A stretch of DNA of 63,989 bases, counting the filler, from Ionaspis alba (taxonomy: Eukaryota): the NCBI GenBank assembly GCA_964255285.1. It is 7 parts of 7 records of this genome, joined end to end, with 100 filler letters (N's around TTAATTAATTAA, not from the genome) between each part and the next. Parts side by side here need not be neighbours in the genome. Positions count along the whole stretch, not along the records: positions 1 to 9,263 come from CAXUUL010000680.1; 6 more parts are not named here. One strand, written 5' to 3'. Both the position numbers and the translations under genes were made by a program. Below are positions 1 to 63,989 of the stretch, piece by piece. Below the pieces are notes generated by a model that saw nothing but the letters and a program-made list of their open reading frames with translations, did no database searches and was not told the DNA's origin. Each line of letters begins with the position of its first letter. The stretch's first letter is position 1.

Positions 1-7
1 GAGGATC

Positions 8-907
8 TCAGACTCCAAAATACCTACTGGTACTTTCCACAAGCCAGACACCAGGACCCCTCCTCTCCTCACCATCAGCCTTCTCTGGTTCCATCTCGAA
101 CATGCCGACCTCCGGCTCGTGGGTGATCATGCGCCATTGCGAATTGGTCTGTAAGTTGTCGAGAACTTTTTTGTAGGTCGTTTCCGTGGAGCCGCTAGAG
201 TCGACCTAAGTTAGAACTAAATTAGCTACCTCATCGCATAACCAACTTGACTTCCACACAGGAAGGGCGCAGTATGACAAACCTTGACGAGACCATCCGG
301 AAGCTCTTCATAAGCTTCCACAATAAGCGGGTTGAGGTCCTCGAACTGCTCATAACGCTTCTCGAAGGTGCCTTCATTCTGGCGAGGCCTGTCAGGTAGG
401 TCGCGAGCCAGGAAACGCTGTTTGGCTATCTCTTTCGGGCACTCGAGATATAGCATCAGCTCGCGAGCATCGCTGTACTGTTCGGCTTTCAGTAGGTGAG
501 ACAGCCTCGAAGAACTCTGCTACAAGGCACCTACCTGCTTCTCGAACTGCGAGCACTGGGCCAGATCACGCGGGAAGCCGTCAAGCAGGAAGCGCTGACA
601 TCCGGTCTCCTTGTACTCGTGCTCTATCTTCGAGAAGATGAGTTGCCCGAGCAGACTCCATGGCAAAAGTTCATTCATGTTCAGGGAGTTTTCGATGGCG
701 TCGTGGTTGGCGAGAGTTCTGGCACGGGTTCCAGCCCGTAGGAAGTCGCCGATGGAGAGATGGCAGAGGTTGAATTCTTCGGCGAGTTTCTTGCATATCG
801 TGCCTTTGCCAGAACCTGGAGCTCCTGTGTCTACGTTCAGCTCGTGTAAAGTAAGGATATCTTGAGATGGACTCACCAACGACGAAGACAAAGGAGTAGC
901 GAGCCAT
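8..907 (-). CDS. Nucleoside monophosphate kinase, UMP/CMP kinase (adenylate kinase family), divergent paralog; 4 exons
   Basis: Spliced by eye: exons 907-877 (MARYSFVFVVG), 824-535, 477-283, 205-8 (TGA), all introns GT..AG. P-loop GAPGSGKGT, HLSIGDFLR, FLLDGFPR..Q and a short LID (RFLARDLPDRPRQNEGTFEKR), typical of short-LID NMP kinases. Confidence 0.88.
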
Positions 908-1275
908 GTTGGGGGCGAGTCTCGTATGCGGGAGAGAGGAAGTGGTGTGTTGGCACTTGATGTGGTTTCAACACGTCGGAGAGTTGTGATTGTTCGTGTT
1001 TGTGTGGAATTAGCAAGGTCTTCTGTGGCTGCATTGACCGCGTCTTTCCGGAAACTTCTTCACGAGGTTAACACGTTCCGGAACCATTTAACTGATTCTT
1101 CATCCTCTGGAGCACTCTTACCGGACGATGCTGGATCGATAGACGACTTTCAAGGAGTATCCGTACCCTCTTCCTTCGCAGCAGACCAGTACTTATAAGA
1201 AGCGGGCCCTTTTGGCAAACATTGCCACCGCCTTCGTTCTAAAAGTCCTCATCATCAAACACAATACCGCCCATC
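908..1275. promoter_or_regulatory. Bidirectional promoter shared by the kinase and viperin, with twin TTCCGGAA palindromes
   Basis: 368 bp between divergent ATGs. Perfect palindromes TTTCCGGAAA (1045-1054) and GTTCCGGAAC (1075-1084). TATA-like TTATAAG near 1193. Confidence 0.55.
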
Positions 1276-2277
1276 ATGCTGAACCAGCTCTTCACCTACC
1301 CTGTATGGGCAGCCGCAGCCATCACACTGCTTGTTGTCCTGATCATTCCATCAATCTGCTACTGGGGCGGTCACCGAGCAAAGAGCAACTCACCTGTTTC
1401 GGTCAACTACCACTTCACGCGACAGTGCAACAAGAGCTGCGGGTTCTGCTTCCATACAGCCACGACGTCCTTCCGGCTACCAGAAGATCAAGCGAAACGC
1501 GGGCTAGCCCTCCTCAAGAGGGCAGGCATGAAGAAAATCAACTTTGCTGGAGGCGAACCTTTCATGTATCGACAATTCTTGGGTCATATGATAGCATACT
1601 GCAAGAATGAGCTACGTTTGGAGTCCGTTTCCATTGTCACAAACGGTAGCTTGGTGGAGGAAGCATTTCTCACAGAGTATGGCAAATACATCGACATCCT
1701 TGCAGTGTCTTGCGACTCATTCGACGAGGAAACAAACATCAAAATTGGAAGGGGAAGTGGAAAGAATGTTGAGAAGCTCTTTCAGATTTCTGAATGGTGT
1801 AGGAAATTTGGCATCAAATTCAAGCTCAACACTGTTGTTTGCCGACTGAACTACCAAGAAGACATGAACGAGATTGTCGCTAAACTCCAACCATTCCGCT
1901 GGAAGTGCTTCCAGGTCCTACTTGTTGCTGGCGAGAATGACTCCGACAAGACTCTCCGCGATGTACGTAAATTCCAGATCTCAGATGAGGAGTACGAGTT
2001 GTTCTGCCGCAAGCATCAGCATCAGGAATGTTTTGTGCCAGAGCCAAATAATCTCATGGCGAAATCGTACTTGATTCTGGATGAGTACATGCGATTCCTT
2101 GACAGGGATGGCCGCAAGCCTTCAGGATCGATTCTGGACGTTGGTGTCGACACAGCTCTGGGCCAGGTGTTCTGGGATAAGGATAGTTTCATGGAGAGGG
2201 GCGGTGTTTATGACTGGAGCCGTCTTGGGAGCGATCAAGGGTGCGGGACAGACGAGCACAGCGAGTTGAGCTGGTAG
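1276..2277 (+). CDS. RSAD2: Viperin / RSAD2 radical SAM enzyme (ddhNTP synthase), intronless
   Basis: SVNYHFTRQCNKSCGFCFH (viperin-type CxxxCxxC), KINFAGGEPF, SIVTNGS, DILAVSCDSF, KLNTVV, RWKCFQ, MAKSYLILDEYMRFL, RGGVYDW. N-terminal hydrophobic helix and terminal Trp (ELSW*). Confidence 0.96.
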   Translation: MLNQLFTYPVWAAAAITLLVVLIIPSICYWGGHRAKSNSPVSVNYHFTRQCNKSCGFCFHTATTSFRLPEDQAKRGLALLKRAGMKKINFAGGEPFMYRQFLGHMIAYCKNELRLESVSIVTNGSLVEEAFLTEYGKYIDILAVSCDSFDEETNIKIGRGSGKNVEKLFQISEWCRKFGIKFKLNTVVCRLNYQEDMNEIVAKLQPFRWKCFQVLLVAGENDSDKTLRDVRKFQISDEEYELFCRKHQHQECFVPEPNNLMAKSYLILDEYMRFLDRDGRKPSGSILDVGVDTALGQVFWDKDSFMERGGVYDWSRLGSDQGCGTDEHSELSW

Positions 2278-2451
2278 ATCTGCCCCTGCTCGAACTGCTT
2301 GGTGACTGCCTCAAATCAATGGCCAGTCAGTACCAACGAAGGCCGTTGGCAATTTTTCTGCCATGGGTTGATCTGCTTGGACAGTTTCCATAGGTAGCTT
2401 GAGCAGAATTGATGCGTAAGAGAACCTTGGTCCTTTAGGTAGTCAAAGTCG

Positions 2452-3431
2452 TCAATCAGTCCTCCTCCATTTTGTTTCCTCCGTGCCATTTCCTCTTTCA
2501 TACCCGTTTCCAACTTCCGCTCCGTCATCTACATCTTGATTCCCAGCTTCATCCCTTACTCTCACAATTCCAGCTCCAGGGCCAAGACCTCCCGCCCTCC
2601 AATTTCCCTCCTCATCATAGAAATCGTTGATATTATCTACTGTAATCCAGCCACTGCTTCCTGGCATAGGCGGCGGAAGACCGTCAGTACCTCCGTCGGA
2701 GTCCAAGGTCTCGTACTCAAAGGCAGGCTCGTCTTCCACGTCAATATCCGCAGAAGAGGAGGGAGATGCAGGATCAGGATGCAGATTTGCGCAAGCTGAA
2801 ACGGCTGAGAATAAGGCTTGAATGGGGCTTTCACTACTTGACGGCGGACTAGACTCCGTTGGAGGACTGCTGATGTGTTCAGCGGATAATGGAGAGGCGG
2901 AAGGGACTAATGTCAATGAGATCGTGTCGTCAGGGTTGTGGTCATCGAAGCCGTCCCCAATGGAGAGCTGCATAAATAGTCCTTGAACTTCGTTGCTTGA
3001 GGATGGTAGCTGGAGTCTTTGAACCGCATGCAGCGATATGCTAGGATATGGTATCGAAACTCCTATTGCAAGCGATTGACGGTAGAGAATGAATTTACTA
3101 TCCGTGTTAGCAAGGTCCCCCTTCTGGCCGTCAACAAATTGAGGACATACTCGGAGGTCACCCAGATATCGACACCAGGAACGACGATTTCCTCCCCCTG
3201 GTGTTCTCCTGCATCACCATTCGTGGCAGCTGCAGACGGGATCTTGTCATCCGCAAGCTTTGATAGTGCAGGAGAGGAGGCCAATTCTGAGTCCAGTATA
3301 ACGAGATCTGCCGATGAGGACTCGTGGTAGAGAACTACCGGACCAGAATAAAACGATGATGGTGTTTGAGATTGATGCTCGGATACCGGCACGTAGGAAG
3401 AGGCCCGTGGTTCCTCGTGTATGATCTCCAT
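2452..3431 (-). CDS. LOT5: Lot5/ICln (Voldacs domain) protein
   Basis: Two exons. After the intron near 3150-3100 the frame reads GVSIPYPSISLHA, then LFSAVSACANLHPDP and an acidic C-terminus. Confidence 0.8.
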
Positions 3432-3517
3432 GACTGGAAGAAACGGTCGAGTACTGTACGGTTGGGTGCCTGTTCCCGAAGTCTACAAAATGCTTGGCAA
3501 TATATATAGCACTTCCA

Positions 3518-3617
3518 NNNNNNNNNNNNNNNNNNNNNNNNNNNNNNNNNNNNNNNNNNNNNNNNNNNNNNNNNNNNNNNNNNNNNNNNNNNNNNNNNNN
3601 NNNNNNNNNNNNNNNNN
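3518..3617. other. Plain 100-N scaffold gap (also 38881-38980 and 59884-59983)
   Basis: Runs of N with no linker. Confidence 0.95.
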
Positions 3618-3660
3618 GTCTAAGAACTCTTTTCCTAGTGTCTAACTCCGCAATGACAGC

Positions 3661-4251
3661 TTATTGTCGAATGCTCATGCCGCCGAATGCTCGGTCGAGC
3701 TCTTCACCTTCAGCTGCTCGTTGGTCAATTAGACTCCTTCCGGTCGGTCCACCGTCTTGGCTATCCATGATACTATTTTCTACGATTCCTGTGTAACTCG
3801 TAGCTATCGTGCTCTCGCGCTTCCTCTCTGGTTCCAGGATCTTCTCTTCGCGATCAAGCCACCCAGGGGCGACACGTCTCTTCTCTGCGAGCTCCCGTTC
3901 TTTGATATCAGTCTGCCATTGCCTTAGAGTGTTCTCGGCATCTTCCTGCATTTTCTGCAGATGAGCCTGTAGTGCTTGGCAGGAAGCAATAATCTCGTCG
4001 GGATGAGCGGCATGACCCGACGCAGAAACCACATATTTTGGTTTTTCCATGCCGTTAGCTTCTCCGGTGGATGATGGAGGTAGAGTTGATGGTAAAGATT
4101 TATATGTATATGGAAGTGTAGTGGCAGTTGGTAAGGATATGAATGGAGAGACCGTCAACGGGATCTGAGCTAAAAGCGGATGTGGCCCTGTGGCTGTGTC
4201 AGTCGAAGTAGTTCCTGCAGCTGGTGATGGAAGCTCACTTTCTTCATGCAT
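3661..4251 (-). CDS. Conserved-looking fungal hypothetical protein
   Basis: 196-aa single ORF with a coiled-coil segment and EKRRVAPGWLD motif. Divergent from calcineurin A. Confidence 0.65.
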   Translation of the reverse strand: MHEESELPSPAAGTTSTDTATGPHPLLAQIPLTVSPFISLPTATTLPYTYKSLPSTLPPSSTGEANGMEKPKYVVSASGHAAHPDEIIASCQALQAHLQKMQEDAENTLRQWQTDIKERELAEKRRVAPGWLDREEKILEPERKRESTIATSYTGIVENSIMDSQDGGPTGRSLIDQRAAEGEELDRAFGGMSIRQ

Positions 4252-4955
4252 TGTCTGAGAGGCGAATTTTGAAAAGATATTTCTTTGAGCATATGAGCCT
4301 TTCTGTTAAGACACCGGGAGTCTTAAAGTGAACCTACCATGATTAGACGCAGGCAAGAAGTTAAAATATCGAAGCACGTGCCTGATGAAGCTATCAGCGC
4401 CTAGAACTGCCCCGCGATCTGGAACCGAAGTCAATCTCAGAGCCGCAACTTGGTTTCTGCATCTCGTACCATCAGGGGGACTGATAGCAACACCTAGATC
4501 TGAACCAAACGTCTACCATTTCTGTTGTATCTCGTCTGCCTCGGTTGACCGACCCTCCCAGTCACTGAATCTAGAAGCGCACATTCAAGGTGATTCCAGC
4601 CTCAGCCTTAGTGTGGCGCTAGGAATCCTCCAACTTCACCCCCGAGCCAGCTCTCTGCAGGCAGCCCCACGCAAACAAATCACACCACGTGAAGTCTGAA
4701 TTCCTCTCCATCGGTCAAAGCCAGAGCGTTGCCTGAATTCTCCAGCCAGCTCACTCAGATCAGAAGGATTGCTGGCGCAATTGAACCTGCCATATAACTG
4801 ATCGACGCGTTAACGGCTACTTTATCAACAATTCGCCACATGCACAGACACACGAGTCATTGATTGTTGTCCTCTCTGTACTGAAACTTGAATCTTAGCA
4901 AACGGCGAATTGGGAACGTCGGCGAACGTCAAGAGACCAAACCTACCTAGCAAAC

Positions 4956-6829
4956 ATGGGTGGAGGCACAGGCGCGGAGCCGCTCGAGGTAACGATGCGG
5001 GCAGTTCACGAGAAGAAGCCCATACCAGAAATCGATTTCACCTTGCATACCATGGAAGACGGAACGCAAGTCAGCACGCAGGAGCGTGTTTGCAAAGGTA
5101 CGCAGTCATGACAGCTCTCCGTACTGGTATCTGGTGCTAACAGTCAGTCCCTTCCTTCAGAGGTACAAGCACCCGCATTCAACCCTCCAACCGAAGACCA
5201 GTTCTTCTCTCCGCAAGACCGATCCAAGCCCAATTTGGCATACCTCAAGCAGCATTTCTATAGGGAAGGACGATTGACGGAAGAACAAGCACTCTGGATC
5301 ATTCAAACTGGTACAGAGGTTCTCAAAAGCGAACCGAATCTTCTCGAGATGGATGCGCCAATCACAGTCTGTGGTGATGTGCATGGACAATACTTTGATT
5401 TGATGAAACTCTTCGAGGTTGGAGGTGATCCTGCAGAGACTCGGTATCTGTTCCTCGGCGATTATGTTGACCGAGGATACTTCAGCATAGAGGTACATCT
5501 CGCACATTGAGGACTTGAAATGATACCACTAACGAGTGTTGCAGTGCGTATTGTATCTATGGTCGTTGAAAATATGGTATCCGAATTCCTTGTGGCTCCT
5601 ACGTGGCAATCACGAATGCAGGCATCTCACGGATTACTTCACATTCAAACTCGAATGTAAGCATAAGTATTCCGAGAAGATATACGAAGCATGTATGGAA
5701 TCGTTCTGCGCATTACCATTGGCTGCCATCATGAACAAACAATTCTTGTGTATACATGGTGGACTGAGTCCGGAGCTACATACCTTGGAAGACCTCAAAA
5801 CTGTACGTTATCGCCCCTATGAGTGCTTTGAGAACAATGCTGATGATCGTAGATTGACAGGTTCCGCGAACCTCCAACCCATGGTCTCATGTGCGACATC
5901 CTGTGGGCAGACCCTCTCGAAGAATTTGGCCAGGAGAAGACATCTGAATTTTTCGTTCATAATCATGTTCGGGGATGCTCTTACTTCTTCTCGTATCCCG
6001 CTGCCTGCGCCTTCCTAGAAAAGAACAATCTACTCTCCGTCATTCGAGCCCATGAAGCGCAAGACGCTGGTTATCGTATGTACCGGAAAACGAGAACGAC
6101 CGGATTCCCAAGTGTTATGACTATCTTCAGCGCACCCAATTACCTCGACGTTTACAACAACAAAGCTGCAGTCCTCAAGTACGAGAACAACGTGATGAAT
6201 ATCCGACAGTTCAATTGCACACCTCATCCCTATTGGCTTCCTAATTTCATGGATGTCTTTACCTGGTCGTTGCCATTTGTGGGGGAGAAGATTACAGACA
6301 TGTTGATTGCGATCCTCAACACTTGCTCGAAGGAAGAGCTGGAGGATGATACTCCAATGTCTTCGGGACCATCATCGCCTCCGATAGCCAACATGGATCC
6401 AGAATCCACTGAATTCAAGCGACGAGCGATCAAGAACAAGATTCTTGCAATCGGACGTCTGTCGCGAGTGTTCCAAGTACTGCGAGAAGAGTCCGAAAGG
6501 GTAACCGAGTTGAAGACAGCGTCTGGAGGGCGTCTCCCTGCTGGTACTCTCATGCTAGGTGCTGAAGGCATCAAACAAGCCATCCACAATTTCGAAGATG
6601 CTCGGAAGGTCGATTTACAGAACGAGAGACTACCGCCTACTCACGACGAGGTGACCAAGAAGAGCGAGGAAGACAGAAAGCAGGCGTTCGAACGAGCTAG
6701 CTTCGAGGCTGAAAATGACAAAGGCCTAGCGCAGGTCGCTAGGAGGATCAGCATGTAAGTCCACAACCTCGTCCTATTGGCTTTTGATAGGCTAAGCTAA
6801 TTCGTGTCTTCAGGAGCAGGAAGAAGTAG
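4956..6829 (+). CDS. cnaA: Calcineurin A (PP2B catalytic subunit)
   Basis: [14 protein letters not shown]-terminus; GDVHGQ, GDYVDRG and RGNHE PPP motifs; SAPNYLD; CnB-binding [15 protein letters not shown]; CaM-binding [15 protein letters not shown]. Multiple introns; last exon ends in TAG at 6829. Confidence 0.97.
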
Positions 6830-7237
6830 GCGAGGCTGCTCTCTGAAGGGGGACTGTTTTCTTTAGATCATTGTTCGGATGAAGAGCGTTTTCTTCGTGG
6901 TTGATAATCTCGTGGAGAAATTATCCCCAGCTCTTGGTCCTGATGGTCGATGTGTATGCGCAGAGATCCATCCTGAATTATTTATAAGGGAAGAGATTAA
7001 TGAGTGTGCATCAACGGACATAGGTAGACATGGGGATGGATGAATTGGTCGTAGATATCTGACAACTCATGTCTATTTCCATGCTCAATACAGTTATTAT
7101 TGTTGTCGTGCTCATTGCATAGCCGTAGTAATAATTCTTGTCACCTGTTGCTTTAGCGGCTGCTCTGGCAGATCTAGGCAGGTTTAACCGAACCCGATGC
7201 TCAAGGTCGAAGCTCCGCCAAACCTCTATATCGCCAG

Positions 7238-9252
7238 ATGCCTCCTCTTTCACCACCGTCGAGAAGACTGCTATTGTACTTACGCGAGCGTCTCATTTCA
7301 AAGCCTTCCGTCTGCCGATCATGTCAGCACCAGCGACACCTTACGTCCGCCCGTTCGCGGCCAGGACGAGAGATTCTCTATCGTTTTGATCTTCGTCAAA
7401 AGCCATTGAAACGGCATCTGTCCTCCATAACGCCAGTCACTACCGTCAATGCCACCAAGACTATCCCTGCTGTGTTCCGAGAGCTTTATGACGGGCTTGA
7501 GGGATTGGAGAAGAATGCGGCAGCATATATCAACCTTAGCCAACTACAGCTTGCTTTGCGGGGATTGGAGTCTACAGATGCTACAATACGCGTCGCTGGT
7601 GGGCAATGCCTAGGTCCGAACAATGCATGAGATGCAAGCTGACTATATGAGCAGTCTTGGGCGTCAACGGCCAGGAAGGTGTCGGCCGGCTCGTGAGAGC
7701 CCTCCTAGCAGATCCACTTGGGCAAGAGCAGGCATGGGAGCAAGATTTGACCGCTGCAGTGAAAGATCCAAGAGCTTTACTTATACGGTCAGACAACGCC
7801 CACATGTCTATGATCCACACCTAACGATGTCTCAGGTACAATGAAGACTACGACTATGACCAGCAGCATCCCTTGCTGAGGACCGTTTCAATCCCATCCA
7901 CGGTACTACAGAACCACAAAATAGAAATACTCGTCTACAAGGGATTACCTATTTCTGAGAACTATGCGAACAATGGAGAGACCGGAGCGCAGGACGTCCT
8001 TGTACTAGCATTGGAGACCCCTACCTCTGCATCGGGGAGGGTATCAATGGTCACGTATCCGGTACACAAAACCATCCTCTACGGAGAAGGACTGCAAGGC
8101 ATAATAGCAATGTCAGCCACAATACAAGAGAAAGATACAGGACAGAGAGCAAGCCTAATTCGAGGCGTGATCAATGCACAATGGGAAAGCTCAGTAACCG
8201 CCAATGATACAGATGCTGCGATCAGCCTCATCAACCTTTCACTGGGCGAAGAGGCCATCACCTCGTTCCGGGCATCCCTCGAAAACTCCCTCGACTACGA
8301 ACACAAATGGCTCTCTAGTAATCTGTCATCCGTCCTTCATTTCCTCCAAGCAGGCACCTCCCCAACACCCACCTCACCCCTCAAGCCAGGTCTCCAAAAT
8401 CTCATATCAGCCATCCTCTCCAACGCCGAGACCTCCATCTCCAACGCCGAAATCCAATCCCGCTCTCTCGCCTCCGCATCTACCATACCCCAGACCACCC
8501 GCGCCGACCTCACCAACGCCCTCAAGATCTGGGCCGAGTCCTCCCACAACTCCCTTCGCACCTTCCTCGCTCTCGCCGTCAGCTCCAAGAATTGGCGCAA
8601 ACTCGCCTGGTGGAAACTCCTCTGGCGCGTCGACGACGTGACAATGATAACCACCGACATCCTACAGCGCTCCTGGCTCGTCAATGCCGAGAAGCACATT
8701 CTCTGGATCGGTGGCCGGATAAGGCAGGCCGGTTTGCTCGATACCGCAACTTCTATGGACCATACCGCACCAGAGGCGAGACCTGTACACAAATTAGGTG
8801 ACCGACCACCACGGCTTCGAATCAGTGAAATGCTTCCAGCTCAGAACGGTGAAGCCGATATTGAGGGCTTTCAGAGCACTCTGGCAGCGGAACTCGACCT
8901 CTCAACCCCAGATCCAAGCCACATCGCACAGGCGCGCACATCCCTCCAGCAAAGCATTCCCCCCCTACAGGCGCGCGCCCAAACCCTCCTTCTACAATCC
9001 GTCTCCACCACCGTCCTAACCTCGTCGCTCTCAGCGCTACTTTACGTCTCGGTCTCTACAACTTCTGTCTATGAAGCCGGTGCCATAGCTGCCGTGGGTT
9101 TTGTCTGGAGCTTGAGGCGGCTGCAGCGCGAGTGGGAGCGGATGAGGAAGGGGTGGATGGAGATGGTGGCGGAGGAAGGTGCGAGGGTTTTGAGGGGTGT
9201 GGAGTGGGGATGGAGGCGTTCGCCGTACTCAGCTTTCCCAAGAACGATATAG
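7238..9252 (+). CDS. MMC1-like mitochondrial protein
   Basis: Arg/Ser-rich presequence-like N-terminus, LSQLQLALRGLE, LAWWKLLWRVDDV and a C-terminal hydrophobic segment. The extreme 3' end abuts a gap and is uncertain. Confidence 0.65.
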
Positions 9253-9263
9253 CTGTTTTACAC

Positions 9264-9363
9264 NNNNNNNNNNNNNNNNNNNNNNNNNNNNNNNNNNNNN
9301 NNNNNNNTTAATTAATTAANNNNNNNNNNNNNNNNNNNNNNNNNNNNNNNNNNNNNNNNNNNN
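9264..9363. other. Assembly gap with artificial TTAATTAATTAA linker (also at about 18617-18716, 27934-28033, 37249-37348, 46550-46649, 55851-55950)
   Basis: Identical 12-mer, giving stops in all six frames, centred in 100-nt N runs. Confidence 0.95.
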
Positions 9364-12292
9364 CTCTGCTAGAGCCTTCTCGTGTCCTTCCTGCATGGCG
9401 GAGTAGCTCTGCTCGTGCTGTTTTTGAATGTCGTTGATGTCCCGCACATACTTCTTTTCGGTTGCTGCAGTCTGCTCTGCGTGCTTGGTATCAATATCTG
9501 TTTTCAGCTGAGCAAACTTACGCTCCAGACGCTCTTTGACTTCCACGAGCTCTTGAGCATGTGACTCCTTTAACGACTCAAGAAAACGAACATGCTCCGA
9601 CTTGACGCGTTCAAGCGCAGCCGCATGATCCTGTCCAGCTCTATTCGAAGTGGCGGAAAGTTCGTCGTATTTTGCTTGGAGTGCTTCAAGATCGACTTGA
9701 CTCTTCGACTCGCTGTCTGACTTTATGGACTCGATGGCTTTAGCGTGAGTGGTCCGGAGATCCTCTAGCTCCGCAGCATGGCGGCTCAGGATCGAACTGC
9801 TTTCTTTATTCTTTTCTTCGAGCATCTGGACGGTACAGTTTAGCTCATCTTTGATCTTCATAACCGTGGATGTATGCTGATCGTCTCGATCCTTGCTATC
9901 CTGGTCAAATGTTTCTAGGACTTTTTTCAAGCTCGAGATTTCCGCCGTAGCTGTTTCAAGTGACTCTTTCAACTCAGTTGTAGCTCTCTCTGAGGATGCT
10001 TTTTCAGCGTGGATGGCATCAGCAAGCTTTAGTAGTTCAGCCTTTGAGTCCTCCAGCTCCGATGTCGCTTTCTCATAATTCTCAGTCAATGCAGCATGCA
10101 TGGACCGCAGATCTTCGGTCTCCCTCGCATCTCTAGCCGCTGAGTCCAGCGCCGATCTATGCTCGGCTTCCAGTTTGGAAATCGCACTCTCGTGATCTTG
10201 AATCAGTTTGACTCTATTAGCATCGAGCTCTCGGTCCTTGCTTTCGTGGAGGTTTTGCAGTTCCTCCTGTAAATTCTCGATGACCTTGCCCAAGCTCGAC
10301 ACTTCGAGATGTTTAGCCGAGATGAGCTCATCATGTTGGCTGGAGCTTGTGTTCATGGCAAGTTCAAGCTCTTTCACTCGTGCTTTAGTAGCTTCATACT
10401 CACCCTCAATTGATTGAACGTGCTCGGAAGCATTGGCCACAGTCTCCTCCAATTCTCGACTGTGGGTAGTTTGTAGCTCTTCGAGTTCGTGCCGAACGTC
10501 GAGGATGTCCTTTTCTTTCATCCTGATCAGTTCATCCTTTTCCTGCAGTTCCGTCCGGAGTTTCGCAAGCGCTTGTTCTATTTGGTACGACGATGATGCT
10601 TTCTCCTCCGCTAGTTGATGATGGGTTATCAACAGGTCCGCTTTCAGATTTTCGATTCTCGAGCTTGCATCCTGGCTCTTCAATTTTTCAGCGTGATACC
10701 TTTTTTCCAGGTCCTCGAGTGCCTCTCGGTGAGCATTTTTCTGTCCTTCTAGCGAAATTGCCGCTTCCTTGGATCCCAGATCTGCAGCAAGAGCCTTCGC
10801 GTTCTCAAGTTCCTGCATTGATTTTTCGAGAGTCTGCTTCTGATTTGCCTGAGCGTCTGCGAGCTCTTTTTGAACCGATTCGAGTTCCTCGGCATGTAAA
10901 GCCGAAAGTTCTTTGATCTTCGAGATATGTTCTTTCTGGATGTCCGATGTTGCTGCATCAACGTCCTTAGAACCCTCTTGTGCAGCTTCACTATAGTCAT
11001 GCATTTGCGTTTGCATGCCCTCGAGTTCGGACTTCAGGGAAAAGACCTGGATCTAGAATTAGCGACTTTGCTTCAATTGAACCAGGAGCACGAGATCTCA
11101 CCTGCTCCTGACTTGCGGCGAGAGCCGACTCAAGTTCGCTGACTCTTTGCAGCTCCGAAAAATCTAAGCTCGCACCGACCTCCTTTGGCAGAGCCGTCCC
11201 AGCCTCATCTCCAGAATCCGCTTTTTGACTTGGCGTGGACAAAGGAAGTTTGCCCTCCGCACGTCTTGCCTCCTCCAATTTCTCCCTCAAGTCCGCCAGT
11301 GTCTCATCCACCTTTTTGCCATACTCCTCTTTGACCTCATCACTCTCATCGCCATCTTCAGCCATTGCAGCCTGCAGCATTTGGTTTACAAGCTCCATCT
11401 CACGTAAGCGTTGCTCGATTGTCACTGACATAGTCGATTTGCGGGTAGTGAGCCCTGGTCGAGCTGGCTTGGGGGCTTGCAGCATTGCTGTATCAGGAGA
11501 TCCCACTGCAGTAGCTTTCGGTGCAATTGCGGGTGAGGCAGGTATAGTGCTCAGTCTCTTCTTCACCCCTTCTGCAGCCGTCCCTCCTAGTGCGGGTCTG
11601 TTGGAACTTGGTGGTGCTCGTCCGGCTCGGGAGCTCGCTGGCGTTGTTGCTGGTCTCGTATTGCTGGTGGTTGGCTTGAGAGCTTGCTTGGTAGGGCTAG
11701 CGACTCCAGTACGTCCTGACACAGGCTTCTTGTCACTGGCACCAGAAACACCCATTGTAGATCTTCTGTCCGTTGACGGTGCCGCTGCCTTCTGTGCAGT
11801 CAATCGTGCAGAGGTGGAAGGTGTGATTGAGACTCTTTTAGCATTTGTAGGTAGGAGTGGTCGTTTGTTCTCTGTTTTAGGACTTGGAGCGGCTTTGCTC
11901 GGGTCGTCGACGGAACTTGTGGAAGGCCGTGTTCTGTGACTGGTGCTCGATACCGTAGTTGCCGTAGCACTACCAGCCGGGCGACGCGTGGATGAATTTG
12001 CCGTTGGCCGTGCCGGTGGCTTGCTGAGGCTAGACCCTAGTGAAGGTCGTGCTGTGGTAGATTTGGTTGTTGAGCTTGTAGTGCCAGCTGCTGGGGTGGG
12101 TTTTACTGCTCCAGGTGGACGTCTCGCTGGAACTCCAGTTCTCCTCGGGGAGCCGGTGAGCATGCTTTGGTCATCTGCGGCTTTGCTCGTTCTCGTGGAA
12201 GCGGAGGGGCTTTCCTCTGACGAAAGGATATCTCCGAGTTTTTCTTCTGCCGGTGGTGTCTCCACTGGAGCTTCAACATCCATCGATGCCAT
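9364..12292 (-). CDS. Large coiled-coil protein with S/T/P/R-rich disordered N-terminus (3' truncated by gap)
   Basis: ORFs 10997-12337 and 9316-11016 joined by an intron near 11100-11050. Extensive E/K/L heptads. Runs into the N gap. Confidence 0.75.
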
Positions 12293-12892
12293 ATTAGTCG
12301 TACGGCTGTTGCCAATGAGAAGACGGCTTTGAGCCAATTGAAGGGCCTTTTGCTCGTAGGTTTTGTTCTAGCAGTGTATATATGATGGCCCAATGCCCGT
12401 GAGGATGGGAAAGCTGAAAGTGGTACACGATGTCGATGAAACGTAATCAGCTACGGCTTGAGGAAGTGGATAAGTAGTCGCTATGCATAGTAAGAATGAT
12501 GAAGGTCTCCTCTGCTGTGTGCTACTGGGGAAGCTGCAAGATGATGCGGGATATTATAGAAGTTACGGCTGTCTGGGGAGTCGCGTCCAGCTGGGAAGAT
12601 CAACAGGCGGGGCGCGCCAGAAGCCTAAATTACCGACGCTTTCCATGCACGTCTACCTTAAATCTTTGGGGAGGGAAACATGCTGGTCTTCGTGGCTTGC
12701 AGATTCACGAATCATTTTTGTGGTTCTTCCTCTCTTTCTTCCTGGTCCAGGTTCCTGCTGCCAGAGTTTCTGGTGCTGTTGCTCATCTACACCCAGATGC
12801 TTCTGCATTTCAGAACCTTGAAACCTGCATGCTCGGAGTTTCGAGTGATAATCGACTAGAATATAACCGATGGGTATCTACGCAGGCTCCCG

Positions 12893-15382
12893 CTACTCAA
12901 TGCTTGAAACCCAATAAGGAATGCTCAAGTGTCGCTTCGTGTAGTGCTCCTCCATGAAAGGTTTCATCGCCAAAGCACGCTCTCGTACCTTCTGAGGCAG
13001 CTCATTTTGCCAAAACGGACTAGAGAGAATGCTGATGTATCGTTGCTCAACTGGTTGATTCCATTAGCATATACGATCGAAGATATGGGGGCATAACAGA
13101 TAATAGCTTACTAGGCCGATCATCCAGCTCCCCCAGCAGGCGAACGAGCTCGAGATTCTGCTCCTCCTGTTGTTCAACTTCCTCCCGCGAAGACTTTGGT
13201 CGCGTAAGCACCTTGAGCGTTTGCGAAGTCGAGCGTTGAGCACCTGGCGATGGTGGAAGCCCAAATCTTCTCCGGTCAAACTCCCGGTTTCTAATTGCAT
13301 CAGCGGCGGATGCTCTGAGCTTCCTCTGCTTGCTCGCTTGTTTCTCTGCTATCTTCGCCAGCTCGTCGGCCTGCCATCGCCGCATTTTCTCACGCTTGGC
13401 TGCTTCACGCTGCGCTTGCTTTCGCTTCCTCTTCCTCTTTTGCAACTCTTCTTCAAAAGCTGCAAGGATCTTACGCGATCCCGGTAATATCACAAACCTA
13501 GTTGGCTTGATGACGGGAGGATTGGAGTTGGTGGGTTGATCGTTCCACTTTCTGGTCTTGCTGCATATACTGACCAACATAGCTTGGATTCTGATCACTT
13601 CCTCCAGGGCCGTCTCATCGTCGCATACGGAGTAAACTGGCGTTCGTACTGATAATGCAGATTCGAGCAAAAAGACCAACTCTGGAATGACATGACCGTA
13701 AATGCAACGGAGCCTTTTACGGTTCTTTGTACTTGAAGAATCTTGACGAAGGTTTTTGATACATTCTTCGATCCGATCAAACAATTTCTCCAATTGATCC
13801 TGGGACATTGTCCAATCATCTTCTCCATCGTCATTATCACCATCACCATCAATATTTCCAGGTCTATCGGACTCGTGGTTCGCCGAAAGGGTTGCGAAGT
13901 ACCGCTGAGCTTTTCCGATGGCGCTAATAACTGCGTCGAACCTCCTCGTTTGAAAATGTGTTGTAGATGTGGATGGATCTGATCCCTCCCCTTCAGTCTT
14001 CACGCTTCTGGCCGCCTCGATGACTTTTTCCCAAACACCTTCCATACCAAACATTTCAGGCCATGCTTCAAGCTCTGCTCTCATTTCTAGATCATGGTTT
14101 GTAGCTGCCGATCCTAAGCTACCATCTTCGGAGTTTGCAAAATGTTCTTGAACTTGGTCGGATCTCATTTGCCTTTCAGTGCCAGGCTGATAAACTTTGT
14201 CCTGACTATCTTCAGAAGAAGATCGGTCGTCATCAGCTTCGGGTGTTTCAGCTAATTTGCCGACAGTCTCATCGCCCTTGTCGTCTTGCTGACGGCGTCG
14301 GACTGGGTGATTCGACCTCCTCGCTTTAACAACTGGAGCTGGCTCTGTAGACGCGGGTTGCCTTCTACGTCTTCCGGCCTCCTGGCTCGACTTGTTCACC
14401 TTGACAGCAGAAGCTGGTTCTGTAGATCCGGGTTCCTTTCTAGGTCTCCTGGCCTTTCCTGCATGAGGTTGGAAAGGTCCTGCTGACCCATCTCTACTAT
14501 TTTCCACAACACGTTGTTCAGGTGACGCTCGAGGTTGGTTTAAAGCCTTTGAGGCTGCACGAGGGACTGCTTCCACCATTATTGTAGAGCTTGCATTTCC
14601 CTTGCTAGTTGTTACTGGATGTGTGGATGATTGTCGATTCTTCGGAGGTCTGCCAGGACGGCGAAGCACTGGAGGTGATACTGCATTGGCGTTGTTCACC
14701 GCCACTCCTGACTGATTGTTGGATTCATTGAGGTCCGTGACCTGTGGTTCCTTTACGACACTCCCCATGCTTAAGCCTACCGGTACTTCGTGCAATGGAA
14801 TTGCGACGTGTGGTCGCCGAGAACGACGGGGACGCTCTGGCGAGTCGGGTATTTGGAAGGGGCTCCAACGGCCACGTAAGCGTGCGACTTGATTATCTCC
14901 ATCAAGATTGGCTTGAGGTTTTGGGCGTTTCAATTTTCCACCTCCAAGCTGTTGCTGCGGTTCTCTCTTCTTGCTCGATGATAGTGTCCCGCTTAGTTCT
15001 AATGATGGCTCTCGCAATTTGTTGTTCTCTTCCATAGCTGTGTCCTCATGCACGTTGGGGGTGACTTGAGGTCGTGGAATATCTATCGTAGACTGTGAAA
15101 GATGGTGCACTGCCAGCGCTCTTGTAGCAAGCTCAACATTATCCTCCTTCGTCAATGCTTCTTCCTCTTCACGCTGCAATTGTCGGGAAGCAGAATCTTC
15201 GTCGCTTGGCTGTGAGTCTTCTTCTAAAAGTAATTACGATGATGTTGTGATGCCTTCACAGGACCGGACTTACCAATGTCAACAGTCTCTTTGTCCTCGT
15301 CTGATTCTCTGTGTCGAAAGGCTTTTGGTAAATGCGTACTCGTCTCTGATGTTGTAAACTTGACCTTAGAGAGCTTTGCCAT
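12893..15382 (-). CDS. Hypothetical nuclear protein with AT-hook
   Basis: Short first exon (MAKLSKVKF), main exon about 15220-13110, last exon ending IPYWVSSIE*. AT-hook RRPGRPPKNR and basic NLS-like KRKRKRK. Confidence 0.65.
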
Positions 15383-15686
15383 AATGTGTCGTAAAGTGAA
15401 GAAGCTTAGTGAGTTGTATGCAACCAAATGCTAAAGGACGTGGAGTTATTGAATAACTTCTAGTGTTGAACGCGTCTGGAAACCATCCCGCGCCTCGCGT
15501 ATTTCTCTTGACGAACTTCGTCCCGCGGACCCAAATTTGGTAAGTCTGCCGAGTCGGCCGTGATCTTCTCTCCAGAAGGTTATCATTGTCTATTCAATGT
15601 AACATTAGAGGCAATATATGCAAGCAAAGGCTCTAGATCACACGTATCAAAACAACAACTACTTTTCACGTGAAGTTTGGCACAGA

Positions 15687-17280
15687 ATGTCGAGTTCAAA
15701 CAATATGCTACACCCGTTGCTAAGAACGCTGGATGCCGCTGAGCCACACAATTTCATTGTACCAATCAAAAAGATCAACGAGGGTCAAGATGTTTCTACG
15801 TTTCTAATGTCTGAAGCTTACAGGGACATCATGACTTTCGTTTTGCAAATGAACAGAGCAATGTTTCCACGTTTCGTGCCAGAGTCTACGTCCAAAGAAG
15901 CACAAACCCAGGTTTTCGAGATAGGTTCAGACAACGTTCCATTCTCAAACACTGTGATTGGACTACGTGCACTACTTCAGTCTCTGGACAAAATCATCGA
16001 TGAAGTCCCTCTGGACACAGGTCCGAGGAGATTTGGCAATGTCAGTTTCAGAAGATGGAACGAATTGCTTGAGGCTCGAGCGACTTCCCTTCTCGAACAA
16101 TACCTTCCTGCTCAGGTGCTGTCCTTCAGCCATGATACCGACTTGGGTTCGGTAAAAGAAATTCGGTCGTATCTGCTAGGAAGTTTTGGCAGTGCACAAA
16201 GGCTTGACTATGGCACCGGCCATGAGTTGAGCTTTCTAGCCTTCCTCGGCTGCATCTGGAAGCTTGGTGGTTTCTCCAGATCTGGACCAGGAGAGGAAGA
16301 ACGAGGTATTGTAATCGGTGTGATCGAGCCGTATGTCAACGCAATCCACCTTGCTGCACTCTTGTATTGAGAAACACTCAGATACTTGAGCCTTGTTCGT
16401 CGGTTAATTCGAACTTACACGCTTGAGCCTGCAGGATCGCATGGAGTTTGGGGCTTAGACGACCATTCTTTCCTCCCTTATGTTTTCGGTAGCGCGCAAT
16501 ACGGTCCGCCAATCAGTGATGAAGACCAAGTGCCTACTGAAGGCTCATTGGCAGGCGCTCCCGATCCAGGAGGTGTGGCGAAAGTCTCGGTTGTAGACAA
16601 AGAACGTGGGAAAAACATGTATTTTAGTGCCATTGGTTTCATTTACGATGTCAAAAAGGGGCCATTTTGGGAACACTCGCATACGCTCTACGATATCTCT
16701 GGCGTCAGGGCAGGCTGGGGTAAGATCAACAAGGTACTAAATAAGATTCTTTTAGACTTACTAGATAATGCTAAGTTTAGCTTAGGGTATGATTAAGATG
16801 TACAATGCGGAGGTACTATCCAAGTTTCCCGTCGTCCAACATTTCCCGTTTGGTTCGCTGTTTCGTTGGGATCCAGATCCAGAAGCTGTACGACCTCCAG
16901 AATCAGTTCACACATCGAATCAACCTCGCAGAGATGATACCGCCTCTCGATCTAGAAACTCAGCTATCATGCGAAGTCCCTTACAGGATAGCACAAAGGC
17001 TCCATGGGCGGATCCCAGGTTAGGCAATATCAACCAGATGGGTGAGACTCAAGCGCCACGGATGACGAGGAGACAAGCGCCTTTAATCTCAACCAACCCA
17101 CGTATAGCAAGTCATGTTTTGGCAAGCATACAGAAACCATTATCAACAGTCGGGATTGATGACTGTGCAGATGCGAAACCACATACGATATCCTCTGCAC
17201 AGCCATCAAGAGCCGAGAATGGTAAGAATTCGGATGGTCAATCGATGCCTCCTCCAACCAAAGCACCTTGGGCCAAATAA
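15687..17280 (+). CDS. RRD1: PP2A phosphatase activator PTPA (Rrd1/Ypa1 type)
   Basis: [56 protein letters not shown]. Two introns. Confidence 0.92.
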
Positions 17281-17972
17281 TGAATCAAGGAGGATCCGCA
17301 TCTGCACGGCACCGGTTGCACGAGGTATGGCTTGATAGGAGCCGGAAGGGTTGAGGCTGTTGCTAAAGTAATTGCGAACGGCGGTGAAGGGTGGATAGTA
17401 ATACAAATAGGAGCACACCGATACTTGCTGTACCTCATCAAGCAGAACCATCAGCGTATCAAAGCGTACCCAGCAGGATGGTGGTCCGTGGACGGTCCTG
17501 TGTCGATGTGGCTCAGTCGAAGCTGGTGGTCTATAATTGGTACATTCGTGGTCGTATGACGATGTAGTGAACCGGATATGGGACAACCCATTTCTTGCGC
17601 TGCCTTCGATAGTGTGAGCTCCTGCTCTCCTTATTCTTTTCTAGACCGACTTATCACCAACCAGAAGCTCGACTGCGAGTAGAATTCGAAACATGTGGAG
17701 AGTGAAGAGCCGTGGATTTGCATCCTTGATGCTGGCTTGCCGCAAGCGATTGCTCGTTGATCCCTGCGATCTGCCCTGTCATATTGACTTTCCTTTGCAC
17801 TGCCCTCATTAATATCCTCCACCTCCTTGCCATGAAGATGCTCCTGAATTGAGCCCTCATTACTTTAACAACCTTCATCTCTCCTGAGCGTTCAACTCTA
17901 CAGCTTCCACTTCGTCTGGGGAAGCATATATGCAGTCAGCTGAGTTGCTGCACTCCTAGATAAACACCGAGC

Positions 17973-18616
17973 TATGCCGGGCGTCCGTGAGTCCCTCTCG
18001 AGCGGTGAACTTTACGCGTGGTGGCTTCTGCAACCTCACTTCTGTGCCACTCAACCAATTACTGACGAAGCTGCCTTACTACAGCTCCAGATGCGCTGAA
18101 TCAGGTGAAGAAAGGCCTGAGAGGCATCTTTTCTCGCAAGAAAAAGGACAAGACTCAGGCAGCTCATCAACCCGGCCAATCATCAGCACCTGCTGCTGGA
18201 TCGAGCAGCCATGCTGGAACTGCAATGACATCCGGAGCAGCCGCCGGCGCAGCTACCACCGCAACCCAGGCTCGTAAGCTCTCCACAATTCCAACGACCT
18301 AGAACAATACTAACATGAGCCCTTACATGAAGCTCCCACAACAACCACCAGCTCCACCACACCCCAACTCTCCACCCCGGCCAATGTCGCCGAATCTCAA
18401 AACATCGATCTCAACCCCTCCGCCCCTTCCGCCTCTACACCCGCTGCACCATCCGCCGCTCCCGCGCCAAAAGAGAAAGCCGCCCCCGCCACCCTCGACA
18501 CAAAACGTCCCGCTGAAGGCATGAGCGCTACCTCAGGCCCTCTGAGCGATGATCTCGGCGCTGGATACGGATCCGCCATGTCTTCGCCTGTGGACACTTC
18601 ACACGCTGCAACTCAA
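17973..18616 (+). CDS. Small low-complexity A/P/T-rich hypothetical protein (cut by gap)
   Basis: KKGLRGIFSRKKK exon followed by a GT..AG intron near 18273 and a Pro/Ala-rich exon. The start is uncertain. Confidence 0.4.
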
Positions 18617-18716
18617 NNNNNNNNNNNNNNNNNNNNNNNNNNNNNNNNNNNNNNNNNNNNTTAATTAATTAANNNNNNNNNNNNNNNNNNNNNNNNNNNN
18701 NNNNNNNNNNNNNNNN

Positions 18717-20657
18717 ATTATCTGCAATCCGACTTACATCCAAAGCTATCTCTGCTCGGACAGTGGCAGGCTCATCAAAGCCAACCTTTGGTGGTGCGAC
18801 TTCTACTATGCTACGAAGTATGTCAGCAACAGGATGGTAAGTGGTTTCCGGTGTACGAACCTAGGCTTGGAGATGGGCAAGGCCATCCTTGAGAAACCAT
18901 CAAATTGCACAGTACTAACAGTTCCACCTGCTCTTGGTTGAAGCCGCTTGATCGTGTCTTCTAGATCCTTTCGAATCTCAAAAAATGACTCGCAGCGGTA
19001 TAAGATGAAGGACCGCCAAAGAAAATCTCCGACTGTAAGGTATTGTAGATTGAGTTTTGGTATGGCGAGAGAGTGTGCGCCGTTGTATGATTCGTTTCGG
19101 AGCAATGATGGTTCGTACAAATCTATCTGGGTGGGGATTAATCTTGGTCCCCAGCAGAGCATCGCCGAACAAACTTACTTCAGTGGGCAATACGTTAAGA
19201 TCTTTGACAACCTCCTGAAAGGTCAGCCGTCGTTCGTGCGCAGATAGGAGTATTTCCAGCAGTAAGTTCCTTTGCACTTGTACTCCTGAAGTTTGGGGGT
19301 AGGAGATCCGGAAGTCAAGGGCTTCACACAGTCGAGCGAGTTCAGACTCATCAAGCATAGCCAAGTTGCTCTCCAGTTCCGGCCGCTGATCAATTGTGCC
19401 GTAGTTAGATAAAGCGAGAATGGTAAGCTTGGACTTGAAATGCTTTAGTGAAGCTCTCTGAAGTCTGGCTAGCTTTCCACAATGGATCTCGTAGGATTCG
19501 TCTCTAGTATATTGGCTGCCTGTATGATCGTTGACAGAGAAAGTGACAAAATGACGGAAAAGTGAGTAGAGATCTCGGAACAACCCATTATTCTCATCAT
19601 TGTAAGCTGGCGACAATCTGATTAAGGGTAGCAGGTTCAAATCTTGGATGAGAGCATTGAGATATCGTCTTGTTGGGAGTTGACTCTCGAGGTCAGTGAG
19701 GAGCTCAAGAAAACGTTCGCAATATTCTATAGGACCTTCAAGGGATCAGAAAAAGCCACAGTTTAATAGGAATAATACACAAACCTGAGGAGGTATTGTT
19801 GAAACCGTAGATTTTGCCCACGAACCTCAAGATCATAGAGAAAATCCATGATCGTTCAAATCGGAGCCTCGCTTGGACCTCTTGGTCTCCAGCCTCATAT
19901 CGCTTTGTAGCTGCTCGCCATGCCTTACGCAGCTGGGGATGTTGCTCAAACCTCGATTCTCTTGCACGTTCGCTAGCTAGATAGTGCCATGTTGATATCG
20001 AGACTAGTGGAGCGCATTCTTTGCGTATAAGGCCGTTGTCTAAGGACTGGAAAGCACTTATGAGGAATCCGAGAATGTGGTTTTGGATGACAAGATCCAG
20101 TGAATCGTCCACGCTCATCGATAGTACCCGGCGAAACAGGGATGAGAAACCGTCCGAATTGCTGCTGAAGACAGCTATTGAATGTAGTCAGCATACGTTC
20201 CATATGACCCAGCATCCTCGCTATACTGTACTCCAAACAGGTAGGCCTTCTCTGCTTTTCACAGTCACCATCAACGCTATCAGAAGAACGTGATAGTTGG
20301 AAGAATCATCGCTGTATCCAGGCCACAGGTACCTGATGTGCGTCAGCGCCAACATCAAACGCCTTCTTCTTCACTGTCCTTACTTTTCTAGTAGTTGTAG
20401 GTTCTCCAACACGACTAGACTCCGGAGATTGAAACCATCTTTTTCAAGTACATCCCATATCTCTTGTTTCACGACCTCTCCCCGTACTTTGCGCACTTTC
20501 GTTGACGGCTTTGACCATATCTTCTCGGCCAATTCAGTCCATTGAGCTGAGCCATGGAGCTCCATCTCGACGAGGGCCAAATTTTCGTGAAACTTCCGGA
20601 GGATTTGCCCGGGTTGATGGAAAGGGTCTAGTCAATCGATAGGTCTCGACCAGCCAT
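18717..20657 (-). CDS. cwf11: Aquarius/Cwf11 intron-binding spliceosomal helicase, N-terminal part only
   Basis: LVVLENLQLLEK, FQSLDNGLIRKECAPLVSI, DLESQLPTRRY, PKLNLQYLTVGDFLWRSFILYRCESF. The helicase domains are missing beyond the gap and the start codon is approximate. Confidence 0.85.
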
Positions 20658-20906
20658 CACAATGGAAGGCGCAATCCTGCTTCCCATTACACGATGTTGA
20701 TCATGTTGCGCTGCGCTACGCGTGAGCGAAAACATGTTGTTTAGGACCATCTGAGCCTAGTGCACAGGTCCGACCAAAGGCGTGGGACGGCTCCCGCAGA
20801 GCCTCAACCTTAATACAAAGCTCAGACGCCGCCATTCTTTGTCTCCGTCGGCCTTGGTCAGGGCCTCCGACCAGGTACGATTTCCCTACATACAAGCCTG
20901 AGCAAC

Positions 20907-23159
20907 ATGCCTCATAGTACTACTTCCAGAACTGGCATAGCCTCTGTGGATGAGTACGCCGCTGCTGTGCAGGACTTGCTGCGAAGGGCGCGCGAAGTCA
21001 AACAAGATGCCGATATCGAACCCGCCCTCAACCTCTCAGACCTAGGTGGCGCAATTGAAGCCATCGGAGACCTAAGTCAAACGTTAGGCTTCCCTAACAT
21101 ACAAGCTCATAATGCGGCAATTGAGACGGCGGTGCGAGATGCATTTTACGACCTACTTGTGCGGAAATCCTCATTCATTCACAAGCCCTGGCTAATACCG
21201 TGCCCAGGCCTCTACCTCTGTCGATCACCCTGCCTTCAATGAGATATGGAACCTCCTCGATATTGTTACACTTCTCTCCGACCATGGTGCAGTCGTCCGC
21301 GCCACTCAATCAAGTTGTTGACTAAGACTTGCCCAGGCAAATGCGAACCTGGCCTCGGTTTCTGGCTCGTTGAGGAACTACTCGATAGTCAAACCATTCA
21401 GGGCTGTCGAAGAATCTTCGACTACTTGGAGTCGAGACGAGAGCGGTTGATGGCTGTGAGTTGAGGACGAGTATTAAGAGGAACAACAGGGCAATCTGAT
21501 AATTGGCTGAAATAGAAACACTTTAAGGCGAAAACACTCAGCATCCTTCGAGCCTGTAATGAGCTATTACGCAGACTGTCAAGGGCAGAAGATACCGTGT
21601 TCTGTGGAAGAGTTTTTATATTTATGTTCCAAAGCTTTCCGCTTGGAGACAGGAGTTCGGTCAACCTTCGCGGGGAATTCCACGTCGACAATGTCACAGT
21701 CTATGATACTCTTCCCAGTAAATCTACTGACAGCCCGAGGGCGATGCATATTGATGGGATCGAGGCCAATCCATTATCCAGTGCAGAGCGCCAAGGACAG
21801 ACCACGTCTGCAGAGGTCGAGCTCGGCAAGGTCAATGACATTCCCGAAGCAACCTCCGGGAAACCTCCTGTCGCTCTTGTCGAGAAGAAAAGCCCCTCGA
21901 TTGATGCTGATACGCTATACCCAATGTTTTGGTCACTCCAGGAATACTTTTCAAACCCCACAAAACTCTTCGACTCATCGAACCTGGCCGCCTTTAAGAG
22001 CGGTTTACAGGCAACTCTCGACAAGTTCAAACAAGTTCACGTCGACTCCGAGTCGCGAGGAAGTATAAAGGTTTCTGATGAAAGTAAAAGAGGCATCAAA
22101 CGAAAACGCGAAGGCGGGCAGGATATGGCTAGTTCTTTCAACCCGAAATACCTTACCAACAGAGACCTGTTTGAGCTCGAGGTATGGAGCGACACCTCCG
22201 AGTCTTGATTGCCTTGACTAAGTTGCAGCAGATTAGTGACCTAGCGTTTCGACGACATATACTTGTTCAGTCATTGATCTTGATTGACTTCTTGCTCTCT
22301 TTGACCCCGAAAGCCAAAGCTAAGCTTGGATCCACGAAGAATAAATCCGTTCTGTATGACTTCACATTGGTAGAAGAAGAGGTACGTATTTGCTATGATA
22401 CACACTGATCTCCAAGCACAATAAGTTGAAACTTTTGACAGTTTCGATGGGCTGTCGACACAAGGTCCGAGATTGCGAATTACCTACAGCAAGGTCCGGA
22501 AGGAAAGTTCTACTATCGCATGGTGGACACTGTACTGTCGAGAGATAAGAACTGGGTGCATTGGAAAGCCGAAAATTGTGAACCATATCAACGAGATTCC
22601 GTCTCGGCAGAGGACTTCATCGAAGCCAGGAGTGGAGCGCAAAAAGCATGCACGAACAGAAGGTTAAGAGCAACGCCGTTGGGATCTCTAGACTTGCATT
22701 TTCTTTCCGACAGCGACCACGCAGACGGCCTTGCGAAATTCATGGAGCCCGCGCGGTGAGTCGAGGACCGAACCATGCTCGTCATTACTTCTTCTGACAA
22801 ATAACAGTTACGCCATTCCGACACCCGAATCTTTTCAGCATCCGATTGCTGACGATGAGTTCGATGCGCAAATGGCGAAGACGGAGGAGGATAAGCAGCT
22901 AGCGATCAACGCGCGGGCAAGCAAGCTGTGGCGGACACTACGCATCGCCTCGAAAAACAAATTCGGCTTGTTCGACAAAATAGATGATGGAAACAACCTA
23001 GAAGCGCTATTCGAAGTTCCTCAGGAGGGGAAGAATGCGGAGAAGGCGAGTGATGACGAGATCGCAGAGCCATCTCAACCCGACGTGGCAGAGTCGCCAA
23101 AGATCAACATCAACAAAGCTCCAGAGCCAATACCGACAGAGGGAGAGACGGCTGTATAG
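20907..23159 (+). CDS. THO complex subunit 1 (THOC1/Hpr1)
   Basis: LVEELLDSQTI, LRACNELLRRLSR, FCGRVFIFMFQSFPLGDRSSVNLRGEF, PKYLTNRDLFELE, RDKNWVHWK. Multi-exon. Confidence 0.9.
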
Positions 23160-26100
23160 TAGCGGACTCGCATTGTGTCTGTTATCTTTTGGTTCGTGTA
23201 TGATAGGTGCTTTCGCCGAATTTTGCCCTTTTGGGCGGTCGGCATACTGCAGTCTGGTGCTTGCAGAATTGAGTCTAGGCTTAGGGTTTAGGCGCGCTTA
23301 GATCGTTGGCTGAAACATGGGGGCAGCCGAGAGGGCAGGCAATTGAGATAGGACTCAGTCTGCGTCGAGACATTGGTCCGCGGAATCGAAAAGCGTTCCG
23401 GCGCTGGCCTTGTAGCACCATCGGGAACCGGCGATTACTACTGTGGCTCTTCCAAGACTTTGTAACGTGTGCCGAACAGGTGATTCGGGTCAAGTTGACG
23501 TCTTGACGGAGACATCGAGGACGACGACTCAGTCACACAGTTGTTCAGCCTCTGTTCCTCATTGAGGGCTTTGGTGTGAAACTAAGCCAACCAGACCCGT
23601 TTCTGACAGTTTGTTCGTTGTGTATCCATGACAGAACTTCGTCTCATCCCCACTTGTGTGCATGCAACTTTTCTACGATTCTGAAAAACCTTGCTTCAAT
23701 TCTAGAACTCATACCCGCATTACTTCACCCCCCACAAAGATTCCATCTGATTATTCCTAAAGCGCCGGGAATGACATGGACCGAGCACTTGGGAAATGAC
23801 TCGCTTTGACAGGCCGGTCGTCAGACTAGGTATGTGCATATCGTACCAAACTTACGGGCTGGACGTCTCATGATTGAATCCTTCTCTTCGCAACAACCTT
23901 TTATGTCCGTACCTTGCATGCTCTACAACTCCAGGTGTCCCAGTCTTATAGACCGTCCAGGCTTTCTAGAATCAAGACTCGGGACGTAGGCCCGTTAGCC
24001 GATTCCGCTATCGTTGCTTCTATCATTTGCCGGCATCTCCTCCGGAACAACCGGTGTCGAAACACGACCTTTCAAAGATCCATGTCGTCGATCATTACAG
24101 TGGAGTCAGCGGCGTAAGGTTCCTGGCCTCTGCAGAAGTACGGCGTCCGTGGTGCGACTACGAGTACGACTGAATTTCAGAATTCCTGGTTCTCGGACAG
24201 GGAGTGCTCCCCTTCCCTTCAACGCAATGCACGCCCAAGGCTCGACCCTCAAAACCCCTGGAGCCAGTGCACATGAAAGCATGCAGATATGTGCTGTTGA
24301 CTGGTCCTTGGGTGGCCAGAAAGAGACCGGCTATCCAGTGCATCAATCAGCGGGACTGTTGAAAATGTATCTCATTTCGATTTTACCGGGGATAGTTGCA
24401 GTAACTAGTATAGGCATGTGAATTATTCTCAAGGCACATCGATCGTTTTTACGTTTTGCGTCCAGAGTATAGGGTGGGCGTTCTGTCAGCTCCCGCCACG
24501 ATAGCCGAGCGGCGCCTCACCACTCTTATTTCCACCCCTGTTGAGCGCCGACGTACCCTTGTTCAACACACCTTTCGTTCTCCTTCCCACTGACCCTAAC
24601 CACGTTGCAAACGGCTCTAAGCAGCCAGCATCACCCAAATCGTTGGCTAGAGGGACTCCAAGGATGTTGGCATTAAGACTTGGATGCAATGCCTCTGATC
24701 CAGTTATCCTTGCGCCTCTATCACTCGCAACGAAAGATCGCACAATGGGCCCCTCAAATTCCCGCAAATCGGTGTTGCGGCATTCGAGATGGAGAGGCCA
24801 GAGCCCTCGAAAGCCCTGAGTGCTAGACCCGAGGGATCTTCGAAGCACAAGAACTTCGATTCTTCGTCCAGTGCATTGATATCCAACGAACGGCGAGTGT
24901 TGACCCCGCAGCAAACATCCAAGAGCAGGTCTTAGCGGAGTCGACATGAAGTCTGGCACCAATTGGCCAGGAGTCACGACTACCTCTGACGATGCTTGCG
25001 ACCCGCGACCACAGAGGTTGTTCACGCATAGCGGAGGCTTACATTACCTGATGTTTTTCTTACTATCATCCGTTGATGGGGGATGGGCTACCCACATATG
25101 ACCTATCGATTGTATGCACCACGAAATGCTTATCGGCACGGAATCGAAATCTCATGCCGGTGGATCTCCTGAAATTTGCGAAAACAACCCTCGATCCCCC
25201 GACATCAGGCTGGTCAACCCGGATTCAGCCCGCATGCTCATTGAAAGGCAGAATGCCTCGAATATGCATGATGGCATCCTGCTTTGGCACTTTATTACTG
25301 GAAAGATAACGGTCGAAGCGCAAGCGATAATTGAGCAAACGCCTAGATTTGTATCATCCTCTGCTACATCGTAACGAGGACCACGGGTGTTTGAGGGGAC
25401 TCCTCAAAGCATTGTAGGCTGGAACAGGCTGCCTTATATGTACGAGTCTATGAAGTGCCTCTCACCCCTGCTCTAGCAAGTGTTTCATAACCACGAGGAT
25501 GGATAAGGCGCGTACAGATGATCTGATGCATACCCTTGCCGGTGTCAACAATCGTCGTCTGCTAATCGAATGCTCGTGGTTGGGCGTTTTGCAGCCACTA
25601 CGAGACCCTCACCATCATCATTAGTCAAGAAGCCTTGAGTCACGGCTTTTAGAACCCTGGTGCTTGATAGGTGTGACTAGTCAGGGCGAACACGGACGTG
25701 TCAACTCCTCCTTTCTGCAGGGTGGACGACTTGGCCTTGACATCGCTACCAGCATGACCGTTTTCCAACTCTCTTTTCTTATTTGAGCGTGTCCAACTTT
25801 TCGATCACGTCGTCCATCCATGGAATCGCACGCCCATCTCGGGCTACGTACCAGATTGCCTTGGGCAATACCGTGGAGTGGTTCTCATTTCTCCCTTTCT
25901 CTTTTGCCTAAACATTTTTCATCCAAAGTCATTTCGCCTTGGTTTTTTTTTTCTGACACTCATTTCTCTTATTCCTTCTTTGCCCTAAAACGATCAGTCG
26001 CTTGTTCATAGCTCCCTCGCATGACGGTGTCTTATTTTTGCCGTGAAAATGTTCTTTGGTTGCACGACTCTGCACAACGGCTGAGGCATCTGATGCTTGA

Positions 26101-26530
26101 GCTTGGGAACGTGTCTGCAGGGAGACCAGGAAAATTTTCCCCACCTTGCCTTGTCATCCACATTGATTTTTCCCGCTTCGATGTAGGTGCCCTAACGAAG
26201 ATCTCTTTTGATGTCTGTGTAGCACGCTCGTTGACCTATCGCCAGTTATGTCCTCACTTTTCGGCCTGGATCAGCTCCTCTCTCATCTCCAGGTGTACGA
26301 GGTGGGGAGCAGTCTGGTCTTGCTCCTTGTCTTAACACACATGAAGTCCTTGCCTGACTGAACTTGTCGCTTTACAAGATCGTCCTGCATCGCTACCAAT
26401 CGTGTCTTTGGCCTCGGACTCCACCTAATCTCTTCGATCCCTAAGGGGCTATCAAACTTGAGCATATACGAAAGGATATATCCTTCAATATCCTCTTCAT
26501 AGCGAAATTTGAGTTGTGTGTGCTCAGCTG

Positions 26531-27933
26531 ATGGCACTGGATTGGCAGCATCGACACCAAAAAGCGAAATTTTGGAAGAGCCCAAGCGAGCCGGAGCAAG
26601 AGATTCCCGATCCACGATTGAAAATTCAAAAGGTCCGAATGTCTAGTCTATCAAGTCGTCCGCCTCTACAGTCCCATAACAGCTTTGCCGCCATCGCTGC
26701 CCCTTCAAACTGTTCCACGGCATACTATCAGACCCTTTCCAATCACACCTACAGCTCCGGTGCTCTAAGCGACCTCGAATCTCTGTACAGTCAGCAATTA
26801 TCAAGTGGACTGCCCGAGCCACTCTCCTTTGGCTCTGCCTACGGTGACTCTACTCCAGTCAGTCCGGCATACCCCTGTACGTCTATTTCAGAAAGTAGTG
26901 AGCATGAAGATCTTTCCGAAGACGATGGAGAAGATGCCAGGACCGAGAAAGTGTCGGACCAGAATGGGCTGGGCAGTCAAGTTGCGAAATCCGCTGAGGA
27001 GCGGCGAGCTGAGAAGCGGAAGATGAAGCGCTTCAGGTAATCGCTTTGATCTCTTCTTTTGTCACCAATTTACTGAAGACGCTCTACAGACTTACTCACA
27101 ACCAAACCCGATTTCTGTTGAGCGATTTTGCTCGTCAGCCTCATCCTGATGCAGCTCAACGCGAGCGATTGTCGAGAGAAGTTCCGGGCTTGAGTCCAAG
27201 ACAAGTGCAAGTCTGGTTCCAAAACCGGTAGGGCTTCTTTCCCCTGTCTAGTTTCTCTTCCGCTGATAGTGAGTCTCAGACGCGCGAAGCTAAAACGCCT
27301 CACAAATGATGACCGCGAACGAATGATGGAGTCCAGAGCTGTTCCGGAGGATTTTGATATGACCCAAGCACTACGCTCTCCGTTCGGAGCACAATCTTTC
27401 TGTGCTCCATCGTACCAAAGCTCCACAATTTCTCCTTCCTTCCCTCCACCAGCCAGCGAAGGAGGATATGCTAGACCCTTGATTATTAGAAGATCAAAAC
27501 CGCAAAGCGAGGATGAGAGTCTGCTGTCAGCGAGCAGCAGTACTTCCAACTTCGGCAGTCTCTACACTCCTCCTAGCTCGTTGCCACCATCAGTAAATCT
27601 GTCACCAGTTCCTTCAGTCGAGCACAGAACAAACATTGCGTCCAGAAGCGATAGGCCTGGCAATCCGTTTGTACGATCAAGCAATGCGCCGACTTCTTTC
27701 CATCCTCGACCAAACATTCCAAAGCTCCAGCTTCACGACAGAGTATCGAGAGTGCGAGCAGAATCTTTGACTTCGCCGTCGCGGTCGGGTCTCTCCTATA
27801 GTGGGAGCTCGCTTGACTATCCCGGCTCTCCGTCATCGGACGGCCTGGCATCATCGACGTTCCCCATAGCAGCAGCACCAGAAGGGTATCAGAATCCCAG
27901 CCACCCTCACTCGACATGCTATGCCACAATACC
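26531..27933 (+). CDS. Homeobox transcription factor (3' truncated by gap)
   Basis: Spliced homeodomain KMKRFR|LTHNQTRFLLSDFARQPHPDAAQRERLSREVPGLSPRQVQVWFQNR|RAKLKR with Ser/Pro-rich flanks. Start at 26531 or 26639. Confidence 0.9.
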
Positions 27934-28033
27934 NNNNNNNNNNNNNNNNNNNNNNNNNNNNNNNNNNNNNNNNNNNNTTAATTAATTAANNNNNNNNNNN
28001 NNNNNNNNNNNNNNNNNNNNNNNNNNNNNNNNN

Positions 28034-31000
28034 CCCCCATCCTCCACAAAAGGCGCCTCCTCACTCATCCCCTTACTCGGATCATCCAAATCCAACGGAC
28101 TCTCCTCATCGTCCTCTCCCCCCTTCGGATGCACAACCGTCACACTGACCGCCTCCCCCTTACTAAACACCCTCAGCCCAACCACACAAACCGCATTCCA
28201 CGGATCGTTCGCAAACTCCGCGTTCTCGTCGTCCGGGTCCTCCTCCTGCGGCAGCCCCTGCGCTGGTGGAACTTCGGGCACACGGTCCTGAGAAGGCGAG
28301 TCTTCGTCTAGGTACCGGCGGTCGAGGACCGAGTCCACGGAGTCGACGAATGACAGTACGGAGTCGTTATCGGCGTCCAAGTCGTCAGCTGCGGTCGGAG
28401 CGGCGGCTGTGGAGCCGGCGGTGGGCGGGACGCCGTTGACTTTGATGGGAGGAATGGATTGGAGGTCTTTGTTAAACTGATCTATCTTGGCCTGGGTCGT
28501 GAGGTCTTTGCCGTCGGCATCTTTGGAGGGCTCGGGCTCAGGCTCCGGCTGGGTCTTGGCGGCTGTGGAAGAGGCTGGCGAGGGCAACGTTGCGGGCTCC
28601 TTGGTCGGCTCGACGGCGTTGCCATTCTCTGCGGTGGTGGGTTGTTCTTCCGGTTTGGCATCGGTGGTGCTCGTGGTGACTTGCACGACTTCGCCATCGT
28701 TAACTTTGACTGTGACAGTCGTGGATGCTTTGGCAATGGCTTCTGCAGGTTTCTCGGATGCGTTGGCAGTGGCACCTGCGGGTTTCTCGGGTTGGCCTGC
28801 AGCTTTGCGTTCTTCCGCTTTCTTACGCTTGTGCTCTTCGGCTCGTAGCTTGTGACGCTTGTTGCGCTCCTGCTGCTTCATTCGCCAGGTCCATTCGTCC
28901 TTTTTGCGCTCGCTGATCAGTTTGCGATCTTTCGCCTTCGTGGTGGCCTTGGTCTTCTCTTCGCGCTCGGCGGCCAGCTTCTTGGTCTCTTCGGACTCGA
29001 CGATCTGACCTTTAGCGTGCGCGAGATCGTAAGCAAGTCCGATCTGCAAGAGCTTCTCCTGCTTTGTTCTGCAGTATTCACGAACAGTCTTCTCGGGTGT
29101 GGGTTTGTAATCTCTCCTTTTCGCAGTGATCTTCATCAAGACGGAGTATGTACCGGCTTCCAACTCGAGATCGGTGCTAACGGAACGATTCATCAGGTAG
29201 TTGCCGTGGCTGCGGACTATGTAGCCGTTTTCTCCTTCCTTGTCGAGTCTGAAGTGAAGTGAGAAGTCGTATTGACCCTCGAGCCCACGGTAATAGCGGT
29301 CGTCGAGCTGTTCTGAATTAGCAATGCTCTCAAACCGTTCGCACAGTGGTCTATGCTTACCTGTGATAGCACAATGACTATAGTCGTCTTCTTGCTCAGA
29401 GTGATATTGAACTTGGTGTCGTTGTAGTCCGCCGTCCAAGGCACATCCACAGTAGTCCACTGCTGAGTGACTGTCCACTCAGGACCGAAAAGTCTAGTTC
29501 GATCGAAGCTTTGGTACTTGCGCAAGAGATCCTTATACGAGATCCAAAAGATCTAATTTCGTTAGTCTCAAGTCTTCATAAATGCACGAAGGCTATCCTA
29601 CCCCATCGTTGCCAAATCTGTGATTCAAAGCCTCCATCCATTCCGGTGTCCATTGCTCGGAACCATCACTCCACGCTCCCTGCCACTCCGTTTTGCCCCA
29701 AGGGTTCCTGACACCAGTCAATCGGGGTGCACGAGGAACAGGAGCTCTCCAACACCCATACCTCACTCGAAGCAATCTCTCACCCTTGATCTCCACGGCT
29801 TGCATGATCGAGTACGCATGCATTGACACGACACCCTTTCGGTCCGTGTACATCCCTCCTCCCTTCCAGTCGTCGAAGCAGCCGGTTGCACATCCAAAGA
29901 GAAACTCTTCGTTCACTTTCATGATCTCCTCGTTCCAGAATTTGTCTTTGTCCAGGATATCTGTGGTGAACAGCTCGGTTGTTACACCGCCAGTAAGGTC
30001 CTCAATTGCCTCACTATAATCCGTCAGCTCTATTAGGTAGCACTGTACTTTTAGAAACAAACCCAGTAAACCCGCCATAGATCGCCCTATAGTCACCGTG
30101 TGCTTTAGCAAAAGCCTTCTCCAGTAGTGGTAACCATGTCTCGTTCTCATGACTACATTGCGCAAAGTATAGGGCTCGCGAGCCTGTCTGGAAGGCTTTC
30201 CGATATTCCTCTTCAGCGTCCTGTCGGTTGAAGACCTGATCCCAGCTGAACTTTTCATCCTTACTCTCGTCATAGTCGGTAGAGTTGAGGTAGAGTTTGT
30301 CATCGATGATTGTATATATCCATTCGCCATCTATACTGGGTCAGTGCTGGAACAGACCTTGGCACTGCATAGACGAACCTCGATGAAAGACAAAGCCATA
30401 CACCCCGACCGGCTCATCTCTGGCAACGCAGACTCTCTCAATCAACCCCTTCTTATTACCAAGAGCGCACAGTGCCGACAGGAACCAACAATCGCCATCA
30501 TTTCCCTGACGGACATCACTGGCGGTGGCATCGTCGACGTAGAATTGAGGTTTATCGAATATTTCCTGTCATAATGCGTCAGACGATGCAGGGCAGCCTG
30601 ATACTTTGGATCCAATCTTGCCACTCACGGGTACTCGTTTGACGGAGTTGGGCTCGAACGGTTCGCCATAGCTGGCAGCCAATCCCTCCAGACAGTCGTT
30701 CTTACCCCACTTCAAATCGAATTCGATATCGAAGTGGGGATCACGGTATCTCATATTGACTCTCTTGCATTCATTCGCAATTTTCTCCACCGCAGCGACG
30801 CACTCGGCTTTGGTCGCCTCGTAGGACTTGAGAGCTGCCTGGCTGTGTACAACGCCCTTCGGCTCATGGGCAGCTTTGGTTTTGGCGTAGGCATTCTTAG
30901 GCAGGATGTTGTGGACCTTGCCAGGAAATTTCGTGGTGAAGACATCCCAGAAGTCATCTACTGTCTTCTGTGGGACTTGTTTCTTGGCTTTGAGAGGAGG

Positions 31001-31048
31001 TTGAGGGGGAGGCGGTTGGAAGGTTTGGCTTTGGTTTTCTCCCTCCAT
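28034..31048 (-). CDS. Calpain-like cysteine protease (peptidase C2)
   Basis: Catalytic triad motifs DVRQGNDGDCWFLSAL (about 30470-30515), HAYS and RNPWG; EAIEDLTGG; WSDGSEQW. Many introns; C-terminus runs into the gap. Confidence 0.9.
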
Positions 31049-32066
31049 TGAGGAGATCGGTCACAGACGAGATGCACGCTGATGCACTAGCGATTCACAT
31101 ACAATTGCGACAACAGCAACAATGGATGTGCGAGAGATGCGGTAAAAGCTCAATGCTCACAAAAGAATGTCTATGATAGCTTGACGCCGGGGAAAGACGC
31201 TTGTTATAAGTTTTACATGGTGGCTACGCCCTCTGGTGGATAGCTCCGTTGCAGTAGCTGTGCCAGCTTTCCATCCAAGACGTGCGGCTCCAACGCGTTC
31301 GCCGAACACTAGTTCTATTCAGTCACGATCATTGGCTAGATCTGAGGTTGTACGGGAGGTCCGCCTCAAACATTGACAGGCTCGTTGCTCATGGCTGATG
31401 ATCACCTTGCTTGATCGGGCTAAGTACTACATATTGCGGCGTTGTTGGCGTCGGCGGGAAAACAAGCACATTGGGGTCCAAAAATGGTTTCCGCCCCCAC
31501 ACAGGGATCTCACGAATAACATCTCAGTCGGTGGTCGTTAGAAATGCAGACGGGTGACAGTGACAGCAATGGCTGTTCATGGAGTAGGACTGCATCAAAA
31601 GTGGGTGGTGTCGTTGCAAGTTTCGGTTTATGGAGAGGTTAAAAGGTCCAAAATCTGCACAGGTCAGGGGCAAAATGTACTCGACGCAGAATCACGGCGT
31701 TCTACTACATCAATACACCGTTTCAGCTCCCATCCTTGGGATCGTGTCTAGGTTTCAGAATATCCGGGTTTGGCAGGTTTAGCACTCAAGGGCCGTTCTT
31801 GATTCAAGCAATAGTATCCGAACATACCCACACCAAGCTGACGCCGCTAATAAGCTAGACCTTCCCTTATTCCAAGTCCAGCCCCTTCCTGTGATGCAGA
31901 CGATAAAGAAGACCATGATTCGTTTGATACAAGCATCCAGTAGAGTATCTTGACTCACGTGATATCAGCTTCCAAGCTGGAGCATAGGAAATGCAATCAA
32001 AGCATGAAGAAATAGCCGAGTGAACGCACTCGGGCCAGCAAAAGCCGATAGATACTCTCCGGCCTC

Positions 32067-33210
32067 TCAATGATAGCCATTGACCTTAGTACGGCCCGAG
32101 TAGGCGCTACTGCCCATACCAAAGTAAGGGTGTTGACAGGCTTGCTTTGCCGAGATACGTCCGGCTGGATCGTACACAAGCATAGAATTCAAGAGGTCTA
32201 ACCCATTGATCTCCAACCCGGGAACCAGATCTTTCTCCCAGTCGCGAGACCACTTCGGAAATGAAGCCTTGAAGTCAGGGAATGAGGTAACGCCCGGCCA
32301 TGCTATCTCGTCCGGAGTGCCGAGAATACTAGTTTCGTCATCAGCGATGCCTACACAGAGCTTCTTAGATAATGATTTACCGGAAGATTTTGAAGATCTC
32401 ATCGATTTCAGAATCACCAGGGAAGAGGGGCTTGCGAGTGCACATTTCTGCAAAGATGCAGCCAACGGACCACATATCAACACCTGTAGAGTATTGTCGA
32501 CCTCCGAGCAAGATCTCAGGAGATCGATACCATAGTGTGACCACCTAGAATCTTATTAGCAATTGACTGGCACAGTCGATCAGGAGCATGCCCACCTCAT
32601 GCGTGTATGTGCGTAGTGGAACACCAAAAGCTCTAGCCAAGCCAAAATCCGCCAGCTTCAAGTTGCCCTCTCGATCAATCAACAAGTTCTGCGGCTTCAA
32701 ATCCCGATGAAGTACTCGGTGACTGTGACAATACCGCACCCCCTCGACAAGTTGACTCATGAACTTCTTGACCATATTTTCTCCAAGTCCCAATCTACCT
32801 AGATCTGGACCCGAGCCTTCCGGTAGAGCTTTTCCTCGCCCTCCATCACTGACAGGCAATGCCTCCATGTATTTCTTCAAGTCTAGGTCCAGGAATTCGA
32901 AGACGAGGTAGAGTTTGTGGCCATCGGCGTGGACGATGTTGAGGAGTCGGACGATGTTGGGATCTTGCATCTCCTTCAGTAGGGAGATCTCTCGGATTGC
33001 TGTGCTTGGTACGCCTTCATCTTCGGCTTCTAGGCGGATCTTCTTGAGGGCTACGATTCGAGTCGGGTGTGTAAGGTCTCGCGCTTTGTAGACCACTCCG
33101 TAGGTACCTAGTGATGTTTGGTTCCGTCAATGGCTTCCAAAAAATTTGCTGGTGAGAGTAATAAGTTGCTTACCCTCTCCGATCTTTTCTATCTTCTGAT
33201 AGTTCTCCAT
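32067..33210 (-). CDS. cdc2: Cyclin-dependent kinase 1 (Cdc2/Cdc28/NimX)
   Basis: [55 protein letters not shown]. Confidence 0.97.
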
Positions 33211-33623
33211 GGTGAGCTTAAGTGGTGAGACTGGGAGATCCTGGAATGTTCAATTGAGCGAGTTGTCGTGGTGGCGTTTCTTGTTTCGGGGTTGTTTTTG
33301 TACTGGCCTAGAGACGCATTGCTGAGTCTGAGTCCTCGGAGTGGAAGGTGATCGCCATGTAGTCCTTATTGCGCATCTACTGTTTGTCAATGTTGTCGAA
33401 TTGCGCTGATACTGGCCGAGGAAGTTGTCACACAAGCAAAGTAAACAACAGCTCCAGGACGCGCCTGTCTCTAGCGAGAGGTGTGTTGGCCTTGGCCGTT
33501 ACTTTTCTTGGCTTTTCCTATCGTTACACCAATCACCATTCTACACTTTCCAAATTATGCAAAAGCGTTGTCTACTTTTCAATATGTGCTAGCACCTTTT
33601 ATTATCCACGCATTTTCACGGAG

Positions 33624-34797
33624 ATGTCTTCACTCAATGCTCACCAGAGGCCTCCAGAATCTATTCAAAGCATTTACAAGAAGTACCGTGGTCAATCACT
33701 ATCTACATTGGATAGAGATCCACATATAATCGATCTTTCACGAGGTATTAATAGGACAGACACCAGCGCCATTCGAGTGGTGCGAGTTATATCTTCTGCT
33801 TTGCTTCAAGAACGCTTTTCTGCGTTTTCAGCTTCTACATCCGGAAGATGTCGGTCTCGATCTCCCGTCAATGTGTATGAACATGATGCCTTGCCAGGTG
33901 GGCCAATGAACGATCCGCATTCGTTGATGTCTTGCTTCTGACCAGACAGGCCTACACATTGCTCCGTCCCTGCTTCCTCCTGAAGTCCAGTGGAGACTCT
34001 TAGATCATCTTCTGCACCGTGATCTGGCAGATCCACGACATAAAACCAACGTTCACATGCACTACAACGTTCCCTATCCTGTGAAGGAAAACGCCAATCC
34101 TAATCCGACAGATCCTTTGTATCAGGATGAGTCGACTAGGATCGGCTCCTTCTTCAATTGTGCTCCAGATTCTGGACTTGTATTTGCTCCTTTGACTCCC
34201 GGCTTGCATAAGCCGATCACCATCGAACACTTCCTCAACAAGAAGTTGCGTTGGATGACCTTGGGTGGTCAATATGATTGGACTAAGAAGGTGTACCCTA
34301 ATGAGTCGCCTCCGGCATTCCCGGAGGATGTTGGACATCTCGTTCGCAGCCTTTTCCCAGATATGACCCCGGAGGCCGCAATAGTCAATGTCTATTCACC
34401 AGGAGATACTTTGAGCCTTCATCGAGACGTTAGTGAGGAGTCAACTCAAGGTCTTGTCAGTATCAGCATCGGTTGTGATGGACTATTTGTTGCTGGTCTG
34501 GAGGGTGAAACCGAAGGAGACCTTTCCAAGTGCTTGGTGATTCGTCTTCGCTCAGGAGATGCTGTGTATATGAGTGGTGTGGCCCGATATGCATGGCATG
34601 GAGTCCCGCAGATAATCCCAGATACCTGCCCCACGTGGTTGGAATCGTGGCCTGCGTCTGCAGCTGCATCTTCCAAGCAACCCGACACGGCAGGTCAAGA
34701 TGTTCGGATCGACCCGAGTTACACGAGTTACGAAGCATGGCGGGGATGGATGTCGACTAAGCGCATCAATCTCAACGTCCGTCAAATGCAAGACTGA
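33624..34797 (+). CDS. AlkB-family (ALKBH1-like) 2OG-Fe(II) dioxygenase
   Basis: LRWMTLGGQYDW, AAIVNVY, HRD (HxD), LRSGD, AWHGV, RINLNVRQ. One intron. Confidence 0.88.
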
Positions 34798-35280
34798 CAA
34801 CACATGTAACGGATAGGATGTGGTCATTATCAAACCTCCAAATGTTTGTACCAGCTTCTACATGAGGACAGGCGCGTAAGGCGATATCGGACCCTGTTAC
34901 TACTACCACTCGCTTAGCCTTGGAAGCTAGCAAGCGTCCCCGCCAATCCAGATGGTGCATCTGCCACCACTAAGCCCGCCGGGACTTTACTATCAAGGCA
35001 GTCGTCATATCCTTCGGGTGCACTTAAACGTGGATTAGGAAGCTGTCGAGAAATGGCCCTTTTGTTTGCATGACTACCTTTTTTCCATGTCTGACGATCT
35101 CCCGTTGGAGATCACCCTCGCCGCTTGTGAATCTTCTTCAATTTTCTCTAGAACCTCTCATCAAATATTCTCTCTCTCCTATAACTACACCCACTATCCT
35201 GTAGTTACTTACACTTTCCTGTAACCACCTTCAATTCTTTACAAATACTCTTTCCCCATCTTTCCATATTCATATTGTCC

Positions 35281-37195
35281 ATGGCAGCAATGTCAACTGG
35301 AAGCTGGAAAGACCAGGCAAAAGCTAAGAAAGAATCCATTGACAGCTTGATTCCTGAGCCTTGGCGTCTCAAAACTGCAGTGCCGTCCGTGGAGGAACAA
35401 CGAGATGTCACAGGCAAATACATTCAGCAATTCCTCTCTGATCGAGAGGTTGAGATCACAGAGACCGATGCGGTCGGCATAGTTCAGCATACAACCACTG
35501 GGGAATGGAAAGCAGAGGAGGTCACGAAGGCTTTCTGTCACAGAGCTGCACTGGCCCATCAGTTGGTGTGTCCAAGATGGCAACTTGGGTGATCAAAGCT
35601 GACGCGGATGCCAGGTCAATTGCCTACATGAGATCTTTTTCGAAGCAGCTTTCGAGGACGCGAAGCGGCTTGATGCCTACTTCGCTGAGCACAAGAAGCC
35701 AGTGGGACCTCTGCATGGCCTACCGATCAGTCTGAAGGACCAGTTCCATGTGAAAGGAGTGGAAACATCTATGGTGAGCTCATCAACTCCCGTTTACCAT
35801 CACCTTGACTCAAGAGCCATTGTGCCTGACTATTTCAGGGTTACGTTGGATGGATCGGCACTTTCGAAGGAAAGAAAGGAACAGGAAAGGAAAAGGTCTA
35901 CGAGAGCGAGATGGTCCGTGAGCTACGCAATCTCGGCGCTATCTTGTACTGCAAGACAAGCGTTCCACATACACTCATGTCAGGCGAGACCGTCAACAAC
36001 ATTATCGACTACACATGGAATCCTAAGAATAGATATCTTACCAGTGGTGGCTCCTCTGGAGGGGAAGGAGCTTTGATTGGTCTGAAAGGCTCACCCCTGG
36101 GTTTTGGTACCGATATTGGAGGAAGCATTCGGATACCTGCTGCCTTCAATGGCTTGTACGGCATTCGTCCATCAGCTGGAAGGATGCCTTACCAAGGTAT
36201 GGCCAACTCGATGGATGGTCAGAACAGTGTGCTGTCGGTTGTCGGGCCTCTGTCAACCACTGCAGGTGGCCTTCGTCTTGCGATGAAGTCGCTTCTATCG
36301 CAGGAACCTTGGTTGCACGACCCACTGGTTCTTGAAATTCCATGGCGCAGCGAGCAAGAGCAAAATGTCTTTGATCTTGTCAAGTCCGCCAGTAAAGACA
36401 ATACGTTCACCTTTGGAGTTTTGAAAAATGACGGAGTTGTTACACCATTTCCTCCGGTCCAGCGAGCTATGTCGATCGTGGTCAAGACACTTGAGAAACT
36501 GGGCCATAAGGTTGTGAAGTGGAGTCCACCATCTCATAATCGCGGCAATAGCATACTCGTAGGTATTTCATTACGCTGGACATAGACCACAGTACTGACT
36601 CGGTCAGTTCAGAACCTGGAATTACGACGGAGGCGTCGACGTGCACGAAGCGTTCGGACTCTCTGGAGAGGAAATCGCACCTCAGGTCAAGAAGAATTTT
36701 GGCACAAAGGCCAAAGAACAGATGAATGCCACTCAAATTGCGGAGACCAACGTTGCCAAGAGGGAGTACCAGAAAGAGTACATGGACTACTGGAATAGTA
36801 CCAAGGACATTACAGGTACAGGCCGTCCTGTTGATGCTGTCATTGCGCCTCTTGCTCCATTTCCAGCAGCACGACGGGAGCGCTACTCGTACTATGGCTA
36901 CTCCACGATTGTCAATCTCTTGGATTACACTTCCTGTGTCGTGCCGGTGACTACTGCCGATAAAGAGGTGGATGTACTTAAAGATTTCAATCCTCTCAGC
37001 GACGAAGACAAGAAGGTGTCTGAGGATTGTACGTGCTTATCTTCCAAGACTCTTTATCCCTGACTGACACTGGATGCAGATGATGCTGCGATATATGATG
37101 GTGCTCATGTCGCAGTGCAGATCATCGGTCGTAGACTACAAGAGGAGAAGATCCTTGCCCTTTCGGAATATATTGGCGATGCCATCAAGAGGTAA
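35281..37195 (+). CDS. Amidase signature family enzyme (acetamidase/AmdS-like)
   Basis: GPLHGLPISLKD, GGSSGGEGALI, GTDIGGSIRIPA (Lys-Ser-Ser triad). Multiple introns. Confidence 0.93.
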
Positions 37196-37427
37196 GTGCA
37201 GAAGATTGCTCCAAAGAATATCGATCGGTGGCTTGAGCTATTGATCAANNNNNNNNNNNNNNNNNNNNNNNNNNNNNNNNNNNNNNNNNNNNTTAATTAA
37301 TTAANNNNNNNNNNNNNNNNNNNNNNNNNNNNNNNNNNNNNNNNNNNNTGTGCAAACGTATCCCAATTTCCATCACATCCAATCCATCCAAACAACACAC
37401 TGAATATACATCCAGCTATTACCCTTT

Positions 37428-38493
37428 TTAGACGGTGGTAGTGGTGTTGTTCGTGCCGTTGGAATGACCATTATGCTTCTCGGTCTGGCCACCGACCCGG
37501 CTATGGACATCTTCGTAATCATCTGGGCAGTGTCAGTAAAGCTCGTAGAAAACACAGGGTGACAAGCTTACGAATATGGAGACCAAGATCAGCTGGACTG
37601 ATGTTCCTGTGGCCCCAGAGCAAAAGAGTACCGAAGACCGGCTTGGCCATCACATCGAGAACTCCATAGAAAATAGCCTCGGAATCAGGATGGATGATGT
37701 TGCCTCCCTCGGAAATACCCCAAGCAATCGGGTACAAGAACCACAAACCGATGGTCAGGACACCGCAAGTCAAATAGACCCTGTTGACAGCAGGACCAAG
37801 AGCCTGGGCGTGCTTGCGCGCCACGAACACCAAGACATACACGACGTACAAGAAGGCAATCATGCCGAAGGTGAAGAAACCCCACTTGTAGCTCGACGAG
37901 ACAAGCGCACCAACAAGACCAGTAGTGATCATGACCTCGTCCATCAGGATCGTGATGAGAAGTGTCGGCCACGGGAGTCCCGCAGTCAGAAGCAAGTCCA
38001 ACAACAAGAGCGGTGTCGTGATGACCCAATCGATGTAGCGAACGTAGAAGATCTCACGGGTGAAACCATAAGCTCCGCCCGGGGTGCGGAAGAACTCGAC
38101 ATTGATGGGTGTCTGGCCCAGGTCGGATCCCATGGAGAAGTACGCTATGGCGGCGACGAGGGTGATGGCGGCGGTGATGTAGTGGAAGATGCGGTGGGAG
38201 CGGGGTTTGGTGAAGCTGAGACCCAGGAAGACAAGGGTGGCGACGGTCATGATGGCGCAGACGGTGAAGTACCTGGAGAGAGAAGCATTGTTAGGATGGA
38301 TGAGTATACCTTGTGTACGGATTGAGGTGGACAGACCAGTCGGAGCCATGGTTGGTGATTTTGATGTCTGCGACTCCGCCGATACCAAAGTTCTACAATA
38401 GGTTAAGGTCAGTTGGCAGGTCTTAACAGTGTGTAAACAAGGTGCAGGTGGGCAGAGGAAACATACGGTATTGAGAGCCTGATTTCCCGACAT
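37428..38493 (-). CDS. carO: Fungal rhodopsin, CarO type (proton pump)
   Basis: Exons MSGNQALNT | ...ITNHGSDW | 7-TM body | short tail. RYIDWVITTPLLLLDL gives the D-T-D motif (BR 85/89/96). Schiff-base Lys in LDVMAK. Confidence 0.9.
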
Positions 38494-40347
38494 CGTGACT
38501 CGATATTACACTTTCGGTCTTTACAATGTTCAGCTGAAAGATACTGAAGATGAAACTGTCGAATGTGTGTTACCAGTCAAGATGTGTGGATGGGCAAAAG
38601 AAAGAAGTAAGGAAGGCAAGCGATATTTCAAGCCCTCCCCTTCACTCGCAGGCAATAGCGCGAAAATGACTTCATCCGCGTTTTTCTCTCCCTATCTCTC
38701 GTCTCTCGCATGCTAGGCAAGGTAATAATTACTCACCCCAGATGCGGATCCAGGCAAGACCCATGTGATGAGAGAGCCTTCGTTAGTTGCCTTTCTAGCT
38801 GACCAGCCAGCCAGCCGTTGGAGTGGGAATCTCAGCGCGCCGGATAGCCAGACGCCGGAATACCCAATTCCTTCCTATTCNNNNNNNNNNNNNNNNNNNN
38901 NNNNNNNNNNNNNNNNNNNNNNNNNNNNNNNNNNNNNNNNNNNNNNNNNNNNNNNNNNNNNNNNNNNNNNNNNNNNNNNNCTGCCGATCGGACGTTGCGG
39001 AAGACGATCTGTGCCCTTCCATCTGTGGTTTGCCTCTGGTCGAAGCCTCAGCCATCTAAGCCAGTCATGGTATTGTCGATTTCCTCGATTTCTTGTGCCG
39101 AGCGGCTTGTGTTACAGCCACATGGAAAGCTGTCATGCTACCGTGGCTGCTCTTGACATTTCCTCGGCGACGACATTCGCCATTTTCGCGACGATATCAG
39201 TGACGAGAACTCCGAATCGCACAGATGGGAGTGATTAATCAGATGGTAGGATGGATGTAATTCCCGCGATATCCGGGGTGCATGGTGTTGCAGGAGATGC
39301 CAGCATCTCCACTCCTCGATTCGTCGAAGAAAAGTTGACTCACCATCACATGGTCGAGTTGCATCCATCCACAACAGAAAAGTTTGACAGCGAGGCTACG
39401 ATTACACCATCATTACAATCAGCCACTCATAGCAATCTCCATCCCGGTGGTGTGTAACACGAGACCTGGCCATGGCCTTCGACGTTGGAGGGAATGTCCC
39501 GGGCCAAGCTCCGTTTCGCCAATGATATACTGAGGCAATTCGCCAAACAATTATTAAGCTTATGCATTTCCAATCACAAAATCACGCTTCTCGCCCATCG
39601 CATTATCGCTGCCAATCCTGTGATCCGAGGAGGAGGAAGTAGGTAAGAAAAAGAAAATCCCGCAAAACCGTCGTCCTCTCCTCTTCTTCCTCCTTCCAGA
39701 CCTTTCGCTGGGCAGTAGGTAGCATAACCACATGACGTGCGATTCACAGCATCACATTCCTCACCTTCGACCTGCATCAACCATCTCGCGCCGCTTTACC
39801 TACCCGTCAAACCCAAACATGCATGCATACAGGGATGTGGAGAGCTTGCTAGGCTTGCCGCTTTCCATCCCAAGCCTTGCCGGAATGGTCCAGATCGTGG
39901 CGTCAGCTTAGCGTTCTATCAGACCTTGGAAGGGAGATTACCACCGTAGAAGAATCCTGCTTTTGAGCGTCATAGGGGCTCTTTATTTGAGACAGGAGAA
40001 CTTTTTCGAGAAATCAAGGTACATGCGAAATGAGAATGGATAGGACAGGGCCCAGAGTTGGCCTGGTGCCTGAAGTTCAACGGCGCCGCTTTGTGACCAA
40101 ATCCAACAGAGTGGAGGTACTGCCGCGCACGGACCCCATCGAGCCCTAACACGTGATCAAAACATAGAACACTTTCTCATACAAACCCTCAGAGGGTAAT
40201 AATAATAACATCTCCCATAATATCTATACTGAGAAGAACGTGATTGAAGTCTCCCGTAAATATTTTACTGTGCAAAGTCTATCAACAATGACAATCCCTT
40301 GTCTCCTATCCTTTACCTCCTACCTACTCCATCATCTCCAGACCCCA

Positions 40348-42238
40348 TCACCTCCAAACCCCTTCCCCCCACCCCTCTAAAAAATCAAACCCATATAACC
40401 ACCCCACAAGCACCATGACCAACACCATCAACCCAACATGCCAATTCGAAACCACCGGCCTCCACTGCACCCGATCAATCTCCCTCACTCGACCCGTCCT
40501 CCCTGCCCTCTTCCACGGCACCGCCACCCCCAAATCCCCAAGAACCTGCTCTGCCACAATCTTCCCCCCAGCAAGACAAATCGGCACTCCCGTCCCGGGA
40601 TGCGTACTCGCACCCACAAAATACAAGCCCCCGTACCTCGAATGTTTCGTCGCCGGTCTAAAACTCAGCACATTGAAGAAACTATGACTCAAGCCCAAAA
40701 TAGCCCCCTTATCGAGATTGAAAACCTCTTTCCAGCTGATTGGCGTATTGATGATCTCATGCGCAATGGTCGGCCCGAGATCCGCTCCCGTCCGTGCTTT
40801 GATGGTCGAGAGGACCGTATTCCGTGACATGGTCACCATCGCTTCCCAGTCCTGCGGTGACTTGATATCGACGCCGGAGCCTTCGATGGGATCGAGGAGA
40901 TGGCCGACGGGGACGAGAACAACGACTGAATCTTTCCCCTTCGGTGAAGCAGAGGGATCGATGCGCGTAGGCACGTTGACGTAGAAGGAGGGTTGGGTGG
41001 GGATGAGCTGTTTCTTGAAGATCGAATCGAAGGACTCGCGGTACTCGTCTGCGAGGAAGATGTTGTGAGCTACGAGAGCGGGGAAGGTGGTTGAGAGTGC
41101 CCAGTAGAAGGATATGGAGGAGCAGGAGGCCGCTCGTTTGGAGAGGGACGTTGCGGTTGAAGAGTTGGGGAGCAGGTTGTTGTAGGCGTAGACGAGGTCG
41201 GCATTTATGATTACGATGTCGGCGGTTAGGGTTTCCCCGCTGGAGAGAGTGATGCCTGTGGCGCGGTTGGTGGTGGGGGAGATGTTGACGCGAGAGACGG
41301 AGCGAGAGAGGTGGTAGGTTACGCCTAGGCGTTCGCCGACACGGACGAGGGCCGAGATAATGCTGTGGAAACCGCCGCGAGGGTACCAGATGCCCTCTGC
41401 TAACTAGAATTGTTTATCAGCATTGCCAGTTCAGGTAGTAATATGAAGGATGTTTCAGCCATACCTCTGTATATTGCAACAACGAATAAGTCCCCGGCGC
41501 ATCAAAAGGCGACATGCCCATATACATGCTCCCAAAAGTAAACACCCTTCTCAATCGCTCCGTCCAAAAATACTTCGCCGCCCTGGAATAAATACTCTCA
41601 AACGGATGCAACGTAAGAACCCTCAACAAAAACGACGGTCTCGCCATCGAGAAAATCGACGCAAAATTCTTCTTCAGCACATGCGTAACACTCAATTCAT
41701 AATGCCGATGAGACTCTTGCAAGAATCCCAGATATCGCTCGAAGCCATCCTTGCCCTCCCATTTCTCGATCTCCCGCTTCATTCGGGCCGTATCGGTGGA
41801 GAGTTCGAAGGACTCGCCGTCGCTGAACCAGATGTTGTAGTTGGGCTCGCATTTGAGGAGTTCAACGCCCTCGGCTTCGAGGGAGGTGTCGAGGTCGTGA
41901 AAGGCTTCGCGGAAGAGGTCGGGCAGGAGGAGGAGAGAGGGGCCCTGGTCGAATCGCTGAAATCACGAATGAATCAGTATATAGGTCGGGATGTGGGAAG
42001 GCGGGTGTTTTACGTAGCCCTCATGGTGAATCAGAGAACATCTTCCGCCGGTAAAGTCATTCTTCTCGTATACATCGACTTTGAAGCCGGCCTTTGCAAG
42101 TCGGGCAGCGGTTGCAACGCCCCCCACTCCGGCACCTTTCAGCGCAACAGAGTCAGCGATTCTGTAGACATTAGGTGAAGAGACTGCGATAGACCTACCT
42201 ACGACAATGGCCTTTTTCTGGCCCGTTTTCTCACCCAT
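40348..42238 (-). CDS. carB: Phytoene desaturase
   Basis: FAD motif GAGVGGVATAARLA..G..V.VYEKN; GGRCS; FDQGPSLLL; YMGMSPFDAPGTYSLL; FYVNVP; YFVGASTHPGTGVP. C-terminal hydrophobic tail. Confidence 0.95.
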
Positions 42239-42574
42239 CGTAATTGTTTTCCAGGATGCGTTGTGGGAGACAACATCTTATCATAGTGAATTGAAATGGT
42301 CCATGATGCTTCGAAGATTCGTAGCCCTACGCTAAACTCTCTATGCCGCCCTTGTAGGATCACATGCTTTTACACTTTTGGTGAAAGAGCACCTAGTGAT
42401 GCTACAAGACTAGTCTAATACCAGAGGTTTTCACAATGGCACTTCTACGATATTTAATCGCGACAAGGGGTATTATTATACAGCTAGCTACAAGCAGGAT
42501 CCTCCTGCTCAGGATATTTACATTGTTTTCTGCGCCGATCCATGCCAACATATCCAAAGCCGAACAAGTAGAAG

Positions 42575-44591
42575 TCAGCTCAGTGCATTCCATGCGACTC
42601 TCAATCGTCTCAATTTTGGCACAGTTGCTCGACCTGCCTTGACTGTATAGCCAGGATGTCTCAGCACTCTCCCTATTTCCATGTAGCTCTCCACTGCCAC
42701 TCTCATTGGACCCCTAGCTTCGATTGGGAGTAATTCAATGGCTTCCCGGGCTTCCAGGTAGATGGTCATGGCTCGATCGAGAAGCTCTTGGCGTAGGACT
42801 TCTGCTACCTTAGAGCTAGGATCCTTGATGATATCCTCGGGACCCACGCCCTTGTCCTTGAGCCACGAGGTTGGGAGGTACACGCGTGAGATTCGGGCAT
42901 CGACTGTGATATCGCGCGCGATGTTGACATATTGAAGTGCAATCCCCATTCGACCACCAGCGCTGACAATGCTTCGTTTCGTAGCCTCGGAGGTTTCTGT
43001 GGTTGAATGGTGGAAGACAAGCTCTATACAAGCTTCTGCTACTGTTCCTGCGACGCGAGAAGCATATCTCTGTAGAGCAGATTCGTCGACTATTGGGAAA
43101 GGATTATCACGGGAAGAGAAATCCAAGTCGGTCTCGAAGCCTTTGAGCAGGTCGTAGAGTGGAGTTGGGGATAGGTAAGCAGTGGGTAATAAGTTCAAAG
43201 CTGCTCTGGCAGATTCCGGGAAAGTGGCATTGACGAATTGTGGTATCGAAGAGTATGTAGAAAGTGGTCGAGTGCCGTATGAGAAGTCTAGGTATCGAAC
43301 CATTTCTGTGATCCAATGTCTTGCTTCAGGGATGGATTTTGCGTTATCGACCAGGTCGTCCGCAACTCGGCAAAAGGAGTATCTGAGGCCAATCAGCGAT
43401 AAATATTATATTGCGACTTTGATGACTTACAGCAGGACCAGATCAATTCTTAACCTGCCCTCGAAGACGCCGCTGGCTAGGTAGAAGCTACGGCTCTTCT
43501 TCCGTAGGCGTGCAAGAGCGTCTTGAAGACCATTAATGCGGGATTCGTCATACTTTGAGATTGGTACGAGGAGTGCTTGGACTAGCTTTACAGGTGAAGG
43601 CAGCTCAGGTACGATTGGGAAGAGTGCAGGGAACATCCGTAAGATGGCAAGAGCATTGTCGAAGGCTATGAGGCCAAAAACAATCAGGACATTAGTCAGC
43701 AGGAAGAAAATTGCTTCTCTGCTCGATCATTAGCTGGACAAATCTCTAAAAGTTCGAGATGCACTGACTCGATTTCCAGCCCGTCCCATAGATGCCACCC
43801 AAGCTTGGTACCGCTCTCGATTACCCAGGTTCCGCGCTTCAGAGCCAAGGTATCCACAGCCCACAGGTAAACGGTTGGAACTGCGATTGGTGCTAGTGTG
43901 CTACTCAAAGGAAGCCCGAGTATGAACTGGTACGCAAGAGTCCTGCATTCGTCAGCTTTGAATATACATATCCCTTGGTTGAATTGTCCATACCATAGAA
44001 GTAGTTGGAACGGCAGCGCCCATATGAGGATCAGGCCCGTGTACAAACCCTCGCGCCTCTGATATACCATACTTGCGCCTCCCAATATGCCAGCCACGAG
44101 GATTACCTGTCCCAGTAACCTCCATTTCCGTAAAGACGAGCTAGCTTGCGACTGCTTCCCACACAAGTGAACAGGATGGAGGATTGGTTTGCTAAGGATC
44201 AGGTAGAGTAACGAGGTGTTGTATGTTTGAATGACGAAGAAAAAGATCTCTTCCGCAGGAATGCTGAGGAAGGTCGGTCCAATAATGACATGCGAGGGGT
44301 ATGTCCAGATGCGATTTCGAATTAAGTACGAGTCCCATGGTATTGTTGACAGTACAGCGATCTTGCATGAAATCAATGCTATGCCCTCAACACTCCCATA
44401 GTCCTGGCTGACTTACCACTATCAAGAAAACGATTTTATATACATCGAGACGAGTGAGGAGGGGGCGGTACAACAAAGACAGCGCTACCGCCGGCGGTAT
44501 CGTATAGTACAAGTGACTAGAAGAGGTCAGTGGAACTTCTGGGAGCATTTTTTGAGATACCAACGTACACCAGAGCATATTCATAGCCCAT
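42575..44591 (-). CDS. carRA: Bifunctional lycopene cyclase/phytoene synthase
   Basis: MGYEYALVHLYYTIPP start; hydrophobic cyclase repeats (PWDSYLI, PAEEIFFF); KKSRSFYLAS; CRVADDLVD; LQYVNIARDI; GRATVPK. Confidence 0.95.
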
Positions 44592-45213
44592 TGATTCTCG
44601 CTTTTCCTTAAGACAATGAAGATGTCCCAGTCATGTTCCTCTGCACATTAGGTTTCCTGGTATGGAAGCAACGAAAAAGACGGCAGGACTCGTGAAACTC
44701 TTCTGCGAGTCTGCTGTAACGCAGAAGACTCCACAATACTAATGACACTGCTTGGGCACTGAAGGCCAAATGATTGTTGAGTAGTTACTTCAATTGCAAC
44801 GAGCGGGTGAGGCGATTGACGGCACAACAGAAGAGGAGTACATCGGCCTAGCTCATCGGGGAGCTTGGGGGGAGGGGTTGTAAAAGCGGCGGCTAAAATC
44901 CTGGATATTTCTGCGATCCATGACGTTGTTGCTACCATCCAGCCATCCCGGCTTTCGGCAAGCCAAACTCCGCAGAGCTCCGCTATTATTTGCGCTCATT
45001 TGCCCTAAAAGCCCTGGCGAAATGCACAAGCTTGCAGACTCCACATGATCGGACAGAAATGTATTACTACTGAGCTTCACATGTGCAGATGACGAAGAAG
45101 CCTAGTAGCATGGAATTACATTCCGCTCGCCTCCTTCCCGCCTCACAGCAGCGAGCACGGCGGCGAATATACTCGACGCTTGGAATCCGGTCAAACCCCT
45201 ACGTTTGAGCCTC

Positions 45214-46549
45214 ATGTTCAACGCCAAAGAGGAAAGACGGCGAGAGAACCATGTCCACCCGTATGTCTCGATATGACCAGATCAACTGAATATTGCTGAT
45301 TGCCGGTTGTCTAGGTATCTGGCTGGCAACTTCGCACCTATTCATCATGAACAACCCTTAACGCCATGCACATATACCGGCACCATCCCACAAGAGCTGG
45401 CAGGAGGAGAATATGTACGAAATGGAGGCAATCCTGTCACCAATGAGGATCTTGGGCGCGATGCGCATTGGTTCGACGGCGATGGCATGCTCAGCGGTGT
45501 ATCCTTCACAAGACTAGGGGACGATCAGATGCAGATCCAGCCAGAGTTCGTGAACCAATATGTCTTGACCGACGTCTACATCTCAACCAAAACATCGCCA
45601 TTTCTCAAAACACCGATATTGCCAAGCATCGCGACTCTGGTGAACCCATTGAGCTCCCTCATGACTATTATCCTGCGGGTATTCAGGACAATTCTTCTGG
45701 TTGTGCTGTCCAATTTACCTGGGTCTGAGCAGGCTATTCGCAAGATCAGTGTTGCAAATACCTCGATACTGTATCATGATGGAAGAGCGTTGGCAACTTG
45801 CGAAAGCGGTCCACCTATGAGAATAGCCCTACCTGGCTTAGAGACTGTAGGCTGGTTTAATGGCAAAAGAGCAGAGGGAGAATATTCTGGAGAAGCTGGC
45901 TCAGGCTTTGGCGGCGATGGTGCTCTAAGCTTCATGAAGGAGTGGACAACCGCTCATGTAAGGAGTTGCAAAACATAAGCTAGTAATGATGTAAGGTTAC
46001 TAATAGATAACAGCCTCGAGTCGACCCAGTCACATCAGAGTTCATCTCCTTCCACTCCACCTTCGCTCCGCCATACGTCCATTATTCGATTGTACCTTCA
46101 ACGCTGAATCAGATCTCGAAAGGCCCCCTCGTAGACTCACCCCGACTTTTGACTGCTCCCGTGAAGGGTATCTCTGCTCCAAAGATGATGCACGACTTTG
46201 GCGTCTCCCGGCTACACACCATCATCATGGACCTACCTCTATCTTTGAACCCGCTCAACCTGGCGAAGAACAAGCCTGTGGTTGCCTATGATCCAAGTGC
46301 ACGATCTCGCTTCGGAGTCTTCCCTCGTTATCAACCACAAAATGTGCAATGGTTTGAAACCAATGCGTGCTGTATATTTCATACTGCCAATTCCTGGGAC
46401 ACTGTCAAGCAGGATCCTACATCAGGACAATATAGAGTCACCGCCGTCAATATGCTAGGGTGTCGTCTGACTTCTGCCTCCCTCGTATTTAGTGCTGGTG
46501 ATCTCGCTGCTCCTGTTCCATCTCAAGCTATACCCAAGCATATGCAGGA
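45214..46549 (+). CDS. carX: Carotenoid cleavage oxygenase (retinal-forming CarX type), 3' truncated by gap
   Basis: HPYLAGNFAP, YVRNGGNP, HWFDGDGM, VANT, TTAHP, MMHDFG, IFHTANSW. Divergent from carRA. Confidence 0.9.
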
Positions 46550-47699
46550 NNNNNNNNNNNNNNNNNNNNNNNNNNNNNNNNNNNNNNNNNNNNTTAATTA
46601 ATTAANNNNNNNNNNNNNNNNNNNNNNNNNNNNNNNNNNNNNNNNNNNNCATCAACGTTCGCAGTAAAAAGATCGGCGAGGCCTTTGGCGCGTAGCATTT
46701 TTCCTGAGGGTCTCGGAATTGGCTCTGCGGATGCAAAGCCGGACATAATAAGGAATATGAACCCGCCTTTTCAGGATGAAAAAATTGATCTTGGATCTGA
46801 ATCTCCGCAGTACCTCCCAGCTTTCCTTGCTCTCCCGTAGTGACAACAGTCAGCCCTAAATGCTGGAAGCCTGTTCAACGCATAGGATATTCAAGTTTTC
46901 GAGCCATACATATGTGCAGAGACAAACGTCGATGAACTTGCATCTGCACTAACTCGAGACAAAGTCTTAAAACGCTTCCTCGCAATTCAAGCATTCGTTT
47001 CTCCCTAATAGAAAATTTCGAGACCTCGGAGGTGGTCAATCGGTTGTTATTTTGGCAACGTGATATGTGATCTGCATAAATCTGCACAAGTCTTCTTGGC
47101 AAATGCCCTTTCTTAATCACTGTTCAAAGTGTCTGGATGCCTGAGTGAAATTCGATCTGTTCGTCGAAACTAAAATACGATAATACTGCCACTGGAGCGT
47201 GATGACTGTCGAAGAAGATATGGAATATTCCTGTGCGGTGTCAAAAGCTGTTCCACCCGTATAGGGGTGCAGAACCACTGGGACATTCAAAATTCGATGC
47301 GGCCAAAACAATCTTTGAGGTCGACCAACCTCCACAGCTAATCATTCACTCCGCAACCAAGAATTGTTGTTAATGCTGTGAGAGCCTTGCTCTGTATAGG
47401 GCCTCCCTGAAACTACGGGCTCTATGAAAGCAGCGGGGAAGCTTCCGGCAAACATGCGGTTCCACAGACCCCACCATCGTCAATGTTGTTGCACGTCATA
47501 GCCATCTAAGTGTTTAGAGTTATATCATTCGGTCCATGTTTCGCTCATTGAAACTATATGTTCCTCATCCGAAAGCTCACTTCTGTTCCATCTCTTCAAT
47601 CACAAATTTCCAACCTCGCAAATCCAGGTACAATGCTTCCATCCACTCCGAACGGCTTTTCATGACTGACGGAAACCAGTTAGGAGACCACTCGCAACC

Positions 47700-48870
47700 A
47701 TGGCTACAGACACGTCCAAGTACCTCCTGAACCGTGAGAACACCACCCTTGCCTTTGTATAGACAACTCTGAGCATTAATTAGACTCAATGCTTCGAATC
47801 AAGGATCCGAAAGCGTCAAGTATTTTACTATGCACAAGCCACCGAATGTTACCAGCCTGATGATCCGCAGTGAAGTTCTACGAATTCCTCGGCATGAAGA
47901 AGATCAACCAAATGGACTTCCCTGATAATAAATTCTCCCTCTACTTCCTCGCTTATGATGACGAGAAAAGCGCCAGTCCCGGTGCTCATTGGACAGCCCG
48001 TCAAGGTGTCTTGGAGCTTACCCACAACCATGGCAGCGAGAGTGACCCAGACTTCAAGATCGCCAATGGCAATTCGGACCCGGGAAAAGGCTTCGGCCAT
48101 GTCTGTGTCAGTGTGGACAACATTCAAGCGGCATGTACGAGACTTGAGGATGCGGGATACAAGTTTCAAAAGAAATTATCAGATGGTCGTATGAAGACCA
48201 TTGCTTTTGCTCTTGATCCTGATGGGTATGCACACGAATGCCGTCCTTTGATCCGAGGCTAAATCCGGGCAAAGTTACTGGGTCGAGATCATCGGCCAGA
48301 ACCCAGCAGACAAGACCGAAGACGTGAAAGAGACAAATACCGGGTCCTACAGATTCGTGCGCGCTTCCCCTTCCTCGATCCCGAAGTACTTTTCCCACAC
48401 TCTCACCCGAAGCTAACACTACTTCTTCTCTCCAGAACCACACCATGATCCGCGTCAAAGACGCCGAGGCCTCTTTAAAATTCTACCAAGAAGTAATGGG
48501 CATGACCCTGCTCCGCACCTCCGAAAACGCTTCCGCAAACTTCAACCTCTATTTCCTCGGCTACCCTTCAGACGCACCCACACAAGCCCACCGCGAAGGC
48601 ATCCTCGAGCTGACCTGGAACTACGGCACAGAAAAGGACGAGAACTTCTCATACCACAGCGGCAATGCAGAGCCAAAGGGGTTTGGACATATTTGTGTGA
48701 GTGTAGATGACTTGGATGCGGCTTGTAAGCGGTTCGAGGAGAAGGGCGTGAAGTGGCAGAAGAGGTTGACGGACGGGAGGATGAAGAATGTGGCGTTTGT
48801 GTTGGATTGTGATGGGTATTGGATTGAGGTGATTCAGAACGAGAAGCTGAAGAGCACAGGTGCTTGGTAA
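47700..48870 (+). CDS. GLO1: Glyoxalase I (lactoylglutathione lyase), two-domain
   Basis: Duplicated motifs: HSMLRIKDP/HTMIRVKD, LELTHN/LELTWN, GFGHVC/GFGHIC, DPDGYW/DCDGYW. Confidence 0.95.
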
Positions 48871-49055
48871 GATATCAGCAATATCATTTCAGAACATTGG
48901 CTCGAACAGCATCAAGACATGAGTGCAAGTCATCCAGATTTTCAGTACGTGATCCATGCAATTAAATAGCAGAAGGCCGCAACAGGGTATCATGCCAAAA
49001 GATCACGTCGTTCAACCCCTATATCTCCTCTCCCCTGTCCTGAGATCACCTTGCT

Positions 49056-50992
49056 TCAATTTCCCATCCCCACCCTCCTCCAAATCGCCACAAACGCCGC
49101 TCCCGCACTGACCACGGCGCCTAACGCAATATACAAATTCGTCCTATCAACCTCCTCCTCCTGTTTCGGAAACCCCGTAAGCGGCCACATCGCCGTTTCC
49201 GCGATCTGCACAAACAGTTCCGAAATACTCTCCCACGTCACACTCACATGCAGCGGCTTGTTCATGCCAAGCGCAACCGTATACTCATCAGGCTGAACCT
49301 CAGACCTCTGCGTCGTCTTATCCTTGTCCGCTTTCAGCGCGACGTATAATGCGGGCAGGTCATCCAGATGCGGGTATTTGGTCCGAAGGGAGGTGATGTG
49401 CGAGAAGGAGTCTGGGTCGCTGGAGTCGTAGGTGTAGACCAGGATGTCGCAGGCGTCGAGCTTGGATTTGTTTTCCAGAATTGCGGGCTCGAGCTCGCCG
49501 AGCTCTTCGAGAATGAGGTAGCATTGCTTGCCGCCGGGTAGCTCGACGCTGTTGACGGCTGTGCGGGGTTTGATGGTCGGGTGGTAAGTGGCGGAGAAAG
49601 GTCGCGAGAGGAAGGCGTCGAGGAGCGAGGATTTACCGCTTCCGGGCCCGCCGATGATGTATGCGAGGACGACGTTACGCTCGACGCGGCCAGGGCGCTT
49701 TCGTCGTTTGCGGGCTTTTGTTACTTTCAAGGCGGCGGCTGTGGTGGAGCGAGTGTCTGGAGGTTCGAAACCTAGATAAGCGAGATAGGCGAGGGTGGTT
49801 TTAGGGTCGGTGAAGGTCGTCATGCTCCATTGGGCGAGCCAGCCTTGGAGTGTGATGTGTCTGGCTTCGTTACGGACGGTGCAGGAGGGGAAGGAAGAGT
49901 CAAGCCAGGTGGGAGGTAGGCCAGGGGCGGGAGAGAAGAGGGCTGCGAGCTCGGAGTCGTTGAGACCGCCGTCGTTATCTTTGTCGAAGAGGAGGAAGAG
50001 GTCGACGAAGAAACGGTAGCCTGAAGGGGACAGCTCGGCAGAGGAGTGTTGGGGGACGTCAAATTTGGGGTACAGGAAACTGTCGCGTAGGCTGAGACTG
50101 TCGGTGTAGTTGAAGGTGCGGAGGATTATCCAGAGGGTTTCGTGGCGGCCTTTTTCGACGAAGAGTTTGTTGAGAAGGAGGAAGCCTTGTTGATTGAGAC
50201 CTTTCTCAGAGACGGTGTCTGGGGACGCTTTTCTGATATGTTGTTTGATGTTCGCGAGATCGTCGTCCCCCAAGGGTTTGCCGAAGCATTTCATCTGGAA
50301 AGCGTGCAATTCTTTGTCGCTAAGGTAGCCATCTTGATCTCGATCACAGAGATAAAAGATTCGACGTAGAGCCGATGCTGCTGCAGGCTTTAGAACTGAT
50401 TCTTTCGAGTCGAAAAGAGGCGCTATGGGGTGTGTGACCGCCTTCTGACACAGAAAGAAGACCTCGTTTATGTTGTGGTGCTCTCTTGCACTGGTCCGAA
50501 TGCAGGAATCAATCTCTTTAAACTCTACCATCAACGGTAACATCTCCTCGGCCACAATCTGAGATGTATTTGTGTTTCCGGACAGATCTGATTTGTTGGC
50601 ACATAGAACCACTGGAACATTGACACCCAAGGATCGGAAGTGTGGCATCCAGAACAAGGCAACGCGCTCATAGCTGTAGTTGTCTGAATAGACTAACAAG
50701 ATGACATTTGACTTTCTGATCTCCTTATTCAGCGCTGCTCGCTCCTGCGGCACTGCCGACGTGTCGACGATGGTAGTGGTGACATTTTCCGGGGTACCGA
50801 TACCGGGAGGGATGGTGATTTGCGGCAGCACGGGTTGTATCTTGGATGTGACGAAGACATCTTTGACTAGAGAAGTGATGAGGCTTGACTTGCCAGTGCC
50901 CTCGTCACCACAGACACAGATACGGACTATAGTATATTAGCAAAGCCTGAAGTAGTTCTTCAATATTTGCAATCTAAATCACCGGTAGCCAT
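49056..50992 (-). CDS. GEM1: Mitochondrial Rho GTPase Miro
   Basis: [15 protein letters not shown], two EF hands ([16 protein letters not shown]), second GTPase GGPGSGKS and a C-terminal TM anchor. Confidence 0.96.
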
Positions 50993-52458
50993 GACGCGTT
51001 TTCATGCTTTAATCATGCCAGACCGTTCAGATCTGACGCCTTAAAGCAAAGGAGCTTGCTAGTCGCAACTATGGAGTCTACCGCATTGTATTTGCTTTGA
51101 AGACTATTCTGCAAGGAACTGCTATAGCTCTTGAAGCTCGGCGAAAATCTCCTTGTCGATCTTCCCCACTACCTTCGGCCCGCTTGGCTTAGCGAGAAAC
51201 TCGAGGGAGACAAAATTACTGCCAGTACCAGCCCCATTCGTCACGCTATCATTATTGAAATCACTATGGACACAAGCACAGGAGAGACGAAGATTGTGCA
51301 ATATTACGGCACTTCCGCAAGCTGTTTGTGATGCTGCTATAATGTGATTAATCTGATGTTTTAAACGATTTGCCGGGGGCGCGATCATTCGTGGAGCAAC
51401 ATGATATACCTTTGCTTTCTTTTTCCCAGAGATACTTGTCCAAGCAGCATCCTTGAGCGCCGGGACACCTTTCGCTCAGGCTCAAGAGAGCAGGTCTGTA
51501 TCTTGCTCAGCTCTCATATCAGCTAATATGCTTTCTCGAGACTGTTGCACACTTTTATAGTCCTCTACACCTGCGCGGTCTTGTCGGCAGAAGCTCAAAA
51601 TCCTCCAGAGCAGCGGACAAGCTTCCACGGTACGTGTAACGGAAGGACAAGCTCCTCAGATTCATTGTTGGATTAACATAGGAATTTGAGGACGAGACGG
51701 TGGATGGTGATTGGCTCAATGCTACTCAAAAGGAACACATGTTATCATAAGACATATTTTCCTGTTCAACACCCAACTTCACCATCCTCCAGAGCTTTCC
51801 TACTACTACCTGCGGATCCAATTTGCAGATGTGTCTGCCGCCTACCGTGTTAATTGCTGGTCGTCCATACTTCGTGTGAGCTAGTGACGAAGCACCTGCC
51901 AGACCTCGACGAGCTACATTTACGCATGAGAAAGAGTGATATCAAGGGTCACCAAGGCACTTGCTATATTGGTGTGTTTAGCCCAGGAGTCAGATTGGCA
52001 AAGTTGTTTATACCAAAAACACGGAACTCAATGGAGATAGACCTTGACCAGCACAGCAGCTTTCCCTTCTAACTACCAATTGATTCCGTAATAAATTTGA
52101 TGACAACTGAGATTAAAGGGAGTGCTTGTGAGAATGTCGTACCAGATATCGTTCACCATTTTCGATGCCACGCTAGAATACTGCAGGCTTGGCTTGGCGG
52201 CGTGGTACCTTGCGGCTCTGCCATGCCAGCCTCCGGGAGTTCTGAGCTCATTGGTAGGTCGGGTAAACCCAAAATACCCGTTCTCCGTGGCACCGTCACT
52301 CTCCCATGAATCGACTCCACCAAATCAATTCTTGTGAAACCTTCCCGTACACAAACTAAAGTTTGTCGACCATTTTTGTGGACTGGACAAATCTAAGAGA
52401 ATGTGGACACTGGGTCAAATTTTTACCATCCTTGTAAACTCCAAACCACATGATTGAC

Positions 52459-54787
52459 ATGTTGTGAGCGAGCCACTACTCGGCGTCCTTGCCTAGACCC
52501 ATCGATAGGCGCCGGCCGATACTGATAACCAATCTACAGTGTCCTCCCACCTCCTCCACGATATCCTGCCCAGAATGCATACACCCCTGGAGCACCTACC
52601 GGAATGGCATTGCCTTTTGTCGAGACAAACAATACGCTCAGGCATCCGTCTGGGCCAGAGTACCAGTTAGGTGTTGGCGAAGGTTAGCTTGAAACTGCCT
52701 GGGCGATATTGGACTAAACAACTGATGCTGAAGAGTAGGTACATATATTTTACGAGATGACCTTCACCTTGCGACTCCGCCGCCCCATCCATCAGAAGCT
52801 CCATTAGTCAACCTCAATCCTCTGGCAACTACTCCAGCTCCGCCAACCACGGGAGTCAAGCTTTCCCTTGTCACTTTGAGTCCTCGAAAAGCCGAGCCTC
52901 AGCTCTACAACATCAATGCGTCTGGTAGTGATAAATTGAATCTAGCGACATACAGTATCAAAGAAAGCGAGAAGGAGTCCAGAGCATCTCACGAGTCGAC
53001 GAGTGACGACACTTCGTCGCAGCCTCACAGCAATGGGTTCTCGGAGAAAACTCCTGCATTCGGGGCTGGAAATTCACTCTTGAGTCAAGCGACCTTGGCT
53101 ACTGGGAAGGATGCACTGAAGAGGAAGAAGCCGAAGTCTAATATCGTGAAGAGTAATTCGTCATTTGTGTCGAGGGTGCTGTCACATGAATCTATAAGCA
53201 AACGCTTGCAAGATCATGATCCGGAAGGTCTTTTCGTGTTTGCGAATATCAACAGAGCGTTTCAATGGTTGGACTTATCGTCTGGGGCTACTTCCAGGGT
53301 GAGCCCCTGGCTTCTTTATATAATGTGACAGCAGGGTGGTGACTGACGAGCACTCACAGGCAGAGCACCTCACCAAGATCTTATTCACCAAATCGCACAT
53401 GTTATGTCACGACGTCAATCCTTTTACCAAGAGTTCCAACCACTTGGATGTAGTTATGGGCTCTTCTGCGGCAGATATAATATGGTACGAACCGTTTACA
53501 CAAAAATATGCTAGGATTAATAAGAATGTACGTCTCCCTATTCCTCCCCAGCCAAAGCATTATCTAACTGCTACAAGGGTACAATCAACGCATCACCCGT
53601 AACAAACATCAGCTGGATACCTGGATCCGAATTTCTATTCCTTGCCTCGCATGCTGATGGCACATTAGTGGTTTACGATAAGGACCGAGAAGATGCGGCA
53701 TTCGTACCCGAAGATAATGGGATGTTCATGAATGTGAGAAATGGGGATTTGCAGGAAGCCGACAACATCCATATCAACAAATCAGTAAACTCGAAGAATC
53801 AGAAGAACAATCCTGTAGCGTCTTGGAAAATCTCGAATCAGCGGATCAATGCGTTTGCCTTCTCTCCAGATTGTCGACGCCTCGCTGTGGTGTCGGAGGA
53901 CGGATCGTTGAGGATCATTGATTATCTCAAGGAGTCGTGAGTTGATTTGAGCAGAAACACCCATGATGTCAAAGCTCACTGTGCATAGATTGACGGACGT
54001 TTATACGAGCTACTACGGCGGCTTCATGTGCGTCTGCTGGTCACCAGACGGCAAATACGTCCTGACAGGCGGCCAAGACGATCTGGTCTCCATCTGGTCC
54101 GTCGCGGAACGCCAAATCGTGGCACGATGTCCGGGACACCATTCGTGGGTTACGGCTGTAGCATTTGATCCTTGGAGATGCGATGATCGGAATTATCGAT
54201 TCGGAAGTGTAGGAGAAGATTGCAGGCTGTTATTATGGGACTTCAATGTTGGCATGCTGCACCGGCCTAAGGCTGTATGTCTTCTGCAGGTTGCAAATGA
54301 TGCTGTAGATGCTGATAAGCTCGAGTAGGCTTCCGTTCGCCAGAGAGGCAGCATCTCTTCCCACCACCCTCTTTCGCGAAATCGGACGGAGAGCCAGGCT
54401 ACGATGCGATTGCGGTCGGATTCGAGCCTTACGTCGAACAGTGCGGACGAGGAAGAGCTTATTGAACATCCTGTCGAGTCCAGAACCAGGACTGCAGAGC
54501 TGCCTCCGGTTATGGTCAGTCAGCCTTGTTCCTCGGGTCCTTCACATGCTGACGGTGCTGCTATCAGTCGCGAAAGGTCGACGAAGACCCATTGTGCTGG
54601 GTTGGGTTTCAGGAAGATTGCATCATTACTTCGTGCGCCTTGGGTATGCCTTACTTCTGAGTTTTGGCACTTGAAGGACTGAAATTTGACCCTTACTTTG
54701 ATAGGTCACATTCGAATATGGGACAGGCCAAAAGAAGGCACCAGCAATGGCAGCCAAATCACTCTTTCCGCCGGACGCAATTCCTAA
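52459..54787 (+). CDS. creC: WD40 protein CreC (catabolite repression; WDR20 family)
   Basis: Spliced start [75 protein letters not shown]. Confidence 0.9.
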
Positions 54788-55951
54788 TCTCCAAATATTT
54801 CAATGACAAGCCCATGTTCATTCTCGGATGTATAACAAGTTTCTTCCTGTACATACAGTATTAGTGGGTTCACGTTGGCACCAATCTGGTGCCCGGATCG
54901 GTCCATCCAGCCTGACATGTGCAAAACGTCGGCCATGTGGTGACTCAAACTACATCTTCGGTGGGTCGTGATGATAAGTCGTGGAGATGTGATGGGTGGA
55001 GCTTTGTTGCTGCAATTGCCCGGAGCAGGCTTTTCAAGCGACTGCTATCAGCCGCTCGGCATCATTTCGGCGGCGCATCAAGTTGGAAGTTCTCTGTGGG
55101 TGACGCACAACTTCGCCTTTGGGCGGAGATACCTGTGCGACGTGCAATATGCAGGAGTGGGAGTGGAGTACATTGCAGATGTATCTCTCGCCTTGTGTTG
55201 CTGTCTTGTTTCGGTAAGGCAAAGCATTGGTAGAACAAGCAAGAAACTAGGCATTGTGGACCGTACCGTATCCACTATTACCCACAAAATAGATGGCACG
55301 ATAAATCATATCTTCCATAGATTTCCAATACCTGTAATCAACGTGCAACAGCCTGAGCGCATCTCAACCAATAAAGAAGTCCCTCATCGTCTTTGTTCTC
55401 CCTCCTTCTAACCCCCTGCAATTTGACCACCTACGCCACGACGATCGATTGTCACGACCACCAATGCAACTTCTCACTTCTCAGCCGCGGCGCCGCCACC
55501 CCGTATCCTTGTGCCTTGCACCTGCATCCAGTTCGCCCGAGAAGAAAAAAGTCTAAAAACTCGATTGGCCGCTGCACGTCAACGAACACCTTGTCCATTT
55601 TTCTGCCCTATGGCATCACCGCTCTAGGCTTATTTTATTGGTACCTTTGTTTCTTTCCGGTTCTTTTTCGAGAGAGCTGGCTTTGCTTTGGAGAGTTGAT
55701 GCCATGAGGACTATAGAGCTTTAGTTTTGGCCGGATCTCTTATTTTCTCATTCGTTACGATCTGCTTCTTTCCTGGGGAGCACAGGCGTTGCGAGATATG
55801 GCTCCTTTGTTCTTGGGGGGAGGCAATGCTAGTTCAGCGAAGTACTTTCANNNNNNNNNNNNNNNNNNNNNNNNNNNNNNNNNNNNNNNNNNNNTTAATT
55901 AATTAANNNNNNNNNNNNNNNNNNNNNNNNNNNNNNNNNNNNNNNNNNNNC

Positions 55952-57192
55952 TATACCCATGCCCATGTCTTGCGATTTTTAACAAGCCCTCCTCCGTTGG
56001 AGGCATAACAAACATCCCATTGGACATATTCAGCAAAACCGGCATCTCCGCCAGCATCGCTTGCTCCGCAGGCGTCAATTGTAGATACGCTAGGATTTGT
56101 CCCGTTGCAGTCAATTGCCTACCGAGCGAAGGCAAAAGTGCGGGTGTCCAGGCGCCAATCGCTAGGATAGTGAGATGGGCAGCTAGGATTTGGCCAGTAG
56201 CGAGGCGGACGCCTTCGACTCGAAGAGAGGAAGTGCTGGAGAAAAGGAGGGATGTCACTTCCCCCTCCACCCAGCTCAGATTCCCGCGTTTCTGACCCAG
56301 AGCATGGACGCGGGCACGAGCGGATGCCATTGCGGAGGAGGCGTCGGCCCAGCCGCTGTGAGGATTGAGGTAGCCGGTGGAGCCTGGGTGGGGAAAGAGA
56401 AAGGCGGAGGATGTCATGGTTCGCTGGATTGAGACGCGGGAAGGGAGCGTGCGGATTTTCGAAGGCTTGGCCGGGTCCGCTGAAGGGTGCATTGGTGGGA
56501 CAGAGTTGGGGGACGGGGTCGACGTAGCTTCGAGATGTAGCACGTTTGCGAGGCTTTCGCGGACGTACTTGACGCCTCTGCCATCGTCGTTGTCGTCGGT
56601 GTCGGCCGTGAGGACGAGGCCGGTTTGTCTATAGACATTGGGACGGGGTGCTGCGGACTTATGTCCTGCAGTGGGTTTCTCTTGATCACCCGGCTGTAGC
56701 CCAATATCCTCTAGCCTCTCATCTCCTCTTGATTCATGTCCAGGTTCTCCATCTATTGTAATGTCCTCTCCTACTCCCTTGTCTCGCTCATACGGCCAGT
56801 CGCCCCATCCCGCTCTCCACAGCTCCTGCGCTTCGGCCGCAAGAGCTGCATAAGCTGGATTTGCGTAGTCGGCGCGGATGATGCGCGAAGTGTCGAGAGA
56901 GGCGGTTGGCGGATCATGTGGTGGGGTGGTTTCGTTGGGCTTATTCGAGGTAGGGACTGGGGTACGGGAATCGAGGATGGTGATGTGGGTGTTGGCGTAA
57001 CGGGAACGGGTGAGTAGGGCGAGGGCTGTGGAGACTATGATGTAGGATGTTCAGCAAAGATTGCGGAACATGAGCAGTAGCGATCTTACGACCAAAAACT
57101 CCGGAGCCGACGATAAGTATTGAGGATGGTGGGGCCGGAAGGGGTGGTCTACAATTAGGGTCGACGTTGAAGTTGGCAATGCGATCCTGCAT
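55952..57192 (-). CDS. FAD-dependent amine oxidase (sarcosine/pipecolate/fructosyl-amino acid oxidase family), 3' truncated
   Basis: ILIVGSGVFG, SLDTSRIIRADYA, SGWADA, AIGAWTP, ATGQILAY, LKIARHGHGY. Runs into the gap. Confidence 0.85.
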
Positions 57193-58038
57193 CGTTCGGC
57201 TCTACATAGGAAATCGATCTCGATTGAGGCTCTCCAACTCGAAGGCGATGAAAGGTCTGATTATCTAATGGTCCGTCCCCGATTTTATGGAAACACTATG
57301 TACTGAGGATATGGGATTCATTTCACATCACAGCGCCAATCATTGTTTTTTGAAGACGGTTGAATTTCATGCTATCAGCCCGAGAGCTATCAGAACCGTC
57401 CACCGTACAGTCTGGCCGAGATAACCTTCCGAAGCCATGTGTCAAGGCACGCGACAAAAAAGCATGCTCCACTACCACCGTCCTCAATCGCTCTGTATCA
57501 AAATTTCCTCGCTCTCAACATCTGTGCTGGTCACCATCCTCGTTTCAATCTTCTCCGCAGCCAGCCATTCCGCGCCACGTCCCCAGCATCGATCACGATG
57601 ATGCTGTGAAAGCCATCGTCGACCTCGCATCCACGAAAGAGAAGTAGACGGCACTTATCGACCAGCGCACGTACCGCCCATAGAGCCCGCAAAGACAAAG
57701 GCGACCTTCTAATGCATTAAGCCAAAGCCAATCTGTATCGAGTCCCAGCCGTCCTGGGAGGAAAACACCATGTAAATGCAGCATCGCATAGTATTACGTA
57801 GGAAAGAAACTGTATTCCGAAAGCTGAGCAACGGCCGACCATTGAGCGAGGTGTGCATCAATGGCGGTTGGGGTATTGACCGTGCTAGCGGGTCGAGGTC
57901 GATAGGTCGTAACGCCGTAAAGTAGATAATAGGTGTGCTTGTGTATTGGTACAACAGAAGTAGAAGGTGGTTTTTGGGATAATACATCGCGTCTGCTGAT
58001 CGACCGCCGATGGTTGATGTTCATTGTAAAAACAACAC

Positions 58039-59004
58039 TCAGACCTTTCGAAAGTCTAGTTTTGACTGTATAAGCCATGGTTTGATTCAAAGAAGAGCTT
58101 GCTTGAACTCACCCGAAAGCACAGGGTAGATCATCTCGAAAGCTTGGTATATCTCCTCACGCACTTTGGCACCGGTCAAGACGATCTTGCCACTCACGAA
58201 GATCAGAAGCACGATTTTAGGCTTGATCATTCGATAGATGAGGCCAGGGAACAACTCCGGCTCGTAAGAGCTGAAGTGATGATGGCGACTTGCCAACCCC
58301 TCGAGACGAATGGGGAACTTGATATCGCAAGAGCCAACGATGTTCTGGATCTTGAAGTCCGTGAACTTTGCGTTGAAGCCGAGCTTCTGGATGATCCTGG
58401 CATATTTGCGAGATGCCAGTTTAGAGTCATCTTCAGACTTTGCGCCTGTGACCACCATCTTGCCCGAGGCAAAGATGAGGGCAGTAGTCTTTGGGTCGCG
58501 AATACGCATGATAACAGCGGCGAAACGCTAGACAGATGTTTAGCATGTCACAGACACGGCTCTAGATATCTTTGTCAGTACCTTAGGGTTGTACTCAGCG
58601 TTCCTCGCATGCAGAGCGATCGTCTTGAGATCCAACCGGCAATCGAGGTTGACCGTGGCGACGATGTTTCTTGAAGAACACGCCTTTAAGCCTCAAAGTC
58701 TCTCAAGAAGACACTGGGACTATACTCACTGCAAGGTGGGCACAATCCCACTCACACCCGTCTGTGTTGCGCCAGGAGTCGCTGCGGGAGTTGTGGGAGT
58801 CACCCCATTGCCTTCAGGTTGGGCAGTCCCTCCCGGCTTCTGCTGCCCGTTCATCTGTCCAGTAGCGCCAGGTGCCTGATTGCTTCCGTCTTTTTCAGAG
58901 GGCGGCGTGAGCTCTCCGGCTCCACCGGGATACGATAATGACCCAGGCGCGATGAACGAGTTCGCCTGGACAGCGGTTGACGGGTGTGTTGTGAGGGAAT
59001 CCAT
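58039..59004 (-). CDS. SPT15: TATA-binding protein
   Basis: [46 protein letters not shown], last exon DFRKV*. Confidence 0.98.
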
Positions 59005-60180
59005 CTTGGACAATGTGAGGACACGCGACCGTGCAACTCGAGGGTTGGCACAGAGACGATGAGCTCGAGTTGTTGATGATGTGCAGACTGCGAGATAGCG
59101 ATAAATCAGATTCGAAGTTCTTGAGAGAGTATAGACGGAGTTCGCTGTGAGTGTGGCGATGAGTCAGGAACGCCGGTGGCGTGAAAGCAAGTGGGCGCAA
59201 CCGTTTTGGAGGTTAGGGTCGTACCGTTATGCGGGAGATGAACAACCAAATGTCTCCCCTACAGCCGCTGCACGAAGCGACACCACCGAATCACTCCTCG
59301 AGTGACCTTGATACCACGAAAAGCCGATCGCGCGATAACCCTCAATCGTCTTGATTGTATGAAGATTGATTTTGTGCTGTAGAAGTGATGGTGAGTTGGA
59401 TTCGAAGGTAGTAGGTCGATGGCCGAAGAAGACAAGGCTGCAAAGTGGAAAAAAGTCGCTAATGTCAAATCGGAAAGAGAGTGATTAGGTAATCCTAAGA
59501 AGGAAAGGAAGAAGCACTTTTGTCGGTGAAAAGTGTCCTTCAATAATCTAAATTAGAGGATGATGAAAAAAGAAGATATCACGACTTCTTTTCAACTGAA
59601 ATTGTGGAGGAGAGTGATGGATGGATGTTGACGATGTGAGGGGTCGTCAAATCGCAGGTCAACGTGCGAAAACTTTTGCGATAAAGGCGAGGGGAGAAGG
59701 CTGCTCTTATAGAAATCCGGCTGCATGTTGGGCCGGATCCTGGCGCCTTCAGGTTTTGCTGCCGCTTTTAATCTTTACCGCTTCAGGGGTCGGTGTTCCT
59801 TCAACACTTTCCATGCCAAGCCTCCTTAAGGAGTTTGGTGCGACAGTTGCTTGCGCGGCTTTGCGGCATACACCCAATCATTGNNNNNNNNNNNNNNNNN
59901 NNNNNNNNNNNNNNNNNNNNNNNNNNNNNNNNNNNNNNNNNNNNNNNNNNNNNNNNNNNNNNNNNNNNNNNNNNNNNNNNNNNCTACATATGTGCCATAA
60001 AATGCAACTATTCTCTCTGTGGGGAGCGCAAGTATCGTACCTACATATTTGCGTGTCACAACCACAGCAAGTGTCAGTTACCATCCGACGACGGAGACCA
60101 TGGCGAGTTCGCTTGAGTGCCAGCCTTGCGAGTCGACAAATATCTCTGATCAGCAAGATTGGCTTGGGCCTGCGGGCAAC

Positions 60181-61419
60181 TCAGTGATATACAAGGTACT
60201 CCCGCAGATTCTCCTCTCCATCCATTGCATCGATAACATCGTTGAGCATCTCCCAGAGGAACGTGACGTCCGGCGTCTCATCATCGGGGTCTGGGTCGTC
60301 CATTTCTTCACGGATCCGGCGTGGATGCTCATACTGCCTGTTGTGATACTTGTAATAGTCGATCAAATGTTCGCATCCGATGATCCGGAGCAGCTCCTCG
60401 AAGCTGTAACCTTCATCTGGCCAGTGGTGCAGATGAGTCATTACCACGTACATCAGGTGCGAATCACTGACCGTATTGGCGAATCTGACCAGTCCCAGCA
60501 CAAACTCCACCCAGCGCAAGATGACCAATGGGTATGGCGTTCCCTTGTGCTGACGGAATTCGATGGTCTGTTTCCTGGGCTTCCCACCATCCTCGACCAT
60601 CTCCCCGTTCTCGTTATCAAGATGACTGAAATTGACAGCTATGTATCGATTGGTATCTCCGTCCTTCCCAGGTTGCCACTTCCACTGAAGCTCAGAAAGG
60701 GTTTGGCATCTCTCTATCACAGCGATACCGGCAACAGGACCTAGCTGCGGTTAAGCGGTATTTTATTAGCTCATGGTCAACTCGTTAGCGGCTTTGACTG
60801 AACTTACTTTGGGATGCAGGTAACGGCTAAGGGAAATAGGCCAGGCCCATATATTATATTCGCCGTCCAAATTAACGCGCTCCGGAGGATGAAGAGACTC
60901 GATCTCAAACTCGAAAGCAAGTAGGAGCTGCGTGAGATTCTTCATCATGCGGAGCGGAAAATAATTCTCGGTATTCCCGGCGTGCACATGGACAGAGGAA
61001 CCAACTGTGATTATTGGAGGTCCGAGAGGGAACTCCATGAGAGCGTTCATTGCAGTGTGAACCTCATCGTATGAGGGCTGATCTCTGTACAATATCCGGC
61101 TAGTCACTTCCAGAGGCACATAGAGGAAACCGTAAGGCATACCATGCGGATCGAGGTCCTCATCCAACACGGTCCATTTGCTATAATCACGTGGGTTGGT
61201 CGAATTGAAATCTGTGCAGTCATTGACTTCGAGTCCTGCATCCTCGAGCCAATCTTGGACACGTTGTCGGAAGTAGAGGAAATCCCGGGGCTGGTAGGTG
61301 GCGAGACTGAAGGGGATGCCTGTACTTGCCACGAAATCATCTCCTTGCGCCCTGGTGAAATAATACAGGAATTCGAGCTCTATCCCGAAAGTTTCTTGTA
61401 ATGGGTGGTAATTCGACAT
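60181..61419 (-). CDS. Putative amidoligase (COOH-NH2 ligase type 2), copy A
   Basis: TFGIELEF, PLEVTSRIL, SSVHVHAG, TIEFRQHKGT. One intron about 60808-60745 joins the two ORFs. Confidence 0.8.
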
Positions 61420-61789
61420 CCTGTGTTTGCACAGATGGTGCGCTGTCTTTTAGCGGAAGGTGCCCAGCACGACGCGGTAGCAGGGCGGTCGTAAACTATA
61501 TCATCGTGAGATATGATCCGACTGTAAGACTTTTGCAGTCCTCTGTAGCTTTGTCTCGATTATACTGCTTCCGGTAAACAATGGAGCAATTCTTTGGCTC
61601 ATCCTTGTCCTCGTTGACATTGCCTCCTTTATCTCACCGAGTCTGGAACACTTATGCTTTGTACTCAACAGAAAGCATTCGGGATATACGTAGAGGAGCA
61701 AAGGTGATTGTACATAAGCGTACTCTAGGAATTTTGGACCAAAGACACAATGGACTTTAGGCCAGACCTTGAAGTCTAGTCTGCGTGTA

Positions 61790-62929
61790 ATGGAAGCACC
61801 ACTCACTCTTACCATCGGTGTCGAACTCGAGTTCCTCCTTGCTTACCTCCAAAGTCCTGAGGAGTACGATGAGTTCAGAAAACATCCAGCAGCGGCGCAA
61901 ACGTGGTTGAATGTTGTGCAGAACGAGGAGCGACAGAAGATAGTAGACCACCTACGATTCCTAGGCCTGTCCGTGAACGACATTGGATCCAAGCATTACA
62001 CGCAGTGGACAGTGGAAAGTGATGGAACAGTCAACGCACCGGAATGGGACGAGTATGATCCTGCTGGAAATGCCAATTTGCCTAACAGAATCCATTTTGC
62101 CAATGGTGAGTATATAGATCTGACCTTTTTGGGGCGCAAGTTGGTAAGATTTTGCCCTGTGGAGGTGGTGTCTCCGGCACGCGAGTTCAACATGGCTGCG
62201 CTTGAGGAGGTCCAAGTTGCCATTCGAGCCATTGTCGATACATTCCCGGTGTTCGCAAACGAGACGTGTGGACTGCATATCCATATCGGAAACGGAGATA
62301 AAGGCTTCCCTCTGCAGACCATGAAGAATTTTTCCACCCTGACCACCAGCTTCGAACGACAGGTGAACCAATTGCACCCTCGGCACCGGCTTGACAGCCC
62401 ATTCTGTCATTTGGAGACGACGGCATTTGAGGCTGCTGAGCGAGAACCCTGGAGAATGGCGTTTCTCATCAACGAGTTGCCGGACATGCAGTCCTATATT
62501 GAGATGTTTGGGACCATGCGCCACGACCACTCTATCTTCGACCATAATTGGTGCTATAATATCAACAACTTAGGCTTACAACAAGCAAAGAGAACCATCG
62601 AATTTCGTCAGCATGAAGGCACGCTGGATCATCAGCGGGTAATCCTCTGGGCTATATTTGCTGCCAGTATTGTCAGTCTCGCGCACAATACAGAGTCGAC
62701 CGCCTTCTGGAATATGATGGTACATTATGCTGACGATCCCAAATTCACCGTCATCAACCTTTTCGAAAAGCTCTTCTTGATCGTGCTAGCAGACGAGTAC
62801 GAAGCACGCTGCTTCGATCATCCAATCGATCTTCCAGTTTATGACAGCTTCGCACCGGAGAACAGAAGCGATGGGGACGAGGATGATTTCGATTTGATGG
62901 ACTTCATGTTAGAAGATATGACAGATTAA
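61790..62929 (+). CDS. Putative amidoligase (COOH-NH2 ligase type 2), copy B, intronless
   Basis: TIGVELEF, WTVESDGTV, PVEVVSP, CGLHIHIG, YNINNL, RTIEFRQHEGT. Confidence 0.85.
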   Translation: MEAPLTLTIGVELEFLLAYLQSPEEYDEFRKHPAAAQTWLNVVQNEERQKIVDHLRFLGLSVNDIGSKHYTQWTVESDGTVNAPEWDEYDPAGNANLPNRIHFANGEYIDLTFLGRKLVRFCPVEVVSPAREFNMAALEEVQVAIRAIVDTFPVFANETCGLHIHIGNGDKGFPLQTMKNFSTLTTSFERQVNQLHPRHRLDSPFCHLETTAFEAAEREPWRMAFLINELPDMQSYIEMFGTMRHDHSIFDHNWCYNINNLGLQQAKRTIEFRQHEGTLDHQRVILWAIFAASIVSLAHNTESTAFWNMMVHYADDPKFTVINLFEKLFLIVLADEYEARCFDHPIDLPVYDSFAPENRSDGDEDDFDLMDFMLEDMTD

Positions 62930-63443
62930 GATCGGAGGAACTGGAGAAAGATAGCTTGGAGCTCAAACAGCATTGAGCATTGAAGGGATGCACGATGGTG
63001 ATCCGGTTGATGAAAACGGGAAAAATTAAGTGCGCAATCAATACCCACAATGCAGATTTAGCACGAGCAAGTCAGAAATCACATCCCGCTCTCACCTCAA
63101 TATAATGTACATATTAGAGTTGTAATCTATTTAGATTGAAGCGCAGGTACAGCTTGAAAGGAGAAACGAAATTGAGCCAGTCAACTAAAATGGTCATTCG
63201 AAGCTCAGGGCACGATCTATCATCGGACTAAGTTATCACTTTCGATGAAGTAGTCTTTGAGCGATGGCGCGGAGCAGCACATTGTATGCGATGGGAGAGA
63301 GACAAAGCACTTCGAACAAAGAAGTGGTCCAATTGGAGATTGTCAAGCCTTGTGATTGGTCCGCAACGATAGAGGAAAGTTAGCCGAGCAAGATCTCAAG
63401 CGGAGTGGCTTGCGAGATCCAGTGGACTTTCCCACCTCTGACT

Positions 63444-63989
63444 ATGGTCTTAAAGAGGCCTGCAGCCAGCATCAAGAGATGGACCCAATCAATTTCAGTT
63501 CAGTACTGCCGTCACAGTTCTCAGGTTACTCCAACCACCTCCCAGCGGCCATCGATTGCTCCGAAACCCGTAATCGACATCAAACACATCCGCCAAAACC
63601 CCGAGCTCCACTCCCAAAACTGCCTCCACCGTAATTACCAAGCTCAGTCCGAACATCCTTTCAAGATAGTCAAACGCTTTGAAGAATGGAAAGTCCTCCA
63701 GCACAGTGCTCGCACTCTTCGAGAAAGAAACAACCAGCTCCAGGCTAGATTGTCACCTGGCAGAGCTTCCAAGAGCTCCGAGAATGAAGAAGACGCTCCG
63801 GCAGTGGACAATACATCCCTTTTAGAGGAGGCGCGCCAGCTCAAGCAGCAAATAACCTCCATCGAAACCCAAGAAACAGCTCTCACCGCCTCCATCGAAG
63901 ACCTCGCTCTCTCCCTACCAAACCTCACCAGCGCCTCCACTCCCATCGGCTCCACCCCCAAAGTCCTCAGCTACATAAACCCCCACCTC
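63444..63989 (+). CDS. Mitochondrial seryl-tRNA synthetase, N-terminal part (runs off the window)
   Basis: Not in the ORF track because it has no stop. Reads MVLKRPAASIKRW (presequence-like), then PKPVIDIKHIRQNPELHSQNCLHRN, a coiled-coil arm and LALSLPNLT. Confidence 0.8.
   Translation, partial: MVLKRPAASIKRWTQSISVQYCRHSSQVTPTTSQRPSIAPKPVIDIKHIRQNPELHSQNCLHRNYQAQSEHPFKIVKRFEEWKVLQHSARTLRERNNQLQARLSPGRASKSSENEEDAPAVDNTSLLEEARQLKQQITSIETQETALTASIEDLALSLPNLTSASTPIGSTPKVLSYINPHL

What the first reader, a model, noticed from the sequence alone, without database searches (positions are those of the whole stretch)
8..2277. Fungal viperin paired head-to-head with a dedicated NMP kinase: candidate two-gene antiviral nucleotide (ddhNTP) module
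Seen: a complete viperin (1276-2277 +) and a 4-exon UMP/CMP-kinase-like gene (907-8 -) diverge from a 368-bp spacer on one ungapped contig. Established: viperins convert NTPs to 3'-deoxy-3',4'-didehydro-NTPs; vertebrate RSAD2 is head-to-head and co-induced with the kinase CMPK2; some prokaryotic viperins lie next to or are fused with nucleotide kinases. Here the partner has adenylate-kinase/URA6-family motifs (HLSIGD, DGFPR), whereas CMPK2 is thymidylate-kinase-like. Inference: fungi independently assembled the same viperin-plus-kinase architecture as a co-regulated anti-mycovirus unit. I am not aware of this linkage being described in fungi, but cannot check that here.
Basis: partly seen in the sequence, partly recalled or inferred. 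Interest (0 to 1): 0.9.

Follow-up and report, generated by a model that had tools for sequence, protein, structure and literature searches.

The report
Fungal viperin with its neighbouring nucleotide kinase
A fungal copy of the antiviral enzyme viperin sits back-to-back with a small nucleotide kinase gene; the pair is real and conserved in related fungi, but this fungal pairing has already been described in print.

Summary
A single-exon viperin (1276-2277 +, 333 aa) and a four-exon adenylate-kinase-family gene (907-8 -) diverge from a 368-bp spacer, with no N between them.

The linkage is conserved. Among viperin loci from metagenomes with at least 1.2 kb of upstream DNA, 23 of 31 non-redundant clusters carry the same kind of kinase upstream. 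It lies on the opposite strand in every case.

The kinase belongs to a fast-evolving short-LID clade. It is about 30% identical to true UMP-CMP kinases, and its full-length relatives score far below the curated UMP-CMP-kinase threshold. Close pairs of these kinases show purifying selection. It therefore looks like a dedicated paralogue rather than housekeeping URA6. I could not test that directly, because no genome is held.

The viperin has Arg277 at the nucleobase-pocket position where CTP-type viperins have Cys, as in the UTP-selective Trichoderma virens enzyme.

The novelty claim fails. Shomar et al. [quoted passage not shown] They describe the fungal ones as CMPK1-type, convergently recruited and tied to UTP specificity. 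Co-expression and an anti-mycovirus role remain untested.

The parts
8..205 (-). Kinase exon 4, with the stop codon at 10-8. It encodes the C-terminal segment through the conserved Trp, then a tail of ~35 aa that relatives do not support.
   Evidence: Gene model. Relatives share the segment up to the Trp but end soon after it. No family hit for this piece alone.
206..282 (-). Kinase intron 3, 77 nt, GT..AG, with a CTAAC branch-like site.
   Evidence: Run X1 carries a 3-nt insertion behind 254, inside this intron.
283..477 (-). Kinase exon 3: the core and the short LID region.
   Evidence: TIGR01359 UMP-CMP kinase family, 24.2 bits, E 2.6e-5, profile positions 108-160. Alignment.
478..534 (-). 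Kinase intron 2, 57 nt. Its position is shared by most viperin-linked kinases.
   Evidence: frame. In one search, 19 of 24 loci split at profile position ~103-118; 3 are uninterrupted there and 2 showed the first block only.
535..824 (-). Kinase exon 2: P-loop GAPGSGKGT, the NMP-binding HLSIGDFLR, and DGFPR.
   Evidence: PF00406 ADK, 77 bits, E 2.3e-21. TIGR01351 74 bits and TIGR01359 64.8 bits. Yeast uridylate kinase 1UKY E 3e-13 and AK4 E 1e-13.
825..876 (-). Kinase intron 1, 52 nt, just before the P-loop.
   Evidence: Many related loci begin their match at the P-loop (profile position 12-14), which is consistent with the same split.
877..907 (-). Kinase exon 1, with the ATG at 907-905.
   Evidence: The joined N-terminus matches the N-termini of relatives.
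908..1275 (.). Divergent 368-bp spacer, a putative bidirectional promoter. A TATA-like TATAAG lies at 1194-1199.
   Evidence: Read. No 6- to 8-mer is clearly conserved across 24 spacers.
1046..1083 (.). Two palindromes with a TTCCGGAA core, at 1046-1053 and 1076-1083. The first extends to TTCnnGAAnnTTC (1046-1058), the form of a heat-shock element.
   Evidence: These are the only 2 TTCCGGAA matches in the 63,989-base window, where 1.16 are expected by chance overall. The three-unit element occurs in 1 of 24 spacers, the window's own.
1276..2277 (+). Viperin CDS, 333 aa. It has an N-terminal hydrophobic helix (about aa 9-29), CxxxCxxC at C51/C55/C58, GGEPF, pocket residue Arg277, and a C-terminal L-S-W.

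Best explanation
This is one more instance of the fungal viperin plus CMPK1-like kinase gene pair, which has already been described.

The viperin is a membrane-anchored radical-SAM enzyme. It binds a [4Fe-4S] cluster through C51/C55/C58. It most likely converts UTP, and perhaps some CTP, to the 3'-deoxy-3',4'-didehydro nucleotide, which terminates chains made by RNA-dependent RNA polymerases.

The divergently transcribed neighbour is a short-LID kinase of the adenylate-kinase/UMP-CMP-kinase family. It most likely phosphorylates UMP/CMP to raise the local pyrimidine nucleotide supply when the pair is switched on from the shared 368-bp spacer.

Shown here: gene structures, family assignments, intact catalytic motifs, conserved divergent linkage, and purifying selection on kinases of this clade. 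Inferred: the substrates, co-regulation, and the antiviral (anti-mycovirus) role. That the kinase is an extra paralogue rather than the housekeeping URA6 is also an inference.
For: Viperin:
- NF038283 scores 251.7 bits against a cut-off of 180.
- T. virens viperin-like enzyme 7N7I matches at E 2.8e-136.
- The search found 2568 relatives, the best 76% identical.
- CxxxCxxC, GGEPF and the C-terminal Trp are invariant in 25 aligned fungal sequences.
- Arg277 aligns with the Arg of FLDR in T. virens, and with the Cys of the FL(N/D)C loci of CTP type. The preprint gives an Arg as the UTP determinant of the T. virens enzyme, set against Cys314 of the mouse enzyme.

Kinase:
- PF00406 scores 77 bits.
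- The P-loop, the Arg of LSIGDFLR, DGFPR and three LID-region Arg residues are present.

Linkage:
- Of 31 viperin clusters (grouped at 95% or more identity) with at least 1200 bp upstream, 23 have this kinase type upstream.
- All 23 are on the opposite strand. In 22 the kinase lies 260-1190 bp from the viperin match, and in 1 it lies 3025 bp away.
- 2 further clusters with shorter flanks are also positive.
- Most of these kinases share the intron position.

Tree and selection:
- All 25 viperin-linked kinases fall on one side of a branch (SH-aLRT 80), apart from animal CMPK1 (96). The two groups together are separated from long-LID kinases at 100.
- Kinase dN/dS is 0.14-0.28 where dS is unsaturated. 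Kinase dN is about 1.6 to 3.3 times that of the adjacent viperin in 7 pairs.

Literature: Shomar et al. report the same association and interpretation.
Against: - No expression data: no RNA run is listed.
- No genome is held, so a separate URA6 was not shown. No fungal URA6 sequence was available for the tree.
- The clade fails the curated UMP-CMP kinase threshold. TIGR01359 gives 97-132 bits for four full-length relatives against a cut-off of 207.6. For one of them the AK1 model scores higher. UMP/CMP specificity is therefore not assured.
- In the window's kinase the two Asp that follow the LID Arg in true CMPK1 are Arg-Gln, and the LID is 2 residues shorter.
- 8 of 31 informative clusters lack any NMP kinase in the DNA fetched.
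- The 23 positive clusters are related lineages, not independent events. Their fungal origin is assumed from similarity and introns.
- No sequence motif is shared by the spacers.
Confidence: 0.7

Rival explanations
1. The kinase is functionally tied to viperin but does something other than supply UMP/CMP-derived substrate. It could act on AMP/ADP, or it could phosphorylate ddh-nucleoside monophosphates for salvage or amplification of the product.
For: Full-length relatives of the clade score 97-132 bits on TIGR01359 against a cut-off of 207.6. One relative scores best on the AK1 model. Exon 2 matches AK4 and uridylate kinase about equally well, E 1e-13 and 3e-13. The LID is shortened and the window copy has lost its Asp-Asp. 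The clade evolves about 1.6 to 3.3 times faster than viperin.
Against: TIGR01359 is still the top model for 3 of 4 relatives and for the window's exon 3. In the tree the clade groups with CMPK1 rather than with long-LID adenylate kinases, with support 100. The preprint classes these kinases as CMPK1.
Confidence: 0.15
2. The pair serves a non-immune role, such as making a ddh-nucleoside natural product or responding to stress, rather than defending against mycoviruses.
For: No paper in the held library ties fungal viperin to mycovirus restriction: of 6 papers that hold both words, none has it as its topic by title or abstract. An opinion article recalls an early proposal that the fungal enzyme makes antiviral natural products (passage). 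The window's spacer holds a heat-shock-element-like TTCnnGAAnnTTC. The other genes on the contig are housekeeping genes, not defence genes.
Against: Fungal viperins expressed in E. coli make ddhUTP, as antiviral viperins of other organisms make ddh-nucleotides (preprint passages). The heat-shock-like element is found in only 1 of 24 spacers.
Confidence: 0.1
3. The kinase is simply the housekeeping URA6 orthologue, and its position beside viperin has no functional meaning.
For: It is the only adenylate-kinase-family gene in the window, and no genome was available in which to look for another. The DGFPR...Q...FE stretch resembles yeast uridylate kinase 1UKY in the printed alignment.
Against: The window kinase is only 30-31% identical to true CMPK1, while two arthropod CMPK1 sequences are 59% identical to each other. 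True CMPK1 scores 266-270 bits on TIGR01359, against 97-132 for this clade. An exhaustive search found no single-domain relative above 51% identity. The kinase keeps its place and its divergent orientation beside a gene that the preprint describes as patchily distributed in fungi.
Confidence: 0.05

Closest known systems
Fungal viperin with an associated CMPK1-type kinase (Shomar et al., bioRxiv 10.1101/2023.09.13.557418; sections 5 and 6 read)
   Same: A viperin next to a nucleoside-monophosphate kinase of the CMPK1/adenylate-kinase type rather than the CMPK2 type. The viperin has the Arg-type pocket of T. virens and an N-terminal membrane helix.
   Different: Nothing differs in kind. This copy's kinase is very diverged: 51% identity or less to any single-domain relative over exon 2. 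It has Arg-Gln where CMPK1 has Asp-Asp after the LID Arg, and it carries an unsupported C-terminal tail of ~35 aa. In the text I read, the preprint does not say whether the fungal kinases are extra paralogues, and it does not test them.
Vertebrate RSAD2 (viperin) with CMPK2
   Same: The two genes are neighbours, and the kinase is thought to feed pyrimidine nucleotide to viperin (preprint passage). The divergent orientation in vertebrates is recalled, not checked here.
   Different: The window's kinase hits PF00406 ADK and no thymidylate-kinase family. The vertebrate pocket has Cys/Lys and takes CTP; here the position is Arg. Interferon control has no counterpart in fungi.
Trichoderma virens viperin-like enzyme (PDB 7N7I, 6B4C)
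   Same: E 2.8e-136 over residues 30-325. All radical-SAM and C-terminal motifs are present, and the FLDR stretch has the same Arg.
   Different: 62% identity to T. virens P0179 in alignment A1. The N-terminal helix and the last ~20 residues differ.
UMP-CMP kinase (yeast URA6, PDB 1UKY; animal CMPK1)
   Same: Short-LID fold family, P-loop, DGFPR, conserved Arg residues. The viperin-linked clade groups with CMPK1 in the tree.
   Different: 30-31% identity. The clade scores below the curated family threshold, has a LID 2 residues shorter, and has a C-terminal segment ending in a conserved Trp that CMPK1 lacks.
Prokaryotic viperins with adjacent or fused kinases
   Same: Viperin is genetically linked to a nucleotide kinase. 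The preprint gives 12% for bacterial and 5% for archaeal viperins.
   Different: Those are operons or fusions, and the kinases are mostly CMPK2-related. Here there are two eukaryotic genes with introns, transcribed divergently.

Membership tests
Viperin (antiviral radical-SAM ddhNTP synthase) | Radical-SAM CxxxCxxC motif for the [4Fe-4S] cluster | tested here: met
   C51, C55 and C58 are invariant in 25 aligned fungal viperins. PF04055 at 5e-19.
Viperin (antiviral radical-SAM ddhNTP synthase) | Score above a curated family threshold | tested here: met
   NF038283 scores 251.7 bits against a cut-off of 180. TIGR04278, an exception-type model, scores 398.4 bits, below its cut-off of 450.
Viperin (antiviral radical-SAM ddhNTP synthase) | Conserved C-terminal extension ending in Trp (L/I/M-D/E/S-W/F tail) | tested here: met
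   The protein ends in L-S-W, and W333 is invariant. The tripeptide rule is taken from the abstract of 10.1101/2023.05.19.541488 as shown in the search listing.
Viperin (antiviral radical-SAM ddhNTP synthase) | Makes a ddh-nucleoside triphosphate | not testable with these tools
   Inferred from the match to the T. virens enzyme and from the preprint's LC-MS on two fungal homologues.
UTP-selective fungal viperin pocket | Arg at the position of mouse Cys314 in the beta-8 loop | tested here: met
   Arg277 lies in FLDR, as in T. virens P0179. Distant loci of CTP type have Cys at this column. I could not map the preprint's residue number (Arg257) onto P0179, so the equivalence rests on the alignment.
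Adenylate-kinase superfamily (PF00406) | P-loop and domain score above the gathering threshold | tested here: met
   Exon 2 alone scores 77 bits against a cut-off of 26.8. The P-loop reads GAPGSGKGT.
UMP-CMP kinase family (TIGR01359; URA6/CMPK1) | Score above the curated cut-off of 207.6 bits | tested here: not met
   The window's exons score 64.8 and 24.2 bits separately. Four full-length relatives of the clade score 97-132 bits, while two true CMPK1 sequences score 266-270. The spliced window protein itself was not scanned.
UMP-CMP kinase family (TIGR01359; URA6/CMPK1) | Short LID with Arg...Arg-x-Asp-Asp | tested here: inconclusive
   The LID is short and the Arg residues are kept. It is 2 residues shorter than in CMPK1, and Asp-Asp is replaced by Arg-Gln in the window copy. 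Relatives keep one or both Asp.
CMPK2 / thymidylate-kinase-like viperin partner | Thymidylate-kinase-type domain | tested here: not met
   No thymidylate-kinase family appears among the Pfam or NCBIfam hits of the window's kinase exons.
Viperin-kinase two-gene module | Adjacency conserved in other viperin-bearing lineages | tested here: met
   23 of 31 informative clusters are positive, and all 23 are divergent. The preprint reports 70%.
Viperin-kinase two-gene module | Co-expression, and a kinase effect on ddhNTP output | not testable with these tools
   No RNA run is listed for this sequence.

The most novel reading that the evidence does not exclude
The kinases beside fungal viperins are not URA6. 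They form a separate, fast-evolving clade with a shortened LID, a shared intron position and a C-terminal segment ending in a conserved Trp. That clade has taken on a new job. Possible jobs are re-phosphorylating ddh-nucleoside monophosphates, working with altered substrate choice or regulation, or evolving in conflict with mycoviral factors.
Probability: 0.25. Interest if true: 0.45.

Novelty: already known. Interest (0 to 1): 0.2.

Why it matters
The pair is a neat example of convergent evolution. Fungi and animals each keep a nucleotide kinase next to viperin, but from different kinase families. That point is already in print.

This check adds three things:
- An independent survey: 23 of 31 loci carry the kinase, always in divergent orientation.
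- Evidence that the fungal partner kinases are diverged, fast-evolving and selected, and fall below the curated UMP-CMP kinase threshold.
- A clear list of what is still untested: the kinase's substrate, co-induction of the two genes, and any effect on mycoviruses.

Tried and rejected
- Whole-genome search for a second UMP-CMP kinase: no genome is held for this window. The window itself has only this one adenylate-kinase-family gene.
- RNA evidence: no RNA holder is listed. The single run X1 is kept as DNA-type contigs. Laying it showed only overlapping pieces and allelic differences.
- Earlier findings of this scan: nothing by place or by sequence.
- Published version of the preprint by a recalled DOI: not held. 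The bioRxiv supplements, including the preprint's table of viperin-associated kinases, could not be seen.
- My third homologue search used P0008, which turned out to be an arthropod-type CMPK1. It gave animal references but no fungal URA6, so the tree lacks a fungal URA6.
- The exhaustive search with exon 2 was dominated by proteins with many kinase domains. It gave no close single-domain relative.
- A shared promoter motif: no 6- to 8-mer is convincingly shared by 24 spacers. TTCNNGAA is in 9 of 24 spacers, against 4.1 in shuffles (7 of 500 shuffles reach 9). The opposite arrangement, GAANNTTC, is in 1 of 24 against 3.9. The three-unit element is in the window only. I therefore rejected a conserved heat-shock element.
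- Mapping the preprint's Arg257 onto T. virens P0179 by number gave a Leu. I used alignment to CTP-type loci instead.
- I rejected the 49-nt intron 2 because it breaks the frame, and preferred 57 nt over 45 nt because the length then fits relatives better.
Full report
**What is there**

The plus strand carries an uninterrupted 333-codon ORF at 1276-2277. It is a viperin:
- Radical_SAM PF04055 at 5e-19.
- NCBIfam NF038283 (viperin family antiviral radical SAM protein) at 251.7 bits, cut-off 180. TIGR04278 at 398 bits, below its cut-off of 450.
- The solved T. virens viperin-like enzyme 7N7I at E 2.8e-136.
- 2568 relatives in the large protein collection. The best is 76% identical. Named ones come from Xylographa, Trichophyton, Emydomyces, Aspergillus, Trichoderma and others.

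In an alignment of 25 fungal viperins the cluster cysteines C51/C55/C58, GGEPF and the terminal Trp are invariant. The N-terminus is a hydrophobic helix, as in the others.

On the minus strand, a start at 907 and three GT..AG introns (52, 57 and 77 nt) give a 237-aa protein. Its exons are 907-877, 824-535, 477-283 and 205-8. Exon 2 alone hits ADK PF00406 at 77 bits. Exon 3 hits the UMP-CMP kinase family model weakly. No thymidylate-kinase family is hit. The spacer is 368 bp, and there is no N in 1-3517.

**Context**

The window is not one molecule. Linkers of 44 N, TTAATTAATTAA and 44 N occur about every 9.3 kb. They mark a chain of separate contigs, so only 1-9263 is true context. This agrees with the 9263-base contig recorded for the window's own viperin fragment, P0096.

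The other genes on that contig look like housekeeping genes: Voldacs, a metallophosphoesterase and Mmc1. The kinase stop codon lies 7 nt from the contig end. The last ~35 residues have no counterpart in relatives.

**Is the linkage conserved?**

A scan of metagenome contigs with the viperin alignment gave 79 loci, which form 61 clusters at 95% or more viperin identity. A local tblastn with the window's kinase gave these counts:

| Clusters | Number | Kinase found |
|---|---|---|
| At least 1200 bp of upstream DNA | 31 | 23 |
| Shorter flank, still positive | 2 | 2 |
| Shorter flank, no hit (uninformative) | 28 | 0 |

In all 23 positive clusters the kinase is upstream and on the opposite strand. 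In 22 it lies 260-1190 bp from the viperin match. In one it lies 3025 bp away.

The 8 negative clusters have no NMP kinase of any family in ORFs of 100 aa or more near the viperin. One of them, L053, is of CTP type (Cys pocket).

Two cautions apply. The positive clusters are related lineages, not independent events. Their fungal origin is inferred, not shown. The fraction agrees with the 70% reported by Shomar et al..

**What kind of kinase?**

The window's kinase is 28-46% identical to the linked kinases of loci whose viperins are 54-75% identical to the window's. The exhaustive search with exon 2 found no single-domain relative above 51%. Most linked kinases are split at the same profile position as the window's intron 2.

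In a quick maximum-likelihood tree of 50 rows:
- The 25 viperin-linked kinases lie on one side of a branch with SH-aLRT 80. That side also holds 9 unlabelled proteins: 6 named fungal ones (Phaeosphaeriaceae, Pseudovirgaria, Colletotrichum, Diaporthe) and 3 without names.
- 7 animal CMPK1 form their own clade, with support 96.
- The two groups together are separated from long-LID kinases with support 100.

No fungal URA6 was available, so the tree cannot show where URA6 branches.

Aligned, the window protein is 30-31% identical to CMPK1, while two arthropod CMPK1 sequences are 59% identical to each other. The P-loop, the NMP-site Arg, DGFPR and the LID-region Arg residues are kept. The LID is 2 residues shorter, and the Asp-Asp of CMPK1 is Arg-Gln here.

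On the curated UMP-CMP kinase model, true CMPK1 scores 266-270 bits. Four full-length relatives of this clade score 97-132 bits against a cut-off of 207.6.

Close pairs of loci give kinase dN/dS of 0.14-0.28. Kinase dN is about 1.6 to 3.3 times that of the neighbouring viperin. The kinases of this clade are therefore functional, selected and fast-evolving.

All this argues that the gene is a dedicated paralogue and not the housekeeping URA6.

**Viperin pocket**

At the column where distant CTP-type loci read FL(N/D)C, the window and T. virens read FLDR. The preprint names an Arg of T. virens as the UTP determinant, set against Cys314 of the mouse enzyme. It also shows that two fungal viperins make mainly ddhUTP. 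I could not map its residue number onto P0179, so the equivalence rests on the alignment. The likely product here is ddhUTP.

**Promoter**

The only two TTCCGGAA sites in the whole window lie 30 bp apart in the spacer. The first extends to TTCnnGAAnnTTC, the form of a heat-shock element. This arrangement is not conserved in the other 23 spacers. It is a lead for this locus only.

**Expression**

No RNA run is listed. Contigs of the one DNA-type run overlap across the kinase, the spacer and the viperin start. They show allelic differences that keep both frames open.

**Comparison with the literature**

Shomar et al. (bioRxiv 2023; sections 5 and 6 and further passages read) state that:
- Most of these kinases are CMPK2-related.
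- Those of fungi are CMPK1-type with a distinct origin, which suggests convergent evolution.
- This coincides with the UTP-specific pocket of fungal viperins.

I could not see the preprint's supplementary tables. A search for viperin together with mycovirus returned 6 papers, none on fungal viperin restricting a mycovirus by title or abstract. The native role therefore appears untested in the held library.

**Verdict**

The open question worth a bench test is what the diverged partner kinase actually phosphorylates.

Noticed in passing
window 9264-9363, 18617-18716, 27934-28033, 37249-37348, 46550-46649, 55851-55950: Linkers of 44 N, TTAATTAATTAA and 44 N occur about every 9.3 kb. The window is a chain of separate contigs of similar length, so genes beyond 9263 are not physical neighbours of the viperin locus. 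Plain 100-N gaps lie at 3518-3617, 38881-38980 and 59884-59983.
   Followed up: yes
window 1046-1058 and 1076-1083: Two 10-bp palindromes with a TTCCGGAA core lie 30 bp apart in the spacer, and they are the only two such sites in the window. The first reads TTCnnGAAnnTTC, the form of a heat-shock element. The arrangement is not conserved in the other loci.
   Followed up: partly
L045:5637-7021 (+); the same viperin cluster includes L046 and L047: In a viperin cluster without a neighbouring kinase, an S-adenosylmethionine synthetase lies just downstream of the viperin on the same strand. Viperin uses S-adenosylmethionine in its reaction, so this may be another kind of supply partner.
   Followed up: no
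L027:1-450 (+); L053:2929-3828 (-); L066:903-2066 (-); L043:6972-8135 (+) and 5233-5820 (-): Other kinase-less viperin loci have nucleotide-related neighbours. L027 has a cytidine/dCMP deaminase upstream. L053 has a divergent CYTH (triphosphate tunnel) protein. L066 has an APH/choline-kinase-type phosphotransferase. L043 has a C5 DNA methylase and a 2OG-Fe(II) oxygenase. The preprint mentions viperin fusions to a triphosphatase or cyclase domain.
   Followed up: no
window 8-115 (-), the last ~35 codons of the kinase: The kinase has a C-terminal tail after the conserved Trp that relatives lack, and it ends 7 nt from the contig edge. It may be real, or a further intron and exon may lie beyond the contig.
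   Followed up: partly
window 1-3517, run X1: The one public run that holds this stretch shows two variants at similar depth in 1243-1392, differences from the window elsewhere, and a 3-nt insertion in kinase intron 3. Of the listed differences, 7 are synonymous and 5 non-synonymous in the viperin, and 1 synonymous and 2 non-synonymous in the kinase. Two strains or two alleles may be present.
   Followed up: partly
proteins P0001, P0002, P0334-P0345: The strongest hits to kinase exon 2 are very long proteins (850-2650 aa) with 4-8 adenylate-kinase-like stretches. P0001 also carries precomputed NB-ARC, AAA and NDK family hits. I did not examine them.
   Followed up: no
proteins P0005 and P0164: In Phaeosphaeriaceae sp. 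PMI808, a kinase of the viperin-linked clade (P0005) is recorded on a 322-kb contig and a viperin (P0164) on an 872-kb contig. In that species this kinase may not sit beside that viperin.
   Followed up: no
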